Shown: positions 1 through 60,183, numbered from the whole stretch's first letter. The stretch is 60,183 nucleotides of DNA, filler included, from Candidatus Babelota bacterium (GCA_017999075.1; 6 parts of 6 records of this genome joined end to end with filler, not necessarily neighbours in it), one strand, 5' to 3'. Notes: a model not told the origin generated them from the sequence alone. Numbers and translations are program-made.

Positions 1-2
1 GA

Positions 3-425
3 AATGCATAATGCAGTGGATACTGCTGAAATTACCATTGTATCAGGAAGTATTGCCGGATCATTTGACAATAAATAACATTCCACTATAGTTTCATTCC
101 TGTATTCAGATGGAAACAGGGGACGTATGGGTCTGTCAATAATCCTTGATATTATTATCTGATGAAGAGTTCCGGGATTTTCTCGTTTTATATATGAACC
201 GGTTATTAACCCCCGGCTGTAATCTTTTTCAAGATAAGAAACAGATAAAGGAACATAAGGAATATCAGATTGTTTTTCAGTATTTATTGTAACAGTAGCA
301 AGAATTACAAGTTTTCCGTGTTTCAATAATATTGAACCATTGGCTTTTTTTGCTATTTTTCCTGTTTCAATTTTTAAGTTTTTTCCGTTGAATGATGTTT
401 CTAATTTTTTTTCGTTATTTGACAT
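3..425 (-). CDS. pnp: Polyribonucleotide nucleotidyltransferase (PNPase), N-terminal part, runs off the window edge; divergent
   Basis: Not in the ORF track. Manual translation from ATG 425: MSNNEKKLETSFNGKNLKIETGKIAKKANGS...LATVT...SRIIDRPIRPLFP, matching the first RNase PH domain of PNPase. Confidence 0.85.
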   Translation of the reverse strand, partial: MSNNEKKLETSFNGKNLKIETGKIAKKANGSILLKHGKLVILATVTINTEKQSDIPYVPLSVSYLEKDYSRGLITGSYIKRENPGTLHQIIISRIIDRPIRPLFPSEYRNETIVECYLLSNDPAILPDTMVISAVSTALCI

Positions 426-494
426 TATTCTTAAATTCTAAAGTTTTATTAGTTATATTTACAATGATTGATTTTCAATTTTATAAATGTTTTT

Positions 495-523
495 ATTATA
501 ACTTTCAAATATTAGTTTGTCAA
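495..523 (-). promoter_or_regulatory. Sigma70-type promoter for pnp
   Basis: Minus strand TTGACA (523-518), 17-bp spacer, TATAAT (500-495); perfect consensus. Confidence 0.7.
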
Positions 524-827
524 TTTTTATTTTGCTTCATATAAATTGAAACATTTTAAAGAACTCACATTGCCGCCTCGTCAAAAGCGTGTTTTAAAAA
601 AAATACAATGTACAAAAGTGCCAGAACAGCCAAAACCAGCGCAACAATGATATTTGATATTTTTTAATTGATTAATTTTAAAGCATATTTATAATAATAT
701 TACTATTAAAAAAAATAACTTGTTTTAAGCTGCCGCAAAAGAAGATTAGTTCAACTTCGGCTTGTACCTCGAGTCCTGTGTGCAGTATAAGCCGTGTACT
801 TTATTCTAAATCGAGAGAGAAAGAAAA

Positions 828-1718
828 TTGGAAGAAAATAATTATTGGGTATGCAATTTATTTTATGCGAATAGAAATGATGAACGATTAATCGTCCCGA
901 AAAAAATTGGCGTTGGATGGACAATTAATTTTTGCCATCCAAAAGCTAATCTTTGTTTGTTTATAACGATGATGGTTATATTATTTTCTTTTTTTGCTTT
1001 TACCATCTGTATGAATTATTCATATTTACAGTCAAATTCAAATATAATTTTCTGGTATTTATTATCAATAATATCTTCATTGGCTGTTTTTTCGCTTATC
1101 TTGCTGAAATTCAAACTAAACATAAAAGATATTTATGTTTCTATGTCCTATGGAATATTAGCGTGCTTTATAGGATTTGGATTACAGCAAATTTTTAACG
1201 GTATTCCAATATTAATAATTAAAATGGAAAATGTTAAATGGTATTATCATATCTATTTTGGAGCTATGGCAGGCGTATGTCAATCATTTGGTAAATTTGT
1301 AGTTATTTTGTTATTGATGAAATTATGTGAAAAGAAAAATACAATTCTTAAACTCGGGCTTCTTGTTGGCTTAGGATTTACGATTAGTGAAATTTCGGTG
1401 ATAACATTAACGATGATATTTAAGAAGGTATCGTTTTCATTATCATATTTAAGTGTTTTCGAGCGGACATCTGCGTCAATATTTCATATATACACTGGCG
1501 GATTAATAGCGATAGGATTAATCAAGCAGACAAATAAGTATTTAGTTTCGGTAATTTTAATACATTGGGTATTAGATTTTATGGCTGGTGCATATCAACA
1601 TTTTAAAATTTCGGTTTATTTGCTTGAAATTATTTTTTTTACAATATCAATTTTTGTTTTTGCAATATATGTATTTTGTTTGCAAAATACCGTGTTAAAG
1701 AGACTCGAATTCGAATAA
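828..1718 (+). CDS. Membrane protein: DUF5808-like N-terminus fused to a YhfC/PrsW-like intramembrane protease-family domain
   Basis: N-terminal FYANRNDERLIVPKKIGVGWTINFCHP is DUF5808-like. Many TM helices follow, with GLGF..SE, ERTSASIFH and HWVLD motifs. Confidence 0.6.
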   Translation: MEENNYWVCNLFYANRNDERLIVPKKIGVGWTINFCHPKANLCLFITMMVILFSFFAFTICMNYSYLQSNSNIIFWYLLSIISSLAVFSLILLKFKLNIKDIYVSMSYGILACFIGFGLQQIFNGIPILIIKMENVKWYYHIYFGAMAGVCQSFGKFVVILLLMKLCEKKNTILKLGLLVGLGFTISEISVITLTMIFKKVSFSLSYLSVFERTSASIFHIYTGGLIAIGLIKQTNKYLVSVILIHWVLDFMAGAYQHFKISVYLLEIIFFTISIFVFAIYVFCLQNTVLKRLEFE

Positions 1719-1892
1719 TAACTTATTTGAGATTCAGCGTGGTTTTGGATGACATTTGTCATCGTTTGAAAAAACGGTTGACAATCTGGACAATAGATGT
1801 ACAGCAGTGTACATAATGGAAGTGTTTCCGAACTGTGAAAAATATTTTTTCCGGTTAATCATCGCGAATAAAAACTAAAAAAAATAATATAA

Positions 1893-1919
1893 TAAAGAAA
1901 AATAAAAAAATGCCGATAT
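1893..1919 (+). promoter_or_regulatory. Putative sigma28 (FliA/SigD)-type promoter
   Basis: TAAA (1893-1896), 15 nt, GCCGATAT (1912-1919), ending 47 nt before the ATG at 1967. Confidence 0.45.
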
Positions 1920-1966
1920 ATATAATATAATATTTATATAATAACAAATATTATCGGAGAGAAAAA

Positions 1967-2512
1967 ATGAATTGGCTTAATGAAGTGCAAAATAGAATTA
2001 AAAGAAAAAATCTGGTTCTTTTTGCTAAAAATAGTGAATTTTTAGCAGATTTAACATTATTAATTCAAGAACAAAATCATAGAACAATGGTTATATGGGC
2101 ATTTGAATTTGCTGATGAAGCTGTTAAAATGTTGCTTGAGCGTTATCCGAACGAAAAACGACTCGAATCTGCTGTAATTACAGCAAAAGATTGGGCTGCT
2201 GGTAGAGTAAAAATGCCCGTGGCAAAGCGCGCAATTTTACAGGCTCACGCAGCGGCAAAGGAAATTGAATCTCTTGAAGATATAGCGTTGTGCCACGCGA
2301 TAGGGCAAGCTTGTGGTGTGGTTCACGCAAACGGACATGCTATTGGATTTCCAATTTATGATTTAACATCTATAATTAGGCATTATGGTGTGCCTGAATG
2401 CGAAAAATATGTTGAGAAGCGTAAAAAGCAATATATTGAACGGATATATTATTGGCGAGAACATTATGAAGACTATCCGTGTGAATGGGCTGAGTTTATG
2501 ATTGCAGATTGA
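1967..2512 (+). CDS. Imm-5-like (putative immunity) domain protein
   Basis: HRTMVIWAFEFA...YPNEKR...AKDWAAG...AHAAAKE...CHAIGQACGVVHANGHAIG pattern typical of Imm5-like helical proteins; GGAG RBS upstream. Confidence 0.65.
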   Translation: MNWLNEVQNRIKRKNLVLFAKNSEFLADLTLLIQEQNHRTMVIWAFEFADEAVKMLLERYPNEKRLESAVITAKDWAAGRVKMPVAKRAILQAHAAAKEIESLEDIALCHAIGQACGVVHANGHAIGFPIYDLTSIIRHYGVPECEKYVEKRKKQYIERIYYWREHYEDYPCEWAEFMIAD

Positions 2513-2925
2513 TTTTGCATTAATTATTAAAAAAATGAGCGCAGCTATATGTTTTTTTTGATTTTTTTCGCATACATTTTGTGTGTGAAATTTTCATCGG
2601 ATTTTTAGCTTGAAATATAATAAAATTATAGGATTCTTTGTTTTCGGTTAATTTGATTATGAAATATTCAGGCTAAAGAATCAGAAAAAAACTGACGGAA
2701 ATATAATGAAATATTTTGCTCATTTTAATAAAAGAAAAATTCGAAGAATGGTTGCATAAAATTAACATAAGAAAACATCAGTTCAGTCAAATCCCTCGAA
2801 TAAAAAAAGAAATAATTTTTTTAGAAAAACTCCTGAAACATGCGCATTCTCTTGTTAAAAAAGAAAAACATCAAATCAAAAACAAGCAAGTAAAACAAAA
2901 ACTTCAAAAAAAGTTAAAATAATAC

Positions 2926-2954
2926 TTGACAAATAAACCTCTTTGTGCTATATT
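2926..2954 (+). promoter_or_regulatory. Sigma70 promoter with extended -10 upstream of the RM/defence operon
   Basis: TTGACA 2926-2931, 17-bp spacer ending TGC, TATATT 2949-2954; GAGG RBS before ATG 2998. Confidence 0.7.
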
Positions 2955-2997
2955 TGTTGTGTAGGTAAAAAGAAAACTTCAATAAAAAGAGGTTATT

Positions 2998-3573
2998 ATG
3001 AAATTAAGTGAACTTTCAAGTATTATTTCTGGACATTTATTCAGAACCAAAATATCCCATGAGAATAAAGGAAATTATTCTGTTATTCTTATGAGAAATA
3101 TTAACGATGACAATACAGTAAATTATGACGAGTTGATTAAAACATCAGTTGAAAAAATCAAGCCGGAGCAATGTATAAAAAAAAATGATATTCTTTTCAG
3201 GGCAAAGGGAAATAATAATTATGCCACATACATTGACAGGGACCTTGAAAATACTACCACCAATACCCATTTTTTTATTATTCGTGTTAAATTTGAAAAG
3301 ATTCTGCCTGAATATCTGGCTTGGTATATAAATCAAAAACCTGCGCAAATGTATTTTTTACAGCACTCTCCTGGAACAGTTATTCCAATAATTACAACTA
3401 AGAATTTGGGAAATCTCAATGTTGTTATTCCTGACATTACAACTCAAAAACAAATCATTCAAATTCATAAATTAAGTATAAGAGAAGAAAGTCTGTCAAA
3501 ACAGATTGTATATAAAAAAAAGCGGTTAATTGAAGCTTTACTAATAGAAAAAATTAAAGGGGGAGTAAAATGA
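2998..3573 (+). CDS. Half-size (single-TRD) type I RM specificity-subunit-like protein
   Basis: MKLSELSSIISG, KNDILF, ILPEYLAWYIN, LNVVIPDITTQKQI HsdS-like motifs; ATGA overlap with hsdM. Confidence 0.75.
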   Translation: MKLSELSSIISGHLFRTKISHENKGNYSVILMRNINDDNTVNYDELIKTSVEKIKPEQCIKKNDILFRAKGNNNYATYIDRDLENTTTNTHFFIIRVKFEKILPEYLAWYINQKPAQMYFLQHSPGTVIPIITTKNLGNLNVVIPDITTQKQIIQIHKLSIREESLSKQIVYKKKRLIEALLIEKIKGGVK

Positions 3574-5066
3574 GTGATTCACCAAAAGTAACTCAAAACG
3601 AAATTAATAATCTGGCTTGGAAGGCCTGTGATACTTTCAGAGGAGTTATTAATGCGGATCAGTATAAAGACTATATTCTTGTCTTTTTGTTTATTAAATA
3701 TATCAGCGATGTCTGGAAAGAGCATTATCAGCAGTATAGCGAAATGTATAAAGGAGATGAAGTCCGTATTCAGCGCCGTCTCGAGCGTGAGCGTTTTTTT
3801 CTGCCTAAAGAATCAACTTTTGATTATATTTATATGAACCGCACCAAAGATAATATTGGAGAAATTATAAATACTGCTTTGGAACAGATTGAAGAAAAGA
3901 ACAAAGAAAAACTTGAAGGCGTTTTTCGTAGTATAGATTTTAATTCGGAAAATCTAGGTAAAACAAAAGATAGAAATAAACGCTTGAAAAATTTAATTGA
4001 GGATTTTGCGGATTCAAAACTTGATTTTCGATCCTCTCATACAGGCAATCAGGATATTATCGGAAATGTTTATGAATATTTGATTTCAAGATTTGCCAGC
4101 GATTCGGGTAAAAAAGGCGGAGAATTTTACACGCCGCCGGAAGTAGCGCAGCTATTAGCAAAAGTTTTGGGACCAAAATCAGGAATGAAAATTTGTGATC
4201 CAACCTGCGGGTCAGGGTCGCTTCTTATAAAAATAGCCGATGAAATTCAGGACGGAAATTATTCTCTTTATGGACAGGAAAGTAACGGGAGCACCTGGGC
4301 GCTTTGTAAAATGAATATGTTTTTGCATAGCAAAGATACCGCCCGAATCGAATGGGGCGATACGCTTAATACGCCGCTGCTTATTGAAAATGATGAGTTG
4401 ATGAAGTTTGATATTGTCGTTGCAAATCCTCCGTTTTCGCTTGATAAATGGGGGGCGGAAAATGCCGCTGCCGATAAATATAACAGGTTTCATCGTGGCG
4501 TTCCGCCGAAAAATAAAGGAGATTACGCGTTCATCTGTCATATGATTGAAACTGCTCTTACTAAAAAAGGGAAAGTCGGCGTTGTGGTTCCGCACGGCGT
4601 TCTGTTCCGCGGCGGTCAGGAAGGCGTTATCAGAAAATCCTTGATTACTGAAAATTTTCTTGAAACCGTTATCGGTCTTCCGGAAAATATTTTTTATGGA
4701 ACAGGAATACCAACTGCAATACTCATTTTTAACAAAGCAAAAAAGAATAATGATATTTTGTTTATTGATGCAAGTAATGAATACGCAAAAGAAAAAACGC
4801 AAAATAAACTCAGGCAGGAGGATATTAAGAAAATTGTTGAAACTTGTAGAAAACGCCAGACAATTGATAAATATTCGTATCTTGCTTCAATTGATGAAAT
4901 CACTGAGAATGAATTCAATTTGAATATTCCTCGATATGTTGACACTTTTGAAGAAGAAGAACAAATTGATATTCCTGCTGCGCAAAAAGAAATTAGCGGT
5001 CTTGAAAAAGAACTTGCTGAAGTCCGTCAGCAAATGAACGGCTATTTAAAAGAATTAGGATTTTAG
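3570..5066 (+). CDS. hsdM: Type I restriction-modification methyltransferase subunit M
   Basis: GEFYTP, DPTCGSGSLL (motif I), NPPF (motif IV), NLNIPRYVD. Confidence 0.97.
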   Translation: MSDSPKVTQNEINNLAWKACDTFRGVINADQYKDYILVFLFIKYISDVWKEHYQQYSEMYKGDEVRIQRRLERERFFLPKESTFDYIYMNRTKDNIGEIINTALEQIEEKNKEKLEGVFRSIDFNSENLGKTKDRNKRLKNLIEDFADSKLDFRSSHTGNQDIIGNVYEYLISRFASDSGKKGGEFYTPPEVAQLLAKVLGPKSGMKICDPTCGSGSLLIKIADEIQDGNYSLYGQESNGSTWALCKMNMFLHSKDTARIEWGDTLNTPLLIENDELMKFDIVVANPPFSLDKWGAENAAADKYNRFHRGVPPKNKGDYAFICHMIETALTKKGKVGVVVPHGVLFRGGQEGVIRKSLITENFLETVIGLPENIFYGTGIPTAILIFNKAKKNNDILFIDASNEYAKEKTQNKLRQEDIKKIVETCRKRQTIDKYSYLASIDEITENEFNLNIPRYVDTFEEEEQIDIPAAQKEISGLEKELAEVRQQMNGYLKELGF

Positions 5067-5077
5067 AGTGGGAAAAA

Positions 5078-5485
5078 TTAACCACGAACTTTCACGAACG
5101 GACACGAACGAATAAAGTTAGGAGTTTTGAGTTAAATTTATGTCAACAGTGATGACACAAATTGCATGCAATTTTGAAAATAAAAATGTTAGTGCATGTT
5201 AGTGTCGGTTAGTGGCAAAGAAAAAAATAACCACGAACAACACGAACGAATAAGTTGAGAGTTGAGAGTTAAAAGTGAAAAGTTAAAAGTTGAGAAAACT
5301 TAAAATGTTATTGAATATTTGAGGTTATTATGAAATTGAAAAAAGTTAGTGATTGTTAGTGTATGTTAGTGGTAAAAAAATTAACTACGAACTTTCACGA
5401 ACGGACACGAACGAATAAAGTTGAGAGTTAAGAATTAAAAGTTAAGAGTTAGAAAAAGTGTCACCGCTGGAGACACAAATTTTAA
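5078..5485. repeat. Three tandem ~150-bp composite repeat modules between hsdM and the DUF1016 gene
   Basis: (T)TAAC(C/T)ACGAAC blocks start at 5078, 5228 and 5381, each followed by GAATAA(A)G and 7-bp GTTRARA-like tracts. Inverted GTTAGTG triads at 5188/5198/5208 and 5345/5355/5365. Confidence 0.9.
5330..5359 (+). pseudogene. hsdS start stub (MKLKKVSDC*) with the hsdS leader and RBS
   Basis: Preceded by AAAATGTTATTGAATATTTGAGGTTATT, nearly identical to the leader of intact hsdS at 6901-6928; cut off by a GTTAGTG triad. Confidence 0.6.
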
Positions 5486-5500
5486 GGTTGGTGTTTAATT

Positions 5501-6679
5501 ATGAAGTTTGACGAATTAATTAAAATTATTGAAGATACAAGCAGCCGGTTACAAAAACGGGCATTGACATCTGTAAATCAATTACTTGTTATTCGTAATT
5601 GGTTGATTGGATGTTATATTGTCGAATATGAACAAAAAGGAGCAGACAGGTCAAAATACGGTGAAAAATTACTTGAGAATCTTTCTTCAGAATTGAAAAA
5701 GAAAAAAATTAAAGGTATGTCGTTTACGAATCTTAAAATTTTTCGTCAATTTTACTTGATATACCCGCAAATTATTAAGATATTATCCGAAAAAAAAATT
5801 AGTCAGCCACTGGCTGACAAATTTATGAATGCAATTTATCAGGCATTGCCTGATGAATTTGGGATCTCAATTAGTCAGCCGCCGGCTGACAAATCAGGAA
5901 ATTCAATTCTTCAGCCATTGGCTGAAGAATTAGAAAAAAAACGAACTCACGTAAAACAATATATCGAACCAGCCCTTTTGTTTACTCATCTGTCATTTAG
6001 GCATTTTACCGAACTGATTAAAGTTGATGACGCATTGAAGCGAGCATTTTATGAAAATGAAGCAATAAAAGGTAACTGGAGTTCCAGGCAACTAAAGCGG
6101 CAAATTGAATCATTACTTTTTGAGCGTATTGGGCTATCAAAAAACAAAACGCAATTATTAAAATCTATAGAAAAAACAAAAGAGATTGTATCTGTTGAAG
6201 ATACGATAAAAGACCCTTATGTATTGGAATTTACAGGGTTCAAAGAATTACCGGCGTATTCTGAAAGTGATCTTGAATCTGCACTGCTTGATAAAATTCA
6301 GGATTTTCTTATTGAACTCGGTCATGGGTTCTGCTTTGAAGCTCGTCAAAAAAGAATAACCATTGATAATGAACACGACAGAATTGATCTTGTGTTTTAT
6401 CACAGAATTTTAAAATGTCATGTCTTGATAGATCTGAAAGTAAGAGCTTTTCAGCATGCAGACGCAGGACAAATGAATTTTTATTTGAATTATTATAAAA
6501 AAAATATGATGGCGAAAAATGATAATCCGCCTGTCGGTATAATTATGTGCACAAACAAAGATAATGCAAAAGTTGAATATACTACCACAGGAATAGATAA
6601 TAAAATGTTTGTATCTAAATATCTCGTCGAACTGCCGAAAAAAGAAGAATTGGAAAAACTTATTGAATTAAAGGATTAA
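5501..6679 (+). CDS. DUF1016/YhcG-family PD-(D/E)XK nuclease domain protein
   Basis: NWLIGCYIVEYEQKGADRSKYG, WSSRQLKRQI, IKDPYVLEF, ELGHGFCFEARQKRI, DLVFYHRILKCHVLIDLK, GQMNFYLNY. Confidence 0.93.
   Translation: MKFDELIKIIEDTSSRLQKRALTSVNQLLVIRNWLIGCYIVEYEQKGADRSKYGEKLLENLSSELKKKKIKGMSFTNLKIFRQFYLIYPQIIKILSEKKISQPLADKFMNAIYQALPDEFGISISQPPADKSGNSILQPLAEELEKKRTHVKQYIEPALLFTHLSFRHFTELIKVDDALKRAFYENEAIKGNWSSRQLKRQIESLLFERIGLSKNKTQLLKSIEKTKEIVSVEDTIKDPYVLEFTGFKELPAYSESDLESALLDKIQDFLIELGHGFCFEARQKRITIDNEHDRIDLVFYHRILKCHVLIDLKVRAFQHADAGQMNFYLNYYKKNMMAKNDNPPVGIIMCTNKDNAKVEYTTTGIDNKMFVSKYLVELPKKEELEKLIELKD
5797..5931. repeat. Four intragenic 27-bp palindromes at an exact 36-bp period in the DUF1016 gene
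   Basis: AATT-N-[8-bp arm]-N-[8-bp arm]-N-AATY units starting 5797, 5833, 5869 and 5905. Confidence 0.9.
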
Positions 6680-6967
6680 CCACGAACAACACGACGGACA
6701 CGAACGAATAAAGTTGAGAGTTAAGAATTAAGAGTTAAAAGTTGAGAAAAAATAAAATGTTATTGAATATTTGAGGTTATTATGAAATTTAAAAAATTAC
6801 CGGATGGCTGGGAAGAAAAATTTAACCACGAACAACACGAACAGACACGAACGAATAAAGTTAGGAGTTGAGAGTTAAGAGTTAAAGGTTGAGAAAAATT
6901 AAAATGTTATTGATTACTTGAGGTTATTATGAAAATTAAAAAAATACCCGTTGGCTGGGAAGAAAAA
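6676..6967. repeat. Two tandem ~146-bp modules (CACGAAC triad + 7-bp tract + hsdS leader and first 13 codons)
   Basis: Units start at 6676 and 6822. The first overlaps the DUF1016 TAA stop; the second runs into intact hsdS. Confidence 0.9.
6782..6871 (+). pseudogene. Truncated alternative hsdS 5' end (MKFKKLPDGWEEK, then repeat-encoded tail)
   Basis: First 13 codons parallel MKIKKIPVGWEEK of hsdS at 6929 but are diverged; broken exactly at TTAACCACGAAC. Confidence 0.75.
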
Positions 6968-8155
6968 AAAATAGATGAACTGAATATCAGCATTATTGAT
7001 GGAGATAGAGGAAAAAATTATCCGAATGAAAAAGATTTTTATGATAATGAATTTTGTTTATTTCTAACTGCTAAAAATGTAACGATTAATGGTTTTAAAT
7101 TTTATGAATGTCAATATATTACAAAAGAAAAAGATTCAAAATTAAATAATGGAAAATTACAAAAAAACGATATTGTTTTAACTACTCGAGGAACAATCGG
7201 AAACTTTGCATATTACAATGAAAGTATTACATATGAAAATATTAGAATCAATTCTGGAATGGTTATAATAAGAAATAAAGAAAAATTATTTACTAATTAT
7301 TTATACTTTTTTTTAAGATCATTTATTATAAAATCGCAAATTAAAAAAGTTGTTTTTGGAAGTGCGCAAGCACAATTAACAGTTCAAATTATTAAAACTT
7401 TAAAAATTCTTTATCCGAAAAATTTGATAGAACAGCAAAAAATCGCTGAAATATTATCAACATGGGACGAAGGAATTGAAAAAATTGAAAAATTGATTGA
7501 GTCAAAACAGAAATTGAAAAAAGGAATAATGCAAAAAATTTTTTCAGTTAAAAGTGAAAAGTTAAGAGTTAAGAGTTTTAATATTAAAATGCAGAAACTA
7601 AAAAATTACATTAAAGAAATTTCAATAAAAAATCGCGGTTCGAAAATATCAACTGTTTTAAGCGTTACAAATTCCAATGGGTTTATAAACCAGGAAGACC
7701 AGTTTGAAAGAAAAGTTGCCAGTAAAGATTTGTCAAATTATAAAATAGTAAAAAAAGGACAGTTTGCTTATAATCCTTCGCGAATAAATGTTGGCTCAAT
7801 AGATTTGCTCGAATCTTTTGAAGAAGGAATTGTCAGTCCGATATATGTAGCATTTGAAACTAAAGAAGAAGAATTATCAAAATATTATTTTAAATATTTT
7901 TTGCAAACAAATTTATTTAAACAACAAATGAAAAAATATTTTGCTGGTAGTGTGCGGGAAAGTTTAACTTTTTCAGGACTATCATTCATTAAAATACCAT
8001 TAGCAGATATAAATAAACAAAAATATTATGTAAATATTTTATTAACAATCGATAAAGAAATAGATTTGTTAAATAAACAGTTGTCATTATTCAACAATCA
8101 GAAAAAAGGACTGATGCAGGTATTATTAACAGGAAATATTAGAGTGAAAATTTAA
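6929..8155 (+). CDS. hsdS: Type I RM specificity subunit S (two TRDs)
   Basis: IPVGWEEK start, DGDRGKNYP TRD, EQQKIAEILSTWDEGIE...KKGIMQ central conserved region, KKGLMQVLLTGNIRVK end. Confidence 0.95.
   Translation: MKIKKIPVGWEEKKIDELNISIIDGDRGKNYPNEKDFYDNEFCLFLTAKNVTINGFKFYECQYITKEKDSKLNNGKLQKNDIVLTTRGTIGNFAYYNESITYENIRINSGMVIIRNKEKLFTNYLYFFLRSFIIKSQIKKVVFGSAQAQLTVQIIKTLKILYPKNLIEQQKIAEILSTWDEGIEKIEKLIESKQKLKKGIMQKIFSVKSEKLRVKSFNIKMQKLKNYIKEISIKNRGSKISTVLSVTNSNGFINQEDQFERKVASKDLSNYKIVKKGQFAYNPSRINVGSIDLLESFEEGIVSPIYVAFETKEEELSKYYFKYFLQTNLFKQQMKKYFAGSVRESLTFSGLSFIKIPLADINKQKYYVNILLTIDKEIDLLNKQLSLFNNQKKGLMQVLLTGNIRVKI
7547..7581 (+). repeat. 7-bp tandem tract inside the hsdS inter-TRD linker
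   Basis: GTTAAAA GTGAAAA GTTAAGA GTTAAGA GTTTTAA; 7546-7565 is identical to intergenic 5267-5286. Confidence 0.8.
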
Positions 8156-8156
8156 T

Positions 8157-8225
8157 GTTCGTGCCTGTTAGTGCCTGTTCGTGGCAAAAAATAATTAACC
8201 ACGAACAACACGAACGAACACGAAC
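8157..8225. repeat. Complete symmetric site: three GTTMGTG, A/T-rich core, three CACGAAC
   Basis: GTTCGTG/GTTAGTG/GTTCGTG at 8157/8167/8177; CACGAAC at 8200/8209/8219. Confidence 0.9.
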
Positions 8226-8236
8226 AAAAAAACGAG

Positions 8237-8620
8237 GTGGTTATAATGGATTTGATTTTTAAAGACGAATATAACGATATTATGAAAGCGTGTTTAGAAG
8301 TAAAAAATGAATTAGGAATTGGGTTTTTAGAAAAAGTTTATGAAAACGCTTTGAAAATAGAATTGGAGTCAATGGGTTATACAGTCAAACAGCAGCATCC
8401 AATCAGCGTATTATACAAAAATAACATTGTCGGCGAATATTTTGCTGATTTGGTTATTAACGATAAAATAATTATTGAATTAAAATGTTCGAAAAAAATA
8501 TCCGATATAGACAAAGCGCAGCTTATACATTATTTAAAATCAACAGGAATAAAATTAGGAGTTTTGATAAATTTTAATAAAGAAACCAATCACTTTGAAA
8601 TCGAACGATATGTATATTAA
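8237..8620 (+). CDS. GxxExxY protein (PD-(D/E)XK nuclease-like fold); start may be ATG 8246
   Basis: LGIGFLEKVYENAL (GxxExxY), YFADLVINDKIIIELK, AQLIHYLKSTGIKLGVLINF. Confidence 0.93.
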   Translation: MVIMDLIFKDEYNDIMKACLEVKNELGIGFLEKVYENALKIELESMGYTVKQQHPISVLYKNNIVGEYFADLVINDKIIIELKCSKKISDIDKAQLIHYLKSTGIKLGVLINFNKETNHFEIERYVY

Positions 8621-8663
8621 CGTGGCAAAAATTAGCCACGAACTTTCACGAACGAACACGAAC
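8621..8663. repeat. Repeat site with truncated left arm between the GxxExxY and Avs genes
   Basis: CGTGGC-AAAAATTA-GCCACG palindrome directly after the stop; CACGAAC at 8637/8647/8657. Confidence 0.85.
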
Positions 8664-8679
8664 ATTAAGGAAGTAAAAA

Positions 8680-9994
8680 ATGAGTTTTAAAAATTTTAAT
8701 TGGAATAATATTAGACCAATTAATGGAGATGTTAAAATAGGTTTTGAAGAACTATGTTGCCAGCTAGCATACTATGAAAAAATGCCTATCGGCTCAATAT
8801 ATACTCGAAAAGGAACTCCTGACGGAGGAGTAGAATGTTTTTGGAAATTATCGGATAACTCAGAAATTTGTTATCAAGCTAAATTTTTTATAAATTCCCC
8901 TACAAATTCAGAATGGTGTCAAATAAAAAAATCTTTATATGAAGCAGTAAATAATCACCAAAATTTAACTCAATATATAGTTTGTTTACCACTCAATTTT
9001 TCTGATGGAAGTAAAACAAAAACGAAAAATCAAAAAACGGCTTTAGATAAATGGAATGAATATATAAAAAAATGGGAAGCGGATATAAAAATTAAATTTA
9101 AAAAGAAAATCAGAATTTCATATTGGGGTGAAACTGAAATAATTGATAGACTTTCAAAACCTGAACATCGAGGTAGATATTATTTTTGGTTTAACAAGGA
9201 CTTGTTTACTAATGAATGGTTTAATAATTTTTTTAATGAAACAAAAGCAAATGTTGGAGCTCGATATTCACCGGAAATAAATATAACTCTGCCAATTAAT
9301 AAAGTTTTTGACACTCTATTAAGAAATGATACTTTATTTTTTGAAATAAGAAAATTGAGAGCTGAATTATTAAAACAAAAACAAGAACTTAATTTTAAAG
9401 ATAAATTAATTAAAAGTAAAGAAGAATTATTATGTTTACATAAGAAAACAGATGCTCTAATAGATTATTTAAATGAATATATTTCTGGTAAATTTGTCTA
9501 TATAGATATAACTAAAATAGTCTCTTTAATTAGCGATATTATTACTCAGTCAAATAAATTAAATGAAATAATTAATCAGACTAAAAATGAATATAAGGAA
9601 AAAAATGATTATGAATATAAGCTTCATTCGATAAATAAATTTCGACGAAAACTATATGAAATTGAAAATTTTTTTAAACAAAATCATATTAATCTTATTA
9701 ATCAACCTTTTTTATTAATATGCGGCGATGCAGGTCAAGGGAAAACGCACTTATTTTGTGAGATAATCAGTCGACAGATTTTATCTGGAAAGCCGGCATT
9801 GTTATTTTTGGGTATGAATTTTAAAAATAATGATCCGTGGAAGCAAATGTTGGATAGAATAGGATTAAACTGTTCTCGTGAGGAATTTTTAGGTGCATTA
9901 AACGCTTTAGATCAATTATCTAACCAAAGATGTCTAATTTTAATTGATGCTCTTAATGAAAGTGAAGAAAGACATTTTTGGAAAACTTATATTG
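8680..9994 (+). CDS. STAND NTPase with N-terminal Mrr-like/PD-(D/E)XK nuclease domain, AVAST (Avs2-like) anti-phage protein; truncated by contig end
   Basis: FEELCCQL...PDGGVEC...YQAKFF nuclease motifs; Walker A GDAGQGKTH; Walker B LILIDALNE. Confidence 0.75.
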
Positions 9995-10094
9995 NNNNNN
10001 NNNNNNNNNNNNNNNNNNNNNNNNNNNNNNNNNNNNNNTTAATTAATTAANNNNNNNNNNNNNNNNNNNNNNNNNNNNNNNNNNNNNNNNNNNN
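9995..10094. other. Artificial contig linker (N-TTAATTAATTAA-N); also at 20089-20188, 30180-30279, 40215-40314, 50223-50322
   Basis: Identical 100-nt spacers with a 12-mer giving stops in all frames. Confidence 0.98.
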
Positions 10095-11655
10095 TTTCTT
10101 GATGATTAGCGTCATACGATCGTTTTAAAAGATAATCAGGAAGTTCAAGCCCTGACATTTTGAACAAGTCTTCAAGCGGCGGCAGAGATTTTGCCAAACC
10201 AGACATAAATTGAGCTGTGGAAGTTTTGCCGTCTCCTGAATTCGAAGTTGAATCCCAAACAGTAACTTTATCAATTTTGATATTTTTAATGGCATCAACC
10301 TGAGTTTTTACAAGTTCAGGAAGTTTATCTGCTATCATCATAAGAACTGCATTTTTAGGATCGTTTCCGCCAGCGGCATTAACAAGTTTTTCAAATCCTT
10401 CAGCCTGTTTGCTTAATATTTCAAAAATACCTTTTGCTTCAGCTTCCATTTTAAAGAAAATAGCATCAGCTTCGCCTTTTGCTTTTCTTCTGATTTGTTC
10501 AGCTTCAGCTTCGGCGTCAATTTCAATTTTCTTTTTATTTATTTCGGCAGGAACTACTATATCTGCATTTTTTGAAGCTCGTTCTTTTTCTGCTCTGATA
10601 GTTTCAGCTTTACGTTCGGCTTCATACGCTTCAGAAAGGGCTAACGCTGACTGAACTTTTTCAGCAGCAGTGGCGCGTTTATTAGCTTCGGCTTCACGCT
10701 CGCGGCGTTCCGCATCAGAATTTGCTATAGTTATTTTTGCAGTATTTTCACCTTCAACTGCAGTAGCGTTTGCTTCTGAGGTTTTAATTCTTGTATCCAT
10801 CATTGCATTTGCTTTTGCTATATTTTCGTCGCGTTTTGCCTGAGCCACTCTTATTTCTTTATCGCGTTCTGCTTCAGCTATACCAACGTTTTCTGCACTT
10901 TTGGCATTTGCCATGTTTATTTGTCTGTCGCGTTCAGCTTCAGCCATTTTAATATCTTTATCACGATCGGCATTTGCCTTACCGATTTCACCATCGCGAT
11001 TTTGTTCTGCCACACTTTTTTTTGCATCATTAATGGCTTTTGCAGCAGCTTCTTTTCCCAGAGCTTCAATATAACCTGATTCATCGCGGATATCAGTGAC
11101 ATTTACGTTTATGAGTTTTAATCCTATTTTTTTTAATTCGGTTTCAACATTTTTTGAAACATTGGTAAGAAATTTATCGCGGTCAGAATTAATTTCTTCA
11201 ATATCCATTGTTGCTATAACAAGACGGAGCTGACCTATTATGATATCTTTTGCAAGTTCCTGAACTTCGTTAAGTTCAAGGCCAAGTAACCGTTCTGCAG
11301 CATTAGTCATAACCCCTGGTTCTGTAGAAACGCCTACTGTAAAACGTGAAGGGACATCAACCCTGATATTTTGTTTACTCAGAGCTTTTGTTAAATTTAC
11401 TTCTATTGACATTGGAGTCAAATCAATGTATTCATATGATTGAATCAAAGGCCATACAAAAGCAGCGCCGCCATGAATACATTTTGCAGAACGGTTTAAT
11501 CCGTTATCTTCGCTGCCGATTTTACCGTAAACTACTAGAATTCTGTCTGAAGGGCAGCGTTTAAACCTTTTTATCATCAATACAATTGAACCGAAAATAA
11601 TTGCAGCAATAATGCCGACAAGTATTAGAGAAGTTGAAAACGCATCTAAAAACAT
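10095..11655 (-). CDS. Flotillin/SPFH-domain protein (3' end cut by contig edge)
   Basis: N-terminal TM, KRCPSDRILVVYG, GGAAFVWPLIQ, AAERLLGL, long EA-rich coiled coil, IKIDKVTVWD. Confidence 0.92.
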
Positions 11656-11698
11656 GATAAATCCTCCTGAAAAATTGGGTTAGTTTTTTGTTTTAATT

Positions 11699-12283
11699 TT
11701 ATTTTTTTTTGACTACAACAATATTATTTCCGGCTATTTGATAAACAGAAACTAAAGTGCCGGTTTTAATAAGTTCTTTTTCATCTGTTACAGCTTCGAT
11801 TTCGCGGAATGATCCCTGAACGTTAATTTGAATTTTTCCGGTTCCATTTCTTGAAGCAGGTATTTCCAAATAAACCTGACCGTCCAAACCAACACAATTT
11901 TTTATTTTGAAATTTCCGCTTTCTGCAAGTTTGTTCATCATTACAAAAATTGAAATTACTATACCCAATACAATAATGGATAAAATTGAAGATATGGCTA
12001 AACCTGCCCAAATAGGCAATCCGAGTTTAACGCAGGTTATGCCTGACCATCCTAGAACTGTAAAAAATATTACAAAATTACGGAATGTGAAGATAGGATA
12101 AGAATGATCTCCGGCATCAGAAAAGTCATGTCCTGAATCAGTATTTAAATCAGAATCTCTATCTCCGCCGCCGATACCGAAAAAATTTAAAAATAGCTGA
12201 ACTGCAAATAAAACTGTAAACGGAATTGTAAGTCCCCATAATATTTTTTCATATGAAGATGCATTGCCGAGTAATTCGTTCAT
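11699..12283 (-). CDS. NfeD-like partner of flotillin
   Basis: TM segments plus C-terminal OB-like VYLEIPASRNGTGKIQINVQG...EAVT; directly upstream of flotillin. Confidence 0.85.
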   Translation of the reverse strand: MNELLGNASSYEKILWGLTIPFTVLFAVQLFLNFFGIGGGDRDSDLNTDSGHDFSDAGDHSYPIFTFRNFVIFFTVLGWSGITCVKLGLPIWAGLAISSILSIIVLGIVISIFVMMNKLAESGNFKIKNCVGLDGQVYLEIPASRNGTGKIQINVQGSFREIEAVTDEKELIKTGTLVSVYQIAGNNIVVVKKK

Positions 12284-12438
12284 TGTTATATTTTATCCTT
12301 TCTTTAAAGATTTAAATCAAAATATATAAAATTATCACGAAAACGCAATGTTATAAAATGAATAAATGTTTTTCAACTTTTGATGAATCTCCTTGATGAA
12401 ATTAATTATATTGCTTGATGAAAAAAAATCAATTTAAA

Positions 12439-14427
12439 TTAACGGCTGTAAATTTTATAGGATAAACCGTTCAATGTTGCTGCAACAGAATTCGAAACAA
12501 CAACGAGTGTGTCTGTTGAATCGAAAATATTAGTTAACAATGTTCCGTCTGTATAATTAAGTTTTAAATTAAGTGGAACATTATTTTTGGTAGAAGAAGA
12601 TGTATTGAAAATTATTATTGCTTCGGAATCATTTGAATATCTTGAAAAAGCATAAATTCCGCATGTATCTTCAGATTGTAGTTCGGCAAATAAACCGGTT
12701 TTAATAAAACTGTATGATGAATCTGAAAATTTGTTATTTACAATTTTTATAAAGTTATAAATGTTGTGTCCGGTATCAAAATTATCTCCTGAAGAAGGAC
12801 CGAATTCAAAAAGACCATTCCACATATCTTCTCGGACATAACCATCCCCGTAAGAAACGCTCAGTTTGTATCCGTCAAATCCTTGTTCTGTTCCATAGTA
12901 AATGCAAGGAATACCGGGATATGAAGCCATAAACAAATATGCAAGTTTTAATTGAGTGTCATATCCTTCAATATTTTGAATATAATTATATTCATCTGTT
13001 TTTTTTGAGTTAAACCTGTCAAGATCGTGGTTGTCGAAAAAAGTTACGAGTTTATCCTGTGCAGAAGTATCGTAGTAATTAATATTAGCACGGCGCTGTG
13101 TTATTAAATTTGTTGCTCCAAAATTTTTAAATACGTCAATAATAGTTGTTTTCATTGGAAAATAAGTTAATGATTCAAACAGATATTTATCAGGGTTATT
13201 TTTTGTTCCTGTATATTTACCTACTTTTTCGTCATCAGTATCACACCAAACTTCCCCGAAAATAAAAAAATTTGTTTTTCCTATTTTAGAACATTCGGAT
13301 TTTATATAAGGAAGAAAATGTTCCCAAAAAGAAAAATCAACATGTTTTGTGGTATCAATTCTAAAACCATCGCAATCAGTTTTAAGAATCCACCACATAT
13401 AAATATAGGATAATATTTTTTGAACTTCAGGGTGTTCGGTTTTAATATCATCAAGACCGAAAAAATCTCCTTTAACTCCTTCTATAGGATCATCCCATCC
13501 GGAACCGATATTGCCGTAATTATGAAAATAATCAAGGTTTGCAAGATATGAAGGTAAATGTTTTAGTGATTCATCGGAATATTTTAAGGTATAACCTTGA
13601 GTATAATTCCAATCATACTTGTTTTCATAATTAGATATTAAATCTGCGGAATGATTTACGATAGCGTCAAAAATTACGGATATACCTCGTTTGTGAGCTT
13701 CGCTTACAAGTTCTTTGTATTTTTCAATATTTCCGAAATGAGGATCAATCTCTTTGAAATCCAATATATGATAACCGTGATACGACGGTTTGTTTTTTAA
13801 TATTGGAGTAATCCATAATGCCGTGATTCCGAGATTCTGCAAATAATCAAGTTTATCTATAATTCCCTGAATATCTCCTCCATGAATTTTTCCTTTATCT
13901 GCAGGATCGAACATATCGCCTGCATTTAATTGATTTATTGCAGTGTCTCCGTCATTAAACCTGTCTATCATTACAAGATACATTACCTTGTTTCTCCATT
14001 CTGAAGGAGAAACAGAATAAGATGCCGGATTAAATACGTCAATTTTAAAAGAACCTGCGGCAATAGCTGATTTAACTGAATTTCTTACTGTGAATTCCAC
14101 AACAAATTCCCCAGTATCGGTAACGACTGGTGAAATAGTGAATATTTTTTGAGATGAATCATAAGAGACAAATGAAGGAATTGAGTCTATTGAAACATTA
14201 ATGTAATCAGTTCCATTATAATAAATATTAAGGTGGTAATATGAAACATTATTTACAAAAGTATATGTGTCATACAAATTATTGATTTGAATCACAGGAA
14301 AAGCAGGAGTTTTTTTATAATCGCCGCATCCTGATAATATTATTAAAATTAAACATATGAATATAAGATTAATTTTAAGAACAATCCATTTTTCAGATAA
14401 GATCATATTAAAATGACAGATTGACAT
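12439..14427 (-). CDS. GH13 alpha-amylase-family protein, probable lipoprotein with N-terminal Ig-like region (true start probably slightly downstream)
   Basis: DRFNDGD, GGDIQGIIDKLDYLQNLGITALWITP, YHGY, DGFRIDTTKH, FGEV, NHD; LSGC lipobox. Confidence 0.9.
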   Translation of the reverse strand: MSICHFNMILSEKWIVLKINLIFICLILIILSGCGDYKKTPAFPVIQINNLYDTYTFVNNVSYYHLNIYYNGTDYINVSIDSIPSFVSYDSSQKIFTISPVVTDTGEFVVEFTVRNSVKSAIAAGSFKIDVFNPASYSVSPSEWRNKVMYLVMIDRFNDGDTAINQLNAGDMFDPADKGKIHGGDIQGIIDKLDYLQNLGITALWITPILKNKPSYHGYHILDFKEIDPHFGNIEKYKELVSEAHKRGISVIFDAIVNHSADLISNYENKYDWNYTQGYTLKYSDESLKHLPSYLANLDYFHNYGNIGSGWDDPIEGVKGDFFGLDDIKTEHPEVQKILSYIYMWWILKTDCDGFRIDTTKHVDFSFWEHFLPYIKSECSKIGKTNFFIFGEVWCDTDDEKVGKYTGTKNNPDKYLFESLTYFPMKTTIIDVFKNFGATNLITQRRANINYYDTSAQDKLVTFFDNHDLDRFNSKKTDEYNYIQNIEGYDTQLKLAYLFMASYPGIPCIYYGTEQGFDGYKLSVSYGDGYVREDMWNGLFEFGPSSGDNFDTGHNIYNFIKIVNNKFSDSSYSFIKTGLFAELQSEDTCGIYAFSRYSNDSEAIIIFNTSSSTKNNVPLNLKLNYTDGTLLTNIFDSTDTLVVVSNSVAATLNGLSYKIYSR

Positions 14428-14461
14428 TGAATATGTTATAAATTTAAGTTAAATATTTTTA

Positions 14462-14569
14462 TTAACCGAACAAAACCGGAACAAATAAGCCGAATGATGA
14501 TAATAAACCTGCAAACAAAATAAAAATAATAACATAAACCACCAGTTCAATTTTTTCCCATTTTTCCAT
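14462..14569 (-). CDS. Small hydrophobic protein, 35 aa (MEKWEKIELVVYVIIFILFAGLLSSFGLFVPVLFG)
   Basis: Manual translation; AGGA upstream next to the N gap; single TM-like stretch. Confidence 0.4.
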   Translation of the reverse strand: MEKWEKIELVVYVIIFILFAGLLSSFGLFVPVLFG

Positions 14570-14657
14570 AATATATACTAATCCTNNNNNNNNNNNNNNN
14601 NNNNNNNNNNNNNNNNNNNNNNNNNNNNNNNNNNNCAAAATAAATTAAAGGAATATA

Positions 14658-15560
14658 TTATTTTCCTTTTTTTAATAATTCTATTCTTTCATCAAGAGCA
14701 GGATGCGTTGAAAATACGCTGACTTTCGAAGTATTGCTTATTTTTAACGTTGCGATTGATTTATGAGTTGTGTCTATAAGTTCAATTGTATTTTTTAATG
14801 ATTGCAAAGCATGAATCATATTTTCTCGGCCTGCATATTTTGCTCCGCCCGAATCGGCTCTGAATTCGCGTTTTCTTGAAAAATAAGCTACTACAATACT
14901 TCCTAAAATACTGAATATTATATCAAATGCTATAACACATATAAAATGTATAAGGGGAGACGGCTGAGAACTTTCATCGCTATCTCTTTTACTTAATGCC
15001 ATTGAAGCAGCCCAAGCCGCTATCCGAGATAAGAAAATTACAAAAGTGTTTACAACGCCTTGAAGTAATGTCATTGTTACCATATCTCCGTTCGCAATAT
15101 GGGCTATTTCATGACCGATAACGCCTTTTACAGCCTGGCTGTCAAGGCGATGCAGCAAACCTGTAGATACTGCTACTAACGAATTTGATTTTGAAGGACC
15201 TGTGGCAAAAGCATTGACTTCCTGGCTGTCATAAATTCCGACTTCTGGAACAGCAGGCAATCCTGCGGCTTTAGATAATTCTGATACCATGTTATATAAA
15301 ATATTTTCTTCATAATTTGCTTTTGCTGGTTCTATTATGCGCACGCCCATCATTAGTTTGGCGAAAAATTTACTGAACAACAATGATATGAATGCTCCGG
15401 CAAATCCTACCACAGCTGCATAAATCAATAATGAAGTATAATCAATTCCGTAAGCATTTAAATATCCGCGAACTCCAAGTACGGATAAAGTTATTGATAT
15501 AGTTATCAAAACCAGGATATTAACTATGATAAATAAAAATATTCTTTTAAACATAGACAT
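14658..15560 (-). CDS. htpX: Protease HtpX (M48 zinc metalloprotease)
   Basis: NAFATG, HEIAHIANGDMVTMTLLQGVVNTFV, REFRAD, STHP. Confidence 0.95.
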   Translation of the reverse strand: MSMFKRIFLFIIVNILVLITISITLSVLGVRGYLNAYGIDYTSLLIYAAVVGFAGAFISLLFSKFFAKLMMGVRIIEPAKANYEENILYNMVSELSKAAGLPAVPEVGIYDSQEVNAFATGPSKSNSLVAVSTGLLHRLDSQAVKGVIGHEIAHIANGDMVTMTLLQGVVNTFVIFLSRIAAWAASMALSKRDSDESSQPSPLIHFICVIAFDIIFSILGSIVVAYFSRKREFRADSGGAKYAGRENMIHALQSLKNTIELIDTTHKSIATLKISNTSKVSVFSTHPALDERIELLKKGK

Positions 15561-15599
15561 TGTAAATCACCTGAGAATACATAATATATTTTGCTATTT

Positions 15600-15628
15600 A
15601 TTGTAAAAAAAAATATTAAGGTTGTCAA
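15600..15628 (-). promoter_or_regulatory. Sigma70 promoter for htpX
   Basis: Minus strand TTGACA (15628-15623), 17 bp, TACAAT (15605-15600). Confidence 0.55.
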
Positions 15629-15748
15629 TAGTTTTATTTTTTTAATTCCGGGTATTTTTTTAATTTTATGATACAGAATACTTGACTTAATAACTTTTTT
15701 TATTAGAATATTTTTATTTTATAACGTTTATTAATTTAAATTGCAGGG

Positions 15749-16960
15749 GTGTTGAAAAAAATGAAATATGTTGTGATTTTGCCTGACGGGATGGCAGATA
15801 ACAGGTATCCTGAACTTGGAAACAAATCTCCTGTAGAATATGCGAATACCCCGGGATTGGATTTCATATCAAAAAACGGAATAATAGGTAAAGTAAAAAC
15901 TATCCCTGAAAATTTACCGAGCGGTTCTGACGTTGCTATTATGTCTGTAATGGGATATGACCCAAAACTTTATTTTATGTCGCGAGGTCCTCTTGAAGCA
16001 GTAAGTTTGGATATAAAATTTAATGATCATGATATTATTTTTAGATGCAACAATATTACTGTTAAAGACGGTAAAATGTACAGCTCTAATGCCAATCACA
16101 TTAAAACAGAAGAATCGTTTGAATTAATAAACTATTTTAATTCGAAAAATAAATTTGAGGGAATACGGTTGTTTCCCGGGACAGGATACAGGCACATAAT
16201 ACTTATAAATAATGTGAAATATCCTGAAATTGATTATGAATCTTTGAAATGTGCGCCGCCTCATGATATTGTAAATTGTGATATTTTGAAAAATTTGCCT
16301 GAAGGAAAAGGGTCTGAACTTATAAAAGAATTTATGTTTTTTTCAAGTGAAATACTGAAAGACTATAAAACAAAATCAGGGAATGAACCTAATATGTTGT
16401 GGTTGTGGGGCCAGGGAAAAATTAAAAAACTTGAAAAGTTTAAAGAAAAGTATAACGTTAAGGGCGGCGTTATTTCCGCAGTAGATCTTATTAATGGACT
16501 TGGGAAATATGTCGGGTTTGATGTTATAAAAGTTCCAGGAGCAACAGGATATTATGACACTAATTTTAAAGGCAAAGCAGAATACGCGATAAAAGCTCTT
16601 GGTGATTATGATTTCGTGTTTGTTCATATAGAAGCGACAGATGAAGCTGGACATGATGGAAATCTTAATAAAAAAATTGAAATGATAGAACATGTTGATA
16701 AATTTATAATATCGGAAATGCTGAAAGCTCTTAATGATTATGAAGAGTATAGAGTGATGGTTTTACCGGATCATCCCACTCCTGTCACTTTACGAACTCA
16801 TGAAAATAAACCTGTGCCTTATGCTATATTCGGAAATAAGAATCAGGTTAAATCCGGGAACTGTTTCAGTGAATTTTTTGAGTATCCATCGTCAAATTAT
16901 TTTTCTGAAGGTCATTTGCTTATGGAGAAATTTATCAGGAATATAGAATATTTTAAATAA
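15749..16960 (+). CDS. apgM: Cofactor-independent phosphoglycerate mutase, archaeal (ApgM) type
   Basis: DGMAD, GSDVA, RGPLEA, HIEATDEAGH, PDHPTP. Confidence 0.88.
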   Translation: MLKKMKYVVILPDGMADNRYPELGNKSPVEYANTPGLDFISKNGIIGKVKTIPENLPSGSDVAIMSVMGYDPKLYFMSRGPLEAVSLDIKFNDHDIIFRCNNITVKDGKMYSSNANHIKTEESFELINYFNSKNKFEGIRLFPGTGYRHIILINNVKYPEIDYESLKCAPPHDIVNCDILKNLPEGKGSELIKEFMFFSSEILKDYKTKSGNEPNMLWLWGQGKIKKLEKFKEKYNVKGGVISAVDLINGLGKYVGFDVIKVPGATGYYDTNFKGKAEYAIKALGDYDFVFVHIEATDEAGHDGNLNKKIEMIEHVDKFIISEMLKALNDYEEYRVMVLPDHPTPVTLRTHENKPVPYAIFGNKNQVKSGNCFSEFFEYPSSNYFSEGHLLMEKFIRNIEYFK

Positions 16961-17063
16961 ATGCAGGTTTAAGAAAATATTGGTAATCCCACACATTACG
17001 GGTGGGAAAATAAAAGTGATGTTTTTTTTGTTCGATTTTTATGCGGTCAGGTTACTGCATTCT

Positions 17064-17172
17064 GGAACTGTTTCCAAAATATATTTATATATTTTTTTTA
17101 CAAAATCAACTTGTTGTTTATAAATGTATAAATTTTGTAAAAAATGGCAGAACTGTCATTTTGAAACATTCC
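17064..17172. mobile_element. MITE-like dispersed repeat, copy 1 (109 bp)
   Basis: Ends GGAACTGTTTCCAAAAT...ATTTTGAAACATTCC form an imperfect TIR; internal ATGGCAGAACTGTCAT hairpin; three other copies in the window. Confidence 0.7.
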
Positions 17173-17248
17173 AATTTTATGAAAAATCCACCAATAACTG
17201 AGGGATTAAAAAGATTGATTGAAATTTTTTGAAAAATTGTATGCTATA

Positions 17249-18076
17249 TTATATTATTCCGGCGGAATTTTTTTCTATCCAGCATTCGGCTCCGTTATCA
17301 AGTTTTATATTATACCATTCGCCTTTTGTCTGAATTAGTCTGAATTCGACTCCTTCATTGAGAGGTTGGTTGAAACTAGGTTCATAACTTTCTGAATTTC
17401 CTTTTCTGGCTGTAACAGAATCTGCCGTAATTACTCCTCGTATATCGTGATTGTCGAGGTAATACTGATATGCAATAGACCCGGCAACGCAGATTGAAAC
17501 TATAAGAAATATTGTTTTTATCCAATTGAAAAAATGAAGCGGTTTGAATATTTGAAGTGTAAGAATAAAGAAAAATAATGAAACTGATGAAATAAAAATT
17601 ATAATTCTTGAACTCAAACTGTATGAATAATGCCAGAAAAAAATTATTTCAAGGACCTTATTTATTTGAGGCTTTGCTATTGTGTCATCGAGTTTTTTTA
17701 TAGTTACAATAATGTTTGATTTTAAATTTTTGTCATTCGGAATAAGTTTTTCAGCTTTTCTGTAATACAATAATGCCACACCATATTGCTTCATCATAAA
17801 ATAACAGTTGGCAATATTATAAAAAATATAACCGTTTGAAAATTTTTGAATTTCTGAAATTTCATTATATTTATCTTTTGCCGCTGAAAAAAAAGCATTT
17901 GCTGATTCATGATTTTTTGTTTCAATTCCTTGATTAAATAATAATTCTGCTTCATCGCGTAATTTTAAAATTTTATTTTTATTATCATCTGCCAATAATA
18001 CGTTATTCATGTTAGAAGGAATGTATAAACAAAACAGAAAAAATATAAATAAAACCATAACTTTAAATTTATTCAT
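17249..18076 (-). CDS. BatE-like TPR + SH3 domain protein
   Basis: FYNIANCYF...ALLYYRKAEKLIP TPR, two TMs, LNEGVEFRLIQTKGEWYNIKL SH3-like end. Confidence 0.8.
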   Translation of the reverse strand: MNKFKVMVLFIFFLFCLYIPSNMNNVLLADDNKNKILKLRDEAELLFNQGIETKNHESANAFFSAAKDKYNEISEIQKFSNGYIFYNIANCYFMMKQYGVALLYYRKAEKLIPNDKNLKSNIIVTIKKLDDTIAKPQINKVLEIIFFWHYSYSLSSRIIIFISSVSLFFFILTLQIFKPLHFFNWIKTIFLIVSICVAGSIAYQYYLDNHDIRGVITADSVTARKGNSESYEPSFNQPLNEGVEFRLIQTKGEWYNIKLDNGAECWIEKNSAGII

Positions 18077-19956
18077 ATTTGTTTTCCTCTGACTTCAACC
18101 GGTATTTTTTTTAAATTGTTTATCAGACAGGTTTTTTCAGATTCAGAATTTCCCGTAACTGAAAATCTCGCTTCGTCGCATTTAATCAATATTTCAGAAC
18201 ATAAAGAATAAGCTGATTCAGTTAATTTTCCTGAAATTTTTAATAAATTAAGATCGTTTAAAGTAAATTCGCCTTGAGGAAGATTGAATTTATCGCCGAT
18301 ATAATCTGCTGCGGTTTTTGCTGCTTGTTCAAAAAATTCTTTATTATCGGCAGAATTAATATTTTGTTCGAGTTTAGAAATATTAGTTTTAAATTTAGAT
18401 TCGGCAAATTTGTTTCTTGCAAATCCCGAATCTGTTTTAAGTTTATTTAAATAACGCATTATAATATAAATTAGCAAATATATTGAAACAGGAATAATTG
18501 AAAATAACAATATTAAATAATTATTATTTTTTAATCCGGTTTTCAATATTAAACTGTTATCTGAATAATTGGCCATAATTCCGGTAGCTGTTTCAATTAG
18601 ATTAGTTTGTTCTTTTTCTTTGCTGAATAATGGAATATTGAATCCAGCCGGAGCTTTCTGGTTTGTAACTAAATCTTTACCTGTAACTTGAACTGTGGGT
18701 TTAACAGTAAGCTGTATGGGTTTACTGAAAGATTTTTCGTATTTTCCTGTGTTAGGATTAAAATAAATAAGTTCTATGGAAGGAAATTCTTTAACTTTAT
18801 CAGATTTAGGCCTTATTGTAACAGAAAATTCTTTTGTACCATCGGATTTCATTTCTCCTGGGGTAGCATCTTTTCCAATATCAAAATTATCATTAATTTC
18901 TTTGTTTGATTCGATATCCGGAAGTTCAACTGGATCCATCAAACCTGTTCCTTTTACATTTATTGTCAGAATCATAGGATCGCCTACATTAAGTTTAGTC
19001 AAATCGGTTTTTGTTGAAATACTATATTTTCCTACAAGATTAGTTTGTTTGCCGAATTTCCCTAATGACGGAAGATTTGATACATTGAGTTTCAATTGAT
19101 TTGATGACGCATATAATTCTTTTACAACAGGAACTTCCTGTTGTCGGACATATCCGAAAAAGTCGCGGTATTTTTCTGTTCTTGTACCTGTAACTACTTT
19201 TGCTTTTATATTTACGGGGGGAAAATTAATTATGCCTTGTTCTTTGGGATAAATTGTTGCGCCGAAATTTATAACAGTATAATTTATATCATTCTTTTTT
19301 TCAGTTGTAATCCATCCCGAAAAATTTTGGTTTCCGTTAACTGTTATATTTTGTTTTTTTTCCTGATTCTGGTTTGATAAATCACGTAAAATAATATTTT
19401 TGTTTAAAAATCCCGGGACAGAAATATTATATTCCCCGACATTTTTTGTTACATACCATTTAACAATGTAATCTACAGGAGTGTTAATGTAAACAGATTC
19501 TTTTTTTAAAATCTGTTCGACAATCATTTCATCTGAAACCGGAGGTTTTGAAACCGCTAAATTTAATCTGTTTGACTGGTATTGTTTGCCGTCAACTTTT
19601 ACGCTGAACGGAGGAATATTATAGGTTCCAGGTTTATATGCAGTAACTGAGAAGGAATAAGTCGTAGTTGTTTTTGATACTGATTGCATTTTACCGTTAA
19701 TAATAGAAATGTTCTGCATTGAAGAATGAGATGGTCCTCCGCTGAACACAATATTCAAACCGTCAACGGAAGGAGAAGAAGGTCTGTCATTTGTAGAAGA
19801 ATTGACTTCAATTGTAATATTTGCCTGGTCCCCGATATATAACACATTTTTATCAATAACAGATTTAACCAGAATTTCAGCGGAAATATCAGTTTGAATT
19901 AATATGATATTTATTATTAAAAATAATAAAAATATAATTTTATTTTTTGAGTTCAT
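18073..19956 (-). CDS. BatD-like protein
   Basis: Signal peptide, ISIING, PGTYNIPPFSVKVDG, VGDPMILTI, YFNPNTGKY, C-terminal TM; upstream of the BatE-like gene. Confidence 0.85.
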   Translation of the reverse strand: MNSKNKIIFLLFLIINIILIQTDISAEILVKSVIDKNVLYIGDQANITIEVNSSTNDRPSSPSVDGLNIVFSGGPSHSSMQNISIINGKMQSVSKTTTTYSFSVTAYKPGTYNIPPFSVKVDGKQYQSNRLNLAVSKPPVSDEMIVEQILKKESVYINTPVDYIVKWYVTKNVGEYNISVPGFLNKNIILRDLSNQNQEKKQNITVNGNQNFSGWITTEKKNDINYTVINFGATIYPKEQGIINFPPVNIKAKVVTGTRTEKYRDFFGYVRQQEVPVVKELYASSNQLKLNVSNLPSLGKFGKQTNLVGKYSISTKTDLTKLNVGDPMILTINVKGTGLMDPVELPDIESNKEINDNFDIGKDATPGEMKSDGTKEFSVTIRPKSDKVKEFPSIELIYFNPNTGKYEKSFSKPIQLTVKPTVQVTGKDLVTNQKAPAGFNIPLFSKEKEQTNLIETATGIMANYSDNSLILKTGLKNNNYLILLFSIIPVSIYLLIYIIMRYLNKLKTDSGFARNKFAESKFKTNISKLEQNINSADNKEFFEQAAKTAADYIGDKFNLPQGEFTLNDLNLLKISGKLTESAYSLCSEILIKCDEARFSVTGNSESEKTCLINNLKKIPVEVRGKQI

Positions 19957-20025
19957 AAATTTTGTTAATAGTATTATCTATAATAAAAAATTCAAGATTA
20001 ACATTAAAAATTTTGCTGAAATATT

Positions 20026-20088
20026 TTACCACCATTCTTCGCCGCGAATTCTTCCGGCACCTTCAATGAATTTATATTTTTTATCTTT
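20026..20088 (-). CDS. C-terminal fragment of an upstream gene (possibly BatC-like), ...GAGRIRGEEWW*
   Basis: Open frame from the contig edge ending in Trp, positioned upstream of batD. Confidence 0.4.
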   Translation of the reverse strand, partial: KDKKYKFIEGAGRIRGEEWW

Positions 20089-20204
20089 NNNNNNNNNNNN
20101 NNNNNNNNNNNNNNNNNNNNNNNNNNNNNNNNTTAATTAATTAANNNNNNNNNNNNNNNNNNNNNNNNNNNNNNNNNNNNNNNNNNNNAATAATAGCTAT
20201 TATT

Positions 20205-21560
20205 TTGATGCTTTTTTTTAAATTGAACTATTTTATTAATTCTGATCATAACGGTTGGGATTGGTTTTGGCAGAATATTTCAACTCAATATCTTAGAATG
20301 GATTTGTTAAAATGGATTTGGTATATGCACAGCCAGCCGCCAGGGCATAACCTTCTTTTCGGGATATTTATAAAATTATTTTATCCCAACCAATATCTGA
20401 TGTTTCAATTATTTTCAATTTTTACAGGCGCGCTGATGATGGTTTTATTATATGAAATTGCCGACTATTTAATAAAATCAAAATTGTTAAAAACTGTATT
20501 GATTGCGCTTATTTTTTTTAATCCGGCAGTGTTTCTTTTTGAAAATTATCTGCTTTATACTTTGAACACCGGATTTTTAGTTGTACTTTCGGTCTATTGG
20601 GTGATGAAATATACAGTTACTTTTAAAAACGTGTATTTGTATTTATTATTTGCGACGATAAATATTCTGATTCTCTACAGAAGTTCATTTCATATAATTT
20701 TTATTCCTGGTTTACTTTTATATACTTATATTTTTATAACTAATCGAATTAGAACTATATTCATTTGTATACTGATTTCTTCTTTGAGTTTTGGATGGTG
20801 TTTAAAAAATTATTTATTATACGGATTTTTCGGAACAAGTAGCTGGTATGGATTAAATATTTATAAATTCATAACTACCGATTTCAATCAGGAATTAAGA
20901 AAAAAGGTTTTAAAACAATCTGATATTCCTTTATTGGTGTCAGAAAATAATCATTTTTACACTGAAGATATAACTAAATTTTCAGTTTACGGATTTAACA
21001 AAAAATCCAGACACGATTTTTTGAATGATAATAATTTTCATAACATAAATATTCCTGATATATCTAAAAAACATTCTGAGGCTGCAGTAAAAGTTATTAA
21101 AATTATACCTGAACATTATTTTAAAAATGCAGTTAAAGCATTTATTCTTTTTAATAAGCCGTCTTATACTTACGATCACCTTGAATCAAATAAGAAAAAA
21201 ATTAAAAAATTTGTAATCTTTTATAACAATTTGGTTTTTCCGGACAATTATATTTTAAAAAAAATTAATGGAAAAGATATTTATTTTTTTTCTGGAATTT
21301 TATATATTATATCCGGTATTATTATTTTTTATCAAATTTTTTTTCAGTTTTTAGTGAATATTAAACATAAAAAAATATATAGCCCTGAGTGTATACTTAT
21401 ATCATTTATTTTATTTGTGCTTATTTTTTTCACTTTAATATCTTGTTTTTTTGAAATAGGTGAAAATAACAGGTTCAGGTTTTCTATTGAACCATTTATA
21501 TATTTGATATTTTTTTATGTTATAGATGATAAAATAAATTCAAAAAAATGGAACTTTTAA
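20205..21560 (+). CDS. Polytopic membrane protein, GT-C/ArnT-like; probably 5'-truncated
   Basis: HSQPPG motif, many TMs, ENNRFRF late motif; begins at the contig edge. Confidence 0.55.
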   Translation: MMLFFKLNYFINSDHNGWDWFWQNISTQYLRMDLLKWIWYMHSQPPGHNLLFGIFIKLFYPNQYLMFQLFSIFTGALMMVLLYEIADYLIKSKLLKTVLIALIFFNPAVFLFENYLLYTLNTGFLVVLSVYWVMKYTVTFKNVYLYLLFATINILILYRSSFHIIFIPGLLLYTYIFITNRIRTIFICILISSLSFGWCLKNYLLYGFFGTSSWYGLNIYKFITTDFNQELRKKVLKQSDIPLLVSENNHFYTEDITKFSVYGFNKKSRHDFLNDNNFHNINIPDISKKHSEAAVKVIKIIPEHYFKNAVKAFILFNKPSYTYDHLESNKKKIKKFVIFYNNLVFPDNYILKKINGKDIYFFSGILYIISGIIIFYQIFFQFLVNIKHKKIYSPECILISFILFVLIFFTLISCFFEIGENNRFRFSIEPFIYLIFFYVIDDKINSKKWNF

Positions 21561-21642
21561 AAATAAAACTACTCTTATATTTATAAAATTCAGCAGATTT
21601 TTTTGAATATAATAAATTTATAACAAAACGGTTGGTAAGAAA

Positions 21643-22113
21643 ATGAAAAAATATTTTACAGTCAGTCATATAATACTGTTTATAATAATTATTGTTTTGG
21701 CAGTCTTAAATATAAAACAGAACATAATATTCTGCAAGTATAACGAAAAAAAAACAGGGGGCAAAGATATATCTAAAAAAATAGAATATGATTTTAAAAC
21801 AATTACGAAAAAGATTAATTTTAACGAAGAACAAATTAAATTGGCTGAGTCAATAAAGAATGAATTGATTCTTTTGAGCAAACAGCAGCGCGAGCTAAAA
21901 AATAAAATGCTTAATGAGTTTATTGATTTGTTCAAAAATGATAATTTTGATACAATGGCGCTTTTTGAGAATCATAAGAAAAATCAGGAAATTTCGACAA
22001 GCCAATTTTATTTTATTACAGAAAAATTTAAAGTTTTACACGACAATATTACTGTATTGCAGAGAAACGAATTAGCGGAAATATTCAGAACAAAATTTAA
22101 CAAAAAAAAATAG
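21643..22113 (+). CDS. Periplasmic helical protein, Spy/CpxP-like
   Basis: N-terminal TM/signal; INFNEEQ and ITVLQR LTxxQ-like motifs; next to an ECF sigma. Confidence 0.5.
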   Translation: MKKYFTVSHIILFIIIIVLAVLNIKQNIIFCKYNEKKTGGKDISKKIEYDFKTITKKINFNEEQIKLAESIKNELILLSKQQRELKNKMLNEFIDLFKNDNFDTMALFENHKKNQEISTSQFYFITEKFKVLHDNITVLQRNELAEIFRTKFNKKK

Positions 22114-22129
22114 CGCGGAAAATTTTTTA

Positions 22130-22651
22130 ATGGATAATAAACAATTTACGGATATTGTAGAGCAAACAAAAGGCGTGGTTATATCCGCGTTAAAACAATA
22201 TTTGAATAAAAATTTGTATGATAAGATCGATGATATAGTTCAGGATATTTATTTGAAAGTCTATAAACAATTGAATGAAAATAAATTTTTAGGAGAATCA
22301 AAAATCAGCACATGGATATATGTGATATCTAAAAATGAAGCGTTTGCTGCGAACAGAAAATATTCTAAAGAAATTAAACTTCGGAAAAAAATGGAAGAAA
22401 TGTATATTTTGAATTCAGGAAGTTTTGACGAAGACAGCTATACTGCGGATATGAAACTTGAAAAAGTAAAAAAAATTATTTGTTCGCTTCCTGAAAAATA
22501 TAAAGACACATTAAAATTATTTATAAAAGGAAAAAAAGAAAAACAAATTGCCGAAGAATTATCTATAGCTCAAGGAACGGTAAAATCAAGATTATCAAGA
22601 GGAAAACAAATAATTCAAAAAATATTTATTAAAACCGGAGGCGTTGAATGA
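22130..22651 (+). CDS. ECF RNA polymerase sigma factor
   Basis: DDIVQDIYLKVY, ISTWIYVI (region 2); IAEELSIAQGTVKSRLSRG (region 4). Confidence 0.92.
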   Translation: MDNKQFTDIVEQTKGVVISALKQYLNKNLYDKIDDIVQDIYLKVYKQLNENKFLGESKISTWIYVISKNEAFAANRKYSKEIKLRKKMEEMYILNSGSFDEDSYTADMKLEKVKKIICSLPEKYKDTLKLFIKGKKEKQIAEELSIAQGTVKSRLSRGKQIIQKIFIKTGGVE

Positions 22652-22950
22652 GCCGTTTAGACGATGAATTGGCTAAAAGGTTAAATGATAAAGAGTGGAG
22701 TAAATTGATTGCTGAAAATGTAATAAATAAATATAATGAGCAAATTTCAATAAAACCCTATTTTAAAATTGCATGGTCAGCAGCAGCTATAATAATTCTG
22801 TTTGTTACTTTATTTTTTAATTATTATTCTAATGATGCAGTTTCATCTGCGCATCGCATACAGGAATCAGTAGCTAAAGACGTTATTAATGATGAACAAA
22901 TTGATTCAAATATTAATATTACCGAAGAAATTGCTTACCTGTTGAATTAA
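22648..22950 (+). CDS. Small single-TM protein, putative anti-sigma factor
   Basis: ATGA overlap with the sigma gene; WSAAAIIILFV TM. Confidence 0.55.
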   Translation: MSRLDDELAKRLNDKEWSKLIAENVINKYNEQISIKPYFKIAWSAAAIIILFVTLFFNYYSNDAVSSAHRIQESVAKDVINDEQIDSNINITEEIAYLLN

Positions 22951-22989
22951 AAAAAATATTTATTTTAGTTTAATGATAAAGGAATTTTT

Positions 22990-24432
22990 ATGAAACAATT
23001 ATTTTTATTTTTTGTTATGACATTATTATTTTCAATAAGTTTGTCTGCTCGGGAGAAATCTGTTATGAAATTAACTCTTGAAGACTGTTTGAGAGCAGGT
23101 TTAAATAACAATTTTGATGTTAAAATTTCAAAAATAAATCTTGAAATTAAAGAACAGGACATTATAAAAAAAGAATCTGAATTTGATCCTGATTTAAGTG
23201 TTTCGCTTGGAAAAAATTCTAATTCTTCAAATCAGAATTATGCTGATTTTTCCATAACTAAAAAGACTCAAATAGGAACAAATTTACAATTATCGCATAG
23301 TATTGACAGAGATAATTATAATAGTTCATTCGGAGGTTCTTCGTATAATTCCAATATGGAATTTAAAATTGTCCAACCTCTTTTGAAAAATGCCGGAAAA
23401 ACAGTTAATACTGTATTTTTAAAAATAGAAAACAATAATAAAGTTATTTCAGAAAACGATTTGACTGAAAAAATAATGCAGTTATCTGCAAATATAGAAA
23501 AAAAATATTGGGATTTAGTTTATTATGTGGAATTGTTGGAGCTGAAAAAACAAAATTTAAAATTAGCTGAAGATTTGCTTGAAAATAATAAAAAACAGGT
23601 TATGCTTGGATCTCTTGCTCCTGTTGAAATAACTCGCGCTGCAGCCGGAGCAGCAAATAGAGAAGAAGGAATAATTACCGCTGAAAATAGTTTAAATGGA
23701 ATAAGAGATGATTTATTAAATCTTATGAATATTGCAGATACTTATATATCCTGGAATGGTGAGCTTTTTCCTGAAGATAAACCTTCAATTACCGAATCAA
23801 TTCCTGATTTGAAAGAATCAGTGGATTTCGCTTTTTCAAATCTGCCTGAATATTTGACATTCAAAAAAAAACTTGAAAACAGTTCGTTGAAAATTGAATA
23901 TTACAAAAATCAGGAACTGCCTGCTATTGATCTGGAGACTACTTTCAAGCTGAATGGGATTGATGGGACTTGGGTTAATTCATACGAAGAAATGAGTGAT
24001 TATGACAATAAATCGTGGTCACTAAAATTTGGATTTAAGATACCTATAGGTGATAGATACAATAAATCGACAATAAAACAGGAAAAATTAATTAATGCGC
24101 AGTTAGTTTTTGAATTTAAAAAATTAGAGCAAAATATTATATTGAATATCAAATCCCGAATACGTGAAATTGGGGCGACTTTAAAAAGAATATCTTCCGC
24201 AAAGAAAGCTTACGAACTTGCGCAGGAAAATTATAAAATTGAATTGAAACGCTTTGAGTTAAACCAATCTACAACTTATGACGTATTGGAATTCCAGGAA
24301 GCTTTAATGGAAGCTCAAACTAATTTACTTAAAGCAATAACAGATAATCAGAAAGCTGTAACAGAATACAGATTAGTTGCAGGAAAAACACTTTTAGAGA
24401 ATAAGTTGTTAACTGAATTTGAAGAAAAATGA
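22990..24432 (+). CDS. TolC-family outer membrane efflux protein
   Basis: Signal peptide, LTLEDCL...NN, QPLLK, YWDL, LPAIDL, RFEL...TYDVLEFQ. Confidence 0.9.
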   Translation: MKQLFLFFVMTLLFSISLSAREKSVMKLTLEDCLRAGLNNNFDVKISKINLEIKEQDIIKKESEFDPDLSVSLGKNSNSSNQNYADFSITKKTQIGTNLQLSHSIDRDNYNSSFGGSSYNSNMEFKIVQPLLKNAGKTVNTVFLKIENNNKVISENDLTEKIMQLSANIEKKYWDLVYYVELLELKKQNLKLAEDLLENNKKQVMLGSLAPVEITRAAAGAANREEGIITAENSLNGIRDDLLNLMNIADTYISWNGELFPEDKPSITESIPDLKESVDFAFSNLPEYLTFKKKLENSSLKIEYYKNQELPAIDLETTFKLNGIDGTWVNSYEEMSDYDNKSWSLKFGFKIPIGDRYNKSTIKQEKLINAQLVFEFKKLEQNIILNIKSRIREIGATLKRISSAKKAYELAQENYKIELKRFELNQSTTYDVLEFQEALMEAQTNLLKAITDNQKAVTEYRLVAGKTLLENKLLTEFEEK

Positions 24433-24485
24433 TTTATATCTGCTTATAAAGTTGATGTTACAGAAATATAATTTAGTATGAAAAG

Positions 24486-25859
24486 GTGCTACATATGAAA
24501 AAAAAAGTTATATATATCGCGATATCAGTTTTGATAATAATTTCGGCAGTTTATCTTTATATAAAACAAAAAAATAAAAATGTATCAGAAAATATTAGTT
24601 TGTCGCAGAAATTTGGAGAAGTGATTAGTGGAGATTTATATGTAACTGTCAATTCGACAGGAGTAGCTGAACCGAATTTAGTTGTTGAAGTAAAGTCTAA
24701 AGCTGGAGGAGAAATAATAAAAATTCCGTTTGAAGAAGGAGATGAGGTGAAACAGGGAGATTTACTTTTGGAATTAAATCCTGTTGATGAACAGAGAAAT
24801 TTAAGCAAAGCAGAAGCAGGAGTGCAGGAAGCTGAAGCGAGTTTATCTATAGCCAAATTTAATTTAAGTATTGCGCAGGCAAATTATGAAAATTCTAAAG
24901 TAACCATTGAATCCTCATTGAAATCTGCTAAAGCTGCTTTTGAAGAAGCAAAACAAAAATTTTTAAGAAATGAACAGTTATTTAAAGAAAAATTAATTTC
25001 AACCGAACAGCTTGAAACATTGAAAAAATCATTTATTGTTGCAGAATCGCAGTATAATCAGTCTTTAGCCGACAGTTATACTTTGGTAATAAAGGAAAAA
25101 GATATAAGCATAAGCAGAGACAGAATCAAAACTGCTGAAGCAGGTTTGATAAAAGCAGAATTGACATTGAAAGATGCAAAAGAGAGGATTAAAGAAACCA
25201 AAATATATGCGCCTATGAATGGAGTAATAATTCAAAGAAATGTTGCTGAAGGACAGATAATATCGTCTGCAACTTCAAATGCCGGCGGCGGAACATTACT
25301 TATGAAACTTGCGGATATTTCAAGCATATACGTAGTTGCGGACATAGATGAAAGCGATATAGGTCAGATTGAACCTGAACAGGAAGTATCGATTACTGTT
25401 GATGCTTATAAAAAAAAAAAATTTACAGGTATGGTCGAACGTATAAAACCTCTTGGAGTTGATAATAGTAATATAACAGTTTTTAAAGTGAAAATAAAAG
25501 TTACGGATGAGGATGCAAAATTGTTATTATCGGGAATGACTGCAAATGTAGAAATTCTTGTTGACGGGAAAGAAGATATTTTGTATGTTCCGTATCAGGC
25601 AGTAAAATCTAAACGCGGAAAAAACGGCATTTATATTGCAGGATCTCCCTCCAAAAACGCAAAATCCGAGTACAAATTTATTGAAGTTAAAACAGGCATA
25701 ACAAATGGAGAATTTATAGAAATAGCATCTGATGAAATTTCTGAAGGAACAAAAGTTTTTCTTGAAAATCCTGAAAAAATAAATTTGAAAAAATCCGAAA
25801 ATAAAAGTATACTTCCTGTTGGTCCGAATCAGAGGCGCAACAGCAGGCGGAATCGGTGA
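24486..25859 (+). CDS. MacA-like periplasmic adaptor (membrane fusion protein); likely start ATG 24495
   Basis: VEVKSKAGGEI...EEGDEVKQGDLL, IYAPMNGVI, DESDIGQI, GMTANVEI. Confidence 0.9.
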   Translation: MLHMKKKVIYIAISVLIIISAVYLYIKQKNKNVSENISLSQKFGEVISGDLYVTVNSTGVAEPNLVVEVKSKAGGEIIKIPFEEGDEVKQGDLLLELNPVDEQRNLSKAEAGVQEAEASLSIAKFNLSIAQANYENSKVTIESSLKSAKAAFEEAKQKFLRNEQLFKEKLISTEQLETLKKSFIVAESQYNQSLADSYTLVIKEKDISISRDRIKTAEAGLIKAELTLKDAKERIKETKIYAPMNGVIIQRNVAEGQIISSATSNAGGGTLLMKLADISSIYVVADIDESDIGQIEPEQEVSITVDAYKKKKFTGMVERIKPLGVDNSNITVFKVKIKVTDEDAKLLLSGMTANVEILVDGKEDILYVPYQAVKSKRGKNGIYIAGSPSKNAKSEYKFIEVKTGITNGEFIEIASDEISEGTKVFLENPEKINLKKSENKSILPVGPNQRRNSRRNR

Positions 25860-25928
25860 GCATATTAAAAAAAATTGTTTGAAATATTTTTTATATAACA
25901 AGTATTGCTGGATAATAAATAAAAAATT

Positions 25929-26603
25929 ATGGGTATAATCAAACTTAAAGAAATAACCAAAAAATATATATTGGGAAAAATAGAATTAGAAGCGCTGAGA
26001 GGAATAAATCTTACAATAAACAGCGGAGAATTTCTTTCAATAATGGGGCATTCAGGGAGCGGAAAATCAACAATGATGAGCATACTGGGATGTCTTGACT
26101 CTCCCACTTCAGGAGAATATTATCTTGATAATGAAGATGTGTCAAAATTAAGTGAAAATTATCTTGCTGATATAAGAAATAAAAAAATCGGATTTGTATT
26201 TCAAACTTTTAATCTTATGTCTAATTTAACTGCATTTCAAAATGCTCAATTGCCTCTGCTGTACGGTAAATATCATGACTCTAAAAAAGCTCCTGAAGAA
26301 GCTTTGGAAATAGTTGGGCTGAAACACAGAAAAAATCATAAACCATCGGAATTATCCGGAGGAGAACGGCAGCGCGTTGCTATAGCAAGAGCAATAGTAA
26401 CTAAACCTTCAATTATAATGGCAGACGAACCGACTGGGAATCTGGATACCAATACCGGAAACCAGATTATGGATATTTTTACAGAACTCCATAAAAATGG
26501 AGCTACTATAATTCTGGTTACCCATGAACCGGATATAGCAAAGTATTCTAAAAGAATTGTTGTACTCAAAGACGGACAGATTGTCAATGATGAGAAAAAC
26601 TAA
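25929..26603 (+). CDS. MacB/LolD-type ABC ATP-binding protein
   Basis: [36 protein letters not shown]. Confidence 0.93.
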
Positions 26604-27837
26604 TACCGGACTATTTAAATGCTTAAATATAATTTTTGGCTTGATAGATAAAATAATTTTTTATAATCTGACAATTGAACCTGAAATTTGTTCCAGTACG
26701 AGAAACCGCTTAAAACTCAAAGATTATCAAACATCTTATTTGAATTTTAAAAAAAAATTTTTCCAAAATTTAAACTTTGTTCTAAATCCGGTTGAACGCG
26801 GTAGAAAATTATATCAGTTTTCACCGTCATTTATGAAACATGACGGAGTCGGCAATTTAGGGGTATTCCTGGATAAAAAATTTCAAAAAAAAGGATTTAT
26901 TACTAAAATGTTTGCCATTGATTTTAATAAAGAATTGTACAGAAATATCAGTGATATAACAGAATTTAAAAATGATTTGAAACCTAAAGATATTGTTGTT
27001 CTGCATTATACCGGAGATTCTGAAATTAATAATATAGCAGCAAATTTGAAATGTGAAAAATGGTTTTTTTATCATAATGTAACCCCGTCTCATTATTTTA
27101 AGAATTATAACAGGGATATTTACGAACTTACCCTTAAAGGCAGGGAAAAACTTTTTTCATATAAAGATAAGTTTAACAAATCCGTCACCTGGTCGGAATT
27201 CAATGCTGATGAATTGAGAACAATAGGTTTTAAAAATGTGAATGTGGAGCCATTGCCCAAAGATTTTAATATGCTTGATTCAGAAGTAGACAATGATTTA
27301 TATGAAAAATACAATGATGGATATTTTAATATTATTTTTGTGGGAAGAATTCTTCCATATAAAAATTATAAATTTTTAATTGATTGTTATAATGAATTTA
27401 AAACTAAATTTTGTCCGAAATCAAGGTTGCTGCTTCCCGGAGTTTTTGATGATACTAAATATAAGGAAGAAATTGACAATTTTATCGTTTTGAATAAAAT
27501 TAATGACATTGTATTTTTCGGAAGAATTGAACAAAATAAATTGAACGCGCTATATAAAGTTTCAAATTTGTTTTTATGCGTGAGCGGTCACGAAGGATAC
27601 TGTATGCCTATAATAGAAGCAATGTATTTCGGAATACCGATAATCGCGCTGAATAATGGGGCAGTTAAGGAAACAGTTTCTTGTGGAGGAATAATTCTTG
27701 ATTCCAACACTGATAAAAAAAATATAGCGAATGAAATTTACAATATATATTCTTCAGAAAAACTGAAAAATAAATTTTTGTTGAATCAAAAAAAAATATT
27801 GTTAGACAGATATTTTAATTATGATTTTAACGATTAA
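26557..27837 (+). CDS. GT4 glycosyltransferase (start uncertain)
   Basis: [35 protein letters not shown]. Confidence 0.85.
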
Positions 27838-27881
27838 AAAAATCGGAGTTCAATAATTTATATTTGAGGTGAATTTATATT

Positions 27882-29903
27882 TTGGATTCAAAATTAACTT
27901 TTAAGTTTTTTTTAATTATATATTTTTTAATATTTATTTTTTGTTTAATAATTTATCCTGCATGGTATGTCTTTGATTCGAATACATACAATTTATTTTT
28001 TTGTACAGGATTGATGGGCTACCTTATTATATTCCTGTTTATAATAAGGTATCTTTTTTTAAAATTCAAAATATATGATAAGGATATTTTTTATAGTGAT
28101 AATATTGAAATTAGCCTTGGACTTAATGATAAACTGATTTTGTTTGGAATATTTATTATATATTTTTTTATAAATTATTTTCCTGTTTTCGAATTGCCGA
28201 TTCAGTCTGTTGGAGACCAGTTTTATCATAGTTATGCAGTTTGTCCAATGATTGAGCGTGCAGACGGAGTTTTGGGAAAATTAGGTGTCAATTACGAAAT
28301 TGCAGTTAAATTATTATTTTTTATTTTAATTTTATTATATGCTGTAAAAAAAATAATAATAAATATATTGCATAGAATAATCAATTCTCAATTCTATTAT
28401 TATTTTTATTTATTGGTATTTTTTTGTTCTTTCCTATTGATTGTTTTTTTAATGAAAATCGGGTTTTATGCAAATTTAGGTTCGTTTAAAGCTCATATAT
28501 TCCAATATCCTACAATGAGTAAAATCCCATTTTTAATATGGTACGGATTGTTTGGAGTTGGTTCAGGTCAAGCAAATTCGGTGCAATTAGTTTTAACATT
28601 TTTAGCGGGAATATTTTTTTATAAAATTATTTTTTATAATTTTAAAGACAGGTATATATCAGTTTGCGGACTTATAATTTATTTGTTTGTACCTCTGATA
28701 TTTTATTTTGCCCATACTTCATATTTGTCTGCAGGAGAAATATTCCTTGTAGTAGGTACAGTATATTATTATCAGTTATGGGCTGATTCGTTTAATTACA
28801 AATATTTATTAAAGTGTATTTTGTTTGCTGTAGCTGGAAATTTATACAGGAGTTCATTTGTTGTAATTGTTCCTGCTATGGCTGTATATTCATGCTATTT
28901 GGTGATGAACAATTATAAAATCAAAGGGTATTTGATTAAAAAAATTAAATTGTTTGTGTTTTGGTTTATATCATTTATCAGCATATTGTTTCCTGTTTGG
29001 CTTATAATAAAATTAAATGCTGATATTATGCCTGAAGCAAAACTTGAAAAATTATGGACATTAACTCATCTTTTGAGATTTTTCAAACCGGTTGAACCGT
29101 ATTTCCCTACACTTCAGGATACGGTTACTTATCCGATATTATTCCTTGCTGTTTTGGGAATATTGTTGTTTAAATCGTCTAAAATAAATAATGATTTGAA
29201 AAAAGTTATAATTCTTGGAACAGGATGGTTTGCAGTTTATTATACAGCTATTGTTACTGCTCATTCTCATTCCGTAAGACATCTTGCACCTGCTTATCCT
29301 GCTTTGATACTTATTTCTCTTATTATTATTTTTATAATTTTTGACATTATTAAAAAACCGATTTTTAAAATTAGTCTTACAATAATTTTTGGAATTTATC
29401 TGCTTTCATTATCTATAGTTGACTCGTTTATTCCGTTAAAAATTGTATGGTCCAAACCTAAATATAATTTAGGGATGGCAAATACTTATTTCAGATATGA
29501 CTTGTTATTTGATTACATAAAAAATGAAATTCCTTTTAATGAAAATTTTTTCGCTCCTATGATTTGTGAACCAGTTGATTTTTATTCTTATGTGTCAAAA
29601 ATAAAAAGAAAAAGGTTTGTTAATAGAGAGTTTTTAAACAGGAAAAATACCGGAATAAATGATGTTGTTGCTTATATGATTAAAAACAATATTAATTATT
29701 TTATTTTACCTTATTTGATTAATGCTGAATCACCTTATGATATTATAATTGTTCCTAATCATACTGAAATAAAATGGATTGAAAAAAAAGAATTTCAAAT
29801 GTTATTGAATTTTCCTAATAATGATTTTAGTTTAGTGAATAAATGGGAATTTGAAAAGTTCGGATTGGCTTTATTTAAAATTAATAAATCGAATTTTTTG
29901 TAA
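27882..29903 (+). CDS. Polytopic membrane protein, GT-C/ArnT-like
   Basis: More than 12 TM segments, GDQFYH, QYP, RHLAPAYP, soluble C-terminal domain. Confidence 0.55.
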   Translation: MDSKLTFKFFLIIYFLIFIFCLIIYPAWYVFDSNTYNLFFCTGLMGYLIIFLFIIRYLFLKFKIYDKDIFYSDNIEISLGLNDKLILFGIFIIYFFINYFPVFELPIQSVGDQFYHSYAVCPMIERADGVLGKLGVNYEIAVKLLFFILILLYAVKKIIINILHRIINSQFYYYFYLLVFFCSFLLIVFLMKIGFYANLGSFKAHIFQYPTMSKIPFLIWYGLFGVGSGQANSVQLVLTFLAGIFFYKIIFYNFKDRYISVCGLIIYLFVPLIFYFAHTSYLSAGEIFLVVGTVYYYQLWADSFNYKYLLKCILFAVAGNLYRSSFVVIVPAMAVYSCYLVMNNYKIKGYLIKKIKLFVFWFISFISILFPVWLIIKLNADIMPEAKLEKLWTLTHLLRFFKPVEPYFPTLQDTVTYPILFLAVLGILLFKSSKINNDLKKVIILGTGWFAVYYTAIVTAHSHSVRHLAPAYPALILISLIIIFIIFDIIKKPIFKISLTIIFGIYLLSLSIVDSFIPLKIVWSKPKYNLGMANTYFRYDLLFDYIKNEIPFNENFFAPMICEPVDFYSYVSKIKRKRFVNREFLNRKNTGINDVVAYMIKNNINYFILPYLINAESPYDIIIVPNHTEIKWIEKKEFQMLLNFPNNDFSLVNKWEFEKFGLALFKINKSNFL

Positions 29904-29931
29904 AAAATTTATTTTGGTAAAAGGTAAAAAA

Positions 29932-30179
29932 ATGAAAAGATTATTTTTGGCGGATTATAATTCTTATAAAAAAGCAGTTGCTAAACTAAACTATGCGAAA
30001 CATGAAAATCGTGAAAAAGAAAAATATTCATTATTGTCTGAACTATGCGCTTATAACAGGATTAATACGTTAACGTCTATTTATAATGCAGGTCATGGCT
30101 GGCTTGGCGCTTCATTATCTGTAGCTGAAATTATAACTAATCTTTATTTTGATTGTGCGGATATAAAAACAATAAATTC
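29932..30179 (+). CDS. Transketolase-like protein, N-terminal fragment (contig end)
   Basis: RINTLTSIYNAGHGWLGASLSVAEIITNLY resembles the transketolase N-terminus. Confidence 0.6.
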
Positions 30180-30279
30180 NNNNNNNNNNNNNNNNNNNNN
30201 NNNNNNNNNNNNNNNNNNNNNNNTTAATTAATTAANNNNNNNNNNNNNNNNNNNNNNNNNNNNNNNNNNNNNNNNNNNN

Positions 30280-30526
30280 ATACTGTAATATACAGTTTAA
30301 TGTTATTGAAAAACCCGTATTGTCCTGATAAACTTTTATGAGTTTTTTTTTCTAAAATAAAGATTTTATCAATATGCGGATTATTTTTAAAAAGTTCGTA
30401 ATTATATGGTTTGGTAATTAAAACTATTCTGCTGTCAGGATACTTCTGTTTAAGACTTGAATAAACCATACTATGATTTATCACATCTCCTATCAGTCCC
30501 CAGTCAATTACTAATATTTTAGTCAT
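30280..30526 (-). CDS. GT9 (LPS heptosyltransferase-like) N-terminal fragment
   Basis: KILVI...IGDVI...LKQKYPDSRI...NPHIDKI. Confidence 0.8.
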
Positions 30527-30582
30527 AACAATTTTGATACCCTGTATTTCATTATTGTTTTTTATTCTAAACTATTCAATAG

Positions 30583-31518
30583 TTATTGTTCAATTTTAAT
30601 TTTATCTTTTTCATACAATCGTTCCTTAATATAGCTTTTCCATCGGTTATGCATCCAAAACCATTGATCCGGATATTTTCGAATATTCTGTTCAAGCAAG
30701 TCATTATAACGGCTCATTATTATTTTTACTTTTTCATTTTGGTCAAGATTCTGATTTATATTTTGGTCTATTCTTTCATAAACTATAATTCTATGCCTGT
30801 TGTCATTCATTCTGGCGCTGAAAACAGGTATAACGGCAGCATTGGTTTTTAATGCAAACATTGCAGGACCTGAAGGAGTTGGCAGCGGATAACCGCAAAA
30901 ATTAACAATTATACCGTCCCTGCTGTCAACTGAAATGTCCGCAACAGTAGCGACAGCATAATTCTGTTTTAATCTTTTATAAAGACTTTTCAAAAATGAA
31001 TCTTTATAAAAAAGTTCAACTCCGTTAGATGTTCTTATTTCTTCAAACAAATTAGTTATATATCGGTTTTGCTGTTTTTTTACCAGCGCGCACATTTTTA
31101 ATCCCGACAATTTTAATAAATTGGTAACCAATTCAGGATTATCAAAATGCGCTCCCAATAATACTGCTCCATTACCTTCTTTCAAAGCATTTTCTATTAT
31201 ATGTTTATTTTCTATAAATCCAAAATGTTCATAATTGTTATTATTTAAATCAGGAATAATAAAATATTCAAACGCTGTTTTACATATATTTATATAACTC
31301 TTTTTTATGATATTATCAACTTCATTTTTATGAATGTCTCCAAAAATTCTACGTATATTTTCTGTGATTATCTTTTTTCTGACAGGAACAAAATAATACA
31401 TTATTTTTCCTAATATATCAGCGAAAATATATAAAAAAAATACAGGAATTTTTTTCAGAGTTTTATAAAAAAAAAGTATTATGTAATATTCTGATAAATG
31501 TTTTATTTTTTTTAACAT
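30583..31518 (-). CDS. Lipid A lauroyl/myristoyl acyltransferase family (LpxL-like)
   Basis: GAHFDNPE (HxxxxE), YPDQWFWMHNRWK. Confidence 0.88.
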   Translation of the reverse strand: MLKKIKHLSEYYIILFFYKTLKKIPVFFLYIFADILGKIMYYFVPVRKKIITENIRRIFGDIHKNEVDNIIKKSYINICKTAFEYFIIPDLNNNNYEHFGFIENKHIIENALKEGNGAVLLGAHFDNPELVTNLLKLSGLKMCALVKKQQNRYITNLFEEIRTSNGVELFYKDSFLKSLYKRLKQNYAVATVADISVDSRDGIIVNFCGYPLPTPSGPAMFALKTNAAVIPVFSARMNDNRHRIIVYERIDQNINQNLDQNEKVKIIMSRYNDLLEQNIRKYPDQWFWMHNRWKSYIKERLYEKDKIKIEQ

Positions 31519-32228
31519 TTTCGTGTTAATTCCGGAGGAAATTCAGTTGTGTTATTTATTTTGTAATAATCTGACGGAATACCTATATCAATAAAAAAAT
31601 CATTAAAAACAAGTCCATAAAATTTATGCAATTTCACCAGTTCCGGCAAAATGTCGTTTTCAAGAGAACATTTTTTTTCCGGAATAAAATCTGTAATTTT
31701 TTTGTTAAATAAATATATTCCGCCGTTTATATATTGCTCATCTTTATTTTTTGCCTTTTCAGAAAATTCAATGATTCTGTTATCCTTGTCTAAAACTACA
31801 GAACCATATCGTTCAGCGTTCTGAATTCTAAACAAACTTAAAATACCAAAACAATCATAATCATTTTTCCATTTTAAGATTTTTTCTATATTAACATTAA
31901 AATACGAATCTCCGTTCATAAGTATAAATGAATCAGTTTTTATTAAATGTTCTGCTTGTTTCAAAGCTCCGCCAGTTCCCAGAGGTTCAGTTTCTTCCGA
32001 ATACTCAATATTTATCCCCTGCTTTTTGCCGTCATTAAAATATGTTTTTATTATTTCGGATTTATACCCGGAAGATAAAATTATATCTGTAATTCCCCAG
32101 TGTTTCAGTTGTAATAACAAATATTCCAAAAAAGGTTTTCCTTTAACATCTGCCATAGGTTTAGGAATTTCATTTACCACGCTTCTTAATCTTGTGCCTG
32201 CTCCGCCAACTAAAATAATTGCCTGCAT
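31512..32228 (-). CDS. hddC: D-glycero-alpha-D-manno-heptose-1-phosphate guanylyltransferase-like nucleotidyltransferase
   Basis: GGAGTRLRSVV..PKPMA, EPLGTGGA, NGDSY, FIDIGIPSDY; same cluster as the HddA-like kinase. Confidence 0.75.
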   Translation of the reverse strand: MQAIILVGGAGTRLRSVVNEIPKPMADVKGKPFLEYLLLQLKHWGITDIILSSGYKSEIIKTYFNDGKKQGINIEYSEETEPLGTGGALKQAEHLIKTDSFILMNGDSYFNVNIEKILKWKNDYDCFGILSLFRIQNAERYGSVVLDKDNRIIEFSEKAKNKDEQYINGGIYLFNKKITDFIPEKKCSLENDILPELVKLHKFYGLVFNDFFIDIGIPSDYYKINNTTEFPPELTRKC

Positions 32229-32260
32229 AAAAAAGTTTCCTGAATTTTTTATTATATACC

Positions 32261-32395
32261 CGTTTCCAAAATTATTTATATATTCTTTTACAAAATAAAC
32301 TTATTGTTGATCAATATATAAATTTTGTAAAGAATGGCACAACTGCCAGAATGGCAGAACTGCCAGAATGGCAGAACTGCCATTTGGAAACATTC
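32261..32395. mobile_element. MITE-like repeat, copy 2, with three copies of the 17-bp hairpin unit
   Basis: GTTTCCAAAAT...ATATAAATTTTGTAA (AGAATGGCASAACTGCC)x3 ATTTGGAAACATTC. Confidence 0.7.
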
Positions 32396-32398
32396 TCA

Positions 32399-33598
32399 TT
32401 ATCTGTGTTTTTTTATAAAATCATTTATTACATTTAATACATAATCGCATTCTGGTTTTCCAAGATCCTGATGAACTCCTATATGAATTCCATTGTGCCC
32501 CATATATTCAGCATTCGGAAATTCGCCGTATTTATATCCTAAGTTTTTAAATCCTTCACATTGCGTAGGCATTGACAAAAACAGACTTCGCGTATCAATG
32601 CCGTTTTTCTCAAGATAATCAGTTAATTGATTTCTTGAAAAATTTGCCGACTCCTGAACTATTATCGGTAATGCGTGAGGTCCGATTTCTTCATATTCTT
32701 CTTTTGTTATGGTTTTTAGATTTGGAGAAAATTGTTTGAAATTTTCCATTAAATAATAAAGATTTGCTCTTCTTTTTTCAAGAATTTGATAATAATTTTC
32801 CAATGCTCCTAAACCTATGGCAGCTTCAAGTTCGTTCATTTTAGAAGAATATCCGACTCTTTCAAACATAAACCTTATATCCATATTTTCCGCATAACTG
32901 AAACGTTTAGTGCAATAACCTGAACTGACATTTAAAACGCATTTTTTACATTTGCACGCTCTGCCGTGACACCTTAATGATAAAAGTATTTCAGCAAAAT
33001 CAGCGTTATTAGTTGTAACTATACCGCCTTCTCCTGTGGTAATTATATGGGCAATATAAAGTGAAAAAGCGCCTATATCCGCCAAATTGCCCGCAGGTTT
33101 TCCTTTGTAATATGTTCCGTGAGCTTCGGCCGCATCTTCTATCACATATAACTTATATTTTTTTGCAATTTCATTGATTTTATCCATATCTGCAGGTTTC
33201 CCCATAAGATGAACAGGCATAATAGCTTTTGTTTTAGAAGTAATTTTTTCTTCAATTTTCGACGCATTTATATTCAATGTATCTCTTTCAATATCTACAA
33301 ACACCGGCGTAAATCCCGCATGAAGCACAGCATTGCCGGTCGCTACAAAAGAAAGTGAGGGTACAATAATTTCATCTCCTCTTTTCGCTCCAAAATCATA
33401 TAAAACAGACATAGCAAGAATATCAGCGTCAGTACCGCTGCTGACAGCAACAGCCTCTTTAACTCCAAGAAGTTCGGCAAATTTTTCTTCAAATTCACGA
33501 ACATATTTTCCGTTTGATATACGGTTGCTGTCCAATGCTTCATTAATCAATTTTTTTGCTTTTTCAGTTATAGTTATTGTACCAAAAGGTATTCTCAT
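32399..33598 (-). CDS. DegT/DnrJ-fold enzyme with His in place of the catalytic Lys (E1/ColD-like NDP-4-keto-6-deoxysugar 3-dehydratase)
   Basis: EDAAEAHG, FSLYIAHIITTGEGG, Cys cluster GRACKCKKC...C. Confidence 0.8.
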   Translation of the reverse strand: MRIPFGTITITEKAKKLINEALDSNRISNGKYVREFEEKFAELLGVKEAVAVSSGTDADILAMSVLYDFGAKRGDEIIVPSLSFVATGNAVLHAGFTPVFVDIERDTLNINASKIEEKITSKTKAIMPVHLMGKPADMDKINEIAKKYKLYVIEDAAEAHGTYYKGKPAGNLADIGAFSLYIAHIITTGEGGIVTTNNADFAEILLSLRCHGRACKCKKCVLNVSSGYCTKRFSYAENMDIRFMFERVGYSSKMNELEAAIGLGALENYYQILEKRRANLYYLMENFKQFSPNLKTITKEEYEEIGPHALPIIVQESANFSRNQLTDYLEKNGIDTRSLFLSMPTQCEGFKNLGYKYGEFPNAEYMGHNGIHIGVHQDLGKPECDYVLNVINDFIKKHR

Positions 33599-34596
33599 AT
33601 TTCAATTTCACTTCCTTTATAATAAATTATCTGACTTCCCATTGATTCGAAATTAAACGGGATGTATAATAAATCTTTAAGAGCTTCCATTATTCTGTTT
33701 CTATTTTCTTCAGGAACAAAAAATAATATAAATCCACCGCCTCCAGCTCCAAGTATTTTTCCTCCCAAAGCTCCGTTTTTCATTCCCTTTTCATATATAT
33801 TATCAATGAATGTGGTGCTGACTTTGTCTGATAAACTTTTTTTCAATTTCCAGCTTTCATTAAGCAGTTTGCCGAAATCATGGAGATGTTCAATATCCTG
33901 ATTCAGTATTTTTATTGATTCTTCAACCATACCGCATAACTCGCTGTATTCTTTTGTCTTTTGAGTTATACTGTTTATTTTGTCTTTTTCAATTTCATCC
34001 GCAAACCTCGTGAACCCAGTAAAAAATAACATAAGATGGTTTTGAAGATTATTAATTTTTTTCAATGAAATTGTTACAGGTTTCACGTCTATAAGATGAT
34101 TACCTGAAAAAGTTATTTTATTAAAACCTCCAAATGCAGCTGCAACCTGGTCCTGAGAGCCTACGTTTTCTTTTATAAGTTCCTGTTCAACGTGTATTGC
34201 ATCCAGAGCAAGTTTCATTTTACTTATAATCTTACCCTGCAGCCCGTATAAGGCATTTAATAAACCTACTGTAAAAGCAGAACTCGAACCTAAACCTGTA
34301 CGCGCCGGCAGATCTCCGTCATGATGAAGTTCTATTCCATTGTTTATCCTCATAAATTTAAAGGTTTCCTTTACAGAAGGATGTTTAATATCATTTATGT
34401 CATTTATCAATTCTATTTTAGAATATACTATCCTGTGTTTATAATCAAAAAATTGCGGCAAACTTCTGCACGTTATATAGCAATATTTATCAATCGTAGT
34501 TGACAATACAGCTCCGCAATTTTCTTTATACCAGCAAGGCAAGTCTGACCCGCCGCCGAAAAATGAAATTCTGAACGGTGTTTTAGTTATTATCAT
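33595..34596 (-). CDS. hddA: D-glycero-alpha-D-manno-heptose-7-phosphate kinase-like GHMP kinase
   Basis: TPFRISFFGGGSD, PARTGLGSSS, GSQDQ, GGKILGAGGGGF. Confidence 0.8.
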   Translation of the reverse strand: MIITKTPFRISFFGGGSDLPCWYKENCGAVLSTTIDKYCYITCRSLPQFFDYKHRIVYSKIELINDINDIKHPSVKETFKFMRINNGIELHHDGDLPARTGLGSSSAFTVGLLNALYGLQGKIISKMKLALDAIHVEQELIKENVGSQDQVAAAFGGFNKITFSGNHLIDVKPVTISLKKINNLQNHLMLFFTGFTRFADEIEKDKINSITQKTKEYSELCGMVEESIKILNQDIEHLHDFGKLLNESWKLKKSLSDKVSTTFIDNIYEKGMKNGALGGKILGAGGGGFILFFVPEENRNRIMEALKDLLYIPFNFESMGSQIIYYKGSEIEI

Positions 34597-35506
34597 ATTT
34601 TTGGGTATCCTTATTTTTTAAAAACCAGTTGTAAGTATTTTTAATTCCTTGTTCAAGGCTTGTAGCTGCCGACCATCCTGATTTATTTATTTTTTCCGTG
34701 TTCAATACTTTTACTTTCATCCCATCAGGTTTTTCCGCATCAAAAATTAATTTTCCTTTGAATTCTACAGCTTTTTTAACTGTTTCCGCTATTTCACTAA
34801 TAGTATTTCCATTACCTGAACCAATATTTATTTCATTGAAAACACAAGAATTTTCAATTAAAAATTTCACAGCCTTTGCAAAATCGTAAGCATATAAAAA
34901 ATCCCTGACAGGAGAACCTGTTCCCCAAACAGTCACTTCATTGTCACTATTAATTTTAGCGTTATGAAACCTTATGATAAGTGAACTTATCACATGCGCT
35001 GATTCAGGATTAAAATCATCGTATTCCCCAAACAAATTCGCAGGTATCAATGTAATATACTTTTTTTTATACTGCATTGAAATAGCCTTGCACATCTGCC
35101 ATCCGCAAATTTTAGAAGTCGCATATCCGGAATTGGTTTCTTCAAGAGGCCCTGTAAACAAATCGTTTTCACAAAGTTTGCGACTATAATTTTTCGGATA
35201 CATGCACGAACTTCCTATAAAAAATAAATGGTTAATGCCGTTATCTAAAGCTGTTTTAATAACATTAGTCTGAACGATATTATTCGAAATAATCAAATCT
35301 GCCGGTTTTTCGATATTAAGTTTGATTCCGCCGCTGAATGGGGAATGTAAGATAATTAAATCAGGTTTACTGATTTTTATAATTTTCTCCGTTTCATTTA
35401 ATTTTAAATAGTCTGTTTCATCAGTAATAAGTTTATATTGTTCCGATAATGTTTCGATTAAAATTTTGCTTAAAAATGATTCGGGATATGTAATTAATAT
35501 TTTCAT
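34583..35506 (-). CDS. GDP-L-fucose synthase-family epimerase/reductase (degenerate N-terminal Gly motif)
   Basis: GSSCMYP, YATSK, HVISSLI, WGTGSPVRDFLY, KPDG. Confidence 0.85.
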   Translation of the reverse strand: MKILITYPESFLSKILIETLSEQYKLITDETDYLKLNETEKIIKISKPDLIILHSPFSGGIKLNIEKPADLIISNNIVQTNVIKTALDNGINHLFFIGSSCMYPKNYSRKLCENDLFTGPLEETNSGYATSKICGWQMCKAISMQYKKKYITLIPANLFGEYDDFNPESAHVISSLIIRFHNAKINSDNEVTVWGTGSPVRDFLYAYDFAKAVKFLIENSCVFNEINIGSGNGNTISEIAETVKKAVEFKGKLIFDAEKPDGMKVKVLNTEKINKSGWSAATSLEQGIKNTYNWFLKNKDTQKYDNN

Positions 35507-35511
35507 AATTT

Positions 35512-36465
35512 TTATATATTAGATTTTATAATTTTTTTTAAGCTTTCAATATCAAGTCCCTGGAGTGAATGAAGGTATTCTCTGTCTCCATTTTCAAAAA
35601 CAAATCTATCTTTAAAACCCAATCGTATTAATTTTATTTCAAATTTATTATCATCTATAATATTTGAAGCAATTGAATCAAGTCCGCCTCTATTTACAAA
35701 AGATTCTTCTAAGCTAATTATACACTTATATTTCTTTATTGTTTCAGAAAGCAGCCCTTCATTAAATCCAGATAGTAAAAACATATCTATAACGCCTGTA
35801 TCAATATTTTCTTTTTTCAAATCATTAACAACTTCAACTGCTTTTTGAGTCATATACCCGGTTGACAGAATACATACTCCGTTTCCTTTAATCAGTTCAC
35901 AGAACCCGTTTTCTATTTTTATATCATCTTCAGGTTTATATATATCAGGTAATATTTTACTGTCAAACCTTATATATTTAGGAGAATTTTCATTAAGCGA
36001 ATATTTAAAAAATTTCTGCGTTAAAATAGAATCACTCGGCGAAAAAATTTTCAAATGCGGAAGCAGTCTCATAGATGTTATATCTTCAAGGCAATGATGG
36101 GTGGGTCCTGATAATACGTAACTTATTCCTGTTCCAACTCCAACCAGATTTACATTCATTGTTTTCAGCTGCGACATCAAAGAAATATTTGTCCGGATCT
36201 GTTCGTACGCGCGCATAGTCAAAAATGCGGAAATAGCATATGCGTAAACCTTATATCCTTCCAAAGCAAAACCCGCTGCGATATTAACAAGATTCTGTTC
36301 AGCGATTCCTACATTTATAAAATTATCCGGAAAATCTTTCCTTATTCTGTCAAGAATAGGAGCGCCGAAATCTGCTGACAGTAAAATTATTTTATCATTT
36401 GTATTTAATTCGTTATAGATCTCTTTCAATAGAGAATCTCTCATCGCACTTGATTTTTCAAACAT
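35512..36465 (-). CDS. Transketolase-like C-terminal (pyrimidine-binding) subunit
   Basis: NVGIAEQN, RAYEQIR, GPTHHCLED. Confidence 0.88.
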   Translation of the reverse strand: MFEKSSAMRDSLLKEIYNELNTNDKIILLSADFGAPILDRIRKDFPDNFINVGIAEQNLVNIAAGFALEGYKVYAYAISAFLTMRAYEQIRTNISLMSQLKTMNVNLVGVGTGISYVLSGPTHHCLEDITSMRLLPHLKIFSPSDSILTQKFFKYSLNENSPKYIRFDSKILPDIYKPEDDIKIENGFCELIKGNGVCILSTGYMTQKAVEVVNDLKKENIDTGVIDMFLLSGFNEGLLSETIKKYKCIISLEESFVNRGGLDSIASNIIDDNKFEIKLIRLGFKDRFVFENGDREYLHSLQGLDIESLKKIIKSNI

Positions 36466-37284
36466 TTATTTTAACTCCATTATTATTTTTTCTACCTGTT
36501 CTTTAGTTAAAGATTTAATATGACATAAACTGTCAGTTTCAAGCGAATTAACGCCTTTTCCTTTTATTGTATCCGCTATAATAACTTTAGGTTTATTTAT
36601 ACGGCTTTCTTTTAATTCAGACAAAGTATCACATACTTCCCTTATATCGTGCCCGTTTATTCTGCGTGCATACCATTTAAATGATTCAAATTTTTGTTCC
36701 AATGGTTCTAAATCAATTATATTTTTACAATAATCAAGCATTGAAACTTTATTATTATCAATAATAAAAATAAGATTATCAATTTTATGATGCCCTGCAA
36801 ACATTACAGCTTCCCATACTGATCCTTCAAATAACTCTCCATCTCCTGAAAGAGTAAAAACTGACGCAGATTTTTTCTTTTTTTTCAAAGCTAATGCTAT
36901 GCCTGCTGATGTTCCTAATCCCAAACCCAATGAACCATTAGTAGTTTCGAATCCCGGAATATTGCAATCAGGTATACCTCCAAGCAAAGCGTCTTTCATA
37001 CAGATTCTTTCCAATTCCCGTTTATCAAAAAAACCCAAATCAGCAAGAACAGGATATAAAGAAATAGACCCGTGGCCTTTGCTTATAACAAACCTGTCAC
37101 GGTCATCCCAAAAAATATTTTCAGGATCATAACTTAATATTTTACCATAATATAACGATATAAAAATTTCGATTGGAGATAATGAAGAAGCTATTCGAGT
37201 TTCAGGAGCGATTCCATGCAGCTTTAAAGTTTCTTTTCTAAGCCACAATGATTTTTTTTTTAATAAATCATAATCAAATTTCAT
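36466..37284 (-). CDS. Transketolase-like N-terminal (ThDP-binding) subunit
   Basis: RDRFVISKGH, GSLGLGL, GDGELFEGSVWEA...N, TIKGKG. Confidence 0.88.
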   Translation of the reverse strand: MKFDYDLLKKKSLWLRKETLKLHGIAPETRIASSLSPIEIFISLYYGKILSYDPENIFWDDRDRFVISKGHGSISLYPVLADLGFFDKRELERICMKDALLGGIPDCNIPGFETTNGSLGLGLGTSAGIALALKKKKKSASVFTLSGDGELFEGSVWEAVMFAGHHKIDNLIFIIDNNKVSMLDYCKNIIDLEPLEQKFESFKWYARRINGHDIREVCDTLSELKESRINKPKVIIADTIKGKGVNSLETDSLCHIKSLTKEQVEKIIMELK

Positions 37285-38773
37285 TAAATAATTTCCTTTT
37301 TAATTTAATTTTTGTCATCCTCTGAATATGTTCAACAACTTTTTTACCGAACTTTAATTGAATCATATCTGTATATTTATCATTAAGAAAATAATTATCG
37401 AACGATTCATCACGAAATCTTAAAATTTCTTCAGGTGATAAATATTTTGAAGGAAGAGGTTTGGTTTCAAAACTATGCTGTGAATACCCGTTCCATGAAT
37501 CAGGCAGCAACTCAGGTTTTTCAGAATAAAATTCATAAAGTTTTGATCCGGGATATGCCATAACAGAATAAAAATTTATAAACTCACAATTTAAATCCAA
37601 TGCAAGCTGATATGTTTTTCTCAATGTAGTCATATCATCTTCAGGCAAACCAAACATAAAATTTCCTATAACATATATATCATTAGATTTTATCATATCT
37701 ACTACTGATTTTATATCAATTGTTATTTTTTTCCCTACATTATCCCTTACTTTAGGTTCTGCCGATTCAATTCCCAAAGCTATCCAGTTTATTCCTGCTT
37801 TCTTCATTTTTTTTAATAAAACCGGTTTTATCGTATCGATTCTTCCATAAACCCAGATATTCAAATCATATTTACGTTCAATAATTAAATCACAGAACAA
37901 TTCAACACGTTCCGCCGATAATACAAACAATTCATCAGCAAACCTTATATTTCTAATATTGTGTTTTTTAACTAGAATGTCTATCCATGATACAACTTTT
38001 TCTATACTCCATTTTTTTATCCCAGGCTTTCCGTAAACCGCATTAATGCAGCAATACGAACAGCTATATGGACATCCCAAAGAACTGTATATAGAAACAT
38101 ATGGAGAGCGGACATCAGAAAAATCAAGTAATTTGCTTTGTTCAAAATATTGAAAACAATGCCAGTTATGCGCTCTATAATTTTTTAATGGAGGAAGCAG
38201 GTCCCATGCATACCCCGGCAATTCTTCATCGAGTTCTTTTTTTATATCATCTGATTTAAATGTAAATTCCATATTGCCGTTTTTTTTATAATATAAATCA
38301 GGTATTTGATCTATTGTTTTTTTACCTTTAAAATAATTTATTATTCCAATTACAGCAAATATACCGTTTCCTGAAATTATATAGTCTGTTTTTGTTTCTT
38401 GAAAACTTATTTCAGGTAATGCAGATGGATGCGTTCCTCCAAGAGCTATAGGTATGTTCTTATCATAATTTTTTATATCATTAATTGTTCTTATGGCCGC
38501 AGGCATTGTTTGAGTCGAGGCTGACGGATGGTTCCCGAAACTTAATACCACAATAAATTCAGGATTAAACCTTTCCAAAATAATTTTTATATCAGCAGAA
38601 TCCCATCCTTCAACATTAGAATCATATATCCCGGCAGAATATCCGAAATTTCTGATTTTCTCAGCCATTAATAATATCCATACCGGTGTATCAATTCCGC
38701 TGAACTCATCAGCAAGTTTCTGATAAGTTTTTTTCTGATTGCCTGGATTTATAAATAAAACGTCTGTTTTCAT
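37274..38773 (-). CDS. Cobalamin-binding radical SAM protein
   Basis: GGTHPS B12 domain; GCPYSCSYC CxxxCxxC; GIES; FGLP. Confidence 0.9.
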   Translation of the reverse strand: MKTDVLFINPGNQKKTYQKLADEFSGIDTPVWILLMAEKIRNFGYSAGIYDSNVEGWDSADIKIILERFNPEFIVVLSFGNHPSASTQTMPAAIRTINDIKNYDKNIPIALGGTHPSALPEISFQETKTDYIISGNGIFAVIGIINYFKGKKTIDQIPDLYYKKNGNMEFTFKSDDIKKELDEELPGYAWDLLPPLKNYRAHNWHCFQYFEQSKLLDFSDVRSPYVSIYSSLGCPYSCSYCCINAVYGKPGIKKWSIEKVVSWIDILVKKHNIRNIRFADELFVLSAERVELFCDLIIERKYDLNIWVYGRIDTIKPVLLKKMKKAGINWIALGIESAEPKVRDNVGKKITIDIKSVVDMIKSNDIYVIGNFMFGLPEDDMTTLRKTYQLALDLNCEFINFYSVMAYPGSKLYEFYSEKPELLPDSWNGYSQHSFETKPLPSKYLSPEEILRFRDESFDNYFLNDKYTDMIQLKFGKKVVEHIQRMTKIKLKRKLFNEI

Positions 38774-38797
38774 CAGTTCAGCAAAAATAGAATGTAA

Positions 38798-39784
<987 letters not shown>

Positions 39785-39802
39785 TTAAATAAGATTTATT
39801 TC

Positions 39803-40213
39803 CTAATTATTTATTATTTTTTTATACCATTCTATCGTTTTTTTCAAACCTTCCTCAAAATCAGTCTGTGCTTCAAATCCAAAGTATTCTTTTGCTTTCC
39901 TTACATCAAGACAACGCCTCGGTTGACCATTTGGTTTGGTTTTATCCCAAACAATTTTTCCTCTATAATCAATCAATTCTTTAACTGTTTCAACTAATTT
40001 TTTTATACTGATTTCTCTGCCTACCCCTATATTTACAGGTTCGCTGTTGTTGTATAAATTTGCTGAAAGAATTATAGCTTCAGCAGCATCTTCAACATAA
40101 AGAAACTCTCTGCTTGCACTGCCGTCTCCCCATACTATTACCTTGTCTTCATTGTTTTGTTTAGCAGTGAAAAATTTTGTTATTAAAGCAGGAATTACAT
40201 GCGAAGAACCAGG
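39803..40213 (-). CDS. fcl: GDP-L-fucose synthase-family protein, C-terminal fragment (5' cut by contig edge)
   Basis: Manual translation: SSHVIPALI...VWGDGSASREFLYVEDAA...PVNIGVG...KPNGQPRRCLDV...GLKKTIEWY. Confidence 0.85.
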   Translation of the reverse strand, partial: PGSSHVIPALITKFFTAKQNNEDKVIVWGDGSASREFLYVEDAAEAIILSANLYNNSEPVNIGVGREISIKKLVETVKELIDYRGKIVWDKTKPNGQPRRCLDVRKAKEYFGFEAQTDFEEGLKKTIEWYKKIINN

Positions 40214-40314
40214 TNNNNNNNNNNNNNNNNNNNNNNNNNNNNNNNNNNNNNNNNNNNNTTAATTAATTAANNNNNNNNNNNNNNNNNNNNNNNNNNNNNN
40301 NNNNNNNNNNNNNN

Positions 40315-40783
40315 GAATAATCTGGGCTTTTTGAATAACATTTTTCATATCGCCATTATATTTTTTTACAAGTTCCTGATAACGCGCCGCTAATGAATTA
40401 TATTTTGATGTAAGTGACTTTATGTTGCTGAACGCATTCTGAAAATTTGCCTGCAGTGTTTTAGTCAAATTTTCAAGGTTTCCGAATGCTCCTGCCGCAT
40501 CAACACTAACAGGCGCTTCCAATGACTGAAACTCAGACTGTCCTAAATTTTCTTCTTTAAAAACATCTATTTCAGGTATATTGAATGATTCCTGGGGTTT
40601 TAAAGTATCCTGTGCAGAGAATGATGATGATTGCTGCTGAACCAAAACATTTTTTTCTTCACTCATCGATGCAGTTGGTTTTGCCGGTTCATCAATATCA
40701 ATATCAGGCAAAGGCAATCGTGCGGCTGATAAATTCACAGCTGCCGCAAAAATTAAAATTGTCAACAAATAAACTTTTTTCAT
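40315..40783 (-). CDS. Secreted hypothetical protein with coiled coil (truncated)
   Basis: MKKVYLLTILIFAAAVNLSA signal peptide; GGAGG RBS. Confidence 0.65.
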
Positions 40784-40798
40784 AAAAAAAACCCTCCG

Positions 40799-42043
40799 CT
40801 AAGAAAATTTTTCTCTAATAGATTTTAAATTTGACGCCATTGATGCAAAAATATTAGCATCAAAAAATTCTTTCTTTTTTATAAAACTATTTGTACCAAA
40901 ATCAGTATTTTCTTTTGCATACAGCAAAAGTCCTATTACCGCAGCATTCTCAGGATTTTCAACAACTTCTTTTCTGCCTTTTACAAATTTAGGTGCACCC
41001 AGCCTTACCGGCATTTTAAGAACAGTTTCTGCGAAACCTGCAATACCTTTAAGTTTACTGCCGCCCCCGGTTAAAATCATTCCAACCGGAATAACATTAT
41101 CAAGTTTCGAATTTATTATATCATACGCTATTATATCAAAAATTTCTCTTGTCCTTGCAGTTATAATATTATTTATTTCGGAAATTTTAACAATTTTTTT
41201 TTGTTTGCTTCCAAGCGCTGCAACTTCTATTTCCTTATCATCAGAATTGCTATACAATAAATTTCCATATTCTCTTTTTATGCGCTCAGCTTCTTTAAAA
41301 GGAATTCTCAAACACACGGATAAATCCCGAGTTATATGAAAACCTCCTAAAATATTAACGCTTGAATGCATAATGCTGCCATTAATATACAAAGCTAAAT
41401 CTATCGTAACATCTCCGATATCAACTAAAATAACTCCCATTTGTTTTTCATCTTGAGTAAGAGTAGCATAAGACGAGGCTACCGAATTAGGAACTAATTC
41501 TTTAACATCATAACCTGCAAAATTAACGCTCCTGATTATATTCTGCGCAGCTGTCAGTGAACTGGTTACCACATGCGCGTTCATCAAAATTTTTTTTCCA
41601 ATCATTCCAATCGGTTTTGAAGGTATATCAGTCTGGTTATCTACAGCATAATTCTGCGGTATCAGATGTATTATTTCTCTATCAGGAAAATTTATACATG
41701 ACTTTGCAGATTCAATTGCATATTGAACATCTATTTCAGTAATTTCATCATTATGTCTCGGTCTGTTATAAATACCGCAAGAATTAAGACTTTTCAAATA
41801 TGCGCCTGATATTCCGACAATAGCGTCTTTCTCACTTATACCTGCAAACTCTTCAGCCCTTGATATTGCATTCCGGATAGACTTAACGATCTTGTCCATA
41901 TGCACAATTATTCCCCGCTGAATGCCTTCAGATGCAGCTGTACCTATTCCAACGACTTCAACTTCAGAATTTTCAATCTTACCTATAGCCGCAGTTATAT
42001 TTTTAGAACCTATATCTACAACCAATAAATATTTTTCTTCCAT
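40799..42043 (-). CDS. ftsA: Cell division protein FtsA
   Basis: VDIGSKNI, GIQRGIIV, PIGMIG, VDIGDVTID, GGFHITRDLS, AERIKREYG, LTGGGS, MPVRLG, amphipathic C-terminal helix. Confidence 0.9.
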   Translation of the reverse strand: MEEKYLLVVDIGSKNITAAIGKIENSEVEVVGIGTAASEGIQRGIIVHMDKIVKSIRNAISRAEEFAGISEKDAIVGISGAYLKSLNSCGIYNRPRHNDEITEIDVQYAIESAKSCINFPDREIIHLIPQNYAVDNQTDIPSKPIGMIGKKILMNAHVVTSSLTAAQNIIRSVNFAGYDVKELVPNSVASSYATLTQDEKQMGVILVDIGDVTIDLALYINGSIMHSSVNILGGFHITRDLSVCLRIPFKEAERIKREYGNLLYSNSDDKEIEVAALGSKQKKIVKISEINNIITARTREIFDIIAYDIINSKLDNVIPVGMILTGGGSKLKGIAGFAETVLKMPVRLGAPKFVKGRKEVVENPENAAVIGLLLYAKENTDFGTNSFIKKKEFFDANIFASMASNLKSIREKFS

Positions 42044-42110
42044 ATTTTTATAATTTGATTTTTAAATTAATTATCTGAAAATAAATCAGACTATATAAAA
42101 CTTCATCATA

Positions 42111-43490
42111 TCAATAAGCGCCTGTTCCTTTTCCTCCGCTTACTATAGCTATACTTGCGCTTGCTCCTACCCGGGTTGCTCCTACTTCAAGAAGATTCTT
42201 AACCTGATTAAAATCACGAACTCCTCCTGATGCTTTTACTCCCATATCAGGGCCTACCACATTCCGCATTAACGCTATATCTGCAAGAGTAGCTCCGCCA
42301 GAAGAAAAACCTGTAGAAGTTTTAACATAATGAGCTCCTGCCTGTTTTGATAATTTGCAAGCTTTAATTTTTTCTTCATCAGTTAATAAAGCTGTTTCTA
42401 TAATAACTTTAACTATGTGATTCTGGGCTGATTTGACCACACTTTTAATGTCCTGCAAAACCGTATCATAGTCACCTGCTTTAAGAGCTCCGATATTTAT
42501 CACCATATCAATTTCATCTGCTCCGTTAGCTACAGCTTCAGACGTTTCAGAAGCTTTTGTAGATATAGTTGTAGCTCCAAGAGGAAATCCTATTACAGTA
42601 CAAACTTTAACTTCAGATCCTTTCAGTAATTCAGAACACAACTTAACCCATCCAGGATTTACGCATACAGAAGCAAAGCTATATTTTCGGGCTTCATCAC
42701 AAAGTTTAACTATCTGATCTTTGGTTACATCAGGTTTTAATAGAGTATGATCTATCAAATTTGCCACTTCAGCAGGTAAATCAACTTTAATACCGAATGA
42801 AGCTCCGATTCTTCCAACTCCGGCATCAACAAGATTTCTATAATCTGCATTTGTTACATTGGGTATTTCCGTTTCATCAGGATAAACTCCAGGAATAATA
42901 CCGCCGATATCCGATATTTTAATTTCTTTTCCGCCCATACGTTTTAATTTTGAAATATATTCCTGTAATGTAGTAGTAGCAGTAGGATTTATGCTTATCA
43001 AATACTTTAAAAAATCAAGTCCTATATAAACAGGTTTTTTACTTACAAAATAATAAATTACCACATCAGTTAAAATACAATCATTTATCATATTGGCTAA
43101 TTTGCTTAATGCATTCAGCGTCAAATTCGGCATTAAAAGCGAAGCATAATTATATAACGCATTATCTTTAATTCCCGTATCTTCAAAAACTTCTGTAATC
43201 CCAGTATTATTGATTACGTTTTCTTTACCTATAACTCTTGAAGCGGTTTTTGACAATAAAACGGCTATTCTCATTTTTTTATTTAACTCTTTTAATCCAT
43301 CATATACTGCCGGCAAATTTTTTTGATTTGAATTTAATACAACTAATATTGAATTATCTCCTGCAGAGGATGTATATTGACTTGAACTTTGATTTACGGC
43401 AATACCGCCGCTTCCAATGCTGTTACCAGTATTTTTTAATTGTTTAATAACCTCTTCAGTAATCTGTCTAACTAATAATGTATTGTCCAC
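42111..43490 (-). CDS. deoC: Deoxyribose-phosphate aldolase fused to an N-terminal encapsulation-peptide-like helix and a flavoprotein-like domain
   Basis: C-terminal [46 protein letters not shown]-terminal [15 protein letters not shown] and [17 protein letters not shown]. Confidence 0.88.
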
Positions 43491-43522
43491 TTAGACACCT
43501 CCGCAAAACACCTTTTTTTAAT

Positions 43523-43807
43523 TTATTTAAATGTAAAAACTTTATCTTTATAATATGTAGAATCTATTACTCCTGCTATTACCGCATTAAATGGAACAGG
43601 TCCAAACAATACTCTCGCGCTGCTCCCGTGTCTTATTACAAGAACAGTTTCACCTATTCCTGCTCCTATGGCGTCAACTGCCATAAATTCTGTGGAAGTT
43701 TCAGAACCGTCTCCATTCATAACACGCACAATCATAATTTTGTGACCTATGAACTTTTTATCTTTTACAGTAGCAACAACATTTCCTTTTACTTTACAAA
43801 TCAGCAT
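43523..43807 (-). CDS. EutN/CcmL bacterial microcompartment vertex (BMC-P) protein
   Basis: MLICKVKGNVVATVK, AVDAIGAGIGETVLV, GSSAR, AVIAGVID. Confidence 0.93.
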   Translation of the reverse strand: MLICKVKGNVVATVKDKKFIGHKIMIVRVMNGDGSETSTEFMAVDAIGAGIGETVLVIRHGSSARVLFGPVPFNAVIAGVIDSTYYKDKVFTFK

Positions 43808-43888
43808 AGCGGTATTCTACTATTTTTTTTTTTGAATTGCAAGTTAATTTTTTCTAAATTTTCACTATTTTTTTTTATAAAATTATAA

Positions 43889-43917
43889 TTGACAAATTAA
43901 AATTTTATGGTTAAGAT
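43889..43917 (+). promoter_or_regulatory. Sigma70 promoter upstream of ORF 44080
   Basis: TTGACA 43889-43894, 17 bp, TAAGAT 43912-43917. Confidence 0.5.
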
Positions 43918-43938
43918 TTTTCAAATGTATTACATTAA

Positions 43939-44047
43939 GGAACTATTTTTAAAATAAAGATGTATATTTTTTGGAAAAACTAACTTATTTGCTTATAAAT
44001 ATATAAATTTTGTAAAAAAGACAAAATGTCCATTTTAAAATATTGCC
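43939..44047. mobile_element. MITE-like repeat, copy 3 (degenerate, 109 bp)
   Basis: GGAACTATTTTTAAAAT...AACTTATTTGCTTATAAATATATAAATTTTGTAAAAAAG...CATTTTAAAATATTGCC aligns with copy 1. Confidence 0.55.
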
Positions 44048-44079
44048 ATTATTTTAATTTCGCATTTTAGGTTCGGAGG

Positions 44080-44643
44080 ATGATTTTTATGAATTCAATT
44101 ACTCTTACTCCTGTAGAAATGTCTTTATCCTTGCTAAACATGTTAGAATCAAAAAAACTTATTCAAACCTTAAAACCCACTCAAAAAATATTAAATCTGC
44201 AACCAAACTCAGGAAATTGCGTAGATTTGATCTATTCATCTGACATTCAATTCGGTTCTCATAAATTAATTTGTATAGGTCTTAATTCTTCAACCGTAAA
44301 ACTGAATTCTCATCCTGACAACGAAGAATTTATTTTGTTAAATTCAACAAACCTTATTTTTAAGCCATTATATTTAATAATCGGTTTATTAAAACATGAT
44401 GAGTTTCAAAACAAAATCTATGAAAAAAAATTGTCTGCCGAAGATTTAATTGCAATCAAATTAAAATTCAATGACCCTGTATTATCTATTTTTACAATGC
44501 TGAAACAAACAGTCCACTGCGAAGTAACTGATACTTCAGACAAACAATGTCCTATTTTTTTTGTTACAGAGCCATCGTCTTTAAAACAAAATTTTATAGA
44601 TGCATCTCATTACAAAATCATTCCCATATTTTCCCCATCCTGA
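44080..44643 (+). CDS. Hypothetical protein, possibly cupin-like
   Basis: GGAGG RBS; HPDNEEF and HCEV could be metal ligands. Confidence 0.55.
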   Translation: MIFMNSITLTPVEMSLSLLNMLESKKLIQTLKPTQKILNLQPNSGNCVDLIYSSDIQFGSHKLICIGLNSSTVKLNSHPDNEEFILLNSTNLIFKPLYLIIGLLKHDEFQNKIYEKKLSAEDLIAIKLKFNDPVLSIFTMLKQTVHCEVTDTSDKQCPIFFVTEPSSLKQNFIDASHYKIIPIFSPS

Positions 44644-44744
44644 AAAAAATATTGACTTCAAATAATATTTTTATAATATAATGCATTATCCGTTGCATTG
44701 ATTTGTTTATTTTTTTGTTTTATATTATAAAATTTTTATACTGA

Positions 44745-45323
44745 TTGCTTAATCTTATGGATGATAATAATTTAGCCGATAATTACTTTTGGTATGTTTT
44801 AAATTTATTGTCAGGAAAAGAGGAATATGTTAAATCCTATCTTGAAAGTCAGTTCAACGATACTTTTATAATAAAACTGCCTAAAAAAAAAATGCTTGAA
44901 AGATATAAAAAAAATTATCGGGAAACCTTAAAAGTATTGTTTCCAGGATATATGTTTATTCTAATAGAAAAAAATAAAGATACAATTTCAATAATAAATG
45001 ATATAGAATTGCTTCGTTTTAAAAATATAGGTTTAATAAAAATTCTGAAAGACAGCAATACATTAAAACCTATATCCCTTGAAAAAAAAGATGTTGAAAA
45101 AGTATTATCATGGCTAAACAAAGAAGATTTTGTGGATTATACTATAGGTCTCAAAATAGGCAATGAAGTCAGACTGCTTGAAGGTCCTTTTAAAGATCAA
45201 ATAACAAAAATTGTAAAAATAAACTGGCGAAAGTTCAGAATCAGCGTACAACTTAATTTTTTGGGGCATCAAACTGTTGATTTTCCTTTCACATACATAG
45301 AATCTTTAGAACAAAAAAAATGA
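44745..45323 (+). CDS. NusG-paralog antiterminator (LoaP/UpxY-like); likely start ATG 44757
   Basis: WYVLNLLSGKEE, LFPGYMFI (NGN domain); GNEVRLLEGPFKD (KOW domain). Confidence 0.85.
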   Translation: MLNLMDDNNLADNYFWYVLNLLSGKEEYVKSYLESQFNDTFIIKLPKKKMLERYKKNYRETLKVLFPGYMFILIEKNKDTISIINDIELLRFKNIGLIKILKDSNTLKPISLEKKDVEKVLSWLNKEDFVDYTIGLKIGNEVRLLEGPFKDQITKIVKINWRKFRISVQLNFLGHQTVDFPFTYIESLEQKK

Positions 45324-46408
45324 ATTCTCAAAAAATTTTATTCTATATCAGTTCACATGGATTCGGACATTTTGCAAGAGATATAATTATAATAAACCAT
45401 CTATTGGCTAAAAATGCAGAACTATTCGTTAAATCAGGTATCCCTGAAAATTTTTTTTCAAACAAAATCCCCGAACATTATAAAAATAAATTTCATTATT
45501 TTGAAACTATTACAGACGCAGGATGCACTCAAAAAGATTTTATCAATATAGATATAAAAAAAACATTATTTGAAATGAAAACAGTTTTTGAAAATAATTA
45601 TTTAAAAATTAAATCAGAAATTGATTTTATAAAAAAAAAAAATATTTCAGGCATTATTTCAGACGCTTCTTCTTTTCCATTATTAATTGCAAAAAAATCA
45701 GGAATAAAAAATTGTCTTGTTACAAATTTTACCTGGTTTGACATTTATTCTCATTTTCCGAATAAATTAAAAACAGGTTATAATCATATAATTGACAGTT
45801 TGATGAATGAATACAGTTGTGCGGAAATACAATTTTTCCCCGGAATAATAACTCCTAATAATTATATCCTGAATCAGAAATGTATAGGATTCATATCCGG
45901 TGAAGGAACTGACTGCAGAAATAAAATATATAAAAAATACAACTTAAAAAAGAAAAAAATTTGTTATATTTATTTTGGCGAGCCTGATAAAAGCAAATTT
46001 AATTGGAAAAATTTAAGAGATAATGACGATTATATTTTTATAACTAAAGATTCTATCGAAACAGACGCAAATGTTGATAATTTAATTATAGTTGACGATG
46101 ATTCTATTGGTTACACGGATATGATTGCAAGTTCTGATGCAGTATGTTCCAAGCTGGGATATTCAACCATAGCCTTGTGTCTCCGCCATAAAAAACCTCT
46201 AATATATTGTGAAAGAAAAAACTTCTATGAATTTGATTTTTTAAAAAAATTTATAGATGAAAATAATGCAGGATCGTTTGTCGAAAACAAAGATTTTTAT
46301 AACTGCAGATGGGGGTATCATTTAACAAAATCGCTGCAATTAAAAACAAACTATTCTAAAATATATTTTAACGGCGAAACAAGCATTGCTGATTTTTTTG
46401 AAATTTAA
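45320..46408 (+). CDS. GT-B fold glycosyltransferase-like protein (arabinokinase N-terminus-like)
   Basis: FYISSHGFGH, NFTWFDIY, SDAVCSKLGYST. Confidence 0.75.
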   Translation: MNSQKILFYISSHGFGHFARDIIIINHLLAKNAELFVKSGIPENFFSNKIPEHYKNKFHYFETITDAGCTQKDFINIDIKKTLFEMKTVFENNYLKIKSEIDFIKKKNISGIISDASSFPLLIAKKSGIKNCLVTNFTWFDIYSHFPNKLKTGYNHIIDSLMNEYSCAEIQFFPGIITPNNYILNQKCIGFISGEGTDCRNKIYKKYNLKKKKICYIYFGEPDKSKFNWKNLRDNDDYIFITKDSIETDANVDNLIIVDDDSIGYTDMIASSDAVCSKLGYSTIALCLRHKKPLIYCERKNFYEFDFLKKFIDENNAGSFVENKDFYNCRWGYHLTKSLQLKTNYSKIYFNGETSIADFFEI

Positions 46409-46441
46409 CCTGGAAAAATTAAATTTTTCCAGGTTAAATTT
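46401..46441. terminator. Perfect inverted repeat with 20-bp arms between convergent genes; probable bidirectional terminator
   Basis: AAATTTAACCTGGAAAAATT-A-AATTTTTCCAGGTTAAATTT, overlapping the GT stop codon. Confidence 0.7.
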
Positions 46442-46457
46442 ATTTTGTTTATTTATT

Positions 46458-46616
46458 TTATGCAAGAAATTTTATTATCAGATACATTATAACAAGATAA
46501 AAAATAACAGATAACACTGATTTCAATAATACGTTTTTTTTCACAGAATCATTTTGATTGCTTTGTTTTTTTAACTCGTTTTCCGTATTATTATTTTTTT
46601 TATTTTGAATGTTCAT
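46458..46616 (-). CDS. Small protein (52 aa) with C-terminal TM helix
   Basis: Manual translation MNIQNKKNNN...KSVLSVIFYLVIMYLIIKFLA; AGGAGG RBS 8 nt upstream. Confidence 0.6.
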   Translation of the reverse strand: MNIQNKKNNNTENELKKQSNQNDSVKKNVLLKSVLSVIFYLVIMYLIIKFLA

Positions 46617-46730
46617 AGTTTTTTCCTCCTCAATAAAAATCCGGACAATTTCAAAAATTTTTATTACAATATAGTTTTATTTTTTCAACATTTTAACAGC
46701 CGGACAAAAAATTAAAATATTTAATTTTAT

Positions 46731-46812
46731 GGAATTGTTTCCAGAATATAGTTATATATTTTTTCGCAAAATCAACTTTATTGTTTATAAATATATAAAT
46801 TTTGAAACATTC
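46731..46812. mobile_element. MITE-like repeat, copy 4 (hairpin deleted, 82 bp)
   Basis: GGAATTGTTTCCAGAAT...CAAAATCAACTTTATTGTTTATAAATATATAAATTTTGAAACATTC. Confidence 0.65.
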
Positions 46813-47344
46813 ACATTATGAGGTATTTTATAGGAGGAGACTTATTTCCTGATTTGCCAAAATAAATTGTAGATTCATAAAATATTTTATGCCAAATTTT
46901 AAAAAACAGGAAGCTAAAAATATTTAAAATAGAAAAAAATAAATGAAAAACCAATAAAATCAGACAAAATATATAAAACAAAAATATGTGTTTGACATTC
47001 ACCGCTGATCTTAAAAATAGTAATCCGATTTTTTTATTAATTACTGATATTCTGGCAGGATTAATAAAATACATAAATTTTTTTACAAAATCATTTATAA
47101 TGGCGCATTTGCCGCTTTTATATAAAACAGAATTATTATATAATCGGTTACAAAAATACAATTCAAATTTAGAATCAATATTATTTTCAGAATAACTTGC
47201 TAATGAATAATACAAATATTCTGTAAATTTTATTTTTTTAACATTAAAAAACAGAATAAAAAAACTAATGCTAATGATTATTGCAGAAGAAATATATGTT
47301 TTGTTTTTTACAATATTTTTCATATCAAATTCCAATTCCTGCAA
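46811..47344 (-). CDS. Hypothetical membrane protein downstream of feoB
   Basis: 177-aa ORF only; very AT-biased, could be spurious. Confidence 0.35.
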   Translation of the reverse strand: MQELEFDMKNIVKNKTYISSAIIISISFFILFFNVKKIKFTEYLYYSLASYSENNIDSKFELYFCNRLYNNSVLYKSGKCAIINDFVKKFMYFINPARISVINKKIGLLFLRSAVNVKHIFLFYIFCLILLVFHLFFSILNIFSFLFFKIWHKIFYESTIYFGKSGNKSPPIKYLIM

Positions 47345-49529
47345 TTAAACCTGTCTGATATACTATAAAAGTAATAATGTATGCTAACAATGTCAAAGCT
47401 GCCAATTGAATAATTCCCCATTTAACGCTATTGGTTTCTTTAATTGTTATAGCTATAGTTGATAAGCATGGCGCGGAAATCAGGCAAAACAGCATTATGC
47501 ATAAAGCTGTAAGTTTAGAATATTTTTTTTTCAATATAGCGCCTAAATTGGATTCTGTTCCTGTTTCTCCAATAGAATGAACTATTCCAAGCTGTGTAAC
47601 AAAAACTTCTTTTGCGGCAAGTCCTCCGATTAATGCAATTCCGATTTTCCAATCAAAACCAATAGGTTTTATAATCGGAGCCAATATATATTTGCCTATT
47701 TTCCCGGCGACAGAATATTCTAATTCTATATTTTTAATTTCACCTGAAATAATTTCCTGTTTTCCATTTTCAGAAAAATATTTCTCATTAAAAATATCTA
47801 AATCAGATTTATTTTCATTTAATACGATTTTTTCCTGTTCAATTATTCCTCTATCGATAAGTTTTAAAACAATATAGTTTTTATCCGGTTTAGGATAAGA
47901 AGTTATAACCCATAAAATAATTGACATACCAAGAATTAGTGTACCTGCTTTTTTAAGATACATCATAGCTTTTTCCCACATATGAATAATTACTGAATTT
48001 ACAGTAGGAATTCTGTATGGTGGCAATTCCATAACAAAAGGGCTGGTTTCGCTTTTAAATAAAGTTTTCTTCAAAAGTTTCGCGCTTATTATAGCTATCA
48101 GTATTCCAGTAATATAAATTGACCACATAATTACAGGTTGAAATTTTTCGCTGAAAAAAGCCGGTATTATCAAAGAATATATCGGCAGCCTTGCTCCACA
48201 TGACATTAACGGAAGAACAAGTATTGTTGTAAGCCTGTCTTTATCATTATCCAAACATCTCGTAGCCATTACAGCAGGAACAGTGCATCCAAATCCTGTT
48301 AACATAGGAATAAAAGATTTTCCATGAAGTCCAACCCATTTCATAGTTCTGTCCATTAAAAATGCAGCGCGCGCCATATATCCGGTATCTTCAAGAATTG
48401 CAATTCCAAAAAATAAAATTAAAATGTTAGGTAAAAAAACTACCACGCCGCCGACTCCGCCTATTATTCCATCAATAATAAGAGATTTTAAAGGAGTATC
48501 CGCATTCCCGAAAAAAACTGAAACTTTCTGTGAAATCCAAAACAAACTTATTTCAATCCAGCGCATAGGTTCTTCAGCTAACGTAAACGTCAAATAAAAA
48601 ACAAAATACATTAATGCAAGAAAAATAGGAATACCAAGAACTCTATTTGTAAGAACTTTATCTATTTTTTCAGAAATATCCTTTCTTTTTTCAGCCTTAT
48701 ACGATATTATTTCCTTGCAAATTCCACTTACATATCCAAACCTTTTCTCAGCAATTATTATTTCAGCAGGTTCATTAAAAAGCTGTTCAATACTTTTTCT
48801 GCTTTTCTCAAGAACGAGCATCAATTTAATTTTAAATTGTTCATTACAATCATTAATTTTTGAGATAATATTTGTATCGTTTTCAAGAAGTTTTAATGCA
48901 ACCCAACTCGGAGATACTAAAGACGATAATTCTTTGTTCTGAGCGACAATATCTGCAATTTTTTGTACATGTCCATCTATTTCTTTACCATAAGATATGG
49001 TTAACGTTTTTTCTGCACGATAAGATAAATCCGAAGAAGTTTTTATTATCGATTCAAAAAGTTTATCTATTCCCGAACCTTTATTTCCAACTGTAGAAAT
49101 TACCTGGGTTCCAATTATCTCAGAAAACTTCTGAAAATTAATCGTTATTCCTCTATTCTTAAGTTCGTCAGCCATATTAAGAGCCACAATAATAGGAATA
49201 TTAAGTTCAAGGAGTTGTACAGTTAAATATAAGTTACGTTCAATATTAGAGCCGTCAATAATATTAACAACTAAATCAGGTTTATCAAAGATTATAAAAT
49301 CGCGGGTTACTATTTCTTCTATAGAATAAGCCGTCAATGAATATGTTCCAGGCAAATCAATAACTTTCAATGTAAAGTTATCAATTATTTTAATCCCTTC
49401 TTTTTTTTCTACTGTTACGCCCGGATAATTCGCAACATGCTGCTTTGCTCCAACCATAACATTAAAAATGCTGGTTTTTCCTGTATTCGGATTTCCTGCT
49501 AAAGCTATTTTTATTTCTTTTTTTTCCAT
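47325..49529 (-). CDS. feoB: Ferrous iron transporter B
   Basis: GNPNTGKT, NYPGVTVE, DLPGTYSL, GYMARAAF, GFGCTVPA, FVMELPPY. Confidence 0.97.
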   Translation of the reverse strand: MEKKEIKIALAGNPNTGKTSIFNVMVGAKQHVANYPGVTVEKKEGIKIIDNFTLKVIDLPGTYSLTAYSIEEIVTRDFIIFDKPDLVVNIIDGSNIERNLYLTVQLLELNIPIIVALNMADELKNRGITINFQKFSEIIGTQVISTVGNKGSGIDKLFESIIKTSSDLSYRAEKTLTISYGKEIDGHVQKIADIVAQNKELSSLVSPSWVALKLLENDTNIISKINDCNEQFKIKLMLVLEKSRKSIEQLFNEPAEIIIAEKRFGYVSGICKEIISYKAEKRKDISEKIDKVLTNRVLGIPIFLALMYFVFYLTFTLAEEPMRWIEISLFWISQKVSVFFGNADTPLKSLIIDGIIGGVGGVVVFLPNILILFFGIAILEDTGYMARAAFLMDRTMKWVGLHGKSFIPMLTGFGCTVPAVMATRCLDNDKDRLTTILVLPLMSCGARLPIYSLIIPAFFSEKFQPVIMWSIYITGILIAIISAKLLKKTLFKSETSPFVMELPPYRIPTVNSVIIHMWEKAMMYLKKAGTLILGMSIILWVITSYPKPDKNYIVLKLIDRGIIEQEKIVLNENKSDLDIFNEKYFSENGKQEIISGEIKNIELEYSVAGKIGKYILAPIIKPIGFDWKIGIALIGGLAAKEVFVTQLGIVHSIGETGTESNLGAILKKKYSKLTALCIMLFCLISAPCLSTIAITIKETNSVKWGIIQLAALTLLAYIITFIVYQTGLIAGIGI

Positions 49530-49652
49530 AAAATTGACGGTATAAAATTGTAGATTGTTTTTTAAACCAGAAAATGTTATTGTTTTTTAACTATAACTAT
49601 ATAAAAATATAATAGTAAAAAATTATCAAACAGCCTTAATATAATATATAAT

Positions 49653-49880
49653 TCAGCTTACTTTATCAATAATGATATGTTCTGCCTCGCTTCTTCTTAA
49701 ACTTATATGATAATTTTTTATAACAAATTCTATAGGATCAGCCAATGGCGCGCATTTTTTTCTTTCTATAGTTTCGCCTTTCATAAATCCCATTTCAAGT
49801 AAACGTTTCTTAATTTTTCCATGACATTCGATTTTTTTAATTTTTCCACGTTCATTATCATTCAATTCTACCAATTTCAT
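49653..49880 (-). CDS. feoA: Ferrous iron transport protein A
   Basis: RLLEMGF, APLADPI, LRRSEAEHI. Confidence 0.93.
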   Translation of the reverse strand: MKLVELNDNERGKIKKIECHGKIKKRLLEMGFMKGETIERKKCAPLADPIEFVIKNYHISLRRSEAEHIIIDKVS

Positions 49881-50108
49881 AATAAAATCCTTGAAATACG
49901 TTTATGTACAAAAGGGCTAAATTTTATAATGTTTTTCCAGCTTGTCAAGTTTTTTCAATAATTTCTCGCGACTTTTTTGGATTGCATTTTTATAATATGG
50001 AATTTTACGTTTTACAACTTTTCAATTTTTTATGTAAATATACGTAATTTTACTTTTATCAATATTTTCAATTTTTTTATTTAATTCTAAACAAGTAAAA
50101 CAAACATA

Positions 50109-50138
50109 TTGACAAACAGTATATTTCAGGTATATAAT
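50109..50138 (+). promoter_or_regulatory. Sigma70-like promoter pointing to a gene beyond the contig end
   Basis: TTGACA 50109-50114, 18 bp, TATAAT 50133-50138. Confidence 0.45.
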
Positions 50139-50322
50139 TATTAATTATACTAATTAATTTTCATAATAATTAATTATGATTAAATATATTTCTCTAAAAT
50201 TTACAATGCTGTCACTAATAACNNNNNNNNNNNNNNNNNNNNNNNNNNNNNNNNNNNNNNNNNNNNTTAATTAATTAANNNNNNNNNNNNNNNNNNNNNN
50301 NNNNNNNNNNNNNNNNNNNNNN

Positions 50323-52031
50323 ATATTTCCCAAATAATCAAGGTATTCGCTTGAAATAGTGGCTGTTCTTCCAAAAATATCTTCAAATCCGTAATATGTA
50401 TTCCATGTATATTTTATATGATATGCTGCATTAACTCTATATGAACTTATGTCAGTTTCCTTGTTTTTAATATATTCAGCAAAACTTGAATATGCTGTTA
50501 TCTCATTTTTTATATTCAATGAAAACGATAATAATTTCCAGTCAACACGCCACAAATCTGCAATTGTCAAAAAAAACAATATTATAAAAAAATATATTTT
50601 TCCATTTTTTTTATCGGAAAACATTTTCATTGTCAATATAACAGCAAAACTGATAATAAAAAAAAACAATAAACTTTCAGACATGATTGAAATACAATTT
50701 TCAGGAACTGAATTTTTTACAAAATGATTCAGCCACAAACTCCTATATCCTAAAGAATAAATTTTGTTATATGTAAGTTGAATAAAATTAATTGTCCCAT
50801 TTTTAAAAATATTAACTATCAAAAGAATTATTAAAGAACACAATGGAATCACAAAAAATATTTTAAAAAACCTGCGCAGTTTCAGATATTCCGAAATCCC
50901 TAAAGCTGCAGAAAAAATCAAAGCAAATGAAAAAATAGTCAATGCTCGAGTTGGAGCTCTGAAAATTCCAAATCCGGGAAGTTTCAATATATAAGCATAT
51001 AACGGGTTAAACTTGCCCAAACTCAAAAAAAATGAAAAAAACAATATAAATAAAAATATAAATTTATTTTTTTTATTGGTTAAAATAAAAAAATACAATG
51101 CAAAAATCAATACAGGTATTCCGCAATAACCTCCATAGTATGTTGTTGACGCTCCAAAAAAATTAAACTCCCTATCTCCGAAAAAATCAGCAAAAACAAA
51201 AGTCAAAATCTGATCAGGTTTTAATGACAAACCTGTTGAATACCTGAAACTCGAACCTTCAGCGCGAGGAGTGGTTTTTGCAAATTGCAGCGTGGGAAGC
51301 AGTTGAACACTTACGATTAAAAATGCAAGAATTCCTGACAAACAATAATATTTAAACTTAGAAATTTTCTCAGTTTTAACAAAAACCATATTATATATAA
51401 AAATCAGACCAAGAATTATATGCGTATAAAACACATACTGTAAATGTCCTGCTAAAATCTGCATGGATACAGTTAAAGCAAAAATAGAAGTATATCTCAA
51501 ATTTTTATATTCCATTAACTTTAAAAAACAATAAATTATTGCCGGCATCCAGCATAAAGTAGCAATTATTCCGTAATTTGCGTCTTTTAAAGCCTGTCCG
51601 AACATACCAGTAAACATAAACATTATTCCTGAAAGAATTGAAACATAAAAATCTCCTGTTATTTTCCAAATTAAAAAAAACATAAAAAAACCTGATAAAG
51701 CAAAATGAAATACAGTCAAATAATTAATTTGGAGTTCTACCGGAAGAAAATTAAAAATATAATACAGCGGATAGAAATTCTGCGATTGAATTTCAGCAAG
51801 AAACGATTCGCCTGAAAACCTGAATTTATCCCATAGCGGCATTTCAAAATTCGATATAATTTTCTGAGAAATAATTTTATTCGGAAAAAAAAGATCGCGG
51901 TTATCTTCATTAAAAAAATAAAAATCAAAAAAAATAAGTTTATAACAAAAAATTATTGAAACAAAAATATAAAAAAAAACAATTATGATAATTTTTTTTT
52001 TAATGGAAAAATTTAAATGCATTACACTCAA
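50323..52031 (-). CDS. YfhO-like GT-C membrane protein (truncated)
   Basis: PLWDKFRFSGESFLAEIQSQNFYP, LAGHLQ, VQLLPTL, FRAPTR. Confidence 0.75.
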
Positions 52032-53434
52032 TTTTTGATTTTTGATTTAAAAAATCTGATAAATGATATTCCAAGTTTAAAAAAATGAAGCGGATTGAAA
52101 AGTCCGGCAAATTTGAATGTTAATTTAAATAAATGAATCGGCCTTAAATAAAACTTTCTGTATGCTTTAGAAAATAATGCATTCAATTCTGTTCTGCTCA
52201 CTTCAGGCAATTCTATTACGGCATTTCCATATCTAAGAAACTTATCGAGTTCTTTTGTGGCGAACATAACGCCGTCTTTATTTTCAGCCTGGGTCCATAC
52301 TTCAGTTCCCGGCAAAGGCGTCAACAAACTGAATTGAGCAAGGTCAACTTTATTTTTTACTGCAAAATTAATAGTCTGATTAATAGAATCCTTCGTATCT
52401 CCCGGAAGACCTATCATTAAAAAACCATACACGATTATTTTATATGAATGAGCCCAATCTATAACCTGCCTGACTTTATCAAGTTTAATGCCTTTTTTAA
52501 TGTTTTTTAAAATCTCATTGTTTCCTGATTCAATCCCTATATGAATAATCTTACATCCGGTATCAGCCATAATTTTCAATAATTCAGAATCTACCGTGTT
52601 TATATGAGTATTGCACGTCCATTTAAATTTGTATTTGTTGGAAGCAAGTTTTGAACAAAGCTCTACAACCCTGTCTTTTCTCAAAGTAAATGTATCGTCC
52701 CAAAAAGAAAATTTCTTAAATCCGTAATGTTCATACAAATAATTCATTTCTTCTACAATATTTTCCGCACTTCTAAATCTGTATATGCCTTTATCAATAA
52801 TTTTTGATGCGCAAAAAGTACATTGAAACGGACATCCTCTGCCTGAAATGATCCCCATTGATTTACCAAAATAAAATGAACTGTATCGATCCATTGCCAA
52901 CTGTTCATATAAAGGAAACGGAAATTTATCAAGATTATATTCTATTTCACGATCACCGGTAAAATACGTATTTTTTTCATTTTTGTAATAAATCCCTTTT
53001 ATTGAATCAAGTTTTATTCCTGAACAAATTTCAAGCATAGTTATTTCACCGTCGCCTACTGCAACTATATCAATTTCCGGATAGCTTATAGTTTCTTCAG
53101 GTAAACTAGTAGGGTGCGGACCTCCGAAAACGACTTTAATTTTATTGTCGACTTTTTTTATAATTTTTGCAATTGCAAGAGCAGCGCTGAATTGAGGTGA
53201 TGTAGAACCTATGCCTATAATTTCAGGATTTTCTTTTTCAATAATATCTCTGATTTGATTAAGGTTATCTATTTCAAACATCAAATCATATATGCGGACA
53301 TCTATTCCCTGTGATTTCAGATATGCCCCTATGTAACCTATGCCTGTCGGAGGTATTCCCCATCCGATTTTTTTTATGTTCAATCCTCCGTAAGTATCAA
53401 TATACGGAGGAGAAAATAACAATACTTTAGCCAT
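52028..53434 (-). CDS. Cobalamin-binding radical SAM protein (start at MAKV)
   Basis: GGPHPT, GDGE, RGCPFQCTFC, GIESG, PLPGT. Confidence 0.9.
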   Translation of the reverse strand: MAKVLLFSPPYIDTYGGLNIKKIGWGIPPTGIGYIGAYLKSQGIDVRIYDLMFEIDNLNQIRDIIEKENPEIIGIGSTSPQFSAALAIAKIIKKVDNKIKVVFGGPHPTSLPEETISYPEIDIVAVGDGEITMLEICSGIKLDSIKGIYYKNEKNTYFTGDREIEYNLDKFPFPLYEQLAMDRYSSFYFGKSMGIISGRGCPFQCTFCASKIIDKGIYRFRSAENIVEEMNYLYEHYGFKKFSFWDDTFTLRKDRVVELCSKLASNKYKFKWTCNTHINTVDSELLKIMADTGCKIIHIGIESGNNEILKNIKKGIKLDKVRQVIDWAHSYKIIVYGFLMIGLPGDTKDSINQTINFAVKNKVDLAQFSLLTPLPGTEVWTQAENKDGVMFATKELDKFLRYGNAVIELPEVSRTELNALFSKAYRKFYLRPIHLFKLTFKFAGLFNPLHFFKLGISFIRFFKSKIKN

Positions 53435-54980
53435 ATATTTTTTTCCCGAAAAATATTTTATTGACCAATTTTTCCAACGTTTCAATCTCAAACGGTTTTT
53501 TCAAATATGCAGAATATTTCAAATTTTTTATTACTTTGACAGTTGATTCGTTTTGTCCTGATATAAAAACTACAGGCAAATCAGGTCTGATTTTTTTTAT
53601 CATATCAAACAACCTGTCACCTTTTAATTTAGGCATGAATATATCAAGAAAAACCAAATCATATTTATTTAACTTTATCAGTTTTTCAAGGTTTTTTGAA
53701 TTTTCAACACAATCACAATTATTGTATCCAAGTTTCAAAAACATTTTTTTCATTAATGAAAGTATTTCCAATTCGTCATCTATAACAAGTATTTTAAAAT
53801 CATAACAATGATTTTTCCCCAGAACTTCAGGTTCTTTTTTTTCAACTTTTTTAATATTTTCATTATACACAGGTATTTCTATTGTAAAACTCGAACCTAT
53901 TCCAGGTTTGCTTTCAATTTTTATATTTCCATTATGATTCTTTATTATAGAATAAGATATGGTTAGTCCCAGTCCTGAACCTTTTAATCCCAGCTCATCT
54001 TTAGTATGAGCTCCTTTAGTTGTGAAAAACGGATTAAAAATATTTTTTTTTATTTCATCATCCATCCCTATTCCATCATCTGAAATTTTAATCACAATAA
54101 TATCATTTTCATCTTTAATCGATATTGAAATTTTTCCTTTATTCTTTGGTAAAATAGCATGGCGGGCATTTATTATTATATTCAAAAAAACCTGTTGTAT
54201 CTGATCAAAATCAACATACGCTTTATTCTTTGACTTATAAACTTTACTTATTTTTATATTTTCAAGTTCAAAATTATTTTTCTGGATTTCAATAACTTTA
54301 TCCATTATATCTGAAACATTAAACAATTCTTTTTTTAAAGGTTTAACTGTTGCAAACCTAAGCATATCATTTACAATTACAGAAGCGCGTTTTGCCTGTT
54401 CCTCAATAATTTTTAACACTCCTATCATTTCCTGCTTAGTAGATTCATATTTCAAAGTTACCTGAACATTCCCGTAAATTATTGCAAGTATATTATTAAA
54501 CTCATGGGCAACTCCTGCAGCAAGCTGGCCAACTGCAGCTATTTTTTCCGAATGAATAAGCTGCTGTTCAAGTTTTTTTAATTCAGATATATTTCTGATA
54601 AATAATTGTATTATTCCGTTATTTTCAGATGAAACAAGTTTTGAACTTACGCTTATCGGAAGCAGCATTTGTTTTTTGGTTACCAGATATGAATGATATA
54701 ACATTGAAATATCTCTTTTCAGTTTATCATTCAAAATATGAAACGGCTCATCAAAACATATTATCTGTTTAAGTTTCATCCTGCCAATTTCTTCTTTAGA
54801 ATAACCTGTCATTGAACATAGATTTTTATTAAATTCAATGATTTTCCCATTAAAATCATGGATAATTATAGCTTCATTAACATTATCTACTATAGTTTTA
54901 TATTTTTTTTCGCTTTCTTTCAATCTTTCAGTCAAATAAATTAATTTTTTATAATGTTTAATTGTTTTTTTTTCCATCAC
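53427..54980 (-). CDS. PAS-domain hybrid sensor histidine kinase with receiver domain
   Basis: AHEFNNIL H-box, DDGIGM, PFFTTK, GSGLGL; receiver ILVIDDE, LDIFMP, KPF. Confidence 0.93.
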   Translation of the reverse strand: MMEKKTIKHYKKLIYLTERLKESEKKYKTIVDNVNEAIIIHDFNGKIIEFNKNLCSMTGYSKEEIGRMKLKQIICFDEPFHILNDKLKRDISMLYHSYLVTKKQMLLPISVSSKLVSSENNGIIQLFIRNISELKKLEQQLIHSEKIAAVGQLAAGVAHEFNNILAIIYGNVQVTLKYESTKQEMIGVLKIIEEQAKRASVIVNDMLRFATVKPLKKELFNVSDIMDKVIEIQKNNFELENIKISKVYKSKNKAYVDFDQIQQVFLNIIINARHAILPKNKGKISISIKDENDIIVIKISDDGIGMDDEIKKNIFNPFFTTKGAHTKDELGLKGSGLGLTISYSIIKNHNGNIKIESKPGIGSSFTIEIPVYNENIKKVEKKEPEVLGKNHCYDFKILVIDDELEILSLMKKMFLKLGYNNCDCVENSKNLEKLIKLNKYDLVFLDIFMPKLKGDRLFDMIKKIRPDLPVVFISGQNESTVKVIKNLKYSAYLKKPFEIETLEKLVNKIFFGKKIYG

Positions 54981-55041
54981 ATTATACTCATTAAATTTCG
55001 AAAAAAATATATCATATCAACACGAAAAATGCATTATATTT

Positions 55042-56139
55042 TTAATCTACCATATTTTTAACGTAATCAGCTATAGACAAAGAAGCTGTTAATCCTGGAG
55101 ATTCTATCCCAATAAGATTAATTAATCCTGAAACCTCTCCTTCTTCTTTTTTTATAATGAAATCTTTAATTCCCTTACCATTGATTTTCGGCCGTATCCC
55201 GGCGCAGTCCGGAATAAAATTTTTTTCTTCAAGCCCTGAAATAAGTTTGGAAGCCGAAGAAAAAAATATATTTTTTTTATCAGGATTCACATCATAATTT
55301 ATTATTTCAATAAATTCTGTATCTGGACCAAATCTTAGTCTGCCGCCCAAATCTACCGTAGCATGAACACCAAGCCCTGTTAAATGCTCAGCAGGCGCAG
55401 GATAAACTAAAATTTTAACAGGCGATGATTTTGAATAACTGAAATAACTTCCTTTACAATACCTTAGTTTATATTCTTTTTCAACAACATCAATTCCGGC
55501 AAGCTCGGCAATTCTATCAGAATTTAATCCTGCGCAATTAATTAAAAACCTCGTTTTAAATCTGTATTCCGAATCATTTTTCGAACCTATTATAAAACCA
55601 AAATTATTTTTTTCTATATAGTCAACTTCTGCCCCGAAAACGAATGTTACTCCTGATTCTTCAGCTTTATAATACAATTTTTTCATATAAGAATGCGAAT
55701 CAAAAATACCTGTATTTTTTAAATGAATAGCAAAAATTCCTTTAACAAAAGGTTCAATTTTTTCAATATAACCTGAATCCACAATGTTTATATTTTCAAC
55801 TCCATTCTTTTTCCCTGTGTCATATAATTTTTCTATAACCGGAATTTCATTTTTGTCTGAAGCTGCTATAAGTTTTCCCGTTTCCAAAAAATCAACATTA
55901 TTTTTTTTAAGGAACTCGTAAAGTTTTTGCGCGCCTTCAACACAAAGTTTTGCTTTTAAAGAACCTGTCGGATAATATATTCCGGAATGAATTACTTCAC
56001 TGTTCCTGCTGCTTGTTTCCTGTCCGAACTTTTCATTTTTTTCGATAACGATTATGTTGTCATATTTTTCGCTTAATACTGCTGCTACGGCAAGTCCTAC
56101 AGCTCCAGCTCCAATAACCGTAATATTCACTTCATCCAT
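55042..56139 (-). CDS. FAD-dependent oxidoreductase, L-2-hydroxyglutarate oxidase (LhgO) family
   Basis: GAGAVG, TSSRNSEVIHSGIYY, GLGVH, GIESPGLTAS. Confidence 0.88.
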   Translation of the reverse strand: MDEVNITVIGAGAVGLAVAAVLSEKYDNIIVIEKNEKFGQETSSRNSEVIHSGIYYPTGSLKAKLCVEGAQKLYEFLKKNNVDFLETGKLIAASDKNEIPVIEKLYDTGKKNGVENINIVDSGYIEKIEPFVKGIFAIHLKNTGIFDSHSYMKKLYYKAEESGVTFVFGAEVDYIEKNNFGFIIGSKNDSEYRFKTRFLINCAGLNSDRIAELAGIDVVEKEYKLRYCKGSYFSYSKSSPVKILVYPAPAEHLTGLGVHATVDLGGRLRFGPDTEFIEIINYDVNPDKKNIFFSSASKLISGLEEKNFIPDCAGIRPKINGKGIKDFIIKKEEGEVSGLINLIGIESPGLTASLSIADYVKNMVD

Positions 56140-56177
56140 AATTATTATTCCATAACTCCGATTTTAAAATCTTATTT

Positions 56178-58085
56178 TCAATCAAAAAATTTTCTAAACC
56201 ACAATTCTAAACATAACAGATTCCATAACCTGTATCCATGTTCTTCTTTAGCGTCAAAATGCATTTTTTTCATCAGTTCAACTTCATTTTTTTTTAAAAT
56301 ATTACGTTCATAAAATCTATCTGAAATAATATCATTCAAATAATTTTTCAAATCTGTTCTGAACCATTCGGATATCGGAACAGTAAATCCCATTTTTTCT
56401 CGGTTTATAAGGTTTGAGGGAATATAATCTTTAAATGTTTCTTTTAAAATATATTTCGGGGTTTTTCCTTTAAGTTTTAAATTGGACGGTATTGAAGAAG
56501 CAAATTCCACAAACAAATGATCCATAAACGGCGCTCTGCATTCAAGAGATACCGCCATTGATGCTATATCTACTTTAGTCATAATGTCATCAGGAAGATA
56601 CGTGTTCAAATCCGTATAAAGCAATCTGTCAATATTATCGATAAAATTTTCATCTGCGTTTTTTATGTTTTCGTTCAACCCGAAAAAATAATTTTCAATC
56701 AATTTTTTCGAATCAGAATTTTTGATTTTACTTGAAAATGTCTCTGTATAAAATTTTTGTTTGGAGGTGGTGTTGAAATCTTCTATCATAGGCAAATACC
56801 TGTCTATTTTATTGTTTCCAATCGCTTCTACAAGCCTGTAAAACTTATTATATTTTGTCTGCTGTTTAGAAGAACTCGGAATAATTTTCAATATTTTATC
56901 ACAAATAAATTTTCTTGAATTTTCAGGAATAAATTCAAACATAGAACCAAGTTTAAATCCCAAATATCTTAAGTATCCGGCAAAATTTTCATCTCCTGCA
57001 TCGCCGCTTAATGCCACTGTAACATATTTCCTTGTTTCCCGGGAAAGATAATAAGTAGGGAGCATTGAAGGATCAGCAAAAGGTTCATTATAATGCCACA
57101 CAAGTTTTTCCAAATCATTAATTATATCTGATTTAACTATAAAAGTATGATGGTCGGTTTTAAATTTCTCCGCTACCTGCTGGGCAAAATGACTTTCATT
57201 AAATCTTTTTTCTTCAAATCCTATAGAAAATGTTTTGATGGGAACTGAACTAAGTTCGCTCATCAATCCTACTATGATATTACTGTCAATTCCGCCTGAT
57301 AAAAATGCACCTAACGGAACATCCGATATCATTCTTAACTTTACCGATTCTGTAAGAATCCGTTTAATTTCTGATTTTATAAAAGTTATATCATTTATTT
57401 TTTCTGTTTTAAACCAATTATTCCAATATTTTTCAATATGAACTTTTCCATCTTTAAATAATAAAAAATGACCATGCGGCAATTTTTTTACATCTTCAAA
57501 AGCCGAATAAGGATGCGGAACATATTTAAATGATAAATAATGATGGATCGCAGTATAATCGGGTTTTTTTATAAATCTCCCATCCTGCAAAATAGATTTA
57601 ATTTCAGAAGCAAAATAAAATATTCCGTTCTGCAAAGAATAATATAACGGTTTTTTTCCAAGTCTGTCTCGCGCTGCGAATAAAAGTTTTTTTTTAAAAT
57701 CATACAAAACAAATGCAAACATTCCACGTAAATGTTGAATGCAGTTTGTTCCGTATTCTTCATACATTTTCAACAAAACTTCAGTATCGCAGTTTGAAAC
57801 AAATTTGTGACCCTTGATTTCAAGGTACTTACGCAGTTCTGGAAAATTATATATTTCTCCGTTAAAAACAAGAATTTTTTCTTTATCCTGACTTAAAAAC
57901 GGCTGATGTCCTGCATCTGACAAATCAAGTATACTTAATCTTCTGTGTCCGAATCCTATATTGTCTCTGATATAAATTCCCGAATCGTCAGGACCTCTGT
58001 GTTCAATCACATCCGTCATTCTAATCAGCATTTGTTTATCCGGATGTTTTCCATTATGTTCAATGATTCCGCAAATTCCGCACAT
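56178..58085 (-). CDS. asnB: Asparagine synthase (glutamine-hydrolysing) family amidotransferase
   Basis: MCGIC start, HRGPD, RRLSILDL, FNGEIYN, LSGGIDS, K..KMGF. Confidence 0.93.
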   Translation of the reverse strand: MCGICGIIEHNGKHPDKQMLIRMTDVIEHRGPDDSGIYIRDNIGFGHRRLSILDLSDAGHQPFLSQDKEKILVFNGEIYNFPELRKYLEIKGHKFVSNCDTEVLLKMYEEYGTNCIQHLRGMFAFVLYDFKKKLLFAARDRLGKKPLYYSLQNGIFYFASEIKSILQDGRFIKKPDYTAIHHYLSFKYVPHPYSAFEDVKKLPHGHFLLFKDGKVHIEKYWNNWFKTEKINDITFIKSEIKRILTESVKLRMISDVPLGAFLSGGIDSNIIVGLMSELSSVPIKTFSIGFEEKRFNESHFAQQVAEKFKTDHHTFIVKSDIINDLEKLVWHYNEPFADPSMLPTYYLSRETRKYVTVALSGDAGDENFAGYLRYLGFKLGSMFEFIPENSRKFICDKILKIIPSSSKQQTKYNKFYRLVEAIGNNKIDRYLPMIEDFNTTSKQKFYTETFSSKIKNSDSKKLIENYFFGLNENIKNADENFIDNIDRLLYTDLNTYLPDDIMTKVDIASMAVSLECRAPFMDHLFVEFASSIPSNLKLKGKTPKYILKETFKDYIPSNLINREKMGFTVPISEWFRTDLKNYLNDIISDRFYERNILKKNEVELMKKMHFDAKEEHGYRLWNLLCLELWFRKFFD

Positions 58086-58216
58086 ATAAATTATAAACAA
58101 TAAAACATTAAATTTTAATTTACTTTTTTTAATTATAATTATTATTCAAAAAAAAATAACTAAATATTTTTCATAAATAAAATAAATGATCAAAAAACGA
58201 TTAAAAAATTGTTATA

Positions 58217-58245
58217 TTGACATTTACAATCAATTTTTATATTAT
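58217..58245 (+). promoter_or_regulatory. Sigma70 promoter for the aroA'/aroB' operon
   Basis: TTGACA 58217-58222, 17 bp, TATTAT 58240-58245. Confidence 0.5.
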
Positions 58246-58376
58246 ATAGTTATATAAAATGTTTTTGCATTTTCAGAAATCGACGTTTCTCAATTTTTTA
58301 TTTAACATAAAAAATAAATCTGAATCTGTATAAAAATATTTTTTAATATTCAGCACATTGCTGAAGGGGGAAAAAA

Positions 58377-59168
58377 ATGATAGGAAAAAATATAAGATTG
58401 GAGCGAATCATAGATAGAAATACAGGCAAATCTGTTATAATACCTATGGATCATGGTTTTTCAGTGGGCCCGATTAAAGGCCTTGAAGATATGAAAACAA
58501 CGATTAATTCAATTGCAGCAGGCGGAGCTAACGCGATCATACTTCATAAAGGAATAATAATGAATGGCCATAGAAGACGCGGCAAAGACATAGGTTTAAT
58601 TATACATTTGTCAGGAAGCACTTCAATAAGTTCAGATCCCAATGCAAAAGTATTAGTATGTTCTGTTGAAGAAGCTGTGCGTCTTGGTTCGGACTGTGTT
58701 TCAATACACATAAATCTCGGCGCTGAAACCGAAACAAAAATGCTTGAAGATTTTGGGTTTATATCAAAAAAATGTATGGAGTGGGGAATGCCGCTGCTTG
58801 CAATGATGTACACACGCGGAAAAAATATAAAAAAAGAAAATGATGCGGATATAGTTAAGCATGCAGCTCGCGTAGCAGCCGAAGTCGGAGCAGATATTGT
58901 TAAAGTTTCTTACACCGGAAGCGAATCAAGTTTTAAAAAAGTAATTAAAGGATGTCCGATTCCTGTGATGATTGCAGGCGGAGAATTTATAGAAAGCGAA
59001 AAAGAATTTCTTGAACTTATAAATTCATCTATAAAAGCAGGAGCAGCAGGCGTTACAATAGGCAGAAATGCTTTTGCTCATAAAACTCCGGAAAAAATGG
59101 TAAGGGCAATAACATCAATAGTTCATCAGAAAAAATCCGTTAAAGAAGCCCTGCAATATCTGAATTAA
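58377..59168 (+). CDS. 2-amino-3,7-dideoxy-D-threo-hept-6-ulosonate synthase (class I aldolase, AroA' type)
   Basis: IPMDHG, LIIHLSGST, MPLLAMMY, GADIVKVSY, AGG, GRN; adjacent to DHQ synthase II. Confidence 0.88.
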   Translation: MIGKNIRLERIIDRNTGKSVIIPMDHGFSVGPIKGLEDMKTTINSIAAGGANAIILHKGIIMNGHRRRGKDIGLIIHLSGSTSISSDPNAKVLVCSVEEAVRLGSDCVSIHINLGAETETKMLEDFGFISKKCMEWGMPLLAMMYTRGKNIKKENDADIVKHAARVAAEVGADIVKVSYTGSESSFKKVIKGCPIPVMIAGGEFIESEKEFLELINSSIKAGAAGVTIGRNAFAHKTPEKMVRAITSIVHQKKSVKEALQYLN

Positions 59169-59194
59169 ATTTTTTTTACATTGAGAGAAAAGAA

Positions 59195-60183
59195 ATGAAA
59201 AAAATAATTTTAAAACTCACAGAAAAATGGAATAAAAATTTAGCTACATTTGCAATAGAAAAAGGAATAACTTCATTTTTAACAAATGCGGAAAACGCTG
59301 TTAAACTAAAAGAATTAGCAAAACTTGAAATCATTGGCGATTTCAACGGCGCAGACAAAATCATAGGAAAAGATTGCGAATACCTGATAATTAAAGATAA
59401 ATCGGACGAAATCAAAGCCGTTGAAACAGCCCGCCAGAAACCTGTTATAATCAAATTGTCAAATTGGAAAGTCATACCTATAGAAAACATTATAGCTCAG
59501 ACTGATAACATAATAGTTGAAATAGATTCATTTGAAGAAGCAAAATTATGTTCAGGAATTCTTGAAAAAGGCGTAAAATCATTTGTTGTTGAAACAAAAG
59601 ATTTAAACGAACTTTCTGAAATAACAAATTATTTTCACAGTTCAGAACCTGTAATTTCTCTTATTGATGCCGAAATAGTTTCAATAAAACATCTTCCTGT
59701 AACAGACAGAGTATGTATAGATTCATGCAATTTAATGAGTTATGGGGAAGGTTTTTTAATCGGTTCATCAAGCCAATGTTTATTTTTAACCCACTCAGAA
59801 TCAATAGAAAATCCTTATGTGGCTGCAAGACCATTCAGGGTAAATGCAGGCGCTGTTCATTCATATATAATGATTCCCGGCAATAAAACCAAATATCTGT
59901 CCGAAATAAAAGCAGGCGACGAATTATTAACTGTATCGTTCGACGGAAAAACAAAACTTAATGTTACAGGAAGAGTTAAAATAGAAAAAAGACCTATGCT
60001 TCTTGTTAAAGCAAAATATCAAGACAATGAATTTTCTGTTGTTTTGCAAAACGCTGAAACTGTAAATTTAACGTCTTCGGAAGGAAAACCTGTTTCAGTT
60101 TCAAAATTAAAACAAGGTGATAAAGTAAAATGCTATGTGGAAAATTCTGGAAGACATTTCGGAATGAGTATAAATGAAACTAT
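59195..60183 (+). CDS. 3-dehydroquinate synthase II (AroB' type), runs off the window edge
   Basis: Not in the ORF track. Manual translation: [53 protein letters not shown]. Confidence 0.92.

What the first reader, a model, noticed from the sequence alone, without database searches (positions are those of the whole stretch)
5067..8679. Candidate undescribed system: repeat-delimited cassette array of defence genes in a type I RM operon, with no recombinase visible
Seen: all four gene junctions (hsdM|DUF1016|hsdS|GxxExxY|Avs) contain the same motif, TTAACCACGAAC-N2/3-CACGAAC(-N3-CACGAAC). There are seven copies, at 5078, 5228, 5381, 6676, 6822, 8195 and 8632. Sites abut stop codons: the DUF1016 TAA lies inside the motif, and the hsdS and GxxExxY stops are followed within 1 nt by a site. 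Extra copies bracket gene-less ~150-bp modules. I saw no such clusters elsewhere in the window. Known: DUF1016 and GxxExxY are PD-(D/E)XK-fold proteins of unclear function. Inference: genes are inserted, deleted or swapped at these sites downstream of the single promoter at 2926-2954, like an integron but with a different site grammar. A resident nuclease-fold protein or a trans-acting recombinase could be the catalyst.
Basis: partly seen in the sequence, partly recalled or inferred. Interest (0 to 1): 0.85.

Follow-up and report, generated by a model that had tools for sequence, protein, structure and literature searches.

The report
Nuclease-linked heptamer repeats colonising an operon
The repeated motif at every gene junction of this restriction-modification operon is real, but it looks less like an integron-style cassette site than like the arm of a small inverted-repeat element that travels with the GxxExxY nuclease gene sitting in the same operon, an association that seems widespread and that I could not find described.

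Summary
In detail: 18 of 21 CACGAAC heptamers in the window lie in 5083-8657, all on the + strand, in seven arrays at gene junctions.

The integron reading is not supported. In other genomes the same motif is a dispersed intergenic repeat (3-42 copies) beside unrelated housekeeping genes. DUF1016 genes elsewhere carry no such arrays (0 of 22).

GxxExxY (PF13366) genes do carry them. Flanking inverted repeats built of 7-mers at 9-10 nt spacing occur in 36 of 56 GxxExxY loci from two phyla, against 0 of 21 DUF1016 controls. The heptamer differs between lineages and co-varies with the protein. Gene-less copies match the resident gene's arms. One gene-less copy is an insertion missing from five relatives.

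The window holds one gene-bearing copy (8195-8625) plus derivatives. One derivative keeps a fragment of the GxxExxY coding sequence.

Best reading: a REP/RAYT-like or MITE-like repeat family tied to a PD-(D/E)XK nuclease. Binding, cleavage and mobilisation by the nuclease are inferred, not shown.

The parts
2998..3573 (+). half-size hsdS (191 aa), overlaps the hsdM start
   Evidence: PF01420 E 4.8e-11
3570..5066 (+). hsdM
   Evidence: PF02384 E 8.3e-109, PF12161
5078..5109 (+). left arm 1: TTAACC + CACGAAC x3 (spacers 3, 3)
5110..5139 (+). fragment homologous to GxxExxY coding nt 310-338 (27 of 28 aligned bases, one 2-nt gap)
   Evidence: z 8.2, 0 of 100 shuffles
5188..5215 (+). right arm 1: GTTAGTG x3 + G; with left arm 1 it bounds a 138-bp gene-less element
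   Evidence: (D7)
5228..5247 (+). left arm 2: two heptamers
5242..5368 (+). copy 1 of the hsdS leader plus first 5 codons, inside the second gene-less element
   Evidence: D1, 74%; score 112, z 23.7
5345..5372 (+). right arm 2: GTTAGTG x3 + G
5381..5412 (+). left arm 3 (first unit CTACGAAC)
5501..6679 (+). DUF1016/YhcG PD-(D/E)XK protein; stop codon lies inside left arm 4
   Evidence: PF06250 E 7.5e-57, PF17761
6676..6705 (+). left arm 4 (middle unit degenerate)
6694..6820 (+). copy 2 of the hsdS leader plus first 13 codons, cut off exactly at left arm 5
   Evidence: D1 reference copy
6822..6852 (+). left arm 5
6929..8155 (+). hsdS (408 aa); 7546-7574 inside it repeats the leader's GTTRAGA tract (27 of 29)
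   Evidence: PF01420 E 2e-22; (D5)
8157..8184 (+). right arm 3: GTTCGTG, GTTAGTG, GTTCGTG + G; forms a strong hairpin with left arm 6
   Evidence: -20.9 kcal/mol, z -6.3, 0 of 200 shuffles
8195..8225 (+). left arm 6, directly upstream of GxxExxY
8237..8620 (+). GxxExxY PD-(D/E)XK nuclease gene (likely start is the ATG at 8246); E32, D71, E81 and K83 are conserved
   Evidence: PF13366 E 5.4e-39, TIGR04256, alignment A1, model pLDDT 93.4, Foldseek
8612..8625 (+). degenerate right-arm remnant overlapping the GxxExxY stop (…TAACGTGG)
   Evidence: read; small hairpin with 8636-8641
8632..8663 (+). left arm 7 (TTAGCC start), 16 nt upstream of the next ORF
8680..9994 (+). Avs2-like N-terminal ORF; runs into a masked stretch, at most about 470 aa before a convergent Band7 gene
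   Evidence: NF041813 E 9.4e-57 but 192.8 bits against a cut-off of 1000, profile positions 3-262 of 1317; N at 9995-10038 and 10051-10094

Best explanation
The seven motif copies are the 'left arms', and the three GTTMGTG arrays the 'right arms', of a family of short inverted-repeat elements. Each arm is an array of two or three 7-mers spaced 9-10 nt apart, usually led by T-rich sequence and CC. The family belongs with the GxxExxY PD-(D/E)XK nuclease gene. The canonical gene-bearing unit is left arm, short leader, GxxExxY ORF, right arm. Gene-less units (left arm, 0-200 nt, right arm) are its derivatives, and they spread to intergenic sites, typically just after a stop codon or between two genes of an operon. 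In this window one gene-bearing copy (8195-8625) sits between hsdS and an Avs2-like ORF. Two complete gene-less copies (5078-5215 and 5228-5372) and three further left arms (5381, 6676, 6822) occupy the other junctions. Local duplication has also copied the hsdS leader three times. Shown: the association of such arms with GxxExxY genes, the co-variation of arm and protein, the match between dispersed gene-less copies and the resident gene's arms, one insertion polymorphism, and a coding-sequence relic in a gene-less copy. Inferred: several nuclease protomers bind the in-phase heptamers, cut at or near the arm boundary, and repair or copying then spreads or rearranges the elements. The junctions of the truncated hsdS leaders coincide with arm boundaries, which fits arms acting as break or recombination points. 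The cluster is therefore a colonised operon, not a cassette exchanger.
For: Window: arrays confined to 5082-8636. A GxxExxY gene with an intact catalytic set lies in the cluster. Module 5110-5139 matches GxxExxY coding nt 310-338 (z 8.2).

Gene-side tests on loci chosen by PF13366 score only: strict arrays lie within 300 nt in 18 of 30 Spirochaetota loci (2.08 per kb near, 0.47 per kb far) and 10 of 30 Verrucomicrobiota loci (1.28 against 0.04 per kb). Flanking inverted-repeat score of 30 or more: 12 of 28 and 24 of 28, against 0 of 21 DUF1016 controls. Strict arrays near DUF1016: 0 of 22.

The grammar is shared but the heptamer differs between lineages: CACAGAG, CGCAGAG, CACGAAG, CACGAAA, CGCAGAT, ACAGGAT.

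Co-variation: heptamer labels need 27 changes on a 63-protein tree against a shuffled mean of 40.5 (0 of 200 shuffles as low). A starred clade of 8 joins the CACGAAA and CACGAAC types from three phyla. Over cross-phylum pairs, protein identity against arm similarity gives rho 0.253, reached by 1 of 1000 permutations.

Cognate dispersal: the CGCAGAT pattern occurs 183 times in G093, whose GxxExxY has CGCAGAT arms, against 0, 0, 1 and 1 in four other genomes. The CGCAGAG/CGCTGAG and CACAGAG patterns cluster at the matching genes in G024 and G141.

CACGAAC itself: GxxExxY lies directly beside or between CACGAAC arms in L033, L071, L104 and L242. There are 3-42 copies per genome against 0-1 for the reversed control. 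Of 195 arrays, 100 have an inverted partner downstream and 3 upstream, and the median loop is 64 nt.

Insertion: an element of about 125 nt between two operon genes in G004 is absent at the orthologous junction in 5 relatives.
Against: There are no binding, cleavage or transposition data; the mechanism is inference.

G005 has 10 CACGAAC arrays and no PF13366 match. G004 has 42 arrays, but its two GxxExxY genes are not immediately flanked by CACGAAC arms: one has CACAAAG arms, with CACGAAC arrays 400-600 bp away. So the arrays persist without a cognate gene, or these MAGs are incomplete.

Only 1 of 30 Spirochaetota GxxExxY loci has the CACGAAC form. The window's protein and L033 fall outside the tight CACGAA clade.

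The heptamer labels for the tree were assigned by eye.

Several Verrucomicrobiota loci are orthologous (the same gatA|gatB junction). They are not independent, and they argue for long residence rather than frequent movement.

Window right arms are mostly GTTAGTG, which mismatches CACGAAC. Only 1 of the 3 right-arm-to-left-arm hairpins, and neither of the 2 whole gene-less elements, folds clearly better than shuffles.

A target-site duplication could not be read with confidence, and there is only one empty-site case.

The window's own genome is not held, so genome-wide spread in this organism is untested.
Confidence: 0.62

Rival explanations
1. Integron-like cassette array: each gene plus its downstream site is a cassette that a recombinase or nuclease inserts, excises or swaps downstream of one promoter.
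For: Every junction carries a site in one orientation. A strong promoter-like site lies at 2926-2954. hsdS is bracketed by a left arm (6822) and a right arm (8157). In L242 a DUF1016 fragment is again followed by a CACGAAC arm and a GxxExxY gene.
Against: No integrase or other recombinase appears among the 20 window ORFs scanned. The sites are direct heptamer arrays, not attC-like folded sites. Elsewhere the motif sits beside housekeeping genes of 127 different Pfam families. DUF1016 genes have no arrays (0 of 22). No joint met the listing thresholds in contigs of four runs, though contigs are weak evidence for absence.
Confidence: 0.06
2. The arms act mainly at the RNA level. Left and right arms pair in the transcript, and the stem is processed (for example by RNase III), so that a selfish or accessory ORF can sit inside an operon without harming it, as with the intervening sequences of 23S rRNA. 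GxxExxY does not mobilise anything.
For: The elements sit at gene junctions inside operons (window; gatA|gatB in Verrucomicrobiota; G004). Left and right arms stay complementary within a locus while differing between loci. Genes of the 23S rRNA IVS protein family (PF05635) are flanked by inverted tandem-repeat arms in 22 of 29 loci. The link to rRNA IVS processing is from my own knowledge, not from a call.
Against: Spacers between heptamers are often not complementary, so the conserved unit is the 7-mer, not the helix. Most window hairpins fold weakly. Gene-less copies multiply to 42 or 183 per genome, which needs DNA-level copying. Arm type co-varies with the protein. No Rfam family matches the region.
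Confidence: 0.17
3. Generic REP-like intergenic repeats with no functional tie to GxxExxY. Both simply accumulate in the same permissive intergenic spots, and the window cluster arose by local tandem duplication and slippage.
For: G005 has arrays but no GxxExxY. Most CACGAAC arrays lie far from any GxxExxY. The window modules are tandem duplicates with A-rich junctions. Intergenic heptamer repeats with inverted pairs and no known function have been described in Xanthomonas and Nostoc (PMC4692102, passages read).
Against: Arms bracket the GxxExxY ORF at fixed distances (-33 to -59 nt and +10 to +53 nt from the domain match in 8 of the 10 array-positive loci). The DUF1016 control is 0 of 21. Arm type tracks the protein clade across phyla and the resident gene within genomes.
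Confidence: 0.1
4. Assembly artefact: the modules are mis-joined repeats.
For: Logan contigs break at or near the repeats, and 5008-5089 and 6724-6759 are not covered by the listed pieces.
Against: Single contigs at 0-1 differences span 5090-5330, 5308-5422, 5409-6723, 6760-8004 and 7991-9990, so they cross six of the ten arms. Pieces with 0 differences also occur in three other runs. The best holder may be the source sample, so this is not independent. The same architecture recurs in many unrelated assemblies.
Confidence: 0.03

Closest known systems
REP / REPIN elements with their RAYT transposase
   Same: Short dispersed intergenic repeats, commonly as inverted doublets. A single-copy gene is flanked by the same repeats, and the repeat sequence is specific to the resident gene's lineage.
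   Different: The gene is a 127-aa PD-(D/E)XK nuclease, not an HUH/Y1 transposase. Each arm is an array of direct 7-mers at 9-10 nt spacing rather than one palindrome.
Insertion sequences and their MITE derivatives
   Same: Terminal inverted arms around one small ORF; gene-less deletion derivatives, one of which in the window keeps a coding relic; a presence/absence polymorphism.
   Different: No known transposase family. A target-site duplication was not established. Many copies appear fixed at one operon junction over long times.
Integron cassette arrays
   Same: One-way array of genes, each followed by a related site, downstream of one promoter-like site.
   Different: No IntI, no attC-type folded site, and the sites are not tied to cargo elsewhere.
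23S rRNA intervening sequences carrying the PF05635 'IVS protein'
   Same: A small ORF bracketed by inverted repeats and lodged inside a transcription unit. PF05635 genes show inverted short-tandem-repeat arms in 22 of 29 loci.
   Different: No rRNA is involved here. The PF05635 arms have period 7-8 without spacers. Processing was not tested.
Intergenic heptameric repeats of Xanthomonas and Nostoc (PMC4692102)
   Same: Heptamer-based, intergenic, often in convergent inverted pairs, function unknown (passages read).
   Different: Pure tandem 7-mers, G-rich. The passages I read report no associated gene.
Restriction-linked accessory genes in type I R-M loci
   Same: DUF1016 and GxxExxY lodged between hsd genes. 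DUF1016 is noted as co-occurring with restriction methyltransferase and S domains (PMC3424549, passage read). hsdM lies beside GxxExxY in 3 of 58 other loci.
   Different: That literature does not, in what I read, describe flanking repeats or a means of insertion.

Membership tests
Integron | IntI tyrosine recombinase next to the array | tested here: not met
   None among 10 ORFs around the array and 10 of the largest other ORFs. Not every ORF of the window was scanned.
Integron | attC-type imperfect palindromic site at each cassette end | tested here: not met
   The sites are direct 7-mer arrays. Four of seven have no inverted partner nearby, and two of them alone do not fold.
Integron | Variable cassette content between relatives | not testable with these tools
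   No genome is held, and no close relative of the operon turned up in 232 motif-bearing loci.
REP/RAYT (REPIN) | Dispersed intergenic repeats, often as inverted doublets | tested here: met
   3-42 copies per genome; 174 of 195 arrays intergenic and 100 with an inverted partner. Shown in other genomes, not in the window's own.
REP/RAYT (REPIN) | Associated gene flanked by the repeats | tested here: met
   36 of 56 GxxExxY loci against 0 of 21 controls.
REP/RAYT (REPIN) | The gene is an HUH/Y1 (IS200/IS605-type) transposase | tested here: not met
   PF13366 and TIGR04256; fold nearest Cas4, lambda exonuclease and Hjc.
IS / MITE | Terminal inverted repeats | tested here: met
IS / MITE | Known transposase family | tested here: not met
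IS / MITE | Target-site duplication and empty sites | tested here: inconclusive
   One filled site with five empty orthologous sites; a possible TTCAT duplication is not secure.
Phase-variable hsdS shufflon | Inverted repeats shared by several hsdS genes, plus a recombinase | tested here: not met
   No inverted repeat of 24 nt or more in 2900-8200; no recombinase.
GxxExxY / PDDEXK_3 | HMM above the curated cut-off; E, D, ExK catalytic set; PD-(D/E)XK fold | tested here: met
   133.6 bits against cut-offs of 22 and 35. G27, G29, E32, Y35, D71, E81 and K83 are invariant in 24 sequences. pLDDT 93.4; Foldseek.
Type I R-M system | hsdM, hsdS and hsdR together | tested here: not met
   hsdM and two hsdS ORFs are present. 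No hsdR among the ORFs scanned, and no ORF of 800 aa or more in the window.
Avs2 (AVAST type 2) | Full-length match above the NCBIfam cut-off | tested here: not met
   192.8 bits against 1000; only profile positions 3-262 of 1317. The ORF is short and ends in a masked stretch.
23S rRNA IVS-type element | Lies in rRNA; stem processed by RNase III | not testable with these tools
   No rRNA hit in 2500-12500. Processing needs RNA data.

The most novel reading that the evidence does not exclude
GxxExxY proteins are the dedicated nucleases of a widespread, so far undescribed class of minimal selfish elements. Their ends are arrays of lineage-specific heptamers read by several protomers. They lodge at gene junctions inside operons (R-M loci, gatA|gatB) and seed REPIN-like gene-less copies. 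The PF05635 'IVS proteins' head a sister class with tandem-heptamer arms. The arms would then be a simple, evolvable protein-DNA recognition code.
Probability: 0.33. Interest if true: 0.85.

Novelty: new variant of a known kind. Interest (0 to 1): 0.7.

Why it matters
GxxExxY (PF13366/TIGR04256) is common: it was found in 39 of 151 Spirochaetota and 58 of 121 Verrucomicrobiota genomes searched. It is listed as 'Unknown' in the PD-(D/E)XK survey (PMC3424549, passage read).

A specific, testable DNA partner would give this family a function. It would also explain a class of heptamer-based intergenic repeats whose role is open (PMC4692102). And it would account for how small accessory genes come to sit between the genes of R-M and even essential operons.

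For genome annotation, such arrays at gene junctions should be read as element arms, not as regulatory or cassette sites.

My literature check was limited to the held open-access library. 'GxxExxY' appears in 3 papers, 'PDDEXK_3' or 'PF13366' in 2, and 'TIGR04256', 'TIGR02436' or 'PF05635' in 1. For the papers I saw the listings (2 of the 3 'GxxExxY' papers were listed) and read passages in two; none of what I saw describes the repeats. Subscription papers, database comment fields and supplements were not visible to me.

Tried and rejected
- Own-genome search: none is held.
- Rfam over 2500-12500 at E up to 1: only a sub-threshold CRISPR-DR56 hit at 11115-11148, nothing at the arrays.
- tRNA/tmRNA scan of the window: none.
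- Read laying: all four runs are contigs and no joint met the listing thresholds. A record in X1 and X3 joins 8049 to 8684 with 26 other letters between, but its matched sides are only about 20 nt (loose ends at 8028 and 8701), so I give it no weight. Habitat labels (wastewater, anaerobic digester) come from coded run records.
- A direct link between CACGAAC and GxxExxY in general: rejected, 1 of 30 loci. This led to the grammar-level test.
- hsdS shufflon: no inverted repeats.
- CRISPR-like array: the units between arms in L149 and L151 are conserved, not variable.
- Sequence search of the PDB with GxxExxY: 0 hits.
- Promoter scan: 43 sites against 36.2 +/- 5.4 in shuffles, so apart from 2926-2954 nothing stands out.
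- Ideas considered by reasoning only and dropped: DnaA boxes (the CCACA core is not kept in the window's spacers); Rho rut sites; coding (His-Glu-Pro)n repeats (period 9 only in some high-GC loci, and some of the 120 genome hits are such coding or tandem repeats unrelated to the element).
- Paper search on 'CACGAAC' plus 'repeat': 2,156 papers, primer noise.
- Paper search on heptamer / terminal inverted repeat terms: 30 papers, none relevant by title or abstract.

Full report
**Observation.** The region was read directly. The operon runs as follows (Pfam; NCBIfam):
- half-hsdS (2998-3573)
- hsdM (3570-5066)
- DUF1016/YhcG (5501-6679)
- hsdS (6929-8155)
- GxxExxY (8237-8620)
- an ORF whose residues 191-438 match the first 262 of 1317 positions of the Avs2 model, far below its cut-off

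That last ORF runs into masked N and is followed by a convergent Band7 gene. No hsdR was found among the ORFs scanned, and no ORF in the window is long enough to be one.

The motif is real:
- CACGAAC-N2-4-CACGAAC gives 10 matches, all on the + strand in 5083-8663, and none in 100 shuffles.
- 18 of the window's 21 CACGAAC heptamers lie there, against 1.26 expected.
- A grammar-only scan finds 8 arrays there and one AT-rich chance hit elsewhere.

**Local anatomy.** Two 'gene-less modules' are complete units of left arm, interior and right arm (5078-5215 and 5228-5372).
- The interior of the first begins with 30 nt that match the GxxExxY coding sequence (27 of 28 aligned bases, z 8.2).
- The same GAATAAAGTT... 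stretch follows five of the seven left arms (D6).
- The second interior, and the stretches after left arms 4 and 5, are three copies of the hsdS leader with 5, 13 or all codons.
- The truncations end exactly where the next arm begins.
- A GTTRAGA tract in these leaders recurs inside hsdS at 7546-7574 (27 of 29).

Only the hairpin of right arm 3 with left arm 6 folds much better than shuffles (-20.9 kcal/mol, z -6.3). The other four structures with an inverted partner are weak (z -1.4 to -2.4), and two lone left arms do not fold. No Rfam family matches.

**Is the motif tied to cargo?** No genome is held for the window, so I used public collections.
Some are unrelated coding or tandem repeats. 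Many, in Caulobacteraceae, termite-gut Treponema, Verrucomicrobiota and Acidobacteriota, share the extended form of T-rich sequence, CC, then the heptamers.
- Whole-genome counts in five of them are 3, 14, 7, 42 and 10. The reversed control gives 0, 0, 1, 0 and 0.
- Of 195 arrays in those contigs, 174 are intergenic. 100 have an inverted partner within 250 nt downstream and 3 upstream. The median loop is 64 nt.
- I scanned 100 of the 148 ORFs lying within 120 nt of an array. They hit 127 Pfam families, none in more than two ORFs, and these are mostly housekeeping enzymes.
- Homologues of the window's proteins lie beside the motif in only a few loci: GxxExxY in L033, L071, L104 and L242, and DUF1016 in L022 and L242.

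**The GxxExxY link.** Taking GxxExxY genes without regard to repeats, only 1 of 30 Spirochaetota loci has CACGAAC arrays. Yet their flanks carry inverted and direct repeats with the same grammar and other heptamers.

| Test | GxxExxY, Spirochaetota | GxxExxY, Verrucomicrobiota | DUF1016 control |
|---|---|---|---|
| Strict array within 300 nt | 18 of 30 | 10 of 30 | 0 of 22 |
| Flanking inverted-repeat score of 30 or more | 12 of 28 | 24 of 28 | 0 of 21 |

For one search I dropped L164 and L335 (genomes first reached through the motif), L170 (broken gene) and loci with short flanks.

In 8 of the 10 array-positive Verrucomicrobiota loci, the left arm lies 33-59 nt before the domain match and the right arm 10-53 nt after it. 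By eye, most of the remaining loci also have two-unit or degenerate arms.

L149 and L151 show ten or more gene-less units in tandem beside the gene. The interiors of those units are conserved, not variable.

**Co-variation.**
- On a quick maximum-likelihood tree of 63 GxxExxY domains, heptamer labels need 27 changes against a shuffled mean of 40.5 (0 of 200 shuffles as low). I assigned the labels by eye.
- A starred clade of eight unites four CACGAAA loci, three CACGAAC loci and L156 (CACGAAT/A), drawn from Spirochaetota, Verrucomicrobiota, a Phenylobacterium and a metagenome contig.
- The window and L033 fall outside that clade, but inside a starred clade of 22 that holds all the CACGAA-type loci.
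- Without labels, I took 40 loci with a flanking repeat score of 30 or more and compared only pairs from different groups. Protein identity and arm similarity correlate (rho 0.253; 1 of 1000 within-group permutations reach it).
- Within genomes, the abundant array type matches the resident gene. The CGCAGAT pattern occurs 183 times in G093 against 0, 0, 1 and 1 elsewhere. The CGCAGAG/CGCTGAG pattern occurs 9 times in G024, all at the gene. The CACAGAG pattern occurs 6 times in G141, all on the gene's contig.

**Mobility.** In G004 a unit of about 125 nt, containing a complete left arm, loop and right arm, lies between the stop of one gene and the start of the next. At the orthologous junction in five related genomes the two genes abut and the unit is absent. 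A target duplication is not clear.

Against frequent movement, seven Verrucomicrobiota loci have the gene immediately upstream of an ORF with the same N-terminus. Four of these ORFs were scanned and all are GatB. The one upstream ORF scanned is the amidase GatA. The arms at this junction are of different heptamer types.

**The protein.** The window's GxxExxY keeps G27, G29, E32, Y35, D71, E81 and K83, all invariant across 24 sequences. The model is confident (pLDDT 93.4). Its nearest solved folds are Cas4 SSO0001, lambda-type exonucleases and archaeal Hjc resolvases, with TM about 0.45-0.56. No PDB relative is found by sequence.

**Reading.** The motif copies are arms of a GxxExxY-associated inverted-repeat element family. 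The window shows one gene-bearing copy and several derivatives that have colonised the junctions of an hsdM-hsdS locus, along with local duplication.

That the nuclease binds the in-phase heptamers and cuts at the arms is inference. An RNA-stem role, like that of the 23S rRNA intervening sequences, is the main rival and may coexist with it. The PF05635 'IVS protein' genes of Verrucomicrobiota are themselves bracketed by inverted tandem-repeat arms in 22 of 29 loci.

**Points against.**
- G005 has arrays but no GxxExxY.
- G004's 42 arrays have no CACGAAC-flanked gene in the MAG.
- The window's right arms mismatch the left arms.
- Nothing is known for the window's own genome beyond these 60 kb.

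**Literature.** 'GxxExxY' occurs in 3 papers of the held library (2 were listed). The one I opened mentions it only as a neighbour of a reverse transcriptase. PF13366 is listed as 'Unknown', and DUF1016 as co-occurring with restriction genes, in PMC3424549 (passages). Searches on TIGR04256, TIGR02436 and PF05635, on IVS or four-helix-bundle protein and on heptamer or inverted-repeat terms gave nothing on this association in what I saw (mostly listings). PMC4692102 describes intergenic heptameric repeats with convergent pairs in Xanthomonas and Nostoc and leaves their function open (passages). Supplements and non-open papers were not seen.

Noticed in passing
L343-L372 (Verrucomicrobiota PF05635 loci): Genes of the '23S rRNA IVS protein' / four-helix-bundle family are flanked by inverted arms made of short tandem repeats of period 7-8 in 22 of 29 loci. 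Some arms (for example L369 and L372, GTTGAAA/GTATAAA) resemble the window's GTTRAGA tracts.
   Followed up: partly
window 5254-5295, 5420-5447, 6713-6747, 6867-6894, 7546-7574: Tandem GTTRAGA heptads follow five left arms and recur in frame in the middle of hsdS, between its two halves. There is no inverted partner in the window. Their origin is unexplained: possibly an orphan arm of a second element type, or a relic of an hsdS conserved region.
   Followed up: partly
window 5797-5931: Three 36-nt tandem units, each holding a short palindrome (AGTCAGCC-N3-GGCTGAC), lie inside the DUF1016 N-terminal region.
   Followed up: no
L313, L314, L320, L325, L326, L329, L338: In Verrucomicrobiota the arm-bracketed GxxExxY gene sits immediately upstream of gatB (4 of 4 downstream ORFs scanned) and, in L325, downstream of the amidase gatA. 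It therefore lies inside an essential operon, with different heptamer types at the same junction.
   Followed up: partly
L149 150-1500; L151 60-1490: Ten or more gene-less arm units in tandem (period about 89 and 130-147 nt) abut GxxExxY genes in two Spirochaetota genomes. G093 holds 183 matches to its arm pattern.
   Followed up: partly
window 8680-10050: The Avs2-like ORF matches only the N-terminal fifth of the Avs2 model and is at most about 470 aa before a convergent SPFH/Band7 gene. It may be a truncated remnant, but N masks at 9995-10094 hide its end.
   Followed up: partly
window 1967-2512: An Imm5-like putative immunity protein gene lies just upstream of the R-M locus.
   Followed up: no
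L104 750-1151; L242 563-1021: Where spacers are 2 nt the arm has period 9, and the longest ORF of GxxExxY reads through it as His-Glu-Pro repeats. Whether this N-terminal extension is translated is unknown.
   Followed up: no
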